This document shows, in pieces, positions 1 to 64,000 of a stretch of DNA of 64,000 nt (positions are counted from its first letter, which is position 1; every line of letters begins with the position of its first letter). The stretch lies in contig JAIORK010000036.1 in NCBI GenBank assembly GCA_021108215.1, positions 22,948 through 86,947 on the forward strand, in the 5' to 3' direction. The position numbers were made by a program, and so were the translations under genes. Below the pieces are notes generated by a model. It did not search any database and was not told the origin of the DNA. It saw only the letters and a program-made list of their open reading frames with translations. This DNA comes from a bacterium (GTDB lineage Bacteria > Oederibacteriota > JAAXVQ01 > JAUVAV01).

Positions 1-7
1 ATCACTG

Positions 8-2194
8 ATGAAGTATTCTTTTTGGATTGGACCCGTTTTATTCTGCCTCATGCTCATCACGACGCTGCCGCAAACTGTTAGGGCGGTTCCCCAGGACGGT
101 ATGCGACGTTTTGCGGTGGTGGTCGGGGCCAATGACGGCGGTGAATCCCGCGTTCGTCTGCGCTATGCTGTATCCGATGCCCGGACCGTGATGAAACTTT
201 TTCAAAAAATCGGCGGCGTGTTTCCGCTTGATTGCCGGTTTTTGGTTGAACCCAACCGGGAGACCTTGCTCGCTTCCCTTCAATCACTTCAACGCAAGGT
301 TCGCAAAATTCACGGCCGGACCGGAAAAACCGAGATGATTTTTTACTACTCCGGGCATTCGGATGAAGAGTCCGTACTGCTGGGCGGCGAGAAAGTCTAT
401 TATACTGAAATCAAACATGCCATCGAAGCGGTGAATGCTGATGTACGCATTGCCATTTTGGACTCCTGCTCTTCCGGGGCATTCACCCGGATCAAGGGCG
501 GCAAGACCCGTCCGCCATTTTTGCTGGATGATGCCAACGACATGAAGGGTTCCGCATTTTTAACCTCGAGTTCCTCGGACGAGGTTTCCCAGGAATCGGA
601 CCGGCTGCGCAGCTCATTTTTTACTCATTATCTGGTTTCCGGCATGCGTGGTGCCGCGGATATGAGCCAGGATGGCAAGGTCACACTCAACGAAGCTTAT
701 CAGTATGCCTATCACGAAACCCTGATGAATACCGAAAAAACCATGAGCGGTCCGCAGCATCCCAATTATAACATTCAGATGACCGGCACGGGTGACGTCA
801 TCATGACGGATATCCGTCAGAGTTCGGCGATCATGGTGTTTGACAAAAGTATCCAGGGTCGTATCTTTATACGCGACCACGAAGACCGGTTGGTCCTGGA
901 AATGCGCAAATCCGACGGCAAGTCCATGCAGATCGGTCTCGAAGAAGGCGATTACACAATCAGCTACGAAATAAACCGTGCCTTGTATGCGGCCTCGGTC
1001 CATTTGACCCTTGGTCAGGAATTACACGTCGCAAAGGCGCAGTTTGAAAAAGTGATGCGTGAATCAACCGTGGCACGGGGTAACCCGGCAAAAGCGAAAA
1101 CCGCTTATAAAGACCCGGTGCTCTTTCATGCCGGGGATGCTCAAGTAGTCCCCTGGGATTTTATGTTGATGGCTGAACCGAAAGTCTATAAAAATATTTT
1201 GCATCACAATGCGATCGGACTTTTGGGTGTTTCGAGCGGCAAGGTTGACGGTATTTCCCTGGCTGTGGGGCCGAATATTATTCTTGAAAATAGCCGCGGC
1301 GCTCAAATCTCGGCAATCGGCAATGATACCGGTTGGGATATGCAGGGTGCCCAAATTGGCGGCATTTATAATTTTTTAGGTAAAAGATTGCATGGGGTCC
1401 AGGCAGCCGGGATTTTCAACCAACTGGGCGGTGATCTTCATGGCGTCCAGACAGCCGGTATCTTTAGTATTTGCCGGGGCAATGTCCGGGGTTTTCAAAG
1501 TAGCGGCGTTTATAATATGATTGAGGGCCGTGCCAATGCCGGGCAATTTGCCGGGATTTTCAACCTGACCCACGGCCCCTGCCGGGGAATTCAAGCGGCC
1601 GGGATGGTAAATATTGCAACTACTGAGATGGAAGGCGCTCAACTGTCCGGCGGGATCAATATTGTTCATGGAAAATCCCGGGGCGTTCAAATCGGCATTG
1701 TAAATATTGCAGATGAGCAAAACGGAGTCCCTATCGGTTTGGTCAATCTTGCAAAAAACGGCGGTGTGGGACTGACCACCTGGTGGGATAATCAGAGTGG
1801 TTTTAATCTCGGCGCTAAATTCAGAGCAGGACATTTCTATTCAATCATTGCCGGTAATAAAAAATCTGCGATGGATGATTCGGAAAATGCTTGGGGTGGC
1901 GGTTTTTATTATGGAGTTCAGATTCCTATCACACAAAAATATTATGTAGCAGCGGATACAGGCTTTGTTTTTATAAATCATCGCCCAACTGATACCTTCA
2001 CTGATGATGACTTGCAGATGGCCCAACTCCGGGTAATGGCAGGTGCAACCTTTTACCGGCGCCTTTCAGTATTTGGCGGAGTGGGTAGTGCCTATATTTA
2101 TCGCGCAGAAATTGGCTGGGAAAAAGAAGTATCGGAAAGCATTAAAAAAGATATGCGCCCCCTCTATCTGGCCGGTGCTACACTGCACTTTTAG
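8..2194 (+). CDS. secreted caspase-family (peptidase C14) protein with C-terminal Gly-rich repeat domain
   Basis: Signal-peptide-like N-terminus (LITTLPQTVRA/VP). Caspase His/Cys dyad motifs YYSGHS (His codon 356-358) and LDSCSSG (Cys codon 467-469). About nine ~19-aa G-x-Q-x-[AGS]-G-[IV]-x-N repeats encoded at 1298-1764. Confidence 0.75.
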   Translation: MKYSFWIGPVLFCLMLITTLPQTVRAVPQDGMRRFAVVVGANDGGESRVRLRYAVSDARTVMKLFQKIGGVFPLDCRFLVEPNRETLLASLQSLQRKVRKIHGRTGKTEMIFYYSGHSDEESVLLGGEKVYYTEIKHAIEAVNADVRIAILDSCSSGAFTRIKGGKTRPPFLLDDANDMKGSAFLTSSSSDEVSQESDRLRSSFFTHYLVSGMRGAADMSQDGKVTLNEAYQYAYHETLMNTEKTMSGPQHPNYNIQMTGTGDVIMTDIRQSSAIMVFDKSIQGRIFIRDHEDRLVLEMRKSDGKSMQIGLEEGDYTISYEINRALYAASVHLTLGQELHVAKAQFEKVMRESTVARGNPAKAKTAYKDPVLFHAGDAQVVPWDFMLMAEPKVYKNILHHNAIGLLGVSSGKVDGISLAVGPNIILENSRGAQISAIGNDTGWDMQGAQIGGIYNFLGKRLHGVQAAGIFNQLGGDLHGVQTAGIFSICRGNVRGFQSSGVYNMIEGRANAGQFAGIFNLTHGPCRGIQAAGMVNIATTEMEGAQLSGGINIVHGKSRGVQIGIVNIADEQNGVPIGLVNLAKNGGVGLTTWWDNQSGFNLGAKFRAGHFYSIIAGNKKSAMDDSENAWGGGFYYGVQIPITQKYYVAADTGFVFINHRPTDTFTDDDLQMAQLRVMAGATFYRRLSVFGGVGSAYIYRAEIGWEKEVSESIKKDMRPLYLAGATLHF

Positions 2195-2235
2195 GAAAGT
2201 TATATCAGTGACGATGTGTGATTGTCATAGCATGG

Positions 2236-2778
2236 CTATTTCTTAAATAACATTGTTATACTAAATGCAATATTGGGAGGTGTCTCTGTTTTGAATCCCA
2301 ATGCCTGTGCCACCTGTATGGTTTTTTCAAAATCATGTGCGGAAACATGGATTTTGGGCTCTGTAATCAGCAGCCGTCCCCCTGGCTTCAAGTTGCCAAA
2401 AATTTGCTTAAGAAATTCCTGTATATCCGGCACTTCATGCGCCACCCAGAATACATTGGCAAAATCGACTGCTACAGTAATATCGAGACTGTCCTGTCGG
2501 CACTGATGCAATACAATCCGGTCCGCCACCCCAAATTTTTTCGCGCGCTTTTGGGTCATGGACAGCATGGCTGCCTGCATATCCACTGCATGCACATGTC
2601 CCCGGCCCTGTAGGAGCCTGGCCAGCCGCAGGGTGGTAAATCCACCCCCGCAGCCGATATCCAGGACTTCCATGCCCGGTTTGATATAAGGACTGTAAAT
2701 TTTCTCTATATTGTGGATCAGATTGCGCACCGGATTGTCAAAAGTCCAGACAAACCACCAGGGACACACATGCGGCAT
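2236..2778 (-). CDS. class I SAM-dependent methyltransferase
   Basis: SAM-binding motif I VLDIGCGGGF; N-terminal CPWW...FDNPVR motif; length typical of small methyltransferases. Confidence 0.8.
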   Translation of the reverse strand: MPHVCPWWFVWTFDNPVRNLIHNIEKIYSPYIKPGMEVLDIGCGGGFTTLRLARLLQGRGHVHAVDMQAAMLSMTQKRAKKFGVADRIVLHQCRQDSLDITVAVDFANVFWVAHEVPDIQEFLKQIFGNLKPGGRLLITEPKIHVSAHDFEKTIQVAQALGFKTETPPNIAFSITMLFKK

Positions 2779-2878
2779 AAGATTTTCCTTTCAAATCATT
2801 TTTCCGGCCGGGTGTCCAACACCATACCGAGCAACATGCATCGGCTTCCCAAAGCCGCGATATGTTGTTGCCTGCACC

Positions 2879-3139
2879 TCACGACTTTCTTTTACACGTC
2901 GACCCGCCGAACAACGTATACAAGGGACAAAACCCTATAAAACTTGTCATTACAAAGACAACCGCAAACACCATGAGCACAATTCCCAGTGTCCCCTTTA
3001 AAACACCGCCGATAAACAAGCCGGTAATGACCAAAGCAATCACAATACGCAAAATACGATCAAGACTTCCCATATTCAATTTCATACCACACCTCCCGGA
3101 CTGCCTTAATGCTTGGGTAATTTTACAATGCTCTGCCAA
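2879..3139 (-). CDS. small membrane protein, DUF2892/YgaP-like
   Basis: Two hydrophobic helices and a C-terminal CPLYTLFGGSTC motif typical of the YgaP-like transmembrane domain. Confidence 0.55.
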   Translation of the reverse strand: MAEHCKITQALRQSGRCGMKLNMGSLDRILRIVIALVITGLFIGGVLKGTLGIVLMVFAVVFVMTSFIGFCPLYTLFGGSTCKRKS

Positions 3140-3367
3140 GAGATTCCAGCAATAAATGCTTGTAACCCTTTATGACCGCTGTATCTGTATAATCCTTACA
3201 TGTGCCCTGATTTTTTTTTCAAAATTTAATTCCCCCTCGGCTCACGTCCATTATGTTCGCACCGGCATAACAACTCGATTTATTGCGGATGATGTTTGAT
3301 TTTTAATCTTGTCTCATCCGGGTAAAAAATGCGACAATAAAATATTCGATTTTATTGGAGTGTTTCC

Positions 3368-4213
3368 ATGTTAAAACGTTTTTTTCTTATTTCATTGATA
3401 GCTTTATTTTTGCTGCCGGCGCTTGTCCAGGCCAAAAACCTGGTCCGGATTGGTGAAAACGCGATTGTTACAGTCGAACTGGAGTTACAAGATGTGGTTG
3501 TCATCAATGGCGATGCCGAAATTTCCGGCCGCGTACTGGGCAACGTGATTGTCATTGGCGGCGACATTGTGCTCAATCCCTCAGCGTATGTCAGCGGCGA
3601 TGTGGTCTGTCTGGGCGGCATCCTCAAGAGCAGCACCGCAGCGATCATCAAAGGCTCCAAAGTGGAAATCGGCGGGAAAATCAGCTGGAAATCACTCCCT
3701 TATTTTTCTATCGCAAAGCTTATGTTCCTTAGCTTCTTATATAAAATCTCTACCGCCGTTATCCTGGTACTGCTGTGTGTATTTTTTGTACTGATGTGGC
3801 CCAATCAAATCCGCTATGCCGCGCAAGAGGCTTCCCACGATCTGGTCAAATCCATTCTGGTGGGGATTTTTGCAGTCGCGTTGCTGGTTCCCCTGGGGAT
3901 CGGATTTGCCATTACCTTATTCGGACTCCCCATCGCCTTTGCCATTTTGGTTTTTCTCCTGATTGCCAGCTGGTTTGGCATTGCCAGTATGGCCTATCTG
4001 GTCGGCACAAAAATCTCCAACCGTTTCTCGCCTTTGGTCGCGGTTATTTTTGGCCTGCTCATTCTTAAATTTGTTCATTTCGTCCCCTTCATCGGCTTCA
4101 TCCTTTACTTCATTGCCATTTTGCCCGGTCTGGGCGCGATTCTCCTGACGCGGTTCGGCACCAACCGGCCCTGGATGGGATCCAAAAACGAAAAATCCTC
4201 TAAAAAAAAATAG
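3368..4213 (+). CDS. membrane protein with N-terminal bactofilin-like beta-helical repeat region
   Basis: Signal/anchor sequence, then G-D-[IV]-x repeats (INGDAEISGRVLGNVIVIGGDIVLNPSAYVSGDVVCLGG), then 4-5 hydrophobic helices and a Lys-rich tail. Confidence 0.55.
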   Translation: MLKRFFLISLIALFLLPALVQAKNLVRIGENAIVTVELELQDVVVINGDAEISGRVLGNVIVIGGDIVLNPSAYVSGDVVCLGGILKSSTAAIIKGSKVEIGGKISWKSLPYFSIAKLMFLSFLYKISTAVILVLLCVFFVLMWPNQIRYAAQEASHDLVKSILVGIFAVALLVPLGIGFAITLFGLPIAFAILVFLLIASWFGIASMAYLVGTKISNRFSPLVAVIFGLLILKFVHFVPFIGFILYFIAILPGLGAILLTRFGTNRPWMGSKNEKSSKKK

Positions 4214-4379
4214 GTCCATCACGGCTGTCATTTGCATATCAAAATCCCGGCATGGTTCCTAGACTGTCCCTTGCACAAATTTATTTTAATAACCGGCATT
4301 TCAAGTAACAAATTCTCCACCTCCCGGTGTTTCACCAATAGAAGCAACAATCACCATTTTAAATATAGGAGGCACTATC

Positions 4380-5162
4380 ATGAGAAAAAAACTATCTATT
4401 CTGGCATGGGTCATTCCCCTATTCCTGGCTATGCAGATTCAGGCTGAGACCATGCCAACCGCAGTGGGCACACCAAGTCCTGCAGCAGAACAATCCGTCA
4501 TTCCTGAAACAACACCCACACCTGAGCCCCAACCGGTTGTTTCCAAGCCGGCAATGCTGACTGAGAAAGAAACCGCCATGATTGAAAATCCAGAATCATC
4601 CTACAAAATCAACAGCCTGTTTGAAGGCCGCATCACCTCAAACGGCGGATACGGTACTGCGGGTTATAAACCCACCCGTATCGACGGAGAGACCGGACAC
4701 ATGATCGGCGGCCGGGGTGGCTGGATCATTAACCATTCACTCATGATCGGCGGTGCGGGCTATAACCTGGCCGATTCCCAGATCCAGCGTGAGTTTGACG
4801 GTGAGATGAAGAAGCTCCATTTTGGTTACGGCGGTATTGAGTTGGGGTACACTTTTTTCTCGGATCAGTTGATCCATCTTGTGGTGCACACTTTGTTTGC
4901 CGGTGGCGGTATCGGCACCCTGGACAAAGTTTATGCTGATGAAGACGAAGACGGTAATAAAAAACATACTTGGGAAGGTCCGGTAGATACGGTCTTTGTG
5001 GTCGAACCCATGATCTATGCCGAGCTAAATGTAACCGAATGGTTCCGGGTCTGCCTGGGCGGCGGTTACCGGCATGTAGAAGGCTGTGAGCTCAAGGGCG
5101 TGAGCAATCAAGACCTGAGCGGTGCTTCCGCCGAACTACTCTTCAAATTCGGATATTTTTAA
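4380..5162 (+). CDS. secreted protein, probable outer-membrane beta-barrel
   Basis: Signal peptide (FLAMQIQA/ET), Pro/Thr-rich linker, alternating Gly/aromatic strands, C-terminal Phe (KFGYF). GGAGG lies upstream of the ATG. Confidence 0.5.
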   Translation: MRKKLSILAWVIPLFLAMQIQAETMPTAVGTPSPAAEQSVIPETTPTPEPQPVVSKPAMLTEKETAMIENPESSYKINSLFEGRITSNGGYGTAGYKPTRIDGETGHMIGGRGGWIINHSLMIGGAGYNLADSQIQREFDGEMKKLHFGYGGIELGYTFFSDQLIHLVVHTLFAGGGIGTLDKVYADEDEDGNKKHTWEGPVDTVFVVEPMIYAELNVTEWFRVCLGGGYRHVEGCELKGVSNQDLSGASAELLFKFGYF

Positions 5163-5182
5163 TCGTAAAAATCCACAGGCTT

Positions 5183-5203
5183 ACCCGGCATTCGCCGGGC
5201 AAG
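5183..5203 (+). repeat. REP-like hairpin element, ACCCGGCATTCGCCGGGCAAG family (copy 1)
   Basis: CCCGGC-ATTC-GCCGGG hairpin. The same 14-21 nt recur at 44128-44156 and, inverted, at 7822-7840. Confidence 0.6.
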
Positions 5204-5770
5204 CTGCCCATTGTATTCGCGCCGGCACGATAAAAAAACAACAACAAGGCCAGGCAGGACATATCCCCGGCTTGGCCTTGTTATATTTCCAGTAAATAGG
5301 CCACCCGCAAGCCGGCACGATAAACATCCGCCCAATGGGATTGCTGTTTGGCTTCAGGTTAATGAAAATCCTGCCAACGGATATTCCGGTGTTTCACATA
5401 ATCATCCCAGACGATCCGCTTGTGCTGAAGTCCGGCTGCCTGAAAAAACATTTCCAATGCAGGTATGGTGAGCAGCGTAAGCATACTTAAGGATTTCCCT
5501 TTGGAATCTTTCGCGCTTTCCTGCAGACAATAATCCCGTTTCTGCGTTTGGGAGCATTATAGCACCAACCCAAACTTTTCTCTGCGTCTGTAAAATGATT
5601 TTTTCATCAGTCTTTCGCCGGCATTCTTTTTTCCGTCCCCGCGTTACCTGTATTCGGCATTTCTATAAAAATGCATTAATGGGTTGATTTTTCTTTGAAA
5701 TATGGTAAAACGTCTATTCTCACGATCTTATTTATCCAAGACACATTCTCAATAGCTGGAGGGCACAAAC

Positions 5771-7702
5771 ATGACAGAACCAACTGTAGAAAAACTTGAA
5801 TTCAAAACTGAGGTCAGCCAACTGCTTGATCTTGTGGTCCATTCCCTTTACTCGCACAAGGATATTTTTCTGCGCGAGCTCATTTCCAATGCCTCGGATG
5901 CGATTGACAAACTCCGTTATCAGGCTGTAACCCAGAGTGATCTTACGGGTGATGATGCTGACTGGAAAATAAAAATCAGCCTGGACAAAGAAAACAACAC
6001 ACTCACCCTTTCCGACAACGGCATCGGCATGAATCATGATGATCTGGTCAATAATCTCGGTACCATTGCCAAATCCGGCACCAAAGAGTTTTTGGCCACC
6101 TTACAGCAAAGCAAGGATAATGTTAATCTCATCGGTCAATTCGGCGTAGGCTTTTATGCCTCCTTCATGGTCGCTGACAAGGTCGAGGTGGTTTCCAAGC
6201 CACCCCAGGACCCGGCGCACCGCTGGGTCTCGGACGGCAAACAGGGCTTTGAGATCACGCCGGATGACAAATCCAAGCGCGGCACGGATATTATCCTTCA
6301 TCTCAATGAAGAAAACCGGACCTATCTGGAAGAATATGAAATCCGCTCTCTGGTTAAAAAATACTCTGATTTTGTCGAGTTCCCGATTTTAATGGATGTG
6401 GAACGTGAGGAAACCCCGCAAGATGCCGAGGGCAAACCGATCGAGAATGCCAAACCAGAGAAAAAAATCATCACCGAGACGCTCAACTCTATGAAAGCAA
6501 TCTGGGCCAAACAAAAAAAAGATGTCACCCCGGAAGAATATCATGAATTTTACCGGCATGTTTCCCATGATTTCACCGATCCTCTAGAAACCATTCATTA
6601 TCACGCTGAGGGAACCATTGAATTCAAAGCCCTCATTTATATTCCCAGTCAGGCACCTTTTGATCTTTTTATGCGCGATTCCCAAAAGGGCATCCAATTA
6701 TATATCAACCGGATTTTTATCATGAGTGATGCCAAAAAACTTATTCCAGCATACCTGCGCTTTCTCAGAGGGGTTGTGGATACCAGTGATCTGCCGCTGA
6801 ATGTCTCGCGCGAAATGATTCAGCAGGATGCCCAGTTGGAAAAAATCAGTAAAAATATTGTCAAGAAAACCCTGGCTACACTCAAAACCATGAAGGATAA
6901 GGATTTTGATAAATATCTGAAATTTTACAAAACCTTCGGCACGGCATTAAAAGAAGGCTTGCACTATGATCATGATAACCGGGAAGCCATTGCCGAACTG
7001 CTGCTTTTTGAGAGCACCAAAACCGAGCCGGGTCAGCTGCGTTCCCTTGATCAGTATTGTTCGGATATGCCGTCTGAACAAACCGCCATCTATTATCATA
7101 CTGCCGAGGACCGGGCATTGGCACTCGCTTCGCCCTATCTGGAAACTTTCCAATCCAAAAATTGGGAAGTCCTGCTCATGTTGGAAGCCATTGATGAAAT
7201 TGTTCTGCCTGATCTTTTTGAATACAAGAAAAAACCGGTCAAACCGATCAATCGCGGGGATGTTGATTTAAGCAGCGAAGAAAAAGAAAAAGCCGAGGCA
7301 GCTCAAAAAAAAGCCAATGAAACCTATAAAGATCTACTCGCTTATATACAGAAAAAACTTGAAAATAATATCAAAGAAGTCCGTTTTTCAAAATTACTCA
7401 AAGACAGCCCGGCCTGCCTGGCATTGGATGATGCCGGCATGACCCGCCAAATGCAGGAACTCTTTAAAGCCATGGGCAAAGAGTCGCCTGAACAAAAAAA
7501 CATTCTGGAACTCAATCCCAATCATAAGGTTGTAGAAACCATGAACACGCTTTTCCAGGAAAACCAAGCCTCAGAAAAATTATCCGACTATGTCTCTTTG
7601 ATCTACGATCAGTCGCTGCTTACCGCCGGGTTCAAGGTCAAAGATCCCCTGGCATTTTCAAAAAGGCTGACACAATTGATGGTGGGACCAACCGCTTCCT
7701 AA
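5771..7702 (+). CDS. htpG: molecular chaperone HtpG (Hsp90)
   Basis: Hallmark N-terminal ATPase motif LLDLVVHSLYSHKDIFLRELISNASDAIDKLRY, full-length 643 aa, GGAGGG RBS. Confidence 0.95.
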   Translation: MTEPTVEKLEFKTEVSQLLDLVVHSLYSHKDIFLRELISNASDAIDKLRYQAVTQSDLTGDDADWKIKISLDKENNTLTLSDNGIGMNHDDLVNNLGTIAKSGTKEFLATLQQSKDNVNLIGQFGVGFYASFMVADKVEVVSKPPQDPAHRWVSDGKQGFEITPDDKSKRGTDIILHLNEENRTYLEEYEIRSLVKKYSDFVEFPILMDVEREETPQDAEGKPIENAKPEKKIITETLNSMKAIWAKQKKDVTPEEYHEFYRHVSHDFTDPLETIHYHAEGTIEFKALIYIPSQAPFDLFMRDSQKGIQLYINRIFIMSDAKKLIPAYLRFLRGVVDTSDLPLNVSREMIQQDAQLEKISKNIVKKTLATLKTMKDKDFDKYLKFYKTFGTALKEGLHYDHDNREAIAELLLFESTKTEPGQLRSLDQYCSDMPSEQTAIYYHTAEDRALALASPYLETFQSKNWEVLLMLEAIDEIVLPDLFEYKKKPVKPINRGDVDLSSEEKEKAEAAQKKANETYKDLLAYIQKKLENNIKEVRFSKLLKDSPACLALDDAGMTRQMQELFKAMGKESPEQKNILELNPNHKVVETMNTLFQENQASEKLSDYVSLIYDQSLLTAGFKVKDPLAFSKRLTQLMVGPTAS

Positions 7703-7705
7703 AAA

Positions 7706-7738
7706 ATCGCTTGGGCGGGATTTCCCCGCCCAAGCGAT
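7706..7738. terminator. bidirectional hairpin terminator between htpG and the SDR gene
   Basis: Perfect 14-bp stem ATCGCTTGGGCGGG / CCCGCCCAAGCGAT with a 5-nt loop. An A-run on the plus side equals a T-run for the minus-strand SDR transcript. Confidence 0.6.
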
Positions 7739-7780
7739 CACCTTGCCAAAACATCCTGTTCAACATGTAAAGAAATCCCC

Positions 7781-7840
7781 GCACTCTTGCCCGGCGGACT
7801 TGCCCAGCTTGCCCTGCGTATGCGGGGGCGAATGCCGGGT
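7781..7840 (-). repeat. REP-like element, ACCCGGCATTCGCC / GGCAAGTCCGCCGG family (copy 2, inverted)
   Basis: The reverse complement contains ACCCGGCATTCGCC, ACGCAGGGCAAG and GGCAAGTCCGCCGGGCAAG modules shared with 44128-44172. Confidence 0.55.
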
Positions 7841-7864
7841 GCCGGGTCAAAACAAATGACCCTA

Positions 7865-8563
7865 CTAAAATTTCTGTTCCTCAGCCCCGTACCAGGTTTT
7901 GCCGGTCTCGCCAAACGGTTTAGCCAGTAATTCCAGAATCCGAACAGCGCCGTCAACCGGCTCGCCGGGCGCATTGGAACCACCCATATCAGTTTTAAGC
8001 CATCCCGGGTCCAGACTGTTGACCGCCACTTTACCCTGGAGTGCAGTGGCCCACATCATGGTCAATCCGTTCAAAGCGTATTTACTCAAACGATAGCTAA
8101 TCATATCTTTTTCCGTCTGCACCGCTTTTTTGGTTCCGGCACCGGACGAAACATTAATAATCCGGGGTTCCTGACCTTTTTCCAGCCAAGGCAGCAATGT
8201 CCTTATCATCTGCTGAGGACTGTACAAGTTGGTCCACATGGTTTTCTCCATGATTTCCAGGGTATCTTCCTTCGGATGAAGCGTATAGGTCATCACACCG
8301 GCATTATTAATCAGCACATCCAGGCTTCCCCAGTTTTCTTCGACCCAGCTTGCCGCTGCCTGGGCAGCATCAGGATTGCACACGTCGAGGACCAATCCCT
8401 GAAAATCCCCTTTCTCTTCGAGCAAAGCAGCGGTGACTGCCATGCGCTCCTTATCGCGCGAGATCCCCAAAAGGCGGACACCCTTTTCCAATAATAACTT
8501 CGCCGTCTCCCGCCCGATACCACGCGAAACACCGGTTAAAATAATTTTTTTATTTTTGAGCAT
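7865..8563 (-). CDS. SDR-family oxidoreductase
   Basis: TGVSRGIGRE cofactor motif, NNAG, catalytic YRLSK. Confidence 0.85.
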   Translation of the reverse strand: MLKNKKIILTGVSRGIGRETAKLLLEKGVRLLGISRDKERMAVTAALLEEKGDFQGLVLDVCNPDAAQAAASWVEENWGSLDVLINNAGVMTYTLHPKEDTLEIMEKTMWTNLYSPQQMIRTLLPWLEKGQEPRIINVSSGAGTKKAVQTEKDMISYRLSKYALNGLTMMWATALQGKVAVNSLDPGWLKTDMGGSNAPGEPVDGAVRILELLAKPFGETGKTWYGAEEQKF

Positions 8564-8606
8564 AATACCGCCTCACAAAAAAAACATATACTATTTTAAT
8601 GATTAT

Positions 8607-9167
8607 TCAACTCCAAACGATGTTCCATCTCCATTCCTGAGGATTGCCCTCATCAAGACTAACCCGAATATTTTTCAGCCCTAAAATATCTCCCATGCCA
8701 AAAAGATAACCAGTCATATACACGCGCATGTTGGCGTCATAGCCCGGAAAATCACGCAGAACAAAGACCGCCGTGTTTTTTCCCTCACTCTCGATTGAAG
8801 CCTCACCTTCCCGATAAAAACTATGCCATAATTGCGCCACCCGCTTGAAAATAAATTGCGGCGTAGGAATCCGAATAAAAATTTGATAAAACCGGGGCAA
8901 CCCTTCCTTGGCCATTATTTTTCCTGTCTCCCAGAGTGCTTTTTGCAGGTTCCCGGGAAAAAGGACTTTACAGCCTTCATATAAAAATGTTCCCTCATAT
9001 GCCAGTTCCGTCTCAATCCAGGAAATCGCCAGTGTCGTGGATTCCCATATTTTCAATGCTTCCGGCGAAAGATTTTTTTCGAGCTGTTTTATTGCCTCCG
9101 GCCCTTTGTCTTCAATCAATTTTTTAAGTATAATTAATCCGGTTCCTTTAATTTTTGTCATCGTCAT
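8607..9167 (-). CDS. hypothetical protein (possibly DUF2378/TIGR02265-like)
   Basis: Clean 186-aa ORF. The family resemblance is from memory only and no diagnostic motif was verified. Confidence 0.4.
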   Translation of the reverse strand: MTMTKIKGTGLIILKKLIEDKGPEAIKQLEKNLSPEALKIWESTTLAISWIETELAYEGTFLYEGCKVLFPGNLQKALWETGKIMAKEGLPRFYQIFIRIPTPQFIFKRVAQLWHSFYREGEASIESEGKNTAVFVLRDFPGYDANMRVYMTGYLFGMGDILGLKNIRVSLDEGNPQEWRWNIVWS

Positions 9168-9306
9168 CTCCTGAGTGTGGGGGCCTGCCGCTTCATTTCA
9201 ACCGGTACTGAAGCAGACATTAGAACTATTCCCTGATAAATTCTGTATAATTTAAGTTTATGAGGGATAAAAGTGCTTTGTCAAGCGCCATATCCCCTCC
9301 CCGGCT

Positions 9307-9513
9307 TCAGACCTTTTGAGTCCGGTTATTTCTCATGATACCGGCGATGGAAAAAATGACTAAAACAATTGCAAGTACTGTCCCCGGGGTGATCACCTCC
9401 CCCAGAATAATCCATCCTAAAAAAACTGCGATGACTGGATTAACATAGGTATTGGTGGTAACCAGCTTGTATTTAAAAATGCCCGACCAATATCTTGATA
9501 CCAATACCTGCAA
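9307..9513 (-). pseudogene. C-terminal remnant of an EamA/DMT-family transporter
   Basis: Encodes only the last EamA helices (NPVIAVFLGWIILGEVITPGTVLAIVLVIFSIAGIM). The upstream part is overrun by the 3' end of mntP (overlap 9473-9513). Confidence 0.5.
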
Positions 9514-10030
9514 GAATCAACCCTCCCAATATTTCCATGCGTTTCCCCAAAGCCAAACCAAACCGGCAACCAATTTCCAATCCCACCACAGTCATCCCTG
9601 CCGCAACCAAACCAATCAATCCGGCCGGCCAAAAAATGGGTGTCTCAAGTACTGAAAACCCAATTCCAACAACCAAAGCATCAATGCTGGTTGCAATAGC
9701 CAAAGTTAATAAAATCCAACCCTTGGTTGGATCGCCAGATTTCCGCTTTCTATCCGCACCTTGCATACTATCCCAAATCATATGCAACCCCACCAGCAAC
9801 AGCAATATACAAGCAATCCAATGAGATATATCCCTGAAATATCCTACAAATACAGACGCAGCCTTCCAACCGATCACCGACATAGTAAACTGAAAAAATC
9901 CGAACGCCCCTGCCATTCTCATGGTTTGTGTTAAGTTCGGCCGGCATAATTTCACACCCGTGGCGATAGCTACTGCAAAGGCATCCATGCCTAAACCCAC
10001 AGCTACACCTAAAAGCATCCAAAATGACAT
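9473..10030 (-). CDS. mntP: manganese efflux pump MntP
   Basis: DUF204 duplicated motif (GLGMDAFAVAIATG ... ATSIDALVVGIGFS), six hydrophobic helices, 185 aa. Confidence 0.85.
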   Translation of the reverse strand: MSFWMLLGVAVGLGMDAFAVAIATGVKLCRPNLTQTMRMAGAFGFFQFTMSVIGWKAASVFVGYFRDISHWIACILLLLVGLHMIWDSMQGADRKRKSGDPTKGWILLTLAIATSIDALVVGIGFSVLETPIFWPAGLIGLVAAGMTVVGLEIGCRFGLALGKRMEILGGLILAGIGIKILVGHF

Positions 10031-10068
10031 ATGATATCCCTCTTTGATGAAAATCCGTGTAACATTTC

Positions 10069-10099
10069 AAAAAAAAACGGCCCCCTTTAAGGGGGCCGT
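10069..10099 (-). terminator. rho-independent terminator downstream of csp
   Basis: ACGGCCCCC-TTTAA-GGGGGCCGT hairpin followed on the minus strand by a run of 8-9 T. Confidence 0.75.
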
Positions 10100-10135
10100 T
10101 TCAATCATTGGCAAAATTGAATATACTTGTTAAAG

Positions 10136-10345
10136 TTAGCCGATTTTGCGAACGTTGGCTGCCTGGGCGCCTTTCGGTCCCTGGACAATGTCGAATTCAA
10201 CTTCGTCGCCTTCGTTCAGGTTACGGAAGCCGTCACCCTGGATGGCTGAAAAATGTACAAATACATCTTCACCGCCATCGTTCTGTTCCAAAAAACCATA
10301 ACCTTTTGTTCCATTAAACCATTTTGTCTTACCTTGAACTGACAT
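10136..10345 (-). CDS. cold-shock protein, CspA family
   Basis: KGYGFL (RNP1) and VFVHF (RNP2) motifs. Start moved to the internal ATG ([11 protein letters not shown]), which is preceded by GGAGG. Confidence 0.9.
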
Positions 10346-10525
10346 GAATCTTGTTCCTCCAAAATTTTCAATACCCATTTTTTGCCTTAGCAAAGAAGGG
10401 GGTTCACCTTACCATTGCGTGGTAAACCTGTCAAATAAATTATCGGTTATTATAAATAAATAATAAAGCGCTTTTTTATTCCCACTGACGCCCTGGTCAA
10501 ATTTACAATCCATTCCTATTTAATG

Positions 10526-10665
10526 CTACTGATTTTAATCGTCCCCTTCACGTTCCCTTGCACAATAACACGCGCCATATAGACACCGGGCACAACATCT
10601 TGGCAGTCCCAGACCAGACTTTGACCCGGACCCTCCGGCAACTCTTCCTGCAGTATTGCCACACG
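10526..10665 (-). pseudogene. orphan 3' fragment of a T9SS/FlgD-Ig-like C-terminal sorting domain
   Basis: 46 codons (RVAILQEELPEGPGQSLVWDCQDVVPGVYMARVIVQGNVKGTIKISSIK*) with no start codon and an in-frame stop upstream. About 90 percent identical over 127 nt (10541-10667) to the 3' end of the 879-aa gene (14292-14418). Confidence 0.7.
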
Positions 10666-10676
10666 CTAACAGAAAT

Positions 10677-12977
10677 TTATCCGCTTATCTTGATTTGCCC
10701 TCTCAGCTCTTTGGCTGCTGCAACCATGTTGTGCAAGGCATCGTTGACTTCAGGCCAATTTCTGGTCTTCACTCCGCAATCAGGATTAATCCACAATTGT
10801 TCAACCGCCATAACTGCCATTGCTTTTTTCATCCTATTGATAATTGCTTCCTTTTCCGGAACAAGCGGTGAATGGATATCATAAACTCCCGGACCGATAT
10901 CATTGGGATACTTAAATTCACCAAAGGCCGTCAAAAGCACCATATCCGACCGCGAGGCCTCAATCGATATAACATCTGCGTCCATTGCGGCAATGGCATC
11001 CAAAATATCCTCAAAGTCCCCATAACACATGTGCGTATGAATCTGCGTTTCATTCTTAACCCCCGCTGATGCCAATCGAAAACAATCCACTCCCCATTTC
11101 AGATATGCGGGCCATTCGGTTTTTTTCAGCGGCAACCCTTCCCGCAAAGCCGGTTCATCAATCTGTATCACATGAATACCCGCTCGTTCCAAATCAGCTA
11201 CCTCATCCCGAATCGCCAAGGCGATTTGTTGACAGGTATCCTTCCTCGGCTGATCATCACGTACAAAAGACCATTGCAAAATAGTAACCGGTCCGGTAAG
11301 CATGCCTTTCATTGGTTTTTTCGTTAAAGATTGTGCAAAAGAACTCCACGCTACGGTCATCGGTTCTTTTCTTTCCACATCTCCATAAATAATCGGCGGT
11401 TTGACACAGCGAGACCCATAGCTCTGTACCCATCCGTTTTTAGTAAAGACAAAACCATCCAGATGTTCACCAAAATATTCAACCATATCCGTACGTTCAA
11501 ATTCTCCATGCACCAATACATCCAGGCCTATCTCTTCCTGAAATGCGATACACTTTCTTGTTTCTTCCTTTAAAAACTGTTGGTACGCTTCCTGATTCAA
11601 TTTCCCTGATTTTAAATCCCGTCTTTTCAAACGAACCGATTGCGTCTGCGGAAAAGATCCGATCGTTGTTGTCGGCAACAAAGGCAGCCGGAATTTTTCC
11701 TGCTGCATCTTTTTCCGTTCATTAAACGGAGCATTTCTGGCCAGCATCCGGGCAGTAACTTTGCGACCCCGTTCTTTAATCCGTAATTGATTGACTTTTT
11801 CCGATTTTCGTCTGAATTGAACAGCTGCCTGTCTTTTGGTTAATTCATCAGCTATTACACTCTTTCCTTGAGTGCCCACTTTTCCTAAAAGGACTATTTC
11901 ATCCATTTTTTCTTTTGCAAAACACAGCCAGGATTTAATCTCCTCATCAAGCTCGGTTTCTTCTTCCAGGCCAAACGGAACATGCAATAACGAACATGAA
12001 GAACTAATGATTACATTATTTTCACCCAGCTTGGTTATCGCTTTTTCAATCATTGGAATAAAAATCCCCAGATCGCTGCGCCAGATATTCCTCCCATTAA
12101 TCACACCCAGAGACAATTGTTGATCCGGTCTGATGATTTCCAAAACCTGATCAAGTTGTTCCGGCGCTCTAACAAGATCAACATGTAAACCATCGATTGG
12201 ACAATTGACAATGTCATTTAAATAATTTGTGATACCGCCAAAGTATGTGGTTAATTGTATTTTCCATCTTGAATCTACTGATGATAATTGTTTATAGGTT
12301 TTATGAACAGCTGCAGCAACGTCTTCTGCCCGGTCCAAAACCAAACAGGGTTCATCCATCTGAATCCAATCCGCCCCGGCTTCCGCCAATTTATCCAATA
12401 TAGCTTCATAAACCGGCAAAAGTAATGGCAATAATGTTAATACTGATGCCGCGCCATCAACCATTCTTCCCGACAAAAGATAAGAAACCGGCCCAAGCAA
12501 AACAGGCCGGGTATGAATCCCCATTGCCTTGGCCTCTTCAAATTCCCGAACCGCTTTCAATGCATAAAGTTTAAATTCCTGGTTTTCTTTAAATTCAGGA
12601 ACAAGATAGTGATAGTTGGTATCAAACCATTTGGTCATTTCCATGGCGGGAATATTCTGATTGTCGTTTTTTTTACCGCGTGCCATTGCAAAATATAAAT
12701 CAAGATCAATATCACCGTCATTCCAATTGTAGCGTTCGGGCACGGCACCTACCATACAAGTCGTATCAAGAACCTGATCATAAAACGAAAAATCATTGGA
12801 AGGAATAATTCCCAATTGATGTTCCTGCATTAGCCGCCAGTGAGCGACTCTTAATGCTGAAGCAACCTCAAGTAATTCTTCCTTATTTATTTCCCCCCTC
12901 CAATATTTTTCCAGAGCTTTTTTAAGCTCGCGTTTTTTTCCCATTCTGGGAAATCCTAAAACTGCAGTTTTGGCCAT
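10677..12977 (-). CDS. metE: cobalamin-independent methionine synthase MetE
   Basis: Full-length two-domain MetE (MAKTAVLGFPRMGKKRELK...; C-terminal Zn-site region HTHMCYGDF). Start set at the ATG at 12977; the longer ORF runs into the riboswitch terminator. Confidence 0.93.
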   Translation of the reverse strand: MAKTAVLGFPRMGKKRELKKALEKYWRGEINKEELLEVASALRVAHWRLMQEHQLGIIPSNDFSFYDQVLDTTCMVGAVPERYNWNDGDIDLDLYFAMARGKKNDNQNIPAMEMTKWFDTNYHYLVPEFKENQEFKLYALKAVREFEEAKAMGIHTRPVLLGPVSYLLSGRMVDGAASVLTLLPLLLPVYEAILDKLAEAGADWIQMDEPCLVLDRAEDVAAAVHKTYKQLSSVDSRWKIQLTTYFGGITNYLNDIVNCPIDGLHVDLVRAPEQLDQVLEIIRPDQQLSLGVINGRNIWRSDLGIFIPMIEKAITKLGENNVIISSSCSLLHVPFGLEEETELDEEIKSWLCFAKEKMDEIVLLGKVGTQGKSVIADELTKRQAAVQFRRKSEKVNQLRIKERGRKVTARMLARNAPFNERKKMQQEKFRLPLLPTTTIGSFPQTQSVRLKRRDLKSGKLNQEAYQQFLKEETRKCIAFQEEIGLDVLVHGEFERTDMVEYFGEHLDGFVFTKNGWVQSYGSRCVKPPIIYGDVERKEPMTVAWSSFAQSLTKKPMKGMLTGPVTILQWSFVRDDQPRKDTCQQIALAIRDEVADLERAGIHVIQIDEPALREGLPLKKTEWPAYLKWGVDCFRLASAGVKNETQIHTHMCYGDFEDILDAIAAMDADVISIEASRSDMVLLTAFGEFKYPNDIGPGVYDIHSPLVPEKEAIINRMKKAMAVMAVEQLWINPDCGVKTRNWPEVNDALHNMVAAAKELRGQIKISG

Positions 12978-12993
12978 CCTCGGGCCCCCTTTC

Positions 12994-13043
12994 AAAATAA
13001 AAAACCCTGACCTGTCATGCACGGGGCATAAAACAGACCAGGG
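12994..13043 (-). terminator. riboswitch expression-platform terminator (attenuator) upstream of metE
   Basis: RNA CCCUGGUCUGU...ACAGGUCAGGG (11 bp with two G-U pairs) followed by UUUUUUAUUUU, about 15 nt before the metE RBS region. Confidence 0.65.
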
Positions 13044-13094
13044 GATCATTGAAAGTCCTGCCTTCCGATGATGCTTTCCCGGCTGCTTCACCCC

Positions 13095-13278
13095 AATCCA
13101 CGAGGGTCAAACAAGTTTTTTGTCTTAAGCAGGTCTTCTGGCTTCCGGATCGTTCTACTAACCCAACCTTCCCATCCGTATTGAATAGTGGTCATTTGGG
13201 TGTTCGTCACCGGTTACAGCGGCGGGACCGCGACGGACTTGCACCGTCTTCCCTTTTCATCCTCTCGCGAGGAACATA
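13095..13278 (-). promoter_or_regulatory. cobalamin (B12) riboswitch
   Basis: Minus-strand RNA contains AAAAGGGAAGACGGUGCAAGUCCGUCGCGGUCCCGCCGCUGUAACCGG and the B12 box GAAGCCAGAAGACCUGCU (13129-13146). It sits in the metE leader. Confidence 0.85.
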
Positions 13279-13382
13279 AGACTTTTTTTATTAGATAGAT
13301 TTTATCGTTATAAAATTGAAAGTCAATCCTTAACTTACCGTTCCACATTTTTTTCGCGTTTTTTAGTGTGTCATGGAGCTGG

Positions 13383-14165
13383 TCAATCTTTGAGCGCTTT
13401 CAGAATATTTCTAAATCTCGTTGCGCTGATGGGATGGTATGCCAGAATATCACCTTGATACAGTATCCCAAACGTCCCAAACGGCACCGGACTTTGCTGT
13501 GCTGCTCTGCTGTCATTTAAATCCACAATCTTGAGTGTCAGCTTAAATTCATTTTTCGCAACCTCCGCCATTTCCTGCACATTGGTCACCGTATAAGGAC
13601 ATTGATCAGCTCTGAAAAGAATGAGTCCCTTTTTCCATTTTTCCGGGATGGTTTTTAATTGCACTGCAAAGCAAGGTGGCGGTGTCCGTGTCTGTGTGGA
13701 AAATGTCTTTGCCATCAATAAAAAATCGGGCTCTGACCGGTCCACAACCGCATACTTTCTTTTTAGAAATATCCGTTCATCCGCCATAAAAGAACCCTTA
13801 CGCACCACCACGGCAACACCCGCCAATTTTTGTTTCTTTGCATCCGCTTCACACTGTTCAATCAGCTTGGAGGCATATCCGTGCCCTTTAAATTCTTTTT
13901 TAAATCCCACAAACAAACAGTGAATCACCATATACTTATCCGCCCGGATGGACCGCCAGCAAGTTTTACCCGGCATATATTCAATCATTCCCTGTGTTCC
14001 GGTTTTTTCAGAATGAAGCATAAATACTCTCAAACCGTGTTTCAACTGTTCTAAAACCCACCCGGTTTTTTCCTGATACCCGGGCCGTTTTGGATTTTTA
14101 TACCCACAAAAGGCAAACGTCTGATAATTTTCCGGTGTCACTTGTATCATTTTCAACGCATCCAT
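13383..14165 (-). CDS. GNAT N-acetyltransferase with YoaP-like C-terminal domain
   Basis: Acetyl-CoA motif region FKGHGYASKLIEQCEADAKK. C-terminal thioredoxin-like CPYT...FGILYQGDILAYHPIS resembles the YoaP C-domain. Start at ATG 14165, which is preceded by GGGAGG. Confidence 0.65.
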   Translation of the reverse strand: MDALKMIQVTPENYQTFAFCGYKNPKRPGYQEKTGWVLEQLKHGLRVFMLHSEKTGTQGMIEYMPGKTCWRSIRADKYMVIHCLFVGFKKEFKGHGYASKLIEQCEADAKKQKLAGVAVVVRKGSFMADERIFLKRKYAVVDRSEPDFLLMAKTFSTQTRTPPPCFAVQLKTIPEKWKKGLILFRADQCPYTVTNVQEMAEVAKNEFKLTLKIVDLNDSRAAQQSPVPFGTFGILYQGDILAYHPISATRFRNILKALKD

Positions 14166-14266
14166 GACAGCCTCCCTTGGCAGTATTAATGTTGCGCACA
14201 TCATAACACAATCACGTGACAACCCTGTGTCAGGTTTGGGATATACGCCGACTGTTTTTATGCAAT

Positions 14267-16906
14267 TTATTTAACAATGCTAACTTTGATAGTCCCCTTC
14301 ACGCTCCCTTGCACAATAACACGCGCCATATAGACACCGGGCGCAACATCTTTGCAGTCCCAGTCCAGGCTTTGGCCCGGACCCTCCGGTAAATTTTCCT
14401 GCAGTACCGCCACGCGCTCACCGATCAAATTATAGAGCATAATCTCAACCTGGGCAGCTTGCTCCAAATGGAGCACAAAGCGCATCTCTGATTTGGCTGG
14501 ATTGGGAAATGCCAACGCCGGCCGGCCGCCCAGGTCGACATTGAGCAAAGGATTGTCCGGTGTCACGGTTGCGGTTGGCGTTACGGTCAAAGTGGGTGAG
14601 ACGGTTTGGGTCAATGTAATAGTTCCGGTCAGGGTAATGGTGGGTGTCACGGTTGCGGTAAAAGTGATGGTCCGGGTAGGTGTCGCGGTTGCGGTCGGCG
14701 GTCCAATCACAACCACATCCGTTGCAAACGAGGATGTATTGTTACTGCTGTCCGTGGCCAAAGCGGAAACCGTCTCTCCGCCAACCAGACCGGACGGCGT
14801 GAGGCTCCAGTTGCCCGAGCCATCGGCCGTGGTCCTGCCGACCAGGGAAATGCTCCCTCCCGGATTTCCGCCCGCTTCAGCCAGGAAAACCTCGATGTAA
14901 TCATTATTCCCCGCGGTTCCGGAAATCAGGGTGCTGGAGGCAGCCGTAATCACAGGCGGTATTTTATCCGTATTGCCGCCCGCGGACAACAGAATCGCAT
15001 CATGGCCTATCGCTGTGATGGTATTGGCAAACAAACCGTTTTGAATTGCATTGGAATTTAAAATACTAATTCCATAATTCATGCCGGTAAAAATATTTCC
15101 CGAACCGGTATGCTGAATACCAAAAAAATTGCCCTGCCCGTTCGAAATACGGACACCGGTACCCATGGTCAATCCAGTGGCCGTGCCGTCTGGCATGCAA
15201 TTAAGCCAGTTCTGGCATATGGTATTGTTGTCCGCTCCGTCATACAGTTCAAATCCGTAGTTTAAACAGTAAATATAGTTGCGGTCTTCAGGCAGCAGTC
15301 CGCCAATCACGTTATCGATCGCGACGCGAAGCTGGAAACCGTTAAAATTCTCGATTACGCTGCTACGGTCAAGACTCAACCCGATATCATTTCCCAGTAT
15401 ATAATTGCCAACCGCAAGTTCCAGAAAAACCGCATTCAAACTATTGCCGGAAATGATATTGCGGTAGATGGGATCCGGACCGCCGATATAATTGTTGGTG
15501 GCATTCGCGTAATATAAGCGGAGGCCGTGATAATTGGGAATCGCGGCATTTCCGGCCAGATTAAGGCCGATAATGTTTCCGATCACAGTATTTCCCTGGC
15601 AGTCGTAAATGAGCACACCCGCGTTTCCCGTACCACTGCTGCCTGAAATCAAATTGCCCCGCATCTGGCCGGCTGACAAATTGGGTCCGCCGACCAGATT
15701 ATTATCACCGGTTATCCATACCCCGCACTGGTCGCTGATGGCTGCCGCGTCACCGGCCCAGTTGGTGCCGATCAAATTGCCGCTTACCGTATTGCCCGAT
15801 CCTTGCAGCCGGATATTGTATTGGCTGCCGGATATCAGATTGCGTTCCTTATATGCTGCATTCAAATGACCGCCGATCGCGAAAGAAAACCCATACAGAT
15901 CAAGACCGTAACTGGAATTATTGGTAATCTGGTTGTTCTGGATAATATAATGATGCGAGGTTGTGGCAGTGTTATAAATGCCGCGGTCATTGGCCGCAAT
16001 GGTATTGCCATAACCGTCTACAGGCAAACCGATCCAGTTGTTATTGGAATAATTGCCGATACCAATCCCGGCAAAGGAGTGGCCCAAAGGTGTGGCCATA
16101 TCACTGCCCAGACCGATCACATTGCCGCAGACACTGTTGCCCGAGGTTGCCGCATAGGTGAAACGCAGACCCGAGTTGCTGTTGCCGGATATCAGGTTGC
16201 CCTCATTGGCATACCAGCTCCCACCGATCATATTATTTTCACATTGATCACCAAACTCCACGCCAACTAAATTAGGCCGGGCCAAAAGCCCGGAGCTGTC
16301 GGTCCCAATATAATTATTCTGGATTTTCATACTGCTGCAGTGACCAACATATATGCCATAATGGGTATTACTGGATATAATGTTGCGGTCACTGATATTG
16401 GGTGTGCCGATCACTGCATTCGTACTGCCCAAAATGTAAAGACCGTCGCGATTTGGCCGGCTTACATCTGTCCAGTCAAGACCGATCCTGCATCCGGTAA
16501 TTGAAATATTGTCGGCATTAACGGAGCGGATTGCCTGATACGCATCCACCAACGCTACATTTCTGAATTGCGTATTATCACTGGTTATGGCAATCAAAAA
16601 CATATACGTATTACTCTCCTGCGCCGGATAGTACCCGATCACCACGTCATTACTCTCCCCATCAATAATTAATTCATTATTAATCCATATTGCGCTGAAA
16701 ACCGTGATGGAATTGGAATTGCCGCTGGCGCCCGGCCCAAAGGTAATGGTATCACCTGCCGTGGCATCCAGAACCGCCTGGCGCAACGTCCCCGCACCGC
16801 TGTCCTCGCGGCTGGTGACTTGAATGGTAGCAGCTTGCGCAAGTGTCGCCATACCGCATAAAATAATAACTGCAATATACCTGACCCCTAAATATCTTTT
16901 CACCAT
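14267..16906 (-). CDS. secreted right-handed beta-helix (PbH1/CASH-type) repeat protein with Thr-rich linker and T9SS/FlgD-Ig-like C-terminal sorting domain
   Basis: Signal peptide (MATLAQA/AT). Many N-x-I-x-G-N / I-S-G-N repeat turns. TATATPTRTITFTATVTPTITLTGTITLTQTVSPTLTVTPTATVTP linker. C-terminal FPNPAKSEMRF...GVYMARV...VK. Confidence 0.75.
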   Translation of the reverse strand: MVKRYLGVRYIAVIILCGMATLAQAATIQVTSREDSGAGTLRQAVLDATAGDTITFGPGASGNSNSITVFSAIWINNELIIDGESNDVVIGYYPAQESNTYMFLIAITSDNTQFRNVALVDAYQAIRSVNADNISITGCRIGLDWTDVSRPNRDGLYILGSTNAVIGTPNISDRNIISSNTHYGIYVGHCSSMKIQNNYIGTDSSGLLARPNLVGVEFGDQCENNMIGGSWYANEGNLISGNSNSGLRFTYAATSGNSVCGNVIGLGSDMATPLGHSFAGIGIGNYSNNNWIGLPVDGYGNTIAANDRGIYNTATTSHHYIIQNNQITNNSSYGLDLYGFSFAIGGHLNAAYKERNLISGSQYNIRLQGSGNTVSGNLIGTNWAGDAAAISDQCGVWITGDNNLVGGPNLSAGQMRGNLISGSSGTGNAGVLIYDCQGNTVIGNIIGLNLAGNAAIPNYHGLRLYYANATNNYIGGPDPIYRNIISGNSLNAVFLELAVGNYILGNDIGLSLDRSSVIENFNGFQLRVAIDNVIGGLLPEDRNYIYCLNYGFELYDGADNNTICQNWLNCMPDGTATGLTMGTGVRISNGQGNFFGIQHTGSGNIFTGMNYGISILNSNAIQNGLFANTITAIGHDAILLSAGGNTDKIPPVITAASSTLISGTAGNNDYIEVFLAEAGGNPGGSISLVGRTTADGSGNWSLTPSGLVGGETVSALATDSSNNTSSFATDVVVIGPPTATATPTRTITFTATVTPTITLTGTITLTQTVSPTLTVTPTATVTPDNPLLNVDLGGRPALAFPNPAKSEMRFVLHLEQAAQVEIMLYNLIGERVAVLQENLPEGPGQSLDWDCKDVAPGVYMARVIVQGSVKGTIKVSIVK

Positions 16907-17151
16907 GTCAAACCCCCATCTTCGTGATATTGCCTTCCCAATAAAGTAATAACACAGGTTTTTAAAACAAACTATAAAAACAAGGAAAAAGTCACAAAAT
17001 CAAATCAGGTGACGGACCATTACGGTTCCAGCGCTTGTGCAGCCAGGCGTTTCATCTGCTTGACAATTGCGGCCAGACCATTGGCCCGGGAGAGAGAGGT
17101 TGGTGCTTAATCCAATTTGTCTATAAAGATGAAAAAAAGGCAAAATGCCAT

Positions 17152-17180
17152 TTGACATATCTCCAAATAAAGCTTATGTT
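17152..17180 (+). promoter_or_regulatory. sigma70-type promoter of csp
   Basis: TTGACA-N17-TATGTT, about 65 nt upstream of the csp ATG. Confidence 0.5.
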
Positions 17181-17246
17181 TCTTATAGATTTCAGCCGGA
17201 TAGGGTTGGGATCAGTTAGGTTCATTTTATAGGAGGAACGTATTTC

Positions 17247-17450
17247 ATGGTACAAGGTAAAGTAAAGTGGTTTAATGATGCAAAAGGATTCGGTTTCTTG
17301 GAGCGCGAAGGCGGCAGTGATGTATTTGTTCATTTCTCAGCTCTCAAAGGCGACGGATTCAAAAGTTTGGCTGAAGGTGAAGCAGTAGAATTTGATGTCG
17401 TTGACGGTCCCAAAGGCCCTCAGGCATCCAATGTTTCCAAACTTGGCTAA
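17247..17450 (+). CDS. cold-shock protein, CspA family
   Basis: [21 protein letters not shown]...VFVHFS motifs, AGGAGG RBS. Confidence 0.93.
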
Positions 17451-17492
17451 GCAACCCATCCGACAACTCGTTGTATAGGTTTTAATTAAAAA

Positions 17493-17522
17493 CCCCCGTA
17501 CCTTTTGGTGCGGGGGTTTTTA
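17493..17522 (+). terminator. rho-independent terminator of csp
   Basis: CCCCCGTACC-TTTT-GGTGCGGGGG followed by TTTTT. Confidence 0.8.
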
Positions 17523-17597
17523 ATTTGGGGTAGCGCTACCCTACTGCTCCCCATTAACAAAAGAAGAGTAGTATAAAAGCTCTTTATTTTCCTACTA

Positions 17598-18320
17598 CTA
17601 ATAGCACTCATAGTACGGTGGCTTTTTGGGTGTTGGATATATTTTAGCCGAATAGTGTATGTTTTTTATCTTGTCACGAAATTTGTTTTGCAAAATAATA
17701 TTATTTCTAATTGCTGAAATATACTTATCCAGCGCTATTACTAAATCAACCTTTAAGGCATTAATTGATATCGGCAACCAATATCCAGCATAGTTATTCA
17801 AATGCGTTATTTCTCCGGCAGAATGAACTTGCACTATTTGGAAGTGTTTAACATCAAGCCTTTTTTCAAATATTATTTTGCCATCATTATCTGCTATTTG
17901 GAAATTGTGGCTGTAACTATTTCGTTCACCGTCTTCATCAGAAAATACCAACCACTTTAATATCGCTTTTTTACTTTCGAGATCTATTAATAGATTTTGT
18001 GGATGAAATCTATGACACAATCCATGTCGATACATGTAATAAAACCATTTAACTTCCTGGTCTTTGTAAATACTTGTGTCAAAATAATTACGAATAAATC
18101 CTAACTCAACATCCTCACCATCTTTCCCGAAGGGTCTTTGACCATGAAGATATTCACTCAATTCCAGCACATAACTAAAAAACATCAATGGAATAGTAAA
18201 CTCTCCTATCCCTGCTTTTAGAAGAGCACCCATTTCTAAGAGGATCGAGTTTTTATAATCTTTATCCAAATATTCGATTATCTGGTCACTGCTAACATTT
18301 TTAAATAATTTCCAAGACAT
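17598..18320 (-). CDS. hypothetical protein (orphan, AT-rich island)
   Basis: 240-aa ORF with a GGAG-type RBS, 32 nt downstream of the 777-aa gene. No recognisable motif. Confidence 0.65.
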   Translation of the reverse strand: MSWKLFKNVSSDQIIEYLDKDYKNSILLEMGALLKAGIGEFTIPLMFFSYVLELSEYLHGQRPFGKDGEDVELGFIRNYFDTSIYKDQEVKWFYYMYRHGLCHRFHPQNLLIDLESKKAILKWLVFSDEDGERNSYSHNFQIADNDGKIIFEKRLDVKHFQIVQVHSAGEITHLNNYAGYWLPISINALKVDLVIALDKYISAIRNNIILQNKFRDKIKNIHYSAKIYPTPKKPPYYECY

Positions 18321-18352
18321 ACCTCATCTCCATTTTAGACCACTTATTGATT

Positions 18353-20686
18353 TTATTTAATCGGATGTTTAGAAAGAATTTGTCGTGCTAATTCTTCTCC
18401 GTCATTTGGGCCTGGAAATCCACCTCTTTCCCGTAATCGTTCTTCAAGTTGTTTTTGTCTAAGTAAAATATGTTTTTGTACATTTTTCCATTGTTCTTCT
18501 GTGAAAACCTTCGGTTTTGTTTTAATTTCTTCGTCAACCTTGTTTGCCATATGTGTATTGTTTTTTGCACGCATTACTAATTGAATAGCATAAAAATGTG
18601 CATATATATCACCAATTGCGTAATCATCAGGATTTTTAGAAATTTCGCAATATGATTCCAGGATTGAGCGTATATTTGAAATACATAAGAGTAATACATC
18701 TTGCCACCACTCTCGGGTATAAAATAAAAGGCCTATGTACACCATAGAATCACATGCAATATCAGTCCATTCTTTAAATATGCTCTTCTTTCTATCAAAA
18801 GCAACCCAGTAAAATGACAAAATCCACGTGAATTTATCAACTAATTCTTTCACATCATTTTGGTTAGATCGTAGTGGATTATCTAATATCTGACACACAA
18901 CTTTAGCAATATGCTTAATTAGCTCATTAATCTCCCAAATAAGAAAACTATCTCCAAACTCATTTTTTTCTGCAACATTGCGCAAGTGCCGTGCAATGAT
19001 GTCTGTCATGTCTATTAATTCGTAATATGGATTTGTCGCATCTCGTTCAGGATCTACTTTCGGAAATATAGTTGCAGCCATAGCGAATAAATTCCCGAGT
19101 GAAGTTTGTTCGACAAGACTATATGCCTTTGTAAACGGATGATTCATTGATAGTCTTCCTTGAAGAGTTTCACTAATTATTGCAAAGGGCGCTAAATTTC
19201 CAAGTTTTTGAAAAACTTGGCCAAGTACTTCTTTGAAGTAATAATCTTTATTCCGAAGCATATGGTCAAGGATGATAAAATACTGTTTAATAACTTCTTC
19301 TGCTAATACAGGATTGCGGTTAATATAGAAGTACTGAGCAATTTCTGATATTCCATTTATAACTGGCAAGTGAATGTCTGAGTCATCAACATCCTTCGGA
19401 GTACATTTAATAATTCCAGAAAGCATGCCGCTCGTCTGAAACGGCACCTCATCAAGCCCTTTTGTTTGGGCAATCCTCACGCATGACAACATGTAGTTAA
19501 TTGGTTTCATAGACAATGGTGCAGTGTTCGGCCGGTATTTTCTTGCTCCTAAATTTGCTGTGTGGATAGTAATTTTCTTGTATGCTTCAGAAACACTTAA
19601 AGCTGCGGATTCATCATTTTGTGATATAGCAATACGGCTAATTTCATTTAACATTTCATAGGAACAGCCTGTAACTGCTTCTACATCAGATTGGGAAGTT
19701 AACAGCAATGTATCTGGGCAGGGCAAAATTAGTAAATTTAGCTTTCTTGCAGATAAATAATACATAGTCAAATGAGCAATCGCATACACAGCCGATTTCG
19801 TTAATAGTTTCTCATTTCGAGAAATAGCTTTTACTGCGATCTCAGATAAATCATTAATCCAACTATTGATAGTTTGGGGATAGCCGAACACTTGAGGATA
19901 ATAAATCGTTTCTATATCCTCAATTACCACTCCCTGCTTTTTTTCTTCCGGGAGTAATTTATAATGAAGTCTTGCTGATCGATTAACTGTCTTTTTTATA
20001 CGATCAATTGTTCTCATTGCTTGCTTGAGAGCAAGATTTGTTGAATAAGTTGGATCTAACAGCTTGCATATATGACGATGATACAAGCGTAGCAGATCAA
20101 GACTAAATCCCAGAGTTAATATAGCAACAGCTAATTTCAAGTTTTCTGAAACTCCAGCGAATCCACCCGCAGAAAAAGCAAAGCACGCTATACACAATAT
20201 CGCAAGAGCTACAAACGATGCATTTGTAATTAAGTCTCTCCGATAAAGACGGACAATTGAAGATGACCAAGCTTCTGCTGCACGTTGTATTGGTATAATT
20301 GATAGGGTTAATACAAGTGCCAGAATTGTTCCGTACGTGGCACCAAGTTGAATGAGCATTTTATCTATTGATTGCGTTGTGTTTAATGCTGTTCGCAAAG
20401 GCGGATAACCCAGAATAAATGATGCTATTATAAGGCCAATAATACCTATCATAATCTTGCTTGTTTTCAAAAGCAACCCACGACTAAACGAAGTAATATA
20501 AAACCATAAACGAACAACTTTTATTGTCAAATACGTTTTTATTCGCGTTATTATAGTTTTCAATCCATCACGTAGCGACATAATCATTCGTTTGAAATAT
20601 TTCACTAGTTTTGGCCACCATAGTATTACGTTTGTTGACCATAAATTGCGAATTTTAAAGTATGATTTGTTTTTATTTTGGTTCAT
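18353..20686 (-). CDS. hypothetical membrane protein (4-5 N-terminal TM helices plus ~550-aa helical cytoplasmic region)
   Basis: 777-aa uninterrupted ORF in AT-rich DNA with an AGAGGA RBS. TM segments at aa ~78-215. The segment LTLSIIPIQRAAEAWSSSIVRLYRRD is reminiscent of DUF2254-type membrane proteins (from memory, unverified). Confidence 0.7.
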   Translation of the reverse strand: MNQNKNKSYFKIRNLWSTNVILWWPKLVKYFKRMIMSLRDGLKTIITRIKTYLTIKVVRLWFYITSFSRGLLLKTSKIMIGIIGLIIASFILGYPPLRTALNTTQSIDKMLIQLGATYGTILALVLTLSIIPIQRAAEAWSSSIVRLYRRDLITNASFVALAILCIACFAFSAGGFAGVSENLKLAVAILTLGFSLDLLRLYHRHICKLLDPTYSTNLALKQAMRTIDRIKKTVNRSARLHYKLLPEEKKQGVVIEDIETIYYPQVFGYPQTINSWINDLSEIAVKAISRNEKLLTKSAVYAIAHLTMYYLSARKLNLLILPCPDTLLLTSQSDVEAVTGCSYEMLNEISRIAISQNDESAALSVSEAYKKITIHTANLGARKYRPNTAPLSMKPINYMLSCVRIAQTKGLDEVPFQTSGMLSGIIKCTPKDVDDSDIHLPVINGISEIAQYFYINRNPVLAEEVIKQYFIILDHMLRNKDYYFKEVLGQVFQKLGNLAPFAIISETLQGRLSMNHPFTKAYSLVEQTSLGNLFAMAATIFPKVDPERDATNPYYELIDMTDIIARHLRNVAEKNEFGDSFLIWEINELIKHIAKVVCQILDNPLRSNQNDVKELVDKFTWILSFYWVAFDRKKSIFKEWTDIACDSMVYIGLLFYTREWWQDVLLLCISNIRSILESYCEISKNPDDYAIGDIYAHFYAIQLVMRAKNNTHMANKVDEEIKTKPKVFTEEQWKNVQKHILLRQKQLEERLRERGGFPGPNDGEELARQILSKHPIK

Positions 20687-20788
20687 ATAATCCTCTGAAT
20701 CTATTTTCCTGTCAGCGAAATATAGGGCATTATCGTCAACTTTTAGCGGAATAGCAATTCAAAATATATTACACCGTAAATAGCACCG

Positions 20789-21157
20789 TTATTTTATACA
20801 TGACTGTTTCTTTATGGCTTTTACTACCAAATCACTGATTTCTTGCATTATCTCTGGATCGTATTGGATAAAATCAAGTCTACCGCTGCTTTTATCTTGG
20901 TTTTCTTTTACTACTTCTCGATCCATACGTTCAGTTATGATTTGGAAGACCTTTATATCACCCCGTGCCGCTTGTTTGATCATGGCGCCTGCAACCTTTT
21001 CCTGGCTGATACTGCCAGTCTCAAACTGTTCCTTGATAACAACATTCCAGTGACTGACTCCACACTTGGCACCGCAGGGATTTCCGCTTTGTCCCTTTCT
21101 TCTAATTAATTCTTTATAAACAAAAAAGAGCCTCCCTTTCGGGAGGCTCTTAAAGAT
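20789..21157 (-). pseudogene. phage-type DUF5681-like gene, apparently lacking a start codon
   Basis: The open frame encodes ...RRKGQSGNPCGAKCG... (K-G-Q-S-G-N-P-x-G signature) but has no ATG/GTG/TTG before Met at 20983. Its 5' part runs through the XRE-gene terminator. Confidence 0.4.
21127..21150 (-). terminator. rho-independent terminator of the XRE gene
   Basis: AGAGCCTCCC-GAAA-GGGAGGCTCT followed by TTTTTTG on the minus strand. Confidence 0.75.
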
Positions 21158-21359
21158 TCATTAGGTCCTTTAATTTAATCCCCAGCCCATGAGCTATCTT
21201 AGCTAGAGTGGTGAATTGCGGGTCCACAAGACCTTTTTCGATCTTACTTAGGTTGCCTTTGGACATGCCGTTTTCATAAGCTAGGTGTTCCAGGGTAATC
21301 CCCTTCTCCTTCCTTAGCTTATGTATCCTCATGCCCAGTTTTTCGGTTAATTGGCTCAT
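21150..21359 (-). CDS. XRE-family HTH transcriptional regulator
   Basis: 69-aa Cro/CI-type HTH (LRKEKGITLEHLAYENGMSKGNLSKIEKG). Confidence 0.85.
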   Translation of the reverse strand: MSQLTEKLGMRIHKLRKEKGITLEHLAYENGMSKGNLSKIEKGLVDPQFTTLAKIAHGLGIKLKDLMNL

Positions 21360-21395
21360 AATGGAGTTGATTTTACAATATTTTAGGTTTATAGT

Positions 21396-21413
21396 AGTTT
21401 CTTATAAGAAACT
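21396..21413. promoter_or_regulatory. 18-bp perfect palindrome, probable XRE operator
   Basis: AGTTTCTTATAAGAAACT in the divergent intergenic region between the XRE gene and the small plus-strand ORF. Confidence 0.5.
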
Positions 21414-21427
21414 TTTGGAGGTTAAAT

Positions 21428-21616
21428 ATGCAAATCTTAAAATCTACAATTCCTTATGTCATTGAATTTTCACCGGATGACATCAATTATTTACATTTGG
21501 CCTGTCATTATTATAAAGATTTACTGAAAAATAATAAGGACATGAAAAAAATCAAACGACGGGATAGACTTAAGCATCTAAACCAAATGATAACGCTCAT
21601 TGATTTGATGATGTGA
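21428..21616 (+). CDS. small hypothetical protein divergent from the XRE regulator
   Basis: 62-aa ORF with GGAGG 6 nt upstream of the ATG. No known motif. Confidence 0.45.
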   Translation: MQILKSTIPYVIEFSPDDINYLHLACHYYKDLLKNNKDMKKIKRRDRLKHLNQMITLIDLMM

Positions 21617-21647
21617 GGATTATCAAAAAAATATTTTTATATTTGTT

Positions 21648-22214
21648 CTATTTACTCTGCATTGCTAATAGCTCCGCCTTTTTTCCCTCCATCGGGGCTG
21701 AAATATGTATTCGTGATTTTTCTTTTTTACGCTTCTGGCCTCCCTGGTTTAATTTCGAGAGGTTTTCAGATATAAATCTATCAATATTCTCTTTAGCTTC
21801 CACATGAAAGCGAGCCACTCCGTTTTTAATATCCACATCTTTACCAGCCATGTGTATCAATTGATCAAGATACATTTTTACTTTAAATGCATGATATTTA
21901 ATCAAATCAACAATTTTTACCGAAGGCTGGCGAAAACCAATTTCCAAGTGAAGCCCAAGGACGCTTGCATAATTCAATAGATCACCAACAGCGATATCTT
22001 TGTCATAAGAGGATTCGATTTTGGATATTTTCCCCTGGGAACAACCAACTTTTTTCGCCAGTTTGGTCTGCGTGAGTTGGTGTTTGCAACGCAACATGAG
22101 CAGGAATTTGGAAATCATCCGGTTTTCGATTTCATACGCTACGCTTTTCTTGAATTCCTCATCCGTTGAAAGCCCTTCCATCATTTTCATAACATTTTCA
22201 TATTTTTTCGCCAT
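21648..22214 (-). CDS. HTH (XRE-type) antitoxin, HigA-like, with C-terminal extension
   Basis: HTH motif LTQTKLAKKVGCSQGKISKIESS. It shares one nucleotide with the upstream toxin gene (both ORF boundaries fall at 22214). Confidence 0.7.
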   Translation of the reverse strand: MAKKYENVMKMMEGLSTDEEFKKSVAYEIENRMISKFLLMLRCKHQLTQTKLAKKVGCSQGKISKIESSYDKDIAVGDLLNYASVLGLHLEIGFRQPSVKIVDLIKYHAFKVKMYLDQLIHMAGKDVDIKNGVARFHVEAKENIDRFISENLSKLNQGGQKRKKEKSRIHISAPMEGKKAELLAMQSK

Positions 22215-22585
22215 TATTGTCCCCCCTGTTTCATACCCTTTACCTTTTTCTTGTATTCCTCAATATCCCTACTCTGGGACCTCTTATCCCCTATTCCTAA
22301 AAGCACAACCCTCTTTTCCTTTACGTCGGAATAGATATAAAGCCGTGTTTCCTGGAGCTTCTTTCTTATTCCTCCACATCTTTGGTCAATCGCTTTGATG
22401 CCCATGGGTTCCGGATAGACAAACCCCACCTGGACCAACGAAGGCGACCCACACTCACACAAAGTCCTAAAATACGTGTCCAGGTTGTTCAAAACGCACT
22501 TTAATTCATCTTTGTGCTTTTTTTGATAGTGCTTGTGGTCCCTCTCGAAGGATTGCGTCGGTTGGAGATGCCATGGTTCCATCAT
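22214..22585 (-). CDS. RelE/ParE-superfamily toxin (HigB-like, toxin-first order)
   Basis: 123 aa. C-terminal RLYIYSDVKEKRVVLLGIGDKRSQSRDI is typical of RelE/HigB-type toxins. Confidence 0.6.
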   Translation of the reverse strand: MMEPWHLQPTQSFERDHKHYQKKHKDELKCVLNNLDTYFRTLCECGSPSLVQVGFVYPEPMGIKAIDQRCGGIRKKLQETRLYIYSDVKEKRVVLLGIGDKRSQSRDIEEYKKKVKGMKQGGQ

Positions 22586-22614
22586 CGGCTCAATCCGTAG
22601 GTATTGGTATAATT

Positions 22615-22656
22615 ATTCCATATTGGAATATTATCTCTTTTGGTTATATTTGTCAA
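22615..22656 (-). promoter_or_regulatory. promoter plus operator palindrome of the HigBA-like operon
   Basis: Minus strand TTGACA-N17-TAATAT. The -10 overlaps the palindrome ATTCCA-TAT-TGGAAT (22615-22629). Confidence 0.55.
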
Positions 22657-23034
22657 CGCTTCCATAAAACGTTTCCCTCGAATAAGTATCTTGCGTACCC
22701 TTTATTCGTTAGACAATTTTTTCGAGAGTTTCATGCATTTATTACTATTTTTTTTATTCTTTTTACGGATTGATATTGAGGTTGTATTAAGGACTCCTAC
22801 AAGGAATATCATGGTTTTTGGATAAGATGGCTGAAATGAGATAAGGGAAATTGGCTGCTGTGCTCACAGAGTTCTCTTCGCATGAGATTCCCCGTTTGGT
22901 ATCTAAGAAAAACAGAAAAAACCAATCTTCACTACTCGGGAATCGGTTACTACGGTCGCAACATCATGTTGCTCCCTGCGTAACCCCGCCTCGACAGCTA
23001 GCCAAAGACATCTCGTTTTTCATCCCAAAAAACT

Positions 23035-23403
23035 CTATTTTCCTGCTTCCTTTTTATCCAAACCCCTCACCAGTCCGTTGATCATTTTGCAAATTTCATT
23101 AAGATTTTCGTTCAAGTCTAGACAGTTATCTGAATTTATTAATTGTTTGCGTTTACATACTTCAATAATCGGTATACATTCCTGAGCAGATCCTCTAGCA
23201 ATCCAAAAGAACTGTTTGCGTTCTTTTGGATGCCATCTACCGTTTCCTTCTGCCAAATTAGCCGATATGGATAGCGCTGCCCGATTGAGCTGATCAATAA
23301 GGTAATAGTTGCCTTTCGGAAATGTGTCGGTAAGTTTAGATGTCTTTTCTGCAACATCGACCGCTTTTTGGTAAACTTCCAATTTCTCAAACATGAAAGA
23401 CAT
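23035..23403 (-). CDS. four-helix-bundle protein (23S rRNA intervening-sequence protein family)
   Basis: FEKLEVYQKAVD...LIDQLNRAALSISANLAEGNGR...FFWIARGSAQEC signature. Confidence 0.85.
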   Translation of the reverse strand: MSFMFEKLEVYQKAVDVAEKTSKLTDTFPKGNYYLIDQLNRAALSISANLAEGNGRWHPKERKQFFWIARGSAQECIPIIEVCKRKQLINSDNCLDLNENLNEICKMINGLVRGLDKKEAGK

Positions 23404-23556
23404 AGTTCAAACCTCCTATTTGGGTCCTTTATGGTATTAGACTGAAAATAGGAAGATTTCATGCTGGGAAAATGAAAAAAATACAAAAAAAATTGTGAAC
23501 AGCAGATCAGCTGAGCAGCAGACCGCCCTGAATCACATGTGATTCAGGACTCCACC

Positions 23557-23603
23557 AGAAATAGAAAACCCTGCACCTTATTGGTGCAGGATTTTCTATT
23601 TCT
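23557..23603 (-). terminator. long hairpin terminator immediately 3' of tRNA-Glu
   Basis: AGAAATAGAAAA(C)CCTGCACC-TTATT-GGTGCAGG(A)TTTTCTATTTCT, a 20-bp interrupted stem. Confidence 0.65.
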
Positions 23604-23677
23604 GGTAGCGCTACGGGGAATCGAACCCCGGCTTGATGACTGAGAATCATCCGTCCTAGCCGCTAGACGATAGCGCC
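23603..23677 (-). tRNA. tRNA-Glu (anticodon CUC), CCA encoded
   Basis: GGCGCTA TC GTCT AGCGGCTA GGAC G GATGA TTCTCAG TCATC AAGC CGGGG TTCGATT CCCCG TAGCGCT A CCA. Cloverleaf with the 4-nt variable loop typical of tRNA-Glu. Confidence 0.9.
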
Positions 23678-23860
23678 ATGAGCGAAGCGAATAGCTCTGC
23701 TGTTCTGCTGCTCTGATTTCAATAAATATGTACAAGCCAATTCCAACAACTTAAAAATATGATCAGCGGACCAGCCGATAGCAGACCGCTGGTTCGCTTT
23801 TTCCTGCTGTTCTGCTGCTCTGATGCTCACCTGCTCTGCAATTTCGCTTTTTCGAAATTG

Positions 23861-23916
23861 CGAACCCCGGCTTGATGACTGAGAATCATCCGTCCTAGCC
23901 GCTAGACGATAGCGCC
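23861..23916 (-). pseudogene. 3'-truncated tRNA-Glu copy (nt 1-56)
   Basis: Identical to the intact gene up to GGTTCG of the T-loop. The 3' T-stem, acceptor strand and CCA are replaced by the CAATTTCG hairpin. Confidence 0.85.
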
Positions 23917-24099
23917 ATGAGCGAAGCGAATAGCTCTGCTGTTCTGCTGCTCTGATTTCAATAAATATGTACAAGCCAATTCCAACAACTTAAAAATATG
24001 ATCAGCGGACCAGCCGATAGCAGACCGCTGGTTCGCTTTTTCCTGCTGTTCTGCTGCTCTGATGCTCACCTGCTCTGCAATTTCGCTTTTTCGAAATTG

Positions 24100-24133
24100 C
24101 GAACCCCGGCTTGATGACTGAGAATCATCCGTC
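24100..24133 (-). pseudogene. internal tRNA-Glu fragment (anticodon arm to T-loop)
   Basis: GACGGATGATTCTCAGTCATCAAGCCGGGGTTCG only. The upstream side is replaced by the hairpin GTCTTGC-TGC-GCAAGAC. Confidence 0.8.
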
Positions 24134-24156
24134 GTCTTGCGCAGCAAGACAGCTCT

Positions 24157-24252
24157 GCTGTTCTGCTGTTCTGCTGTTCTGCTGTTCTGCTGTTCTGCTG
24201 TTCTGCTGTTCCGCTGTTCTGATGCTCTGCTGTTCTGATGTTCTGCTGCTCT
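24157..24252. repeat. octanucleotide microsatellite (GCTGTTCT)x12
   Basis: Twelve head-to-tail 8-mers: eight exact copies and four variants with 1-2 mismatches (GCTGTTCC, GATGCTCT, GATGTTCT, GCTGCTCT). Confidence 0.9.
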
Positions 24253-24277
24253 GCCACTCTTTCTCACTACGAAAGAG

Positions 24278-24353
24278 TGGCTGCCGATCCTGGGCTCGAA
24301 CCAGGGACCCCCTGCTCCAGAGGCAGGTGCTCTACCAATTGAGCTAATCGGCA
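24278..24353 (-). tRNA. tRNA-Gln (anticodon CUG), CCA encoded
   Basis: TGCCGAT TA GCTC AATTGGTA GAGC A CCTGC CTCTGGA GCAGG GGGTC CCTGG TTCGAGC CCAGG ATCGGCA G CCA. U1-A72 and G73 are typical of bacterial tRNA-Gln. Confidence 0.9.
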
Positions 24354-24449
24354 ACAATTCTTCACCGCGGAGACGCTGAGCACACAGAGTAAACCAAAAA
24401 TAAATCTAAACGACTTCAAATCTCTCTGCGTTCTCTGCAATAAAAAAAT

Positions 24450-25919
24450 TTAAATATCGATCCCCGCCGTTTTCAAACCTATTTCCAAACGGCTGATCGT
24501 TTTTTCCTTACCCAAAATTTCCATCACTTCAAAAATACCGGGTGATTGCATACGTCCCGTCAGGCTAACCCGCAAAGGATGCGCTAAAATCCCGAATTTC
24601 ACCTGCTTTTCTTCAATAAAACCCTTGAGGGATTCTTCCAATCCTGAAACGGAAAAGGATTCTACCATTTTCAATTTTTCGTGTAAAGCCTTAAATAAAA
24701 CCTGATTTTCCTTCATACTCGCTAATTTTTCCCGCGCTTTTTCATCTATTTTTTCCAAATCCGGCTCCTGAAAAAAATAATCCACCTGACCGGGCAGCTC
24801 CGTAAGCAGTTTAAATTTTTCCCGCACCAATTTGACGCAGGCTGTGGCATAGGTTGTATCGTCTTTATCAGATAAAACCCCGGTATTTCGTAAAACACTC
24901 AGCGCACGTTTAATGTAAACAGCTTCATCAATACTGCGCATATACTGCCCGTTCATCCAGGTCAATTTATCCGGATCAAAGACCGCAGGATTTTTACTGA
25001 CTTTTTTCAAAGAAAATTTTTCTTCCAGTGCTTGTTTGGAAAATAGTGTGGTTTTGTCATCAAATGCCCAGCCCAAGAGCGCTAAATAATTAATCATGGT
25101 TTCCGGCAGGTAACCCTCTTTGGCATACGCACCAATTGAAGTGGCGCCGTGCCGTTTGGACAACCGCGTCTTATCCGGACCCAGAATCATGGGAACATGC
25201 GCAAATTTCGGAAGCGGTTCATTGAGCGCCTTGTACACCGCAATCTGACGGGGTGTATTGGAAAGATGATCGTCACCGCGGATCACATGCGTAATTTTCA
25301 TGGTCACATCATCCACTACAACAGCAAAATTATAGGTCGGCAGACCATTGGTCCTAAACAGGACAAAATCATCCAGTACTTTATTTTCAAAAACAACTTT
25401 TTCCCGAACAGCATCCCCGATAATCGTCTCGCCCTCGGTCGGCATTTTCATGCGAATGGTATGCGGTTCTCCGGCAGCAACACGGGCTTTGGCCTCTGTT
25501 GACGGGATGTGACGACAAGCTCCGTTGTATTTGGGATCTTCATTTTTTTCCAATGCTTGCTTGCGCATACTGTCCAGGCTTTCTGCTGAACAAAAACAAT
25601 AATAGGCATCTCCCGAGTCAAGCAGCTGATTCACTTTCTCCCGATAGATATCCAACCGCTCTGTCTGACGGTAGGGTCCAAAATCACCGCCCACACCCGG
25701 CCCTTCATCCCAATTGAGGCCGAGCCATTTCATATCTTCAAGGATCATCTGCACAGATTCCTCGGTGCTGCGCTCAACATCGGTATCTTCCAGGCGAAGC
25801 ACAAAGGTCCCCCCCTGACGGCGTGCATAGAGATAATTAAAGAGTGCGGTGCGTGCGCCGCCAATATGCAGATGACCGGTCGGCGAGGGTGCAAAGCGGA
25901 CGCGAATGGTTCCAGACAT
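24450..25919 (-). CDS. gltX: glutamate--tRNA ligase
   Basis: HIGH motif PSPTGHLHIGGART and KMSKS-type LSKRHG. Start set at the second ATG (25919), which is preceded by GGAGG; the first ATG lies in a 9-bp hairpin. Confidence 0.93.
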   Translation of the reverse strand: MSGTIRVRFAPSPTGHLHIGGARTALFNYLYARRQGGTFVLRLEDTDVERSTEESVQMILEDMKWLGLNWDEGPGVGGDFGPYRQTERLDIYREKVNQLLDSGDAYYCFCSAESLDSMRKQALEKNEDPKYNGACRHIPSTEAKARVAAGEPHTIRMKMPTEGETIIGDAVREKVVFENKVLDDFVLFRTNGLPTYNFAVVVDDVTMKITHVIRGDDHLSNTPRQIAVYKALNEPLPKFAHVPMILGPDKTRLSKRHGATSIGAYAKEGYLPETMINYLALLGWAFDDKTTLFSKQALEEKFSLKKVSKNPAVFDPDKLTWMNGQYMRSIDEAVYIKRALSVLRNTGVLSDKDDTTYATACVKLVREKFKLLTELPGQVDYFFQEPDLEKIDEKAREKLASMKENQVLFKALHEKLKMVESFSVSGLEESLKGFIEEKQVKFGILAHPLRVSLTGRMQSPGIFEVMEILGKEKTISRLEIGLKTAGIDI

Positions 25920-26048
25920 AGTACCTCCAGGCATTTTTGTGCAACAAAAATGCAGAGCATTTGAGAGAAGAAAACAGAAAACAGTTCAACACACTCAAAT
26001 GTGGTCTATTCTCAACTTTCTATTGCTCTGCGTACGTTTTATAATAAC

Positions 26049-26092
26049 AAAACCCGAAAAAAGGTTTCCAGTTTCACCCTTTCTCGGGTTTT
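26049..26092. terminator. hairpin terminator downstream of the bactofilin gene
   Basis: AAAACCCGAAAAAAGG...CCCTTTCTCGGGTTTT imperfect inverted repeat with T/A runs on both sides. Confidence 0.5.
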
Positions 26093-26139
26093 CAATGTCA
26101 CTTTTGAATAATATCCGTTGCCATACAAAAAAATCTATG

Positions 26140-26520
26140 TCAACGCTTCTTGGCAGGGTCGTACTTGGTCTCCGGCTCAAATTTTTCAAATCCCATATCA
26201 CAATTGCCCTTAAAAATAACGCCCTCGGCAATGGCCAGACGGGGAGTATGAATATCACCCTGGAGCTGACCGGCCGGCATGATTTCCAAGCGCTTGGCAG
26301 CCGAAACATTGCCGGTTATTTTTCCGGAAAGTAAAACCGTCTTGGCGGTAATATTTCCCTTGATCAAACCTTTCTCGCCCACAATGACGCCCTCTTCGCT
26401 GCTGACATTTCCCTCAACCTTGCCGTCAATGCGAACTGTACCTTTGGCATTAATCTGCCCTTTAAACTCTGAACCGGCGCCCAAAATAGTATCAACGCCT
26501 CTGCTTTTTTCTTCTGCCAT
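26140..26520 (-). CDS. bactofilin (polymer-forming cytoskeletal protein)
   Basis: DUF583-type beta-helical repeats (GTVRIDGKVEGNVSSEEGVIVGEKGLIKGNITAKTVLLSGKITGNV...). Confidence 0.85.
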   Translation of the reverse strand: MAEEKSRGVDTILGAGSEFKGQINAKGTVRIDGKVEGNVSSEEGVIVGEKGLIKGNITAKTVLLSGKITGNVSAAKRLEIMPAGQLQGDIHTPRLAIAEGVIFKGNCDMGFEKFEPETKYDPAKKR

Positions 26521-26541
26521 GTCGTTTATCTCCGATAGGTA

Positions 26542-27444
26542 TTATTGTTTTATATATTTTAGGGGATCAACCGGAATGCCATTGACGCGAATTTCATAGT
26601 GAAGATGAGCTGCCGTAGAACGGCCGGTATTTCCGACAAATCCAATCACCTGGCCGCGCCGGACACGCTGCCCGATATTCACCAATTGGCGCTGAAGATG
26701 CGCATAACGGGTGGAAAAACCATATCCATGATCAACCACGATCAGTTTACCATAGCCGCCTTCCCATCCCACATACGTTACCACACCGTCAGCCGGCGCT
26801 TTGATCGAGGTTCCTGCCTCATTGGCAATATCCAGACCGTGGTGCATGGTCGTACCTTCAAAAAACGGTGAATTGCGCATTCCGAAACGGGAGGTGATCC
26901 AGCCCCGAATCGGCCAGTCTGTGGGTTTTGAAGCCAGCAAGGACCGCTGGGTCGCTATATATTTTTTTAATTCCTGATAACTTTGCATTCTTTCACGCGC
27001 ATTTTGTTTAAGAAATGTAAGGGATTTTGCAAATTCATTGGGCGTCAGGGTTGATTTGCTGTTCAAGGCCTTCATAAGATTAACCTGGTCCACCGGTGAA
27101 GGCCCCCCCTCGCCGGTATATTTAAGCAGATTTTTTTTATTCTTCATTTTTAACATAGCGCGTAATTCATCTTCGATTTTAACCACACGCTGAAAAGCTT
27201 CATGTGTACTGGCCAATTCCTGTATAAAATAAGCATTTTTTTCAACCAATTGGATATTGGCCCGGCGTGTCAATTCATAACCCACATGGCGGGTCATGAT
27301 GAAAGAAGAGACGCCTACCGTGGTCAGCCCCAAAAACCCAACCAGCAAGAGAATTGCCGTTGATATTTTAAACGAAAATATTTTCCGCTCATCATGGGGG
27401 ATCAACATCAGTGTTACAAAGTTGTCTTTTTTCTTTTTTGCCAT
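26542..27444 (-). CDS. membrane-anchored M23 (LytM-type) metallopeptidase
   Basis: N-terminal TM helix, coiled-coil region, HHGLDIA and GNTGRSTAAHLHYEIRVNG zinc-site motifs. Confidence 0.88.
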   Translation of the reverse strand: MAKKKKDNFVTLMLIPHDERKIFSFKISTAILLLVGFLGLTTVGVSSFIMTRHVGYELTRRANIQLVEKNAYFIQELASTHEAFQRVVKIEDELRAMLKMKNKKNLLKYTGEGGPSPVDQVNLMKALNSKSTLTPNEFAKSLTFLKQNARERMQSYQELKKYIATQRSLLASKPTDWPIRGWITSRFGMRNSPFFEGTTMHHGLDIANEAGTSIKAPADGVVTYVGWEGGYGKLIVVDHGYGFSTRYAHLQRQLVNIGQRVRRGQVIGFVGNTGRSTAAHLHYEIRVNGIPVDPLKYIKQ

Positions 27445-27563
27445 AAGTAGTCACCTATTATAGTAACGGTCGTTAGCGCTAATCTTTAATATACCAATTT
27501 TAAAAAAAGCTGTCAATTATTTTGTTAGGATTGAGGTCTCTTACAAAATACACGAAAAAACGG

Positions 27564-28433
27564 TCATCCCAGCAAAGCTAAAATTCTATCTAAATCTTCG
27601 AGCGAATAATACTCAATCTCAATTTTGCCTTTTTGACCACTCCGCGGCATCACCTTGACTTGGGTGCCTAATTTCCGTCTTAATTCTTCTTCCAACTGGC
27701 GCGTATGCGGGTCCTTGACATCACCACGTCCCACCCGTTTATGCTTCACCGCCTTTTCAGGGCGTATTCCCTGCGCAAGACGCTCCGCCTCGCGAACCGA
27801 GAGACTATCCCGAACAATTTTCTCAGCCAACCGTTCCAACATACTCTCGTCAGTTATTGTCAATAAAGCGCGGGCATGTCCTTCGCTGATGCGGCTTTTC
27901 TTAACCAGTTCCTGAACAGACTGGGGAAGTTTGAGCAGGCGCAGGGTGTTGGCAACTGAAGACCGGTCTTTACCGACCCGCTTGGCCATGTCTTCCTGAG
28001 TAAGACTGAATTTTGTCATCAACTGATGATAAGCCAGTGCCGCTTCAATGGCGTTCAGATTCGAACGCTGAATATTTTCTATCAGGGCAATTTCCAGGCA
28101 TTCGGTATCATCAACCTCGCGGACAATCACCGGAATTTGCGACAGCCCGGCCAGCTTGGCCGCGCGGAAGCGACGTTCTCCCGCCACCAGCTCAAACTTC
28201 CCATCCTGCCGGGGACGAACCATGACAGGCTGAACAATGCCCTTTTCCTTGATCGAAGCGGACAACTCATCGAGTTCCTTGGGATCAAATTCCAGCCGGG
28301 GTTGAAATGGATTGGGAAAAATATTCTCGATCGTGATCTCAGCCGGCATGGCATACGTAGAAGGCGCGTTTTCAATATTCCCTTGCATGGGAATCAGTGC
28401 TTCCAAACCTTTTCCGAGTGCTTGTCTACTCAT
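27564..28433 (-). CDS. parB: chromosome partitioning protein ParB/Spo0J
   Basis: LGKGLEALIP, GERRFRAAKLAG and an HTH region. Confidence 0.92.
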   Translation of the reverse strand: MSRQALGKGLEALIPMQGNIENAPSTYAMPAEITIENIFPNPFQPRLEFDPKELDELSASIKEKGIVQPVMVRPRQDGKFELVAGERRFRAAKLAGLSQIPVIVREVDDTECLEIALIENIQRSNLNAIEAALAYHQLMTKFSLTQEDMAKRVGKDRSSVANTLRLLKLPQSVQELVKKSRISEGHARALLTITDESMLERLAEKIVRDSLSVREAERLAQGIRPEKAVKHKRVGRGDVKDPHTRQLEEELRRKLGTQVKVMPRSGQKGKIEIEYYSLEDLDRILALLG

Positions 28434-28572
28434 CGCGAAATGCCCCTTTACGCTAAATTTGATGATCCTGCTGTGAAAGTGCAGCCCGAAATCATATCCG
28501 AAAAACAGTCATCCATCAAGTAAATATCGCATGAAAAATCACATGCCCTGCCCGCCAGAAGAGGTTGTCTCC

Positions 28573-29403
28573 TTAACCCTGAAGACTGGTTTGTGTGGTG
28601 TTGGAATTGTCGGCACTGACCGCGACTGATTCCGTCGTCGGCTGATTGCGCGCGATGATCTCCTCCGCCAGTTGGATATAGGCAACCGATCCACTACACT
28701 TGCTGTCGTACTGCATGATCGGTTTACCAAAACTGGGTGCTTCGGAAAGTTTAACATTGCGCGGAATAATCGTGTCGTAGACTTTATTTTGAAAACGCTT
28801 TTTAATCTCCTGCATAACCTGGACCGTTAAATTAGTCCTTAAGTCACACATGGTCAGGACCACACCCTCGATCCGCAAATCCGGATTCAGCCCGTTTTTC
28901 ACCAAAATGATGGTACGCAACAACTGCCCCACACCATCCAGCGCGTAAAATTCCCCCTGAATGGGAATCAAAACGGTCTCGGCGGCAGTGAGTGTATTTA
29001 ATGTCAGCAATCCCAGGGAAGGCGGGCAATCGATAAAAATAAAATCAAATGAATCACGCAGCGGGGCAATCCCCTGGCGGAGTTTGGTTTCGCGGGCAAT
29101 CACATTGACCAGCTCAATTTCAGCACCGGACAGTTGAATATTGGCCGGTGCCAAATAAAAATTCTCCGTCTCGGTCTTGATAATAACATCAGCCATGGAT
29201 TGGTTTCCGATCAGAACATCATAAATACTTTTTTCCAGCTTTTCTTTGTCAAATCCCAATCCAACGGTCGAATTTCCCTGGGGATCAATATCAATTAACA
29301 AAACTTTCTTTCCCAAGGTTGCCAACCCGGCACATAAATTAATCGAGGTTGTGGTTTTACCCACACCGCCTTTTTGATTAACAATCGCAATAACTTTTCC
29401 CAT
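28573..29403 (-). CDS. parA: chromosome partitioning ATPase ParA/Soj
   Basis: Deviant Walker A NQKGGVGKTTT. Immediately upstream of parB. Confidence 0.92.
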   Translation of the reverse strand: MGKVIAIVNQKGGVGKTTTSINLCAGLATLGKKVLLIDIDPQGNSTVGLGFDKEKLEKSIYDVLIGNQSMADVIIKTETENFYLAPANIQLSGAEIELVNVIARETKLRQGIAPLRDSFDFIFIDCPPSLGLLTLNTLTAAETVLIPIQGEFYALDGVGQLLRTIILVKNGLNPDLRIEGVVLTMCDLRTNLTVQVMQEIKKRFQNKVYDTIIPRNVKLSEAPSFGKPIMQYDSKCSGSVAYIQLAEEIIARNQPTTESVAVSADNSNTTQTSLQG

Positions 29404-29464
29404 TACAATCCTAATGTTCTAATTTTTTTAATATCAGCCTTCCGGATTCCCCGGCTGTAAAAGT

Positions 29465-29830
29465 TTAAAGCAGTTTGGCTATTTCCTCGCCCAATTGAAA
29501 CGGATCAAAGGGCTTGGTAAAATAACCGGCCGCGCCGACTTCCTTGCCCCGTTCAAAATCATCGTCATTGTTGCGCACGGTGAGAAAAACCACCGGAATA
29601 TCTTTTAAATCCTTGTTTTGTTTAATTCGGCGGCAGACTTCAAAACCATCCAGATCCGGCATCATCACATCCAATAAAATAAGATCAGGTCTGAATGTTT
29701 CCAAAATTTCCAATGCCTGATAACCCGAACCCGCTGGTGTGACTTCAAATGTCTTCATATCCAGGCTGCGATGAATCAGCATACTGATGTCTTCTTCATC
29801 TTCAACCACGAGAATGCGTTTAGCGGCCAT
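29465..29830 (-). CDS. single-domain response regulator (CheY-like receiver)
   Basis: ILVVEDE...DLILLDVMMPDLDG...KP motifs. Start set at the ATG with GGAG 9 nt upstream. Confidence 0.88.
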   Translation of the reverse strand: MAAKRILVVEDEEDISMLIHRSLDMKTFEVTPAGSGYQALEILETFRPDLILLDVMMPDLDGFEVCRRIKQNKDLKDIPVVFLTVRNNDDDFERGKEVGAAGYFTKPFDPFQLGEEIAKLL

Positions 29831-29946
29831 GTGCATGAACTCCTGAAATTATCGTGCAAACGTAAAGTATAGCATAATTTGAATTTTCGCAAGCAGCAAT
29901 TTTAATAAAAGCACCCCGGCTATAACATCGCAGCTTCATCACCGGA

Positions 29947-29989
29947 CCCGCACAACCCCCTGCCCATTCCGGGCAGGGGGTTGTGCGGG
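29947..29989. repeat. perfect 19-bp GC-rich hairpin (REP-like)
   Basis: CCCGCACAACCCCCTGCCC-ATTCC-GGGCAGGGGGTTGTGCGGG in a divergent intergenic region. Confidence 0.7.
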
Positions 29990-30072
29990 AATACTTCAAA
30001 AAATAATGATTTTTTTAGCATGATTTCACTTAAAAATGAGTCAAACCCTAAAAAAGCCAAAGGAGTCTTCCC

Positions 30073-31629
30073 ATGTATTCACAGGTCTATAGCAGCGCCC
30101 TCTGGGGCATCTCAGCCAAACCCGTCCGGGTGGAAATCGATGTCAGCCGCGGATTACCGGGATTTTGTATTGTCGGTCTCCCGGATACCGCAGTCAAGGA
30201 AAGCCGCGACCGCGTTGTCGCCGCCTTGAAAAATTCGCAGCTTGATTTACCGCCGCGCCGTATCACGGTCAACTTAGCCCCGGCGCATCTCCGTAAAGAA
30301 GGTCCGGCATACGATCTCCCGATTGCTTTGGCCTTGTTGGGTGCCTTGGGACAAATCCCGCTGCCGGCGCTGGAAGAACACCTCATCTTCGGTGAACTCT
30401 CCTTGGACGGCCGGGTCTGTCCGGTGCGCGGTGCGCTCTCGCTTATTTCCGCAACGCAGTCAGCCCGCTTGTCGAAGGTCATGCTTCCCCGGGGCAATGC
30501 CCCGGAAGCCGGTGTCCTTGAACATCTTACTATTTTCCCCATGGATACACTGCTGGATGCGGTTGACTATCTTTCCGGAAGAACCACCCCTACACCCTTC
30601 ACGGTCAATACCGCGCAACTTTTCCAGAACGCCAATCAGTACACCGTGGATTTTTCAGAAGTCCGCAGCCAGGCGCATGCCAAACGCGCTTTGGAGGTCG
30701 CAGCGTGCGGGGGACACAACGTACTGATGATCGGTCCCCCTGGCAGCGGCAAGACTATGCTCACCCAGCGCCTGCCTACCATCCTGCCGGAACTGACGCT
30801 TCCGGAGGCACTGGAAACCACCCGCATTTATAGTATTAGCGGTCTGCTCTCTCACGAGCATACCCTGATGACTTCACGCCCCTTTCGTTCCCCCCATCAT
30901 ACTGTCAGCGATGTCGCCTTAATCGGCGGCGGCACTTTCCCGCGACCGGGCGAGGTTTCATTGGCACACAATGGTGTTCTGTTCTTAGATGAGCTCTCGG
31001 AGTTCTCAAAAAATGCCCTGGAAGTACTCCGGCAGCCGCTGGAAAACCAGGAAGTCACCATCTCCCGTACTGCGGCGGCAATTACCTATCCTGCCCGCTT
31101 CATGTTGATCGCGGCCATGAATCCCTGTCCCTGCGGTTTTTTCACAGACCCGGCCAAAGAGTGTCTTTGCACACCGACACAGATTCAGCGCTATCTCGGA
31201 AAAATTTCCGGACCTCTGCTTGACCGTTTTGATATCCATCTTGAAGTCCCGGCAGTTAAATACCAAGAGCTTGCCGGTACACAGGATCCCGAACCTTCTC
31301 AGATAATTCGCGAACGGGTTGTACAGGGACGAAAAAACCAGAAACAACGTTTCCAGGAACTGCCCGGACTTTATTTGAATTCCCAACTCAGTCCCCGCCT
31401 GATGCGGCACTATTGCCGTCTGGGAAGCGAGAGCCATGCCCTGCTCAAAAACGCCATTGAGCACCTCAATCTCTCCGCCCGTGCCTATCACCGGGTCATC
31501 AAGGTGGCGCGTACCATTGCCGATCTGGAGGGGTCCGCCGATATTTTGCCGGAGTATGTGGGTGAGGCTATCCAGTACCGGACATTGGACAAACGCTATT
31601 GGGGGCAGATGCATACCGCAATGCGCTAA
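30073..31629 (+). CDS. comM: YifB/ComM-family Mg-chelatase-like AAA+ ATPase
   Basis: N-terminal Lon-like domain. Walker A GPPGSGKT, Walker B VLFLDE, C-terminal ChlI-type region. Confidence 0.9.
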   Translation: MYSQVYSSALWGISAKPVRVEIDVSRGLPGFCIVGLPDTAVKESRDRVVAALKNSQLDLPPRRITVNLAPAHLRKEGPAYDLPIALALLGALGQIPLPALEEHLIFGELSLDGRVCPVRGALSLISATQSARLSKVMLPRGNAPEAGVLEHLTIFPMDTLLDAVDYLSGRTTPTPFTVNTAQLFQNANQYTVDFSEVRSQAHAKRALEVAACGGHNVLMIGPPGSGKTMLTQRLPTILPELTLPEALETTRIYSISGLLSHEHTLMTSRPFRSPHHTVSDVALIGGGTFPRPGEVSLAHNGVLFLDELSEFSKNALEVLRQPLENQEVTISRTAAAITYPARFMLIAAMNPCPCGFFTDPAKECLCTPTQIQRYLGKISGPLLDRFDIHLEVPAVKYQELAGTQDPEPSQIIRERVVQGRKNQKQRFQELPGLYLNSQLSPRLMRHYCRLGSESHALLKNAIEHLNLSARAYHRVIKVARTIADLEGSADILPEYVGEAIQYRTLDKRYWGQMHTAMR

Positions 31630-31704
31630 AAAAAGCATTTTATTGACACTCGCAGCACACTCCTCTATATTAAAAGGACTTTGTTCTTTGCCGGGAGGCT
31701 TTAC

Positions 31705-33984
31705 GTGAATGCTTTGACTGCCCAAACATCTTCGGATACCAAAATTATAAAAATCTGTGACCGCCTCAATGAAATCCTGATCGCTCTGGTGATTCTGCTT
31801 ATTCCAACTTTTTTCATTATTTTAACCCGTGACCAATTCGAACTGCCTAAACTGACTATTTTCCGCATCCTAACCTGCTTTATGCTGGGAACCTGGGGTG
31901 TCCGGATCGTGGCCGCCAGAAAGATCCATTTCCGCAAAACACCACTCGATATTCCCATCCTGGTCTGGGCTGCTCTGCAAATCGTCACCACCTTTATTTC
32001 CGTCTCCGGATATGTATCTTACCGCGGAGAGTACGAAAATTTCCGCGGTTTAATCACCGTCCTCAATTATGCTGTTTTATACTTTGTGGCTGTCAATTTT
32101 ATCCGGACCCGCGAACAAATCAACCGCATGCTTTTCATCATTTTGTTTACCGGCCTATTGGTGACCGCTTACGGAATTGCGCAATTTTTCGGTATGGATT
32201 TTATTGCCTGGAATCCGACTTCCGTCGCGCCGGGCCGCTACTTTGCCTCTCTGGGAAACCCCAATTTTCTGGCAGCCTACCTGGCCATGATCATGCCATT
32301 AATCGTCATTTTCTTTATTGAAAGCACTTCGCGTTTTCGCCGAATCCTGCTGTTTGTAAGCTTCATTGTTATGTTCACGGCCTTGATGGGGACATGGAGT
32401 CGCGGCGGTTTTTTAGGTCTGCTGGGTGCTTTAGATGTGATCATTCTTTTTGGCGTGGTACGAGCGTTCCGTGCCCTCCAGACGCAATCCGCCAACCGGC
32501 AAGCCAACATCGGTACGCTCATCAAAGAATGGATTGATGCGCACAAAATGCTGAGTATGACAATGGCTGCCGCCCTCATCCTTCTGATAAGTATTTCAGC
32601 CACTTTTGGCCGGGCGCATATGCTGCGCATGGCCGATACCGTTATCCATATCAAAGATGCCGTGACCGTCTCGCGGCTGCATATCTGGGGGCCGGCGCTG
32701 GGTATGATTAAGGAAAATCCAATTTTGGGAAGCGGGCTGGATACCTTCAAAACCGTCTTTCCACGCTATGCCACACCTAAATTTGCTGCGATCGATGGTG
32801 CCAATGTTTCTTCCCGTACAGCTCACAATGAAATTCTACAAGTACTTGCAACCCAGGGATTTGTTGGATTGCTTATCGTCACCTGGCTAACGGTGATGCT
32901 CCTGATCAATTGGTGGAAAGCCTATCAGCGAAGCCGGGAACGTTGGCAAGACCGCCTTGTTTTAGTCGGCATGGCAGCAAGCTGGACAGCCTATTCCATC
33001 CAAAATCTTTTCTCTTTCGGGGTGGTGGCCATTGATTCACTCTATTGGCTGATGATTGCCGTTATTATTCTGCTCGGTGAGTCACCAAAAAAGCAGACCG
33101 CACTGGCACCTTCTCAAATTCCGGAAGAAAATCCCAACACTTTTTTTTCGCGCTTGGCACCCTTGCGTGTTGTGGTCATTCTGGCCATGCTGGGACTGGC
33201 CGGTTTCGGCTCCTGGCAAGTTCTCAAAACCGCATTGGCTGACTATGCCTACAATCTGGGGACCATCTATCGCTTGCGCAGTATGTGGGACCATTGTATT
33301 GTCGCCTTCACCCGCGCACATACCCTTTCTCCCACGGAAGTCAAATATGCCGTCTATCAAGGCCTGGCCTATGAAGAGAAAGCCAAACATGTTGCGCCCG
33401 GGCAGCAACTCCCGCTCATTCTCAAGGCTCTGGAAGCCTATCACCGGGGCGCAAAGATGAACCCCACCAATGCCTACTACTTAGGCAATCTGGGGCGTGC
33501 TTATGCTTTTGCCTCCAACGTGGAACCGACGAATCAAACTTATTCCGATAACTCAATTCGATATTTAAACGAGGCGATTGTTTACGCCCCGGTCACAGTG
33601 CTGTTTTATCAAAACCTTGGGATGACATACTTTGGCCGGCGAAATTATGATGACTTTGTAAAAATTGTTGATAAGCTGGCGGTCTTTAATACGGTCGAAG
33701 CTTCCAAACTGGTTTTCTCTGCAGGTAACCAACTCTACAACATAAATGATTTGGGAGGATGCAAAACGTATTATGGAAAAGCGCTGGAAATCAATCCGGA
33801 CTATGTTGAGGCGCACTTTAATCTGGGGGTAACCCTGGCAAGAATGGGCAGCGAAAAAGAAGCCATCGCACACTGGCAACAGGCATTGGTATTAAAACCC
33901 TCTTTTAGCCCTGCCAAGCAAATGCTGGAGCGGTATCAATCCGATCCTCAAACCATGCCCGGCCGGGTCATCATGAATAAATAA
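31705..33984 (+). CDS. O-antigen ligase/polymerase (Wzy_C)-like membrane protein fused to TPR repeats
   Basis: About 10 TM helices with a WSRGGFLG...AHNEILQVLATQG region, then C-terminal TPR units. The GTG at 31705 is preceded by GGGAGG; the ORF track starts at TTG 31681. Confidence 0.75.
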   Translation: MNALTAQTSSDTKIIKICDRLNEILIALVILLIPTFFIILTRDQFELPKLTIFRILTCFMLGTWGVRIVAARKIHFRKTPLDIPILVWAALQIVTTFISVSGYVSYRGEYENFRGLITVLNYAVLYFVAVNFIRTREQINRMLFIILFTGLLVTAYGIAQFFGMDFIAWNPTSVAPGRYFASLGNPNFLAAYLAMIMPLIVIFFIESTSRFRRILLFVSFIVMFTALMGTWSRGGFLGLLGALDVIILFGVVRAFRALQTQSANRQANIGTLIKEWIDAHKMLSMTMAAALILLISISATFGRAHMLRMADTVIHIKDAVTVSRLHIWGPALGMIKENPILGSGLDTFKTVFPRYATPKFAAIDGANVSSRTAHNEILQVLATQGFVGLLIVTWLTVMLLINWWKAYQRSRERWQDRLVLVGMAASWTAYSIQNLFSFGVVAIDSLYWLMIAVIILLGESPKKQTALAPSQIPEENPNTFFSRLAPLRVVVILAMLGLAGFGSWQVLKTALADYAYNLGTIYRLRSMWDHCIVAFTRAHTLSPTEVKYAVYQGLAYEEKAKHVAPGQQLPLILKALEAYHRGAKMNPTNAYYLGNLGRAYAFASNVEPTNQTYSDNSIRYLNEAIVYAPVTVLFYQNLGMTYFGRRNYDDFVKIVDKLAVFNTVEASKLVFSAGNQLYNINDLGGCKTYYGKALEINPDYVEAHFNLGVTLARMGSEKEAIAHWQQALVLKPSFSPAKQMLERYQSDPQTMPGRVIMNK

Positions 33985-34000
33985 TAAGGGGTTCGTCGCA

Positions 34001-34043
34001 GGGAACGGTTTGAAACCGTTCCCTACAAAATTTACGATACGAT
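34001..34043. repeat. REP-like hairpin plus CTACAA tail; probable bidirectional terminator
   Basis: GGGAACGGTT-TGA-AACCGTTCCC followed by TACAAAATTTACGATACGAT. Same layout as 39779-39821. Confidence 0.6.
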
Positions 34044-34054
34044 GATTTTATTTT

Positions 34055-37000
34055 TTATTTCCCGCGATGAATTCCCTGAATTTTAATCCGGCTGCTATCG
34101 ATCAATCCTGTCAAGGCTTCCAGCAGCGACAATGTAACGGTCACTCCAAAACGTTCCGGCAAAGACTCGATAACCTCACCATGATGCGTGGTTTGCAAAT
34201 GGAGTACCACCGGCACCGGCCCGCTATGTTTCAATAAAATGGATTTCAAAGACTCCAATTGGTCGATCCCGGTGGTCACGGTAATGAGCAAACGGAGTTT
34301 TTTAGTAAGCTGAGAATACGCATGACTCAACGGCACAATATCCGTGGCCACTACCTTACTTTCATCCCCGCTGCGATCAAGCTTGCCCACCACAAACAGC
34401 ATCGCATCCTTGACTAAATAGGTTTTATGCCTCCCCAAAAGATCCGGCCAGACAATCACCTCTACCATCCCTTCACCATCATCCAATGAAAAACGGAGCA
34501 TCGCCTCCTTGCGCTTGGTCATGCTGTGCCGAATCCCGACCACCACACCACCCACCACCAGGGACTGCCCCTCGTTCAATCTGTCAACCTTCAACGTGGT
34601 GGTAGTACGAAATGTCTCCAGCAGTTTTTGAAACTCCTCCAGCGGATGACCGGAAAGATAAAATCCTAAAACCTCTTTTTCATTGGCAAGCCGTTCTTTT
34701 TCCGTCTCAGCCGGAATATTTTTAATCTCCATGGAAATCGTATCATCCAGATGCTCAAACATATTAACCTGTCCCTGGTCTTTTTCCACCTGCCACTTTT
34801 GCGCAGAAGACAACATCTGCGGCATGTTCTGCAAAAGTATGTTACGGGCCTGTTGTGTAAAATCAAAAGCACCGGCTTTGATAAGACTTTCAATCGCCCG
34901 TGCATTCACTGTCTTCACATCCACCCGGTTACAGAAATCCTCAAAAGAAGTAAAAGAATCATTGGCTTCCTGCTCTAAGTGGACCACCTGGGCCGCACCG
35001 GTCCCGACATTTTTTATTGCAGCCAATCCGAAGCGAATGGCATCTTTTTCCACGGCAAATCTGTCCCGGCTTGCATTGACATCCGGCGGCAGGATGGCAA
35101 TCTCCATGCTGCGGCATTCCATCAAGTATTGGGAAACCTTATCCGTGCTCCCCATTTCATTGGAAAGCAACGCAGACATATAGGCCAGAGGAAAATTTGC
35201 TTTTAAATAAGCGGTCTGATATGCCAGAAGCGCATAGGCAAGACTGTGTGATTTATTAAAACCATATTCTCCAAAACGCGCCATATAATCAAAAATTTCC
35301 TCCGCCACCTCCGGTGCGATTTTTTTTGCATGGGCGCCGCTTACAAACCGGTCCCGCTGCTGTTCAATGATTTCCGGATTTTTCTTCCCCATGGCGCGAC
35401 GGAGCAGATCGGATTGTCCGTAGGTAAAACCGCCGATTACCACCGCAATTTGCATCACCTGTTCCTGGTAAACAATGGTTCCATATGTTTCCTTGAGAAT
35501 GGGTTCCAATAGAGGATGGGTATACCGAATCGGCACCCGGCCTTGTTTGCGCATAATATACTCATCAATAATCGCCATGGGACCCGGCCGGTAGAGGGCA
35601 ATCAGCGCACAAATTTCTTCTAAAGAACGCGGTTTTAATCGTTTCAAAAGATCGCGCATCCCGGATGATTCAAGCTGGAAAACACCGGCAGTCCGCCCGG
35701 CACTGAGCAACTCAAAAGTTTTTTCATCTTCCAAAGGAATTTGTTTTATGTCTAATTTTTCATTTGTCTGCCAATACACTTCTTCGAGTGTATCTTCAAT
35801 AATTGTAAGCGTTCGCAACCCTAAAAAATCCATTTTCAACAACCCCAGACGTTCCAATGATTCCATGGCATACTGGGTTGTCAAGGTCGCGTCATCGGTT
35901 GTCCCGTCTTTTATGCTGCCGCGGCCGGCTTTGGTCCGGCAAAGCGGGACCAAGTCCATCAGCGGATCACGCGAAATCACAACGCCGGCCGCGTGGGTGG
36001 ACGCATGCCGCACCTGTCCCTCCAACGCACGTGCCACATCCAGTAATTTCCGGATAGGTTCATCGCCTTGGTATTTTTCACGCAACTCCGGTACCTGCTC
36101 CATGGCACGATCAATGGTTATATCCGGAACTTGCGGAATCAACTTGGCAATACGGTCAACCTTGTCATAGGGAAGGTTCAAAACACGTCCCACATCCCGC
36201 ACCGCAGCCCGGGCAGCCATGGTGCCAAACGTAATGATCTGAGCCACGTTTTCCTGGCCATATTTTTGAGTAACATATCGAATAACGTTTTCCCGTCCGG
36301 TATCGGAAAAATCAACATCAATGTCCGGCATGGAGATTCGCTCCGGATTTAAAAACCTTTCGAAAATAAGCCCATATTTCATGGGATCAATATCAGTGAT
36401 GCCGAGAAGATAGGCTGTCAAAGAGCCTGCTACAGATCCCCTGCCGGGACCTACCGGAATCCCCTGCGTACGTGCATAACTGATAAAATCCCAGACAATA
36501 AGGAAATAAGCGGCATATCCCATTTTCCGGATAACCCCCAGCTCATAGTCCAGTCGTTCATGAACCGCCGGTACAGGGTCCCCAAAACAACGCTGCAATC
36601 CTGCTTGACACAAATGCCCTAAATAAGCATCCAGCGTTCCTGTCTTCTCCTCCTCCGTTTCCTGCGGGAGTTGAGCAATAACGTCGGCCGGGACAGGATA
36701 GTTCGGAAGCTGTATCCTGCCTGTCGGCATTTCCAAATTGCAATGATTGGCAATTTCAGTTGTATGATGGGCCGCTTCAGGTATCTCGTGAAACAAGGAT
36801 TCCATCTCATCGCCGGATTTTAAATAAAATTCCTGAGTGGACATACGCATCCGGTTTTCATCCGTCAAATTTGTCCCGGTCTGCAAACAAAGCAATGCCT
36901 CCTGCGCCAGAGCATCCTCGCGCCGAAGATAGTGAACATCATTGGTTGCCACCAAAGGAATACCCACTTCGCGGGAAAGATCAATCAAACCGCGATTCAC

Positions 37001-37573
37001 CGCCCCTTGCACCGGAAGATTCTGATCCATGATTTCGAGATAAAAATTACCCTTCCCAAACAATTGCTGATAGTCTTCCGCCAATTGCCGGGCCAACGGC
37101 ATCTCGCCTTTTTGAAGACTCATTGGAATCTCACCATGCAGGCAGGCACTTAAACCGATCAGTCCCTCACTATGCTTGGCCAAAACTTCCTTGTCAATCC
37201 GCGGCCGGTAATAAAATCCCTGCAAAAACCCAATACTGGTTAATGCCACCAAATTTCGATACCCGGTAAAGTTTTTTGCCAGCAAGGTAAGATGGTAGGC
37301 TGCGTCTTTCATGCCATGATTGCTTTTTTTGTCCAGCCTGGAACCGCTGGCAATATAGGCTTCCATTCCGATGATGGGTTTAACACCATGCTTGAGGCAG
37401 GTATGATAAAACTCAATGGCACCATACATAACGCCGTGATCTGTCATGGCCAGAGCCGGCATGCGCAGCTCACGGGCACGTTTCACCAACGAATCAAGAC
37501 GGCAGGCACCGTCCAGCAGGGAATACTCGGTATGAACATGCAGGTGGACAAAATTTTTAAACGGCATCAGCAT
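34055..37573 (-). CDS. dnaE: DNA polymerase III alpha subunit
   Basis: N-terminal PHP domain HLHVHTEYSLLDG, polymerase core PDIDVDF, OB-fold C-terminus, 1172 aa. Confidence 0.95.
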   Translation of the reverse strand: MLMPFKNFVHLHVHTEYSLLDGACRLDSLVKRARELRMPALAMTDHGVMYGAIEFYHTCLKHGVKPIIGMEAYIASGSRLDKKSNHGMKDAAYHLTLLAKNFTGYRNLVALTSIGFLQGFYYRPRIDKEVLAKHSEGLIGLSACLHGEIPMSLQKGEMPLARQLAEDYQQLFGKGNFYLEIMDQNLPVQGAVNRGLIDLSREVGIPLVATNDVHYLRREDALAQEALLCLQTGTNLTDENRMRMSTQEFYLKSGDEMESLFHEIPEAAHHTTEIANHCNLEMPTGRIQLPNYPVPADVIAQLPQETEEEKTGTLDAYLGHLCQAGLQRCFGDPVPAVHERLDYELGVIRKMGYAAYFLIVWDFISYARTQGIPVGPGRGSVAGSLTAYLLGITDIDPMKYGLIFERFLNPERISMPDIDVDFSDTGRENVIRYVTQKYGQENVAQIITFGTMAARAAVRDVGRVLNLPYDKVDRIAKLIPQVPDITIDRAMEQVPELREKYQGDEPIRKLLDVARALEGQVRHASTHAAGVVISRDPLMDLVPLCRTKAGRGSIKDGTTDDATLTTQYAMESLERLGLLKMDFLGLRTLTIIEDTLEEVYWQTNEKLDIKQIPLEDEKTFELLSAGRTAGVFQLESSGMRDLLKRLKPRSLEEICALIALYRPGPMAIIDEYIMRKQGRVPIRYTHPLLEPILKETYGTIVYQEQVMQIAVVIGGFTYGQSDLLRRAMGKKNPEIIEQQRDRFVSGAHAKKIAPEVAEEIFDYMARFGEYGFNKSHSLAYALLAYQTAYLKANFPLAYMSALLSNEMGSTDKVSQYLMECRSMEIAILPPDVNASRDRFAVEKDAIRFGLAAIKNVGTGAAQVVHLEQEANDSFTSFEDFCNRVDVKTVNARAIESLIKAGAFDFTQQARNILLQNMPQMLSSAQKWQVEKDQGQVNMFEHLDDTISMEIKNIPAETEKERLANEKEVLGFYLSGHPLEEFQKLLETFRTTTTLKVDRLNEGQSLVVGGVVVGIRHSMTKRKEAMLRFSLDDGEGMVEVIVWPDLLGRHKTYLVKDAMLFVVGKLDRSGDESKVVATDIVPLSHAYSQLTKKLRLLITVTTGIDQLESLKSILLKHSGPVPVVLHLQTTHHGEVIESLPERFGVTVTLSLLEALTGLIDSSRIKIQGIHRGK

Positions 37574-37584
37574 AACTCATTGAT

Positions 37585-38025
37585 TTATTTTCCCATCACC
37601 TGGATCACCACACACCGGTTCCGGCTGCGGGTATCATGATCAATCAAGACCACTTGCTGCCAGGTTCCCAACATCATTTCCCGGCCCAGTACCGGAATGG
37701 TAAGTGACGGCCCAATCAGGGCGGCCCGGATATGCGATCCACCGTTACCATCCCCCCAGGTCTGATTATGCTCCCAGTTTTTTTGAAATGGAATCAAAGA
37801 CTCCAATACCTGCGGAATATCTTTAAGCAGACCGGGTTCATATTCAATTGTTGTGATTGAGGCGGTCGCACCCGGAGTAAACACAGTGGCGTGACCTTCC
37901 GCAACACCGCTTTTCCGGACAAGATCACGTACCGCTTCGGTCACATCAATAATATGATCTTTGCCGCGGGTCGGTACTGTGATTTCCTTGGTCATCACTT
38001 TCCAGTCAGTATCCGTCTTGGGCAT
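37585..38025 (-). CDS. yjbQ: YjbQ/UPF0047-family protein (secondary thiamine-phosphate synthase)
   Basis: HATVFTPGATASITTIEYEPGLLKD...NGGSHIRAALIGPS...LGTWQ signature. Confidence 0.8.
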   Translation of the reverse strand: MPKTDTDWKVMTKEITVPTRGKDHIIDVTEAVRDLVRKSGVAEGHATVFTPGATASITTIEYEPGLLKDIPQVLESLIPFQKNWEHNQTWGDGNGGSHIRAALIGPSLTIPVLGREMMLGTWQQVVLIDHDTRSRNRCVVIQVMGK

Positions 38026-38052
38026 TTTAAAACCTCATCACTATTTTAATTT

Positions 38053-38130
38053 CAGAACAGCAGAGCAGCTGATCAGCAGACCGCAGGTTCACTTTTTTGC
38101 TGTTCTGCTGTTCTACTGCTCACCTGCTCT
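38053..38130. repeat. dispersed CAGCAGAA/GCTGTTCT-motif element (inverted-repeat form)
   Basis: AGAACAGCAGAGCAGC (38054-38069) pairs 15/16 with GCTGTTCTGCTGTTCT (38099-38114). The inner GACCGCAGGTTCACTTTTTT...CTGCTCACCTGCTCT aligns with the tRNA-Glu spacer at 23786-23838. Confidence 0.65.
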
Positions 38131-38180
38131 ACGATTGAATGGGAATAATTGTTTTTGGACAATTATTCCCATTCAATCGT
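38131..38180 (-). terminator. 22-bp perfect hairpin embedding the guaA stop codon
   Basis: ACGATTGAATGGGAATAATTGT-TTTTGG-ACAATTATTCCCATTCAATCGT. The right arm is the last 6 guaA codons (5 sense codons plus the stop). Confidence 0.6.
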
Positions 38181-39710
38181 TGCAGGCGGCTTGGAGGAGA
38201 TGTCCAGCACCACTCGGTTGACACCTTTGACCTCATTGATGATCCGGTTGGAAATTTTACCCAGAACCTCCTGGGGCAGATATGCCCAGTCCGCTGTCAT
38301 GGCATCCACACTGGTCACCGTACGAATGGCAACGACATTTTCATAGGTCCGCTCATCCCCCATAACCCCGACCGACTTAACCGGCAATAAAACAGCAAAT
38401 GCCTGCCAGAGATTGCGATAATTGCCGCTGGTTTTTATTTCCTCAATCAAAATCGCATCCGCTTTGCGCAAAACCTCCAGACGTTCACGCGTCACCTCTC
38501 CGATAATCCTAATTGCCAAACCGGGCCCGGGGAAAGGATGACGCCAAACCATGTCCTCCGGCAATCCCATTTCCAATCCCACACGCCGCACCTCATCTTT
38601 AAACAACTCACGCAGCGGTTCAACCAGCTCAAAACGCATGTCATCGGGAAGTCCGCCGACATTGTGATGAGATTTAATGGTGGCGGAAGGACCTTTGACC
38701 GAGACGCTCTCGATCACATCCGGATAGATCGTCCCCTGGGCCAAAAATTCAAAATGCCCCAATGCTTTGGATTCCTTATCAAATACCTCAATAAACTTTT
38801 TTCCGATACGTTTTCTTTTCTCTTCGGGATCTGTGATGCCCGAAAGATCATCTAAAAAATCGTCTGTGGCATCCACCAGATCAAAACGGATATCATAATT
38901 TTTTTTAAAAATACTCAAAACCAGTTCCGCTTCACCTGTCCGGAGAACCCCATTGTCAATCAACATACACGTCAATTGGTCCCCGATTGCTTTATGCAGC
39001 AAAACCGCAGCTACCGCGGAATCAACCCCGCCGGACAAACCGCAAAGTACTTTACCCTTGCCAACTTGTTTACGAATTCGCGCCACGGTCTCCTCTACAA
39101 ACGAGGCCGGTGTCCAGGTCCCGGAACAGCCGCAAACCGTATACAAATAATTTTTTAGAATGGTCATGCCCTCGCTGGTATGCTCAACCTCAGGATGAAA
39201 CTGAATACCAAAAATCCTTCGCCGGGCATCGGCGATCCCCGCCATCGGCGCATTATCTGTTCCGGCCACAATCTCAAACCCTTGCGGCAAAGCTGCCAGA
39301 CGGTCACCGTGGCTCATCCATACCTGGGTGGTTTCCTGAACACCGGCAAACAGGTCACAACCTGCGGAGATCTGTAACTTGGCAAATCCATATTCCCGGT
39401 CCTGTGATGGTTCCACTTTCCCACCCAACAGGTGACTGATTAATTGCATCCCGTAACAGATCCCCAAAATGGGCAGCCCCAATTCAAATAGTCCGCGATC
39501 CACCAGCGGCGCCCCCTCGGCATAAACTGAGGAAGGTCCCCCTGATAAAATAATACCTTTGGGATGCATATCTTTTACCTTCTCCAATGGAATATTATAG
39601 GGGTGAATTTCGCAATAAATATTTAATTCCCGGATACGCCGTGCAATCAGTTGGGTATATTGAGATCCAAAATCCAAAACAAGAATAAATTCTTCATGTG
39701 CAGTGGTCAC
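38163..39710 (-). CDS. guaA: GMP synthase (glutamine-hydrolysing)
   Basis: GATase domain (GICYGMQL) and PP-loop SGGVDS, C-terminal PPATIEWE. Confidence 0.95.
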
Positions 39711-39778
39711 GTGCCTTCTCCTTCACTATTTAAGATGACCCGATGAATACCTCCCGTATTCACTGGACACAATGCAAC

Positions 39779-39821
39779 GGGCGAATACATGGATTCGCCC
39801 CTACAATGCACAATACGATCG
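39779..39821. repeat. REP-like hairpin plus CTACAA tail
   Basis: GGGCGAAT-ACATGG-ATTCGCCC followed by CTACAATGCACAATACGATCG. Confidence 0.55.
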
Positions 39822-39836
39822 CCTGATAAAACCAAT

Positions 39837-39861
39837 AAGGGCGACCCTTTGGGTCGCCCTT
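39837..39861 (-). terminator. hairpin terminator downstream of guaB
   Basis: AAGGGCGACCC-TTT-GGGTCGCCCTT, 11-bp perfect stem. Confidence 0.6.
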
Positions 39862-39901
39862 ATATGCTGCTACAGTCCAACCGACCGACCCGATAAAACA
39901 A

Positions 39902-41389
<1,488 letters not shown>

Positions 41390-41437
41390 TCATCCCGGCT
41401 GCATTAAACCGCTACTGCGGGAACAATTGAATTTGTG

Positions 41438-41466
41438 ATGTTATCAGATGGGTTCAAAAAAGTCAA
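41438..41466 (-). promoter_or_regulatory. possible sigma70 promoter of guaB
   Basis: Minus strand TTGACT-N17-TAACAT. Confidence 0.35.
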
Positions 41467-41722
41467 GTAGCAGAAAAACACTATTTTCAAAAGATTTTCA
41501 ACAGCCACAAGAAGGTGTTTCCTTAGAAAAACGCGGTTTTTATCTATCTTCCGATTGAAATCTTCATCTGAAGTCTGGCAGTATATCTGTTTTTTTCCTT
41601 TGGAGGCGAAATAACCGGATGTGATTACGCCTTACTTTTTAGCAAACAATTTACGATTGATCTGATATGGCGTTTCGTATGAATCAACCAAAGCTACTGC
41701 CAGGCCAATTTCATATTCACAC

Positions 41723-41782
41723 AAAAAAAGAGGGACAAAGCATCTTGTCCGGCGCATGCCGGATGCTTTGTCCCCTTTTTTT
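41723..41782. terminator. bidirectional rho-independent terminator
   Basis: AAAAAAAGAGGGACAAAGCATC ... GATGCTTTGTCCCCTTTTTTT with an inner CCGGCGCATGCCGG palindrome. Confidence 0.6.
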
Positions 41783-41872
41783 ATAGTACGGATTGAAACC
41801 GCACTTATATCTATTTATTATTTATTGATTATTTTCAACTGCTTAGAAACAAAGGATCGAACTCCTTTGTTT

Positions 41873-43549
<1,677 letters not shown>

Positions 43550-43576
43550 TTAATTTTCAGTCGTGCGTCACTGTAA

Positions 43577-43867
43577 TCAGCCTTCCAAAATTCCGTAAAT
43601 ATCATCCTCGTTCATAATCATATACTCTGCATCATCCAGCTTTACTTCATTGCCGGCATACTTGCCATACAGGACTTTGTCCCCGGTTTTAACATTCATC
43701 GCAACTTTCTGGCCCTTGTCATCCGTCTTACCCGGTCCAACAGCGATGACCTCTCCGACCAAAGGTTTTTCCTTGGCTGTATCAGGAATAATGATCCCCC
43801 CACGCTTCTCCTCTTTTTCTTCATTCGGCTTCACAAGGACACGGTCACCCAGTGGTTTGAATTTCAT
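43577..43867 (-). CDS. groS: co-chaperonin GroES
   Basis: MKFKPLGDRVLVKP...GIIIPDTAKEKP. Start at the internal ATG, preceded by AAGGGGGAA. Confidence 0.95.
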   Translation of the reverse strand: MKFKPLGDRVLVKPNEEKEEKRGGIIIPDTAKEKPLVGEVIAVGPGKTDDKGQKVAMNVKTGDKVLYGKYAGNEVKLDDAEYMIMNEDDIYGILEG

Positions 43868-43922
43868 ACGTGATTCCCCCTTCATTCATGTTGATATATT
43901 GAAAAACAGGTTTCCAATAGAA

Positions 43923-43949
43923 TTAGCAGTCTCCGCCAGAGACTGCTAA
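43923..43949. promoter_or_regulatory. CIRCE (HrcA operator) variant
   Basis: TTAGCAGTC-N9-GACTGCTAA, versus consensus TTAGCACTC-N9-GAGTGCTAA, between promoter and groES. Confidence 0.85.
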
Positions 43950-43961
43950 TTCCGAGAGACA

Positions 43962-43989
43962 ACTATACGCATTCTTAAAAAATTGTCAA
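43962..43989 (-). promoter_or_regulatory. sigma70 promoter of groES-groEL
   Basis: Minus strand TTGACA-N16-TATAGT just upstream of CIRCE. Confidence 0.65.
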
Positions 43990-44127
43990 TTTTTTTTTCG
44001 GATTTTTGTACATTCTTATCTAAATTAAAAAAACGGCAGCTAACCGGATCGTCTTAAATCCGAAATAATTTGCCTGCCTTTTCAGCAAATTTTGAGAAGT
44101 CGAGCTGAAATAGAGCAGGCATCCGAC

Positions 44128-44172
44128 ACCCGGCATTCGCCGGGCAAGTCCGCCGGACACGGTACGCAGGGC
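44128..44172 (+). repeat. REP-like element, ACCCGGCATTCGCCGGGCAAGTCCGCCGG...ACGCAGGGCG (copy 3)
   Basis: Shares modules with 5183-5203 and, inverted, with 7781-7840. Confidence 0.6.
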
Positions 44173-44239
44173 GAAAAAATATTTCTTAACCGAGTTTAAC
44201 TGTCTTTGGCTGGATTCTGGTTATTCACACGATTTATTT

Positions 44240-44989
44240 TTAGGCAGGCATATGCGTCTTTAAAAAATCAACAATCCACTGGGCAACTTGCTCAAATTCA
44301 TTGTCCAATGTCAATACGTGAAAGGAATTTTTCAGACGGTGCATCTCCTTGATTTCCGAACCAACATGCTCGATAAAATAATCCAAACACCGGGGCGAAA
44401 TGGTATGATCAATTTCCGACTGAATACCCAACACCGGCATTTTTAAGCTTGGCAGATCTTTTTGTGCCATTTTTCCCAAGTACAACATATCTTCTACATT
44501 TTTCAGATGAAAACGCGGGTAACTTTTTTCCTGATACCGCGTCCCTTTCACATCATTCCCAATGGACTTTTTCCAGGGCATGATATATTTAAGAATTGGT
44601 AAAAAAAACGTACGCCAATCATCCAGAAACAAAGCCGGTGCCAAAGCGACAAAGACAGGTACCGGCCGGTTGGCCGCTATCTGGATACCCAATGCACCGC
44701 CCATGGAAAAACCGATAATTGCAGGATTTTTATATTTTTCAGCCAACTGATCATAGGCGGCAAATGAGGCCTTACGCCAATCTGCATGAGAATGCGCGGC
44801 CATATCCTCCGGCGTGGTGCCGTGCCCGGGCAAAAGCGGCATCGAAACCGTAAAACCCGCATCTGCCAAAATTCCGCCCATCGGCCGCAGTGCCTGCGTG
44901 GTGCTGGTAAATCCATGAAGAAACAAGACCGCCTGAGGGCCGCGTTCCAGTAAAACAGATTCACCGCCGAGATATTCGGATGACGTCAT
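44240..44989 (-). CDS. alpha/beta hydrolase (carboxylesterase/lysophospholipase-like)
   Basis: Nucleophile elbow GFSMGG, HGF oxyanion region, C-terminal His (SFHVL). Confidence 0.8.
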   Translation of the reverse strand: MTSSEYLGGESVLLERGPQAVLFLHGFTSTTQALRPMGGILADAGFTVSMPLLPGHGTTPEDMAAHSHADWRKASFAAYDQLAEKYKNPAIIGFSMGGALGIQIAANRPVPVFVALAPALFLDDWRTFFLPILKYIMPWKKSIGNDVKGTRYQEKSYPRFHLKNVEDMLYLGKMAQKDLPSLKMPVLGIQSEIDHTISPRCLDYFIEHVGSEIKEMHRLKNSFHVLTLDNEFEQVAQWIVDFLKTHMPA

Positions 44990-44991
44990 GG

Positions 44992-45885
44992 CTATTTATC
45001 CTTTTTCTTAATTGTCCGGATAAGTTCCATCAATGTATTCATACTGGTTTTGCTAAACGCCCCACGGTCATAATAGGCCAACTGCCGGTTTTGCGCATCC
45101 TGGATACGCATCCCCGCAAAATCATCAAATTCATAGCGCCGCACCACCTGGCTGGCAGTCGTGAAAATTAATTTTTTAAAATCCTCTTTCACTGCCGCCG
45201 GCACATCAAATGACTTGAAGGGTTCCGCGTCCGGTAAAAAATGGAGTGTCAGTATGAACAAACCGTCACCTGGTTTGTCTTTTTTATCAAAGATTCCCTG
45301 TACACCGGAAATACTAAAAAGCCGCTCGCTGATAAAACTCATCTGAAACTTCAGCCTTACACGCTCGGCAATTTGTGCCGCTAAAAAATCCGGCACAGAA
45401 TAATCTTTAAGCTTGTGAATACCCCGGCTGTTTTTCGGCACCGGCGCTTGCGCGGAAACCTCGATAAGCAATCTTTGAAAATAATCACTACGGGAAATAT
45501 CGTCCATAATCAGGCGCCGAATATCTTTGATATACCGGACAAAAGACACCTCGACACCCGTATCCGCATCACGCAAAGAGATCACAAAAAAATCAAAAAC
45601 AAATTCAGAAGAGAGTGTGACCCGGGAGGTGGTCAGCATGACATTTTCAATCTTGTTTAAAGCCTGGTCGGAAAAAGTCAGGTCAGAGAGCAGCGTGTCC
45701 GGCATGACAATCAAAGCACCCACGGTTTTGTTCCGGGTCGCTACCGTGACATCCACACCGTACTCTTTCTCGCAGATTTGTTTGATCGTCTCTTCTACCG
45801 AACCCGTAGGGTAGGAGGCACGGCATCCGGCCATCACCGGAATCACCAAACCAAGTAAAATGACAAGCTTCGAAATACGCTTCAA
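44992..45885 (-). CDS. hypothetical lipoprotein
   Basis: Lipobox VMAGC after a hydrophobic signal. 4-nt overlap with the upstream ftsH-like gene. Confidence 0.65.
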   Translation of the reverse strand: MKRISKLVILLGLVIPVMAGCRASYPTGSVEETIKQICEKEYGVDVTVATRNKTVGALIVMPDTLLSDLTFSDQALNKIENVMLTTSRVTLSSEFVFDFFVISLRDADTGVEVSFVRYIKDIRRLIMDDISRSDYFQRLLIEVSAQAPVPKNSRGIHKLKDYSVPDFLAAQIAERVRLKFQMSFISERLFSISGVQGIFDKKDKPGDGLFILTLHFLPDAEPFKSFDVPAAVKEDFKKLIFTTASQVVRRYEFDDFAGMRIQDAQNRQLAYYDRGAFSKTSMNTLMELIRTIKKKDK

Positions 45886-47609
45886 TTTTTTTGTTTCCCG
45901 GTTTTCGCCTTTTTAGCGGCCGCGGTCTTTGCAGCACTCTTTCCGCCACCCTTGGAACCTGATTTATCCGCAACTGTAACTGCCGTGGTTTCCAAAAATT
46001 CTTTGACAGAATGTTTCAGTCCATACTGATCAAAAATTGCATCAATTTCGTCGTAATCCAGTTCTTCGCGCTCTAACAATTCTCTAACAAAGTGATCTAC
46101 AATCTTCCAATTTTTCTTAAGTACCCGAACCGTATCATCATAACATTCCTTCATAATTTTCTCAGTCTCTGCATTCAGCCGTTCCTTGAGTGACTCAGAA
46201 ATCTGTGCCTCAGGCAAAATGGCAAAGTCACCCAAAAAGCCATTGCTGCCCATACCCACCCGCCAGACCATACTATGCGCCATGCCCATGGCATGCTGGA
46301 AATCGCTGGAAACACCGGTAGACGTAACACCAAAGCGGAGTTTCTCCGATACATACCCTGCCAAAGAAACCTTAATATTTGCCATGAGGGTATTCCGATC
46401 CATGGTATACAGCTCTTCGCGCGGCGAATGATGCACCACACCCAGAGCGCCGCCACGGGATATAATTGAGGCCTTGAACACATCATCTGTGGGATGCAGC
46501 AAATACAGGGTTACCAGATGCCCGGACTCGTGATAAGCCACCATCTCCCGCTCATGCGGAGTCATGGTTTTGCGGTGTTCAATCCCAAGTTCAATCCGTT
46601 CAATCGCCTTGGTCATATCCGCATACTCAACTTGGTCACCTCCGCGGCGCATGGCGATCAGGGCGGATTCCTTAATAACATTTTCAATTTCCGCCGGACT
46701 CTTGCCCACGGATTTACGGGCCAGACGGCCTATGTCCAAATCCGGATCATGCTGGATCTTGGACATATAAAATTTAAATAATTCTTCGCGCTCAACCAAA
46801 TTGGGTTTATCAATATAGAGCTTGCGATCAAAACGACCGGGACGCATAAGCGCCTGATCCAGCACATCTTCACTTGCATTGGTCGCGCCAATCACAATAA
46901 CGTTCTCGCGCTTGGATCCCAAGCCGTCCATCTCCACTAAGAGTTGGTTCTGCGTACTGTTGGTCTCCTCGCCGCCGCCAAATTTTGTAAAAGTTCTGCC
47001 GCGCCCAATTACCTCAATTTCATCGATAAAAACAATACACGTTCCTTCCGCATAGGCCAGCTGGCGCGCCTGTTTAAAAAGTTTCCGTACACGCGATGCA
47101 CCCACACCCACAAACACCTCGGTAAATTCGGAACCTGCCACAGACAGAAACGGCACCTTGGCCTCAGTTGCGATTGCCTTGGCCAGCATGGTCTTGCCGC
47201 AGCCCGGCGGACCGACCATCACCACGCCGCGCAGAATTTTGCCGCCAATGGCTTTGAGTTTTGCCCGGTCCGAGATGAGCTGTACAACTTCCCAGGCTTC
47301 CCGTTTGGCCTGCTCCAACCCGATAATATCGGCAAATGTAATATTTACATAGGATGATTTGACTTTCTGTTTTTTCATCTGGGAAAAACCGCCGCGGAAT
47401 ACGGTCATATACAGATATACAAAAATCACCGCATTAAGTGCTGCCATTAAAAGCTGAAGCGGCAGGGTGGCCAGAGTCAAATTCAAATAAAACGATTCCA
47501 ACGACGCCAGTCCGATCACGGTAAAAACCAGCAAAAGGATGACCGCTGTGATGATCAACATCCGCACCCAGTAATTCATCAACCATACTTTAACTCTACG
47601 GTACCACAT
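45882..47609 (-). CDS. ftsH: FtsH-family AAA+ zinc metalloprotease (short extracytoplasmic loop)
   Basis: Two N-terminal TM helices with almost no loop. Walker [12 protein letters not shown] region, HESGH zinc motif, Lys/Ala-rich tail. Confidence 0.85.
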
Positions 47610-47725
47610 AAAAATTAACTCCCTTTTTTAGACCCTCTGAAACTTCGGGGTAAAAATAGCATCACGCCCTGCTCACGGCTGCGTAAATAACTGCTTCATC
47701 TGTCATGCTCCGGAAACGAACTGGA

Positions 47726-48004
47726 TTATCCTTCAACCTTATGGGTCAGGACAACAATCTTGATCGCGCTTTTCCGTTCCCCGTCCAATTCGAGATGCAT
47801 GAATTCCGGACGAAAGGTCAATTCAATTTTATCATCCGTAAGGTAAGACCGGGAAATGGTAATCGCTTTTACTGCCTGATTCACACTTTGAGGACCCATC
47901 GCAACAACTTCAATATCCTTGCCTTCGCGGATATTATTAGCAATCGCACCAGCTACAGTGGCAGGGTTGCTTTTCCCGGCAACTTTGAGAGTGAGCATTG
48001 GCAT
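47726..48004 (-). CDS. spoVS: SpoVS-family protein
   Basis: LKVAGKSNPATVAGAIANNIREGKDIEVVAMGPQSVNQAVKAITISR closely matches the SpoVS pattern. Confidence 0.85.
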   Translation of the reverse strand: MPMLTLKVAGKSNPATVAGAIANNIREGKDIEVVAMGPQSVNQAVKAITISRSYLTDDKIELTFRPEFMHLELDGERKSAIKIVVLTHKVEG

Positions 48005-48086
48005 AGTCGTAAGTCTCCTTTTGCGACGTTATTGAACCGGGACCTAACCGGCGCAACCCTAAATAGGGGCTGATTATTATTTTTAA

Positions 48087-48115
48087 AGTATAGCATATTC
48101 ATGCCTGTATTTCAA
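48087..48115 (-). promoter_or_regulatory. sigma70 promoter of spoVS
   Basis: Minus strand TTGAAA-N17-TATACT. Confidence 0.55.
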
Positions 48116-48194
48116 TTTGACTTCTTTTATTGACGCTGGACTTTTCTGCCCGGAAAACCGGTGCCTGGCACCAAATCCCCGAAGCTTTTATGAA

Positions 48195-48740
48195 TTACTT
48201 TTCTATTTGTACTATATATGGTGGGTCAAGTTTTAAGAGTGCATATGTTTTACGAAGAGTTTTTTCTCCTCCAGATCGAATCAGATATTCACCTCGCGTC
48301 GGGATTGTGTCCTTTCTCCAAGATCCATTTTTATAAAGCCATTCCACCTTGATTCCTTTCAGTTCTTGCAAAACAGGATGTATCACCTCAACAACTTTAA
48401 ACGCTGTTGCCCGTTTTTTTTTGCCAAAAGGGTGAGGGATTTCTACTGTTGATGGGATTGATTGCCATTCCTGATCATCAACACTCTTGTATTGAGTTGC
48501 CTTTGCTTGGACACCTCCGGGATCTTTTGCTTCCGGACTATCTGAACAGAAAGCATAGATGGGTTGGGGTTGTGGATTCGCATTAATGTAGTTAATCCAC
48601 TGTCTAATAAATTCTTCTTTTCTATCTTGAAACGACCATAGCGTCCATTCGTTTGCTTCAATTTCCTTTTCTTTACGCCGAAGAATGTCCTCACGGGTTT
48701 CTCCAGCGTGAACTCCTAAACAGTGCCAAAATCCTAGCAT
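48195..48740 (-). CDS. hypothetical protein (third gene of the TA cassette)
   Basis: 181-aa ORF. Its ATG overlaps the toxin stop (ATGCTAG). No recognisable motif. Confidence 0.6.
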   Translation of the reverse strand: MLGFWHCLGVHAGETREDILRRKEKEIEANEWTLWSFQDRKEEFIRQWINYINANPQPQPIYAFCSDSPEAKDPGGVQAKATQYKSVDDQEWQSIPSTVEIPHPFGKKKRATAFKVVEVIHPVLQELKGIKVEWLYKNGSWRKDTIPTRGEYLIRSGGEKTLRKTYALLKLDPPYIVQIEK

Positions 48741-49099
48741 ATTTTCCCAATCCTCCCCCGATCCTCTTTCTCCTTATCCCCTTTAAAATAAATTTCTATC
48801 AACGCCACTTTATTTTCCGCCGCATAATACGCATAGATCACCCTGATCCCGGAATTCGCGCCCCTGCCTTTCAGAGCCTTGCAGGCGAATTTGCGGGCTT
48901 TGTAGATTTTCGGATTTTCAATGCCTAAATCAGGAATGGATACGATGCCCTGGTTATCCTTATCCAGCTTATGATAGAGCTGAAGCTGAACTTTGATAAA
49001 TACATCCAAATCATCTTCCGGGGTTTTGAATCGTTTCCTCAGCTTTTTTAAATCCTTCTCAAATTCCGGCCAGCGTCTGACCTCACTGAATATTTTCAT
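48734..49099 (-). CDS. RelE/ParE-superfamily toxin
   Basis: KIYKARKFACKALKGRGANSGIRVIYAYYAAENKVALIEIYFKGDKE is typical of RelE/StbE-type toxins. 17-nt overlap with the upstream antitoxin gene. Confidence 0.7.
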   Translation of the reverse strand: MKIFSEVRRWPEFEKDLKKLRKRFKTPEDDLDVFIKVQLQLYHKLDKDNQGIVSIPDLGIENPKIYKARKFACKALKGRGANSGIRVIYAYYAAENKVALIEIYFKGDKEKEDRGRIGKIC

Positions 49100-49901
49100 C
49101 GCTTCGTCTCACTGAATAGGGTGCTGTCCGGTAAAACACGGATTCATATTCAATATTTTTACCCTCCTCGGAGGTCATCCAGGGAACATCAGCATGTGAA
49201 TAATCTTCCATTTGCCTGGCATTCTTATCCGACAGCCGGGCCAAAACATCGTCAATTACTTCCTTTTCATTCGCTGAAAGAACACTTAAATCCGGTTCCT
49301 TTAGCGGCAAATATTTTGTTTGCGGATAGTCAAAGTATTGGCTTTTCACTTTCTCGATTTCATTATTCTTGATCATGTTATCCACAATCACTTTAAATTC
49401 CCGCGGTGTAGGGCCGTGATGATTCTTAATATACGTGGCCCCGATAAGCTGTTCCTCAAACCTTTCATAATAATCGAAGTCCATAAAATACAGGAGTTTA
49501 TAGATAACGCTTTCCCCGATATTGGGTTTTGATCCCACTTTGCCCAGTATATACAATAAAATCTGCTTGAATTTTTTCAGATTCTTCTGCGGCACGTTTA
49601 TGCGAATACCGGGTTTGGTCTCTTTTTCTTCTTTAGTCATTTCCAAAATCACCTGCGGCTCTTTGGAAATATCCATAAGGCTCTCCACCGAGACCCCGAA
49701 TATTTGGGAAATTTTCTTCAACTCTTTTATTGAGACAGCTCTGGTGCCGTTTTCCATTTGAGAAATCGTGGGACGCACCACTTTCAGTAAGTTCGCCAAT
49801 GCCTGCTGACTCATTTCCTGAGATTCCCTCAACAATTTGACATGTTTGCCTATTTTTTTATCAAATTCGCCCACGGTGAACACCCCCTTTTCTATACTCA
49901 C
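49083..49901 (-). CDS. XRE-HTH plus DUF4065 (SocA/Panacea, PanA-type) antitoxin
   Basis: HTH LRESQEMSQQALANLLKVVRPTISQMENG, then the Panacea-like core IYKLLYFMDFDYYERFEEQLIGATYIKNHHGPTP. Confidence 0.7.
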   Translation of the reverse strand: MSIEKGVFTVGEFDKKIGKHVKLLRESQEMSQQALANLLKVVRPTISQMENGTRAVSIKELKKISQIFGVSVESLMDISKEPQVILEMTKEEKETKPGIRINVPQKNLKKFKQILLYILGKVGSKPNIGESVIYKLLYFMDFDYYERFEEQLIGATYIKNHHGPTPREFKVIVDNMIKNNEIEKVKSQYFDYPQTKYLPLKEPDLSVLSANEKEVIDDVLARLSDKNARQMEDYSHADVPWMTSEEGKNIEYESVFYRTAPYSVRRSDENIQ

Positions 49902-50063
49902 TCTACGTCATGTAATTATTCCTGTCAACGCAAAGTTAGCATTTATTACTTTTGTCCCTGGGCTATTTATTAGAGGATGGCTTCATCTTGGTCATGCTAT
50001 CTGGTCAATCCTGAAAAAGTCAAAAATAAAAAAAAGTGGCTGGCACCACTTTCATTTTCTTCA

Positions 50064-50158
50064 AGACCCTCGGCATACTACTTTTTCACAGTGCATCCTG
50101 TTTGAGCTTCCCGAAGGGGGCGAGTTATGCACCAGAAAAAGTAGTATGCCGAGGGTCT
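50064..50158. repeat. 95-nt rod-like inverted repeat downstream of rsmI
   Basis: 24-bp perfect arms AGACCCTCGGCATACTACTTTTTC / GAAAAAGTAGTATGCCGAGGGTCT (50064-50087, 50135-50158) with inner GTGCAT/ATGCAC and GCTTCC-CGAA-GGGGGC pairings. Confidence 0.75.
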
Positions 50159-50184
50159 CCTAAAAAAGAACCGACACCTTGGCT

Positions 50185-51066
50185 CTATTTCTTATGAATC
50201 GCATGGGCCAGTGCATAGACTTCCGGCCGGGGAAGGTTTTTCTGCCGGGCGACACGCGCAATGGCCTGGTTCAGGGTCAATCCGTCTGCCTGCAAACGAT
50301 CCAATTGTTCCTGAATGGATTCTGAGACCACGGACTCCTCAGGATCATGATTGCCGTCAATCACCAAAGTATATTCACCCCGGGTGATTTGGGCTGCATT
50401 TTCAATCAGTTGCGAAATCGTGCCGCTGATATAGTCTTCATGGATCTTCGTCATCTCGCGGCATAACACCGCCGGCCGGTCTCCCAAAATATCAAGAATA
50501 TCCTTTAAAATTTTGTCTAATTTATGCGGCGAGAGAAAAAAAACCAGAGTTTCACTGCGCTGCCTGAGGGTCTCCAAAAAACGGCATCGCGGTCCGGTCT
50601 TGGCATCTAAAAATCCAAAAAATGAGAAGCAATCATTTGGAAACCCGGCACCTACCAGCGCAGTTAACACTGCGGACGGACCGGGTAAAATCTCGGTCCG
50701 CACACCATGTTCGCGGGCCGTCTGTACCAAATAAGCGCCCGGATCGGAGATCCCCGGCATGCCCGCATCGGAAACCAGCGCGATGGTTTTACCTGAACGC
50801 AGGCGGGCAAGAATTTCCGGCGCTTTTCTCTTTTCGGTTTCCTTATAATAACTCGTCAGCGGGGTATGAATATCATAGTAGGATAAAAGCTTGCGGGTAT
50901 GGCGGGTATCCTCGGCAAGTATCAGATCCGCCTCTTTGAGCAGGCGCAAACCGCGCAACGTCATGTCTTCCAGATTACCAATCGGGGTACCGATGAGATA
51001 GAGTGTTCCCGCGCGTTCATCCTGACCGGACGGATGAAACAATTGCGAATTCGGCGTTTTTGCCAT
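50185..51066 (-). CDS. rsmI: 16S rRNA (cytidine1402-2'-O)-methyltransferase RsmI
   Basis: GTLYLIGTPIGNLEDMTLRGLRLLKEADLILAEDTRHT. Confidence 0.9.
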   Translation of the reverse strand: MAKTPNSQLFHPSGQDERAGTLYLIGTPIGNLEDMTLRGLRLLKEADLILAEDTRHTRKLLSYYDIHTPLTSYYKETEKRKAPEILARLRSGKTIALVSDAGMPGISDPGAYLVQTAREHGVRTEILPGPSAVLTALVGAGFPNDCFSFFGFLDAKTGPRCRFLETLRQRSETLVFFLSPHKLDKILKDILDILGDRPAVLCREMTKIHEDYISGTISQLIENAAQITRGEYTLVIDGNHDPEESVVSESIQEQLDRLQADGLTLNQAIARVARQKNLPRPEVYALAHAIHKK

Positions 51067-51081
51067 AGCGGCTTTCCTTAA

Positions 51082-51540
51082 TTATTTCCGTTTTCGGTTG
51101 AGCACCAAAATGCGCTGCGCCTCGGAAAGCAGCATCTCTAATTTTTCGAGCTCACCAGGTGCCAGTTTCCCTTCGCGAGTGATCTCCTCACAAACTTTAA
51201 GCACAAACATAAGATGCCCGCCAATTTTAGGATCCAATTTTTTTTCGGATTGTACCATAGCCTTGACACCATAAATAATTTTTGCCAAGCGGTCCCGTTC
51301 ATCCATGGTAAAGCGGCTGCTCGATTTTCGCAACTCACTCTCGAGTGTTTGCGAGGTTGCCATCACACTAATCTTGATAAACCGGGCTTTGTTAAGCTGT
51401 ACAAATCCCACAATACTGATAATTACCACTGCAAAAAAAACAGCACTCCCCACCACCCAGGCGGAAAAAGAAGACTTGCCGCGCGCCGGGACCTTCTTCT
51501 GCTGAGTCTTTTCTTTTTTGCTTCTTTGTTTCTTTCCCAT
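51082..51540 (-). CDS. hypothetical membrane-anchored protein
   Basis: Lys-rich N-terminus, one TM helix, helical C-terminal region. Confidence 0.55.
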   Translation of the reverse strand: MGKKQRSKKEKTQQKKVPARGKSSFSAWVVGSAVFFAVVIISIVGFVQLNKARFIKISVMATSQTLESELRKSSSRFTMDERDRLAKIIYGVKAMVQSEKKLDPKIGGHLMFVLKVCEEITREGKLAPGELEKLEMLLSEAQRILVLNRKRK

Positions 51541-51574
51541 ACCGCTTCCTCTCTTTTAAAAAAAACGACCCGAT

Positions 51575-52876
51575 TTAGAGCCCACCGGAGCGCGGGATCG
51601 TCGCGTCCGTTAAGTCCACCCGGGGTGCGAGACGACCCGCCCGAACAGCATTTTGCATGCAGTGATAAATCCAGAGAAGTTTATTTTCATCCATCCCGAT
51701 TTTCCTTAGATGCGCGAGTGAAATACGCACATCAGCAATCTGATAAAGATAATAATCCACTTCCTTCCAGACCAACTCTGCAGACCGGGAGGTTCGATAA
51801 GGCGCTTCCACCAATAATGATTGCTCCTGAATAACTTTGGGAACATTCAAGACACGCGCCAGTTCAATAAGCTGACTTAGATAGACATCTTCCAATGGAT
51901 TGATATCATACGCCAAATCACCAAAGCGGGTGCCATACCCCAACAACCGCTTGGTTTTATTCATACTGCCAATGACCAAAGCATTATTGGCATCCGCCAA
52001 TTCGTACAATGCCAGCATCCGAACACGCGCAATTTTCTTCTTCTTTTCTCCGACCAGCCCGGATCCATTGGTAAAACTATTTTGCAGCCGCGGCCGCAGA
52101 TCGTGCATTGCCAACTGGTTTTTCAAACCACGGCTGATCAAATCAGCCCGGGCGCGTGTGGCTGCGCTTTTTTCGGTTTCAATAAAATGAACAAACCGGA
52201 CTTTTTCTCTTCCCAGCGCAGCCATCACCAACGCAGCGGTGACTGCCGAGTCCAATCCGCCGGAAATGCCCAAACATACGCTTTGTTTGCCGGAATGTTC
52301 AAATTGTTCTTTAATGAATGCTACAATCCGCTCACGGGCAACCTTGGTATCAACCCCCGGAAATTTTAGATTCCGCAAACCCACCGGAACCTCTCCGGTA
52401 AAGCTTTTGATCGCTTGGGCATGTTCCTGAAAAAAAAGATTCGAAAAATCCATTTCCACAATGCCTTCAAACGCTGAAAAATCCTGAAATCTATCCGTAC
52501 GCTGTTTGGGCCGGCGATTGGCGGTTCCGCCGCGATTATGATAGCTCTTTCGCTGCACTGGTTTTTTTTCATCCCTCTGTACCGGACGCGGTGCGCTCGC
52601 TGCTTTCTCCGGAACGGGGTTTGAACGCGGCGGACTTGCCGTGTTCTCCATCGCAGGTCTTGGATGCGGAACACTCCTTGCTTTCTCCGGTGCAGACATC
52701 GGGCGGGGCGCTTTCGACGGTTGCTTCGCCGTCAACCCCGTGTTCCCATCTTTTGGAACCAATGGTTTTTTTCGCCATTCACGATAAGGACGGCGTCTGC
52801 GTTTGGTCGCTCCGGCTGGTTTTTTCTCTCCAGACGGCGTGTTCGGTTTTCTTTCTGACTGTCCCTCTTCGAGCAT
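51575..52876 (-). CDS. nadE: NAD+ synthase (NadE, PP-loop ATPase) with ~145-aa basic low-complexity N-terminal extension
   Basis: PP-loop LGISGGLDSAV and the NadE core in the C-terminal ~285 aa. AGGAGAA RBS lies before the ATG at 52876. Confidence 0.8.
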   Translation of the reverse strand: MLEEGQSERKPNTPSGEKKPAGATKRRRRPYREWRKKPLVPKDGNTGLTAKQPSKAPRPMSAPEKARSVPHPRPAMENTASPPRSNPVPEKAASAPRPVQRDEKKPVQRKSYHNRGGTANRRPKQRTDRFQDFSAFEGIVEMDFSNLFFQEHAQAIKSFTGEVPVGLRNLKFPGVDTKVARERIVAFIKEQFEHSGKQSVCLGISGGLDSAVTAALVMAALGREKVRFVHFIETEKSAATRARADLISRGLKNQLAMHDLRPRLQNSFTNGSGLVGEKKKKIARVRMLALYELADANNALVIGSMNKTKRLLGYGTRFGDLAYDINPLEDVYLSQLIELARVLNVPKVIQEQSLLVEAPYRTSRSAELVWKEVDYYLYQIADVRISLAHLRKIGMDENKLLWIYHCMQNAVRAGRLAPRVDLTDATIPRSGGL

Positions 52877-52900
52877 GTTTTCTCCTAAAAAAAATATAGT

Positions 52901-53761
52901 CTAATAGCCTAAAGCTGCCAGCGAATCCAAATTTCGACGCGCGGTTTCATTTTTTTGATCAAGCTTCAGGGACAACTCCCATTCTTGCCGGGCCCGTTGG
53001 TAACGTCCCTGTTTAAAAAAAGCGGTCCCCCAATTGTTATGCGCCACGGAAAGACCGGGATCAAGACTCACTGCCTGTTCAAACGCCGCAATGGCATCAT
53101 CCAAACGTCCAACCTTGAGATAAACACTACCGAGATTATTATACACCCGCGCATCCCGGGGGTTGAGGCGCAAAACCTGCTGAAACTGCAGGATCGCTTC
53201 CGCATAGTTTCCTTGCTTGTAATAAACCAGCCCCAAAGAACGATGGGCCTCAAAATCACGCGGACGTTGCCGGGTCATTTTCTGGTATTGCGCAGCTGCT
53301 TTGTCATCTTCGCCCTGATCTGAATAAAGTTTTGCCAGTTGCGCATTGGCTTCCATGTGCCCGGGTCGTAGTTTAAGCGTTTTTTGCCAGGATTCAAATG
53401 CATCGCTGATTTTTCCCTCAGCCCGGTATTTTTCACCGCGCCGAAAATAAGTGTCTGCCAATTCTCCGGCAATGCCGGTATGCTCTAAATGTGCAGACTG
53501 TGCCTGTTCCAGGACGCGTACAGCCTCATCCGCCAATCCTTTTTTTTCCAGAACCCTGGACAACCGCATGCTGACATCCACATGCTTCGGTTCCTGTTCC
53601 AAAGCCCGGTAATAGGCGGCAATGGCTTCATCAATTTTTCCGGCAGACTCCAATTCACCGGCGTTTTTTACATGTCCGCCCAGAGAAGCACATCCCGCCA
53701 GCAGCAGCATGACAAAACCGGGAAGAAGTATTATTTGTATTTTCTTAAAAAAAGTGTTCAT
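52901..53761 (-). CDS. TPR-repeat lipoprotein
   Basis: Lipobox LLAGC and about 7 TPR units. Confidence 0.8.
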   Translation of the reverse strand: MNTFFKKIQIILLPGFVMLLLAGCASLGGHVKNAGELESAGKIDEAIAAYYRALEQEPKHVDVSMRLSRVLEKKGLADEAVRVLEQAQSAHLEHTGIAGELADTYFRRGEKYRAEGKISDAFESWQKTLKLRPGHMEANAQLAKLYSDQGEDDKAAAQYQKMTRQRPRDFEAHRSLGLVYYKQGNYAEAILQFQQVLRLNPRDARVYNNLGSVYLKVGRLDDAIAAFEQAVSLDPGLSVAHNNWGTAFFKQGRYQRARQEWELSLKLDQKNETARRNLDSLAALGY

Positions 53762-53846
53762 TGGTTAACAAAACCACCCTGTCCTGTTCCCCCGGCCCCA
53801 AATCCGGTGTTGGTTGCTTCTACGGTAGCAGATCGTTTTAGGCTTG

Positions 53847-54815
53847 TCAAGAAAGCGGCCCTGCCGCCATGCTGTCCAGCACAGCTAAAAATGCCGCCTC
53901 TGTCTCACAGGTATTCACCTGTCGCCGGTAAACCGACGCACCCCGCAATCCTTTCAGATACCAAGCTGTATGCTTGCGCATTTCCAGGCGCGCCGTGTGC
54001 CCGCCTTTGAGCGCCTTCAATTGTTGATAATGTCCACGAATAATCCCCACACGCTCATTCCAGCCTGGTTCCAAAAGCGTCTCGCCGGTTTGAAGATATT
54101 GATTGATGTTCTGAAAAACCCAGGGACGTCCCATGGCACCGCGCCCCACCATCACGGCGGCACAGCCGGTCTGATCAAGCATGGCCTTGGCATCCGGGCC
54201 GCTTAGTATATCACCATTGCCTATCACCGGAATGGTCACGACATTGACCACATCTTGAATATGCCGCCAATCGGCCCGCCCCTCAAACCGTTGCGCACGG
54301 GTCCGCGCGTGCACCGCAATAGCCGCTGCCCCCGCAGCTTCAACCCGCTGTGCAATCTCAATCGCGTTGATGGCGGACTGATCCCATCCTATTCGAATTT
54401 TGACAGTAACAGGTACCGGACATTTTTTGACACATGCGACCACAATGGACTGAAGCAATGCCGGTTCTTTGAGAAGTGCAGAGCCGCCGCGATGACGGAC
54501 CACTTTGGGCACCGGACAGCCGAAATTAAGATCCACCATATCTGCTCCGGCTTGCGCTAACTTAACAGAGGCTTCGGCCATGATATCGGGATCTGCACCA
54601 AATAGTTGAAATGCCAAGGGATGCTCTTCTGCCTCTGTTGCCAGCATTTTCAGGGTATTGGGCTGGTTGCGCATAATGCCGTGACAGCTGAGCATTTCCG
54701 AGTAAACCAGTGCCGCGCCATAACCACGGCACAATCTCCGAAAAGGAAGATTTCCCACACCGGCCAATGGCGCCAGGACTGCCTGCCCCTTTATTTTCAA
54801 ATTGCCTATATCCAT
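53847..54815 (-). CDS. dusB: tRNA-dihydrouridine synthase (DusB-like)
   Basis: LAPLAGVGNLPFRRLC...DLNFGCP...HARTRAQ motifs. Confidence 0.88.
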   Translation of the reverse strand: MDIGNLKIKGQAVLAPLAGVGNLPFRRLCRGYGAALVYSEMLSCHGIMRNQPNTLKMLATEAEEHPLAFQLFGADPDIMAEASVKLAQAGADMVDLNFGCPVPKVVRHRGGSALLKEPALLQSIVVACVKKCPVPVTVKIRIGWDQSAINAIEIAQRVEAAGAAAIAVHARTRAQRFEGRADWRHIQDVVNVVTIPVIGNGDILSGPDAKAMLDQTGCAAVMVGRGAMGRPWVFQNINQYLQTGETLLEPGWNERVGIIRGHYQQLKALKGGHTARLEMRKHTAWYLKGLRGASVYRRQVNTCETEAAFLAVLDSMAAGPLS

Positions 54816-54852
54816 TCCTGTCCCTTACTACCAAAAGGCTGTACCCTAATAA

Positions 54853-55176
54853 TTAGTCTACCAACATTTCATTGATCACCGCTTTAATTTGCAGACGGGT
54901 TTTGGCACTTAGCTTTCCAATCTTTTTAACCAATCGGCGTTTGTCAACGGTCCGGATTTGATCAAGAACAACCCATCCTTTTTTATTCTGAAATGTCAGA
55001 CCAACTCTGGTGGGATATTTCTTTGATTGTGTGGTCATTGGCGCAATAATAACAGTTGAAATATACCGATTCATTTCATCAGGAGAAATGACAACACAGG
55101 GTCTGGTTTTCTTGATCTCATGACCCATTGCAGGATCCAGACAAATAAGATAAATATCATATTGAGTGATCACCAC
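54853..55176 (-). CDS. mazF: MazF/PemK-family endoribonuclease toxin
   Basis: YDIYLICLDPAMGHEIKKTRPCVVISPDEMN...VIIAPMTT. Confidence 0.88.
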   Translation of the reverse strand: MVITQYDIYLICLDPAMGHEIKKTRPCVVISPDEMNRYISTVIIAPMTTQSKKYPTRVGLTFQNKKGWVVLDQIRTVDKRRLVKKIGKLSAKTRLQIKAVINEMLVD

Positions 55177-55418
55177 TTCCAGTCACCTTTATCCAGATCA
55201 AGATAATCATCAATAAGCAGGGTATCTTGTTTATTATTGTTCATTGCCAAAAACTTTGCATCCCAGTCTTTCCGAATATCTTTTTTGACTGGTTTTAAAA
55301 CGATACGGTCACTGGTTATTTCGGCATCAACTTGCTCGCCGATATGACATTGCCGCAAAATAGCTTTTGGCAATCGAACACCTCTGGAATTTCCAATTTG
55401 TATAATATCAATCCGCAT
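55170..55418 (-). CDS. mazE: AbrB/MazE-family antitoxin
   Basis: MRIDIIQIGNSRGVRLPKAIL SpoVT/AbrB fold motif. Start at ATG 55418, preceded by GGGAGGTG. 7-nt overlap with mazF. Confidence 0.85.
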   Translation of the reverse strand: MRIDIIQIGNSRGVRLPKAILRQCHIGEQVDAEITSDRIVLKPVKKDIRKDWDAKFLAMNNNKQDTLLIDDYLDLDKGDWKW

Positions 55419-55438
55419 TGTATTCACCTCCCTTACTT

Positions 55439-55467
55439 CAAATGTAATTATATTGTAATTACATTTG
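55439..55467. promoter_or_regulatory. 12-bp perfect inverted repeat upstream of mazE (probable operator)
   Basis: CAAATGTAATTA-TATTG-TAATTACATTTG, 21 nt upstream of the mazE start codon. Confidence 0.55.
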
Positions 55468-55548
55468 TTTGTCAAGCATTCATGCCTATCATCGCTATAG
55501 CGCCGGCACGAAGGACGAAAATGCAAGTCGGCTATATGCATATCTGTC

Positions 55549-58500
55549 TCACCGACTGTATTTTTGCAAAATATTGCGAAACTCCATAAATCCTTTGCTT
55601 AATAAATAATTACAAAACTCTTCTGCTCTCTTTTTACTCGCTTGATGATTCTTACTGAAAACACTCTCGAGTATCGCCATAATCTCATCCTGATGAAACG
55701 CAATGAAATTTATTTCATTTTCCGCTAAAGCTACTAATATTTTAACAACTTCAGTTGGATAAGTTTCAACCATTGTTTTAAGTTGTTCCATAATTGGTGG
55801 AATTGCTTCGATATGCTTGGTTTTTTCCAGCACAAATAATAATTGATCAATCGCCCACTGCGAGTCACACTTCCCGGATCCAAACCAATGCCCAAACGCC
55901 GACATTTCATTCAAAAAGATTTCCGGACTCGTTGATAAAAAAAGCATTTTGCATCGCTTTTCCCACATTTTTTTTATGCGCTGCATTTCCATAGCTGATA
56001 AATTTTCCGTGCTCCCTAATATATCAAAACCGATCATTTGCATTGCTGTCCCTCTTAATTCATCCGGCGCTCTTTTCCAAAAATTTATAAAAATATCCGA
56101 TTCTAATTCCAGTTTTCCGCGAATATAAAACAACATCAGATGCCAAGCCAATCGCTTATCTTTTTCTTCCGCAACATCCTCAATTTCGTTGACTGCCCGA
56201 GCATACTCTGTTTTCAATATTTCAAAAACATTATCATAGGGCTGACACAACAAAATATATGCCTTCCAGGCCACAGCCCAATATTCACGTTCCCTCTCAT
56301 CTTCCGGGAATATCCGGGTCCGTGCTTTGGCTGACCATTCCGGTTTTACTTTTGCCAGCCAAGGAAACCAACGCCCGTATACCGAATGAATAGCCAAGCT
56401 GGAATCTTGCGTATGATCAAGATGTTTATCCAAAATCTTTTCAATTTCAGGCATCATTTCTTCTCTTTTATCCTCTTCAAAATCATCTGTTTGACTCTGG
56501 ATTTTATTTCTGTAAATCCACCACATATAATTCATAACTGCATGCATGGCTTTTCCGCGGGTAGAATTGATTGAACGGGAATATGGTTCCATGTCATGTG
56601 TGTTTTCATATTCACTTGTCGGATCCGAATCTTCGGTTAATGGCTCTAAAACAGTCCAAACGCTTTTCCGTAGCTTTAAGGGGATTAAATTTTTACGCAT
56701 ACCTTCAACCAGGCAGTCTGCTATCTCCCCCCTGGCTTGGCCCCTATCGTCCGCATTTTCCTCTTTTATTTCGCGTGACTGTCGCATCCACTGACCAAGT
56801 TCCAGCATAGACGCCCACTCCAGCTTTGTATTGGTATTACGGATCACTTCTTTAAATCCAAATAATATCCAAAATAAATAATTTGAAGTATATGGACTGG
56901 TAAGCCGGGTAAATTGCCGTGCCTCGACAGAATACAATTCAGGCCTGGCTTGCACCAAAGACGACAGCATTTGCGCCAATCCTTCCGCAGAAACGTCTCT
57001 GACTTCTGCTGATGGTTTCCAAGCGTTTAAAAATTCAACCAGCTTCTCAATTGGCAAGGCGGCTAACTCGTCCAGGGTTTTTGGGCTGGATTCCCATCCC
57101 CCCTCCACTACAACTCCGGTGTTTCTCTTTTTCTCCGCTACACCATATTCTTGAACTAATTTCGTATAATAAGGCTGCCATGCCGCTGGCAAAGCTTGGC
57201 CAAACCTGGCCAGACAATCCCTTTGCCAGTGCCGGCGAACTTGCTCAGCCTCATCTTTCCCGGGTTTTCTGTACCTCTTGTCAAAATCCGGCCCGTCTTC
57301 AACCCATTTTAAGATCATCGCCTGTTTATCCTGCGGTAAAAATCCAAAACCCTTTTCCAGCAGCGGTCCATATTCATCCCAGCATTCACCACTTGCAAAT
57401 AACGCCTTGTCTGATAAATATTTATCTGTCAGTTCCGGCGCTGACCCGGGACAAAGGCTTAATAAATGAAGCGCTATCCGCTTGAAAAGCATCCATGGTT
57501 TCTCGCTTGAAATTTTTACCAAAACATCAATACCTATAGTCGCATCCAATTGCGTGCCTGTCTTTAATATCAAATCGATTAGAATATTTCTAAGCTCGTA
57601 CATCTCATATTGCATTGGTTTTTCAATCTCCGGGCGCCAAAAAAAAGAATAATCATTATTATTTTCCGGTTCCTCATCCTTGGCTTGTGAATATCTCAAT
57701 GCCATATCCAACATCTCGCATAGCCATCGGAACACAGGAACACCGGTTGACTTTGCAAGTTCCGGAATAATCTTCTCCGTTATCTCTTTATACCGGGAAA
57801 TTTCTACTCTTGTTTTCGGATGCGGGCCATCCCAATAGCGCTCTGCGTTTTCTTTGCTCTTCTGCCAGCGAGGATCCGGGAGTATTACCAGCATTTTTTT
57901 CGCCAGCCCGAAAGCTTCCTCCGCTTTTCCTGCCAAAGTATAATACAGGACCAGTTCAGCCAAATGCTTGTCAAGCGGATAAAACAAATATTCATTTACC
58001 ATCCACTTGGCTGCTTTATCTATTAAACTCATAGCTATATCAATCGGCAGATTCAGCGTTGCTTTAACCAAACCATCAATAACATAGACATTTTGTGTGT
58101 CAGGGATGATTAAAATAATATCCGCAACTGCTTGGGGCGCTATTTTGGCCATCCGCACTAAATAACCGGATTCCGCCCAAAATGGAAACGTTATGGAACC
58201 ATCTTCATTTTGTAGCAGCTCCGGGGGACTTCGAAAAACTGATGTATCTTTTAGCCGTGCAAGCCATTTTGGATTAGAGCATCTTTCAAAAAAGTATTTG
58301 CGTATAAAATAGACATCAGGAATTTCTTTGTAGAGTTTTTCCGCATCCTTAGAAGTCGGATTATCTTTTTCCAGTAATTTATCCAGTTCGGCAATCAATC
58401 CCGAGCTATGATTGCGCAACGCATGTAAAATCCGCTTCAAATAAACATCCATGTCCGACAAGTTTTTTTCCAGATCACTTGGAGTCATTCGCGGAGCATC

Positions 58501-59391
58501 CAATCTATCTCGGTGCGCTATTTTTTGCAGGGTTCCAGGCTTTACAAACCACTGCAATTCATCTTCTTCTCTCTCTCCTGTTAATTCTTTTAACAACCTC
58601 TCTATTTCTTTTTTATGCGCATCATGTTCACCTTGTTTTTTTTCTATATCCAGATAAAGTCTCAACACATCCCTGATACTGCTTTCAATTTCTCTAAGCA
58701 AATGCCCCAGCAAATGCGAGCGAGTCTTTAATTCCCCTCCATTTCGTCTTATCCAGCAAATATCCCAATAAAACGCTTCTGCTCCAGGCCCGGCCAGTTC
58801 TTTTAAGTCCTCATAGACTTGTCTTTGGATGCCATCTAATTGAAAATTTTGCTGCGGTCCTAGGGGCATCTCTGCTGCTTTTTTGTCCACCTGCTCAGGC
58901 AATTTTCCCAGCTCTAATATCTTTTCCAATTTCGCAAGCGTCGCAATTGTGATATTTTTTTTCCCTTTTTCAAGAGCGGAAATATCCGGCTGCTTTAAAC
59001 CTGTGCGGCGGGCCAAATCTGCTTGTGTCCAACCCTTCTGTTCTCTGGCCTGTTTTATTTTTCTTCCAATTACCTGATTCTCTTCAGCCGGCGCACCTTT
59101 AATCCGCTTGTTTTTACCTTTTTTTTGTTCAAGCAGTTCATAAACACGCTCCCACTTGGCATAATAATCCGGCGCCTCACTGGTGCGCTTCCATTCCCGC
59201 CGGATTTTCGGCCACACTTCAGTAAATTGCTCTTTTGTGATGAAGGTAAAAATGTCTTTGGGGCGATCATTGCGTGTTAAAACACGGATAATTTTTTTCG
59301 GAAAATCAGGATGTTCAGGAATCTTAAGGATTCGCTCCGTTTCCTTCAAGGCATCTTCCGGCAAATCCCAAAAATAATCTCCGATCTTCAT
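55549..59391 (-). CDS. 1280-aa protein: N-terminal FWD-motif region plus XRE-type HTH plus ~1100-aa uncharacterised helical region
   Basis: Uninterrupted 3.8-kb ORF. GGAGGG lies 9 nt before the ATG. HTH QKGWTQADLARRTGLKQPDISALEKGKKNITIATLAKLEKIL at aa ~120-160. The rest has no motif I recognise. Confidence 0.8.
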   Translation of the reverse strand: MKIGDYFWDLPEDALKETERILKIPEHPDFPKKIIRVLTRNDRPKDIFTFITKEQFTEVWPKIRREWKRTSEAPDYYAKWERVYELLEQKKGKNKRIKGAPAEENQVIGRKIKQAREQKGWTQADLARRTGLKQPDISALEKGKKNITIATLAKLEKILELGKLPEQVDKKAAEMPLGPQQNFQLDGIQRQVYEDLKELAGPGAEAFYWDICWIRRNGGELKTRSHLLGHLLREIESSIRDVLRLYLDIEKKQGEHDAHKKEIERLLKELTGEREEDELQWFVKPGTLQKIAHRDRLDAPRMTPSDLEKNLSDMDVYLKRILHALRNHSSGLIAELDKLLEKDNPTSKDAEKLYKEIPDVYFIRKYFFERCSNPKWLARLKDTSVFRSPPELLQNEDGSITFPFWAESGYLVRMAKIAPQAVADIILIIPDTQNVYVIDGLVKATLNLPIDIAMSLIDKAAKWMVNEYLFYPLDKHLAELVLYYTLAGKAEEAFGLAKKMLVILPDPRWQKSKENAERYWDGPHPKTRVEISRYKEITEKIIPELAKSTGVPVFRWLCEMLDMALRYSQAKDEEPENNNDYSFFWRPEIEKPMQYEMYELRNILIDLILKTGTQLDATIGIDVLVKISSEKPWMLFKRIALHLLSLCPGSAPELTDKYLSDKALFASGECWDEYGPLLEKGFGFLPQDKQAMILKWVEDGPDFDKRYRKPGKDEAEQVRRHWQRDCLARFGQALPAAWQPYYTKLVQEYGVAEKKRNTGVVVEGGWESSPKTLDELAALPIEKLVEFLNAWKPSAEVRDVSAEGLAQMLSSLVQARPELYSVEARQFTRLTSPYTSNYLFWILFGFKEVIRNTNTKLEWASMLELGQWMRQSREIKEENADDRGQARGEIADCLVEGMRKNLIPLKLRKSVWTVLEPLTEDSDPTSEYENTHDMEPYSRSINSTRGKAMHAVMNYMWWIYRNKIQSQTDDFEEDKREEMMPEIEKILDKHLDHTQDSSLAIHSVYGRWFPWLAKVKPEWSAKARTRIFPEDEREREYWAVAWKAYILLCQPYDNVFEILKTEYARAVNEIEDVAEEKDKRLAWHLMLFYIRGKLELESDIFINFWKRAPDELRGTAMQMIGFDILGSTENLSAMEMQRIKKMWEKRCKMLFLSTSPEIFLNEMSAFGHWFGSGKCDSQWAIDQLLFVLEKTKHIEAIPPIMEQLKTMVETYPTEVVKILVALAENEINFIAFHQDEIMAILESVFSKNHQASKKRAEEFCNYLLSKGFMEFRNILQKYSR

Positions 59392-60110
59392 GAGAGTTCA
59401 CCCTCCAAAAACGCGCTCAATTCATCATCTAAATGACGGATAATCATTTTTGATTTGAGTTTGCGGTCATAAATGGCATCAGCATAATCCAAATAATCTT
59501 GCTCAAACTTTTGGGTTGAAAATCTCTTGCGCCACCCTATCATCGTTCGCTGATAGGTGCGTGGAATCGTTTTTAAAAATGAATGTAATGGCTCGATCTT
59601 TTTGGACAAATAATAGAGATCAATAACATCACGCGGGACATTTCGACCAACAGCTTGCGGTTCTCCATGTCCATTCTTCTCAGGTACAATTCCGGTAATC
59701 GCGATTATTTTTTGAAAATAAATCCGATTGACATCATACACCGGTATACCCTTAATTTTCTTAATAAAATTTTCCCTGGTTAGCTGCGGAAGGACATCTT
59801 CTACGAAATCAAGTTTCAATGATTCGGAAGTTTTCTCTATAGGGATGGTATAAAAATGAACATTCATTTTCCCGGGATGAGTAATTTCATCCTTGAATTC
59901 CGGTTTGTATCCACCTTTTTTTATTTCTTCAAGAATCGAAACAATTTCCCCATAATTAAACTCAAGTGAAAAGAAATCCAGATCGCGTGAAAAACGATGT
60001 TGAAGATAAAAAATCTCCAATGCCGTCCCGCCGGCCAAAGCAAAATTCCCGGGATTTTTGGAAAATAAGTTCAAAATTTCCAGATGTAATTTTCGCAGTC
60101 TTTTATTCAC
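59388..60110 (-). CDS. AbiEii/AbiGii-family (DUF1814) nucleotidyltransferase toxin-like protein
   Basis: Pol-beta NTase signature AGGTALEIFYLQHRFSRDLDFF, KLDFVED, VPRDVIDLYYLSK. GTG start. The TGA overlaps the downstream ATG (ATGA). Confidence 0.75.
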   Translation of the reverse strand: MNKRLRKLHLEILNLFSKNPGNFALAGGTALEIFYLQHRFSRDLDFFSLEFNYGEIVSILEEIKKGGYKPEFKDEITHPGKMNVHFYTIPIEKTSESLKLDFVEDVLPQLTRENFIKKIKGIPVYDVNRIYFQKIIAITGIVPEKNGHGEPQAVGRNVPRDVIDLYYLSKKIEPLHSFLKTIPRTYQRTMIGWRKRFSTQKFEQDYLDYADAIYDRKLKSKMIIRHLDDELSAFLEGELS

Positions 60111-60150
60111 ATCAACACCGCCAACAAAATATAGCTTATATGCTATATTG

Positions 60151-60179
60151 ATTATAGTTTAAAAGCTATATTTTGTCAA
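60151..60179 (-). promoter_or_regulatory. perfect consensus sigma70 promoter of the AbiEii-like operon
   Basis: Minus strand TTGACA-N17-TATAAT. The -35 overlaps the tsaD stop codon. Flanked by the 13-bp inverted repeat CAAAATATAGCTT / AAGCTATATTTTG (60125-60137, 60163-60175). Confidence 0.7.
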
Positions 60180-61192
60180 CTATCCATTGAAGCAAGATTG
60201 GCATAAGCCGGCAAATCCCAAGCAGAGCGCCGACCCGCTGCCAAATAGCGCGCGCCTACGGATGCTATCATGGCGGCGTTGTCTGTACACCACTCCACCG
60301 GCGGGCTAAAAAACGGGATACCCTCTTGATGTGCGGCCGCAGAAAACGCCTCCCGCAAAGACCGGTTGGCGGCAACCCCGCCGGTCAGTACCAAAGCATG
60401 TACCTCATGCTTTTGAATAACCGCCAGGGTTTTGCGTACCAAATCCTCAATAACCGTCTTTTGAAACCCGGCGGCAATCTCTGCCGCCACCAATTCTTTT
60501 CCTGCTTTACGACTGCTCTCGAGCAAATAACGAACCGCAGTTTTTATCCCGGAATAGGAAAAATCCGCAGACCCGTCTTTCATACGCGGAAGGGTGAACC
60601 GAATACCGGATTGCGGGTGATTCTTGGCTGCCGCCTCAATGGCCGGACCACCGGGATATGGCATCCCCAACAATTTGGCAACTTTATCAAATGCCTCCCC
60701 CACCGCATCATCCCGGGTACTGGCCAGCAATTCATACTCCGGAAGATCGCCCGCTGTCACCAGATAAAGATTAGTATGTCCGCCGGATGCAACCAGCCCG
60801 ACAAAGGGATAGGGTAAAGCGGGATGATTCAATTCCGAAGCAAACAGATGGCCTTCCAGATGGTTAATGCCAATAAAAGGCAGTTGACGTGCAAAAGCAG
60901 CTGCCTTGGCCCATGTCAACCCAACCAATAAAGCACCCATAAGACCGGGACCGCAGGTGGCGGCAATGCCGTCAATATCATCCCAGGATAACCCGGCCTG
61001 AGAAAATGTCTCATCAATGACCCGGGGTAGATCGCGCAGATGCTGCCGCGAGGCAAGCTCCGGAACCACCCCGCCATAAGGCGCATGCACCTTGAGCTGC
61101 GATGCCACAACAGAGGCAAGCACTTCCCGCTGCTCTGTGACCACGGCTGCTGATGTTTCATCACAAGATGATTCAATGCCGAGTATTTTCAT
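60176..61192 (-). CDS. tsaD: tRNA N6-adenosine threonylcarbamoyltransferase TsaD
   Basis: MKILGIESSCDETSAAVV...GINHLEGHL...VLTGGVAAN. Confidence 0.95.
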   Translation of the reverse strand: MKILGIESSCDETSAAVVTEQREVLASVVASQLKVHAPYGGVVPELASRQHLRDLPRVIDETFSQAGLSWDDIDGIAATCGPGLMGALLVGLTWAKAAAFARQLPFIGINHLEGHLFASELNHPALPYPFVGLVASGGHTNLYLVTAGDLPEYELLASTRDDAVGEAFDKVAKLLGMPYPGGPAIEAAAKNHPQSGIRFTLPRMKDGSADFSYSGIKTAVRYLLESSRKAGKELVAAEIAAGFQKTVIEDLVRKTLAVIQKHEVHALVLTGGVAANRSLREAFSAAAHQEGIPFFSPPVEWCTDNAAMIASVGARYLAAGRRSAWDLPAYANLASMDS

Positions 61193-61255
61193 AAAGCTTC
61201 CGTTTGCCGCCCTTAATCAAACACCACGCCCGGATCGTTCGAACGTGGTGTGGAG

Positions 61256-61391
61256 ATTGTGCCAAGTATTTGTTTTATTCAGACGAGAAACAAAAAAAAC
61301 CGGATGATTCACCGTAAATGCTGCTTGACGAATCGATTTGCTTTATCCAATAATACCGTTTCATCTGAATAAAACAAACACTTGGCACAAT
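61256..61391. repeat. 136-bp element with ~33-bp imperfect terminal inverted repeats (MITE-like or structured RNA)
   Basis: ATTGTGCCAAGTATTTGTTTTATTCAGACGAGAAAC versus the reverse complement of GTTTCATCTGAATAAAACAAACACTTGGCACAAT. The arms are separated by ~66 nt. Confidence 0.6.
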
Positions 61392-61473
61392 CCATTAAAT
61401 TATTTTAATCCCCGGCGTAAGCCCCGACTGAAAAAATACCGTTCTTTGGAACGCTGTCACAGCCTGTGAATTT

Positions 61474-62988
61474 TTATCTGCCATGCAGCAACAAAATATT
61501 AATCGCGTCTTTGGCGCGCTCCACCTGAAGATCTCCCTCCAGCTTGATTTTTCTGGCCGCCTTTACGCCTTTTACTTTCCTTACAATTTCCTGACGAACA
61601 CGGTTGAGAATAAAGTGAAGGTCCTCGTTGAGCTGCGCCTTATTGATCTCAATGTGTTCATCCTTAAGCCATTTCTGAAAAGCATTTTTGAGTTTTTCAT
61701 CCCTGGTTTTGGGTTTCAATTTTTTCCAGGAGCTTTCAGATACTTTAACATTTTCATGCTCTTTCTCTTCCGCCGACTCGCCTTTGGGATGCAGTTTTAA
61801 ATAATGCATGGTAAATTCCTCAAAAGCCCGTGCCTTGATGAGCGAGACCATAAACTCATTGGGCCGGTAGGGTTCAACCGTCATATCCGGTGCAATCCCA
61901 TTGCCATGGATCATCTGTCCTTTGGGAGTTAGATACCGCGCCGTGGTCATGCGCAATGCCGAACCGTCACCCAACGGTACGATGGTCTGAACCGATCCTT
62001 TGCCGAACGAATTTTCTCCCACAATAACGCCGAGATTCCAGTCTTGAATGGCGCCGGCCACGATCTCCGAAGCGGATGCCGACCCGCGGTTTACCAGGAC
62101 AGCCAAGGGAATGTCCTTAAAAGGACGCATGGTTGAGGAGAAAAAACGGATATTCTGGGATTTATGCCGGCCTTCGGTGTACACAATCAATTTCCCCTGG
62201 GGCACAAAATATTCGGCAATCTCGGCCGCCATGTTAAGCAATCCGCCGGGATTATTACGCAGATCAAGAATAAGGCCTTTCATGCCATTGTTTTCCAATG
62301 TCCGCAGCGCTTTGTTGAAATCATCGCCGGTCCGTTCCATAAACTCAGTAAGCCGAATATACCCAATTTCGCCTTCCAGCATTTCATGCCGGATTGACTG
62401 AATTTTAATCGTATCACGAATGATGGCGACATCAATCCAATCTTCTTCTCCCCGGCGGCGGACGGTCAATTCACATTTGGTGCCTTTTAAACCGCGCATT
62501 TTATGCACCGCATCCATAATCGTGATGCCTTCCGTGCTCTCATCATCAATTTTCATAATCTCATCACCCGGTTGCAGACCCGCCCGGTAGGCCGGTGTAC
62601 CGTCAATCGGGGTGACAATGGTCAACTGATTGTTGCGAACGGAAATCTCTATGCCTAGACCGCCGAAGCTCCCCTTGGTATCCTGACGCATATCTTTGTA
62701 GCTCTGCGGGTCCATAAACTGGCTGTAAGGGTCCAGCTCAGCCACCATGCCTTTGATTGCGCCGTAGACCAGATCTTTCTGGTTTATTTTTTCCACATCA
62801 ACATAATTATTTTTAATCAGGGACATGGACTGAATCAGCGGGCGCAGACTTTCATAGCTGTCTTCCGACAGGCTGATATCCTCGCTGGTAGACCGGGATG
62901 CGCCGGAAAGCCAGCCCCCGAAAAATCCAAAAAGACTGAGTGATAATACCGTTGTGGTAATCCAAAGGGTTTTCTTTAAATTCATCAT
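61474..62988 (-). CDS. S41-family C-terminal processing peptidase
   Basis: PDZ region (AGLQPGDEIMKIDD) and catalytic-site motifs RGSASASEI and GKGSVQ. N-terminal anchor. Confidence 0.9.
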   Translation of the reverse strand: MMNLKKTLWITTTVLSLSLFGFFGGWLSGASRSTSEDISLSEDSYESLRPLIQSMSLIKNNYVDVEKINQKDLVYGAIKGMVAELDPYSQFMDPQSYKDMRQDTKGSFGGLGIEISVRNNQLTIVTPIDGTPAYRAGLQPGDEIMKIDDESTEGITIMDAVHKMRGLKGTKCELTVRRRGEEDWIDVAIIRDTIKIQSIRHEMLEGEIGYIRLTEFMERTGDDFNKALRTLENNGMKGLILDLRNNPGGLLNMAAEIAEYFVPQGKLIVYTEGRHKSQNIRFFSSTMRPFKDIPLAVLVNRGSASASEIVAGAIQDWNLGVIVGENSFGKGSVQTIVPLGDGSALRMTTARYLTPKGQMIHGNGIAPDMTVEPYRPNEFMVSLIKARAFEEFTMHYLKLHPKGESAEEKEHENVKVSESSWKKLKPKTRDEKLKNAFQKWLKDEHIEINKAQLNEDLHFILNRVRQEIVRKVKGVKAARKIKLEGDLQVERAKDAINILLLHGR

Positions 62989-63099
62989 GTAAAACTGCCT
63001 CCTGAAAATTATCCGACTGATAAAAGAATCCGTACCGCTTAACTATCGAATTACTCAAAAAAAACCAAGGTTTTTCAACAGCGATTCAAAAAAACGCCA

Positions 63100-64000
63100 C
63101 TATTTTTCAAGCCAACTTGAGGGATTCAGCGCTTTGCCCCGTTTTCTGATTTCAAAATACAAGACTGGCCCTTTCCAGGTACCGGATTCACCAAGCGTCC
63201 CGATGGCCTGTCCTTCCTTGACCGTATCGCCTTCATTCACCAGGATTTTCCGAAGATGGGCATAGACGGTATTGTAGCCGCCGCCATGATCAAGAATAAT
63301 CATTCGTCCAAAACCTTCAAACCATTCGGCAAAAAGCACCTGACCCTGGCCAACGGAAATCACATTTTGACCGATAGACCCTTTGATGTCAATTCCTTTA
63401 TTATAGATATATGTATTAAAACGCGGATGGCGTGATTTACCAAATTTTGTGACGACTCTTCCCCGTGTCGGCCAGGATAAAGTGCTTTTTCTTTTGGCAA
63501 ACAGCTTGCCATATTGGGCAATACGCTTCTGAATCCTGGACGCCCGCTTTTTCAGCATCGTAATCAATCGGTTTAATTTTTTAGAAGCAGCATCCAATTC
63601 ACGAGCAGCTTTTTCATGCTGGCCCCGCTCCCGGCGGACACCTTTTAAGATTTTTTCCCGTGTATGCTTGTGCTGTTTTATTTTCCCCAGCGTCCGGCGC
63701 GAGGCCGTTTCCATTTCTTCACTTTTTTGTTCCTCGCGTATAAGCTGCCGGGTCCGTTCCAGCAGCATTTTCCGCTCCAGATTCAACCGCTCAACCACAT
63801 AAGCATTTTGCGCGGCAACAACATGAAAAAATTTCATACGGCTCAATGCCTGCGTCATGGTCTGGGAGGTCGCCAGCACCCGCCAGATACCGCTCTGGCG
63901 TTCCCGGTAGATCATCCGCAGCCGCGCAGCCAAAAACTGCTGCATGCGCTTGATTTCCGATTCTGTTTGCGTAATCTGCGTTCGAATATCTATAACTCGG
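63100..64000 (-). CDS. EnvC-like coiled-coil plus M23/LytM domain protein (5' end beyond the window)
   Basis: C-terminal LytM fold (GIDIKG...MIILDHGGGYNTVYAHL...GTLGESG). The reading frame stays open upstream of Met 63945 to the window edge. Confidence 0.8.
   Translation of the reverse strand, partial: RVIDIRTQITQTESEIKRMQQFLAARLRMIYRERQSGIWRVLATSQTMTQALSRMKFFHVVAAQNAYVVERLNLERKMLLERTRQLIREEQKSEEMETASRRTLGKIKQHKHTREKILKGVRRERGQHEKAARELDAASKKLNRLITMLKKRASRIQKRIAQYGKLFAKRKSTLSWPTRGRVVTKFGKSRHPRFNTYIYNKGIDIKGSIGQNVISVGQGQVLFAEWFEGFGRMIILDHGGGYNTVYAHLRKILVNEGDTVKEGQAIGTLGESGTWKGPVLYFEIRKRGKALNPSSWLEK

Follow-up and report, generated by a model that had tools for sequence, protein, structure and literature searches.

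An AbiEii-like nucleotidyltransferase (NTase) gene that overlaps the start of a gene for a 1280-aa protein, both lodged between the housekeeping genes tsaD and dusB, raises the question of whether the pair forms a toxin-antitoxin (TA) or phage defence module, and of what such a large second protein would contribute to it. A preliminary description, made from sequence alone, had proposed an undescribed module in which an antitoxin-like protein is fused to a sensor. Here, we examine the pair in a window of 64,000 nucleotides (contig JAIORK010000036.1, assembly GCA_021108215.1), together with related loci, by profile, structure and neighbourhood comparisons.

Locus and operon layout

The features of the locus are listed in Table 1. 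G+C content is 0.36-0.45 over positions 54750-60250 vs 0.52-0.55 in tsaD (PF00814, 1e-89) and dusB (PF01207, 1e-96), so that the low-GC islet noticed earlier between these genes is confirmed by both the GC profile and the Pfam matches. The arrangement tsaD-NTase-1280aa-mazE-mazF-dusB is present in at least five assemblies from different samples, a recurrence that rules out an assembly artefact. Four full-length copies (L095-L098) are 100% nucleotide-identical over 4,562 bases spanning the NTase and 1280-aa genes, a comparison made among these four, the fifth copy (L099) being a truncated contig.

Table 1. Features of the NTase operon and the adjoining mazEF pair (window coordinates)
Feature	Position	Strand	Basis or remark
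mazF/pemK toxin, 107 aa	54853-55176	-	Pfam PemK_toxin E=2.2e-32; NCBIfam MazF E=6e-17
mazE antitoxin, 82 aa	55170-55418	-	Pfam MazE_antitoxin E=3.8e-7
mazE promoter, perfect TTGACA-N17-TATAAT	55475-55447	-	consensus match
1280-aa protein ORF	55549-59391	-	ATG start
Dsr1/Avs7-type alpha-helical (TPR-like) sensor, aa ~346-1280	55552-58356	-	PADLOC Dsr1 and hhalign
HEPN-like domain, putative RNase effector, aa ~187-345	58357-58833	-	
XRE/Cro-type HTH, aa 108-162	58906-59070	-	C-terminal half of canonical partner
'FWD' domain, small helical, aa 1-95	59107-59391	-	N-terminal half of canonical partner
AbiEii/DUF1814-family NTase, putative toxin, 240 aa, GTG start	59388-60110	-	Pfam PF08843
Tandem palindromes AATATAG-N8-CTATATT, operator-like	60129-60171		cores 60152-60171 and 60129-60148
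Sigma-70-type promoter of NTase operon	60151-60179	-	12/12 consensus, TTGACA-N17-TATAAT

The reading frames, the ATGA shared by the NTase TGA and the ATG of the 1280-aa gene (59388-59391), the GGAGGG 9 nt upstream of that ATG and the perfect promoter overlapping the tsaD stop codon, all reported in the preliminary description, were read directly and found as given; the overlap and GGAGGG bear out the translational coupling proposed there. The -35 box (TTGACA, 60179-60174) overlaps the tsaD TGA (60178-60176) and is followed, after a 17-nt spacer, by the -10 box (TATAAT, 60156-60151). One of the two palindromes (60152-60171) overlaps the -10 box and the other (60129-60148) lies just downstream; these are the only 2 matches to AATATAG-N8-CTATATT in the whole 64-kb window, against 0.05 expected. 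In related loci, the motif stands at most 120 nt upstream of the NTase gene in 52 of 77, with two or more copies in 22, and elsewhere in these loci it has 6 matches in 713 kb. The conserved palindromes over the -10 box suggest autorepression through the XRE HTH, for which they form a putative binding site.

The mazE/mazF pair (54853-55418), within the same low-GC island, had been overlooked. An AbrB-type MazE precedes a PemK/MazF toxin, as in type II MazEF systems, and the mazE gene call is also present in independent assemblies; the pair is a neighbouring, separate module.

The nucleotidyltransferase and its usual partner

The 240-aa product of the first gene matches PF08843 at E=1.9e-19 (71 bits, cut-off 22.5) as well as 19 PADLOC AbiEii models (PADLOC AbiEii E=8.6e-14), and its GG...DxD catalytic core is intact, in agreement with the family assignment first made from signature motifs. 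An indexed search returned 237 homologues, 120 of them listed, and residues invariant across 24 homologues include G27, G28, D43, D45, K99, D101, D105, R156, R160, D161 and D164. Judged by these matches, the protein is a bona fide member of the AbiEii/DUF1814 family, and it is presumed to be a growth-arresting toxin.

In this operon, as in each of the 77 related loci that could be evaluated, the NTase gene precedes its partner. A free-standing partner of 148-177 aa (~168 aa) lies directly downstream of it in 73 of 77 genome loci, and a 4-nt overlap between the two genes is seen in about 67 of the 77 (read off the locus table). Residues 1-170 of the 1280-aa protein are homologous to 77 of 78 downstream partners, with 35-70% identity, and 47 invariant columns are common to five aligned partner sequences. 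The classic XRE-type HTH recognised early on is matched by HTH_3 (Pfam, aa 112-160, E=2e-13), and the PDB sequences closest to it are HipB antitoxins. In a PADLOC search, aa 1-170 matched XRE-type HTH models only and none of the AbiEi models, and the positive control in the same search, a true AbiEi (P0264 N-terminus), was recovered at E=1.5e-57.

By homology, then, aa 1-165 of the 1280-aa protein correspond to the ~168-aa partner that usually accompanies NTases of this subfamily. The FWD+HTH module would presumably act as the antitoxin of the NTase. The preliminary description had likened the FWD region to small proteins often encoded next to such NTases, and this holds for nearly all of the partners compared. 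Its view that an inverted gene order and the lack of an AbiEi-sized gene set this locus apart does not hold, since NTase-first order and a ~168-aa XRE-HTH partner are the subfamily norm.

AbiE (AbiEi/AbiEii) is a type IV TA and abortive infection (Abi) system, to which MenAT is related (Dy et al., 2014, PMC3985639; Xu et al., 2023, PMC10435456). The present operon resembles AbiE in its DUF1814/AbiEii pol-beta-type NTase with intact motifs I-II (hG[G/S]...DhD), in its bicistronic layout with a 4-nt overlap, and in a DNA-binding partner that, judging by the palindromes at the promoter, may repress its own operon. In AbiE, however, the regulator/antitoxin gene stands before the NTase gene (PMC3985639), whereas here the NTase gene is first, and the partner, made up of an FWD domain and an XRE HTH, is unrelated to AbiEi (COG5340: wHTH plus C-terminal domain) or COG4861 and is extended by ~1,100 aa that comprise a HEPN-like domain and a sensor. 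Features of AbiE itself are a bacteriostatic toxin that binds GTP and is neutralised without direct interaction.

The receptor portion of the 1280-aa protein

A linker of ~25 aa, charged/Pro-rich, follows the partner module; it is long and flexible-looking, and compatible with functionally independent halves of the protein. The statement that the C-terminal ~1100 aa hold no recognisable motif is superseded by a HEPN-like domain and by a match of aa 335-1279 to profile positions 296-1225 (of 1227) of PADLOC Dsr1 PDLC04166 (E=5e-46). Alignment by hhalign with P0283, a SIR2_2-bearing Dsr1-type protein, covers the sensor only (probability 100%, E=1e-41). These profile comparisons place aa ~346-1280 in the Dsr1/Avs7-type sensors and, with the FWD+HTH and HEPN-like parts also identified, give substance to the proposed partner-sensor fusion. 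With an identity to P0283 of only ~20%, the sensor may have a different ligand. A SIR2 NADase effector is ruled out by three results: no SIR2 Pfam match was obtained in the 1280-aa protein, the Dsr1 HMM matches only from profile position 296, and P0283 aligns over the sensor only. The HEPN-like domain, which directly precedes the sensor, takes the position of SIR2 in Dsr1.

The HEPN-like domain has invariant H/R/E residues and the conserved motifs SHLxGHLxREIES and AHRxxLxxPR; a search of the domain for the canonical Rx4-6H motif gave no invariant copy. In structure, aa 187-345 come closest to HEPN toxins of HEPN-MNT pairs (8xdj, 7ae2 and 5yep, including AMPylated HEPN), with Foldseek support below statistical significance. 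Some relatives carry tandem-duplicated copies of the domain, which fit a HEPN activated by dimerisation, and we infer that it has RNase activity.

Given these neighbours, and the translational coupling of an NTase gene to a HEPN-like-bearing one, the NTase might be a regulator and not a toxin, one that, as in MNT-HEPN (type VII) pairs, nucleotidylates the 1280-aa protein and keeps its RNase silent until a trigger arrives. We regard this as improbable. The partner is without a HEPN-like domain in 73 of the 77 loci, and HEPN control therefore cannot be the ancestral role of the NTase; most HEPN-like+sensor proteins, in turn, have no NTase neighbour. The enzyme is DUF1814/AbiEii, not a minimal MNT, and the Rx4HxY motif, which bears the AMPylated tyrosine, is absent from the HEPN-like domain. 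On these last two points membership of HEPN-MNT type VII is rejected, the likeness being that of a pol-beta-superfamily NTase gene beside a HEPN-fold gene.

Two described systems share all or part of the receptor portion. With Dsr1 (defence-associated sirtuin 1; Gao et al., 2020; Garb et al., 2022), the C-terminal ~930 aa are homologous end to end, and the 1280-aa protein could be mislabelled as DSR1 by automated use of the PADLOC Dsr1 model; it differs, however, in its HEPN-like domain in place of the SIR2 NADase, in the extra FWD+HTH and in the NTase gene coupled upstream. The second is the Avs7/Dsr1-sensor family with alternative effectors, of which a 'HEPN-like RNase' member from Streptomyces sp. 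NBC_00271 is drawn in a published study (Nature 2026, PMC13581612), with the same core layout of a HEPN-like domain before a bilobed TPR-like sensor. The 1280-aa protein probably belongs to the same family as this member, and its N-domain recurs in WP_331721222.1, which is encoded on a Streptomyces plasmid (hhalign 99.75%). The published proteins are single-gene systems that begin with the HEPN-like domain, whereas here 186 residues (FWD+HTH) precede that domain and the gene overlaps an NTase gene upstream. The terms AbiE, antitoxin, helix-turn-helix and nucleotidyltransferase are absent from the main text of PMC13581612, and the abbreviation HTH is absent from its preprint version. We found no description in the literature of an NTase in an operon with a partner-HEPN-like-sensor fusion. 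The module was thus rightly called undescribed as to the fusion and its NTase linkage, but not as to the sensor, whose family is already characterised.

Recurrence of the fusion and reading of the operon

Single-gene HEPN-like+sensor proteins make up 1,269 representative clusters with a modal length of ~1,130 aa, and unfused members adjoin type I R-M systems, integrases, mobile-element genes and TA genes. Fusion to FWD+HTH occurs at 4 loci in one clade and in one divergent protein (P0256) in another part of the tree, a placement in a star-like NJ tree without bootstrap that tentatively suggests independent fusions. The two genes co-occur in other genomes, in different neighbourhoods: L010, L013 and L016 keep the fusion together with the NTase at 37-62% identity, and in fused versions the NTase and partner retain every family-invariant residue. 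At P0256, the C-terminal tail of the overlapping upstream gene product resembles, by eye, the C-terminus of this NTase family.

Other DNA-binding modules have joined the same scaffold. In L090, it is fused to a canonical AbiEi (PADLOC E=1.5e-57), and two unrelated AbiEii-partner families have therefore been captured by the receptor; no AbiEii gene was found in the 4.9 kb upstream and 216 nt downstream of this fusion. In P0282, an HVO_A0114/MarR-like wHTH takes this place, and no co-directional upstream gene is present. These two cases, with no visible toxin partner, point to autoregulation as perhaps the only reason for gaining a DNA-binding module at the N-terminus.

Placed between housekeeping genes and next to mazEF in a low-GC islet, and with no phage or plasmid copy found, the operon could be taken for an ordinary chromosomal TA or addiction module without a role in phage defence, its C-terminal region a degenerate or structural remnant. 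This is very improbable, since the HEPN-like invariant residues and the full-length sensor are all retained, four divergent lineages keep an uninterrupted ORF of 1,250-1,300 aa, and homologues lie within R-M and mobile-element islands.

We tentatively favour, with a probability of about 0.45, the view that gene fusion has produced a hybrid operon for abortive infection or defence, which links the sensing of phage to the partner of the toxin. In the mechanism that we infer, the product of gene 1, an AbiEii/MenT-type NTase, would be the toxin, and an ancestral ~168-aa partner, which would autorepress the operon via the tandem operators and presumably neutralise the NTase, would have been joined by the linker to an entire immune receptor contained in one protein (HEPN-like effector, then sensor). 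In uninfected cells, the 1280-aa protein would occupy the operator, keeping expression low and the NTase in check, and its HEPN-like domain would be monomeric and inactive. On infection, a conserved phage protein would bind the sensor; most likely this would be the major capsid protein, by analogy with EcDsr1 and SeAvs7, the two proteins whose sensors are shown to detect phage major capsid proteins (PMC13581612). Binding would lead to a conformational change or oligomerisation that turns on the HEPN-like RNase, and would also pull the tethered partner off DNA and NTase, so that repression of the operon is lifted and the NTase is set free. Translation would be shut down by two routes, leaving the phage cycle incomplete. 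Such an architecture could show how infection switches on AbiEii-type toxin modules. In CapRel(SJ46), a fused toxin-antitoxin, an antitoxin element that is covalently part of the same chain as a phage-capsid-sensing element reportedly gates a translation-targeting toxin. The likeness to the present operon would be one of concept only, an antitoxin joined to a phage sensor, without homology between the two systems; in CapRel a single polypeptide includes a RelA/SpoT-like toxin, whereas here a separate NTase accompanies a Dsr1/Avs7-type sensor.

It is also quite possible, if less than an even bet, that the two modules are independent: the receptor gene would have landed downstream of an NTase/XRE-HTH TA-like module and become fused to the HTH gene, which would lend autoregulated expression to a potentially toxic receptor, with sensing uncoupled from NTase release. 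The AbiEi and wHTH fusions with no visible toxin partner fit such a history, as do the normally single-gene state of the receptor family and the tendency of defence genes to cluster and shuffle (the sensor combines with at least 20 effector types); the length and composition of the linker also speak for it and against the hybrid operon. The hybrid operon is favoured by the maintenance of fusion, NTase and 4-nt overlap, despite divergence to 37-46% identity, in at least three further genomes, and by the overlapping upstream gene that the divergent fusion P0256 retains as well. Capture of both FWD+XRE and AbiEi would, moreover, be an odd coincidence if any HTH sufficed.

Locus organization and the low-GC island

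As in the preliminary description, the genes for the 240-aa AbiEii/DUF1814 nucleotidyltransferase (NTase) and the 1280-aa giant protein encoded directly downstream lie between housekeeping genes, with Pfam matches to TsaD and Dus on either side. Its finer landmarks were also recovered, namely the ATGA overlap that couples the two ORFs and the GGAGGG ribosome-binding site 9 nt 5' of the giant ATG (both read directly), and the TTGACA-N17-TATAAT promoter over the tsaD TGA (score 12/12). The AT-richness claimed for the region is evident as well, with a GC content of 0.36-0.45 over 54750-60250 compared with 0.52-0.55 in the flanks.

Coordinates of features at the NTase/giant locus and in its surroundings
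Feature	Position	Strand	Basis or remark
Long hairpin	61256-61392	-	Between ctpB-like protease gene and tsaD
tsaD	60176-61192	-	Pfam TsaD match
NTase promoter, TTGACA-N17-TATAAT	60179-60151		Over tsaD TGA
Two tandem palindromes (putative operators)	60129-60171
NTase ORF, 240 aa, GTG start	59388-60110	-	ORF call
NTase/giant ATGA overlap	59388-59391		Read directly
Giant ORF, 1280 aa	55549-59391	-	ORF call
mazE/mazF promoter, perfect TTGACA-N17-TATAAT	55475-55447	-	Own promoter of the pair
mazE, 82 aa	55170-55418	-	Between giant gene and dusB
mazF/pemK	54853-55176	-	Between giant gene and dusB
dusB	53847-54815	-	Pfam Dus match

The order tsaD-NTase-1280aa-mazE-mazF-dusB is present in at least five assemblies from different samples, and four full-length copies of the locus are 100% identical in nucleotide sequence across the 4,562 bases of the NTase and giant genes; the long ORF is therefore no assembly chimera, and a frameshift artefact is likewise ruled out by identical copies in independent assemblies. 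The complete mazE/mazF pair (54853-55418), overlooked at first, lies within the same low-GC island and is absent from the orthologous fused locus of a relative (L001/L010). The island has neither att-like direct repeats at its flanks nor a tRNA near its boundaries, and an Rfam search there returned no credible family. Searches with the module found no matches in phages, HTH matches only in PHROGs, and only distant matches in plasmids, every one below 60% identity. Outside the module, a near-perfect, very long hairpin (stem ~33 bp; MFE -61.9 kcal/mol, z -9.3 vs shuffles) separates tsaD from the ctpB-like protease gene; its sub-threshold Rfam match to MIR2599 is surely spurious, and it could be a MITE-/TIR-like element or an unusually large terminator.

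The NTase, its usual partner and the operator

The AbiEii identity first proposed for the NTase is upheld by Pfam PF08843 (71 bits, cut-off 22.5) and by 19 PADLOC AbiEii models. Residues G27, G28, D43, D45, K99, D101, D105, R156, R160, D161 and D164 are invariant in 24 NTase homologues, and the catalytic core is therefore intact. An indexed search yielded 237 NTase homologues, and a species-representative genome set contains 209 NTase loci, mostly in MAGs of Omnitrophota, Elusimicrobiota, Planctomycetota, WOR-1 and Nitrospirota.

Among 77 evaluable NTase loci, the gene directly 3' of the NTase encodes 148-177 aa in 73, and a 4-nt overlap with the NTase stop is seen in about 67 (counted from the table of loci). 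Nearly all partners (77 of 78) match giant aa 1-170, with 35-70% identity (median 43%), in agreement with the likeness first proposed between the FWD region and small proteins beside AbiEii-like NTases, and five aligned partner sequences have 47 invariant columns in common; so the first ~165 residues of the giant, comprising the FWD domain (aa 1-95) and the XRE HTH (aa 108-162), are the canonical NTase partner. Both described pairs of AbiE type, COG5340-COG2253 and COG4861-COG4849, have the regulator ahead of the NTase (PMC3985639). The inverted order remarked on earlier does differ from these pairs, but it is the rule for this NTase subfamily and not peculiar to the present locus. A model of the FWD domain, built from a 3-sequence alignment, is confidently predicted as five helices (pLDDT 84.6), and a fold search with it gave no informative structural relative. 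At one locus from a candidate division FCPU426 MAG (L011 / L004:4711-6018), the partner is 435 aa long and consists of FWD+HTH followed by a ~270-aa C-terminal extension that has no Pfam match and is unrelated to the HEPN-like and sensor domains of the giant; it represents another type of extension to the partner.

The NTase promoter holds a tandem pair of palindromes, AATATAG-N8-CTATA(A/T)T; the right arm of the first also forms part of the -10 box. No match other than these two occurs in the 64-kb window, for which 0.05 would be expected. In 52 of the 77 related loci the palindrome lies ≤120 nt 5' of the NTase (at least two copies in 22), against only 6 matches in 713 kb elsewhere in these loci, and it precedes canonical as well as fused partner versions. 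This strong comparative evidence points to the HTH module as a putative autorepressor. The NTase followed by a ~168-aa FWD+XRE partner, with its conserved operator, is a widespread, uncharacterized two-gene module outside the described AbiE pairs.

The Dsr1/Avs7-type sensor and the HEPN-like domain

Although no motif had been recognized in the C-terminal ~1100 aa of the giant, a Dsr1-type sensor was found there: the PADLOC Dsr1 model (PDLC04166) matches aa 335-1279 with E=5e-46 over profile positions 296-1225 of 1227, a match that spans all but the SIR2 part of the model, as it does in all homologues. P0283, a genuine SIR2_2-bearing Dsr1-type protein with its SIR2 domain at aa 152-279, aligns with the family profile over giant aa ~348-1275 only (hhalign probability 100%, E=1e-41). 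PDLC04166 scores SIR2-less proteins very strongly, with E-values to 1e-56 in relatives, and pipelines using this HMM could mislabel them as DSR1. Avs7 and Dsr1 have this bilobed sensor in common (PMC13581612; preprint PMC12803255); the phage major capsid protein triggers SeAvs7 and EcDsr1, and the sensor is joined to many effectors, including an "HEPN-like RNase" in a Streptomyces protein (PMC13581612). Sequence searches of the PDB with the giant alone and with the family profile gave HTH matches only, or none; by sequence, neither the sensor nor the HEPN-like domain has a detectable relative of known structure there. Sensor-only relatives of ~850-970 aa (P0008, P0011, P0012 and P0015 in the alignment of relatives, A1) have no HEPN-like domain and begin directly at an FFERLxxPxWL motif, and any effectors that they have must be the products of separate genes.

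Typical family members start at giant residue ~190, and their first ~150 aa form a domain with the motifs SHLxGHLxREIES and AHRxxLxxPR, in which C212, H226, H230, R233, E234, W281, H293, R294 and R301 are invariant in eleven sequences. An AF2 model of this domain (aa 187-345) has a pLDDT of 83; Foldseek against the PDB gave no significant match, and the best-TM and best-probability matches, not significant and used as a ranking check only, are HEPN toxins. The canonical Rx4-6H motif is absent, and with moderate confidence we call the domain HEPN-like. The alternative in which the NTase plays an MNT-HEPN-like role is unlikely because the ancestral partner of the NTase lacks such a domain.

An exhaustive profile search found 1,269 representative clusters carrying the HEPN-like domain (479 at E≤1e-30). 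Their modal length is ~1,130 aa, the domain stands at the very N-terminus, and 87 of the top 150 matches extend as far as the sensor's end. The apparent rarity of the family in a word-indexed search (16 relatives) was a sensitivity artefact, and an indexed search with a profile of N-terminally extended members did not recover those members. The same HEPN-like domain is present in a protein encoded on a Streptomyces plasmid and annotated as "hypothetical" (hhalign 99.75%); this protein fits the Streptomyces example of PMC13581612 and may be identical to that NBC_00271 protein. Two tandem HEPN-like copies occur in some relatives (P0138, P0147, P0243 and P0276) and would form an intramolecular pseudo-dimer, which would suit a dimerization-activated HEPN. 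Unfused HEPN-like+sensor genes adjoin type I R-M systems, integrases, transposases and TA genes. Type I restriction-modification components recur near genes of the HEPN-like+sensor family, fused or not, in several loci (L002:6457-10443; L093:6001-15652; L090:4338-4910), and in L002 the family gene begins 1 nt past a half-size hsdS, the last gene of an hsdR-hsdM-hsdS operon.

Proposed wiring and recurrence of N-terminal fusions

The best-supported reading of the locus is a hybrid of an autoregulated NTase/partner TA-like module and a single-protein immune receptor in which a HEPN-like effector is joined to a Dsr1/Avs7-type sensor. Two defining AbiE features, the AbiEi-type antitoxin and regulator-first order, are missing here, as is the defining SIR2 of Dsr1; compared with the single-gene HEPN-like+sensor class, the N-terminal partner module and the coupled NTase are extra. 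The main text of PMC13581612 does not mention AbiE, antitoxin, helix-turn-helix or nucleotidyltransferase, and no title or abstract found in the literature on AbiEii with XRE, HEPN/fusion or DUF1814/HTH describes the arrangement. Each domain family is known or at least catalogued, and the wiring is new.

In the proposed mechanism, a phage protein binding the sensor would activate the HEPN-like domain and, through the covalent tether of the partner module, would at once lift repression and neutralization of the NTase. In its most novel form, to which we give roughly three chances in ten, the giant would be a sensor-gated antitoxin: binding of a phage structural protein would pull the partner from both operator and NTase, so that a single recognition event would fire two effectors that block translation, the HEPN-like RNase acting in cis and the NTase acting in trans. 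NTase toxicity, its neutralization, HEPN-like RNase activity, the trigger and the coupling are functional steps that we infer. If the sensor-gated reading is true, the locus would be the first case of a pattern-recognition receptor built into a toxin module of the AbiE family. It bears on how phage infection switches on AbiE/MenT-type NTase toxin modules: here a toxin's DNA-binding partner is naturally joined to a receptor whose relatives detect phage capsid protein, and the fusion offers a concrete design with which to ask whether phage sensing reaches an antitoxin.

The same FWD+HTH+HEPN-like+sensor architecture stands behind the NTase at three further loci among the 77, with sensors only 37-64% identical to that of the window: L010 from Goldiibacteriota (1249 aa), L016 (1299 aa) and L013 from Firestonebacteria, where the contig end truncates the protein (at least 725 aa). 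A divergent FWD+HTH (32% identical) is found in P0256 (1307 aa), whose gene is overlapped by 4 nt by an upstream gene with 21 C-terminal residues that, by eye, resemble the NTase family C-terminus. Other N-terminal modules sit on the same HEPN-like+sensor scaffold. P0264/L090, a 1,327-aa ORF read through masked N-runs (L090:5001-8984), has a genuine canonical AbiEi as its N-terminal module (PADLOC E=1.5e-57), and no AbiEii is visible in the 4.9 kb upstream or in the 216 nt downstream that remain before the contig ends; the gene upstream encodes a 190-aa EcoEI_R_C-domain protein. P0282 carries a MarR-like wHTH and has no co-directional gene upstream. These two fusions, with no visible toxin gene, speak against a universal toxin link, and because the AbiEi and wHTH fusions show no NTase, we consider it nearly as likely as the proposed mechanism that the two halves of the hybrid are functionally independent and that the HTH only supplies autoregulation. 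Under the sensor-gated reading, the AbiEi-receptor fusion would mark the same logic arisen independently.

N-terminal additions to the Dsr1/Avs7 sensor scaffold are not confined to effectors but include regulatory or antitoxin modules (FWD+XRE, AbiEi and MarR-like wHTH). In the NJ tree computed for the HEPN-like+sensor part, which is star-like and unbootstrapped, the window falls into a single clade with P0002 and L016, and P0256, L090 and P0282 each group with different unfused relatives; these scattered positions suggest at least four independent N-terminal acquisitions. The sensors of the window (55549-58356) and P0002 form a pair on a markedly longer branch than other members, which may reflect relaxed or diversifying selection after fusion.
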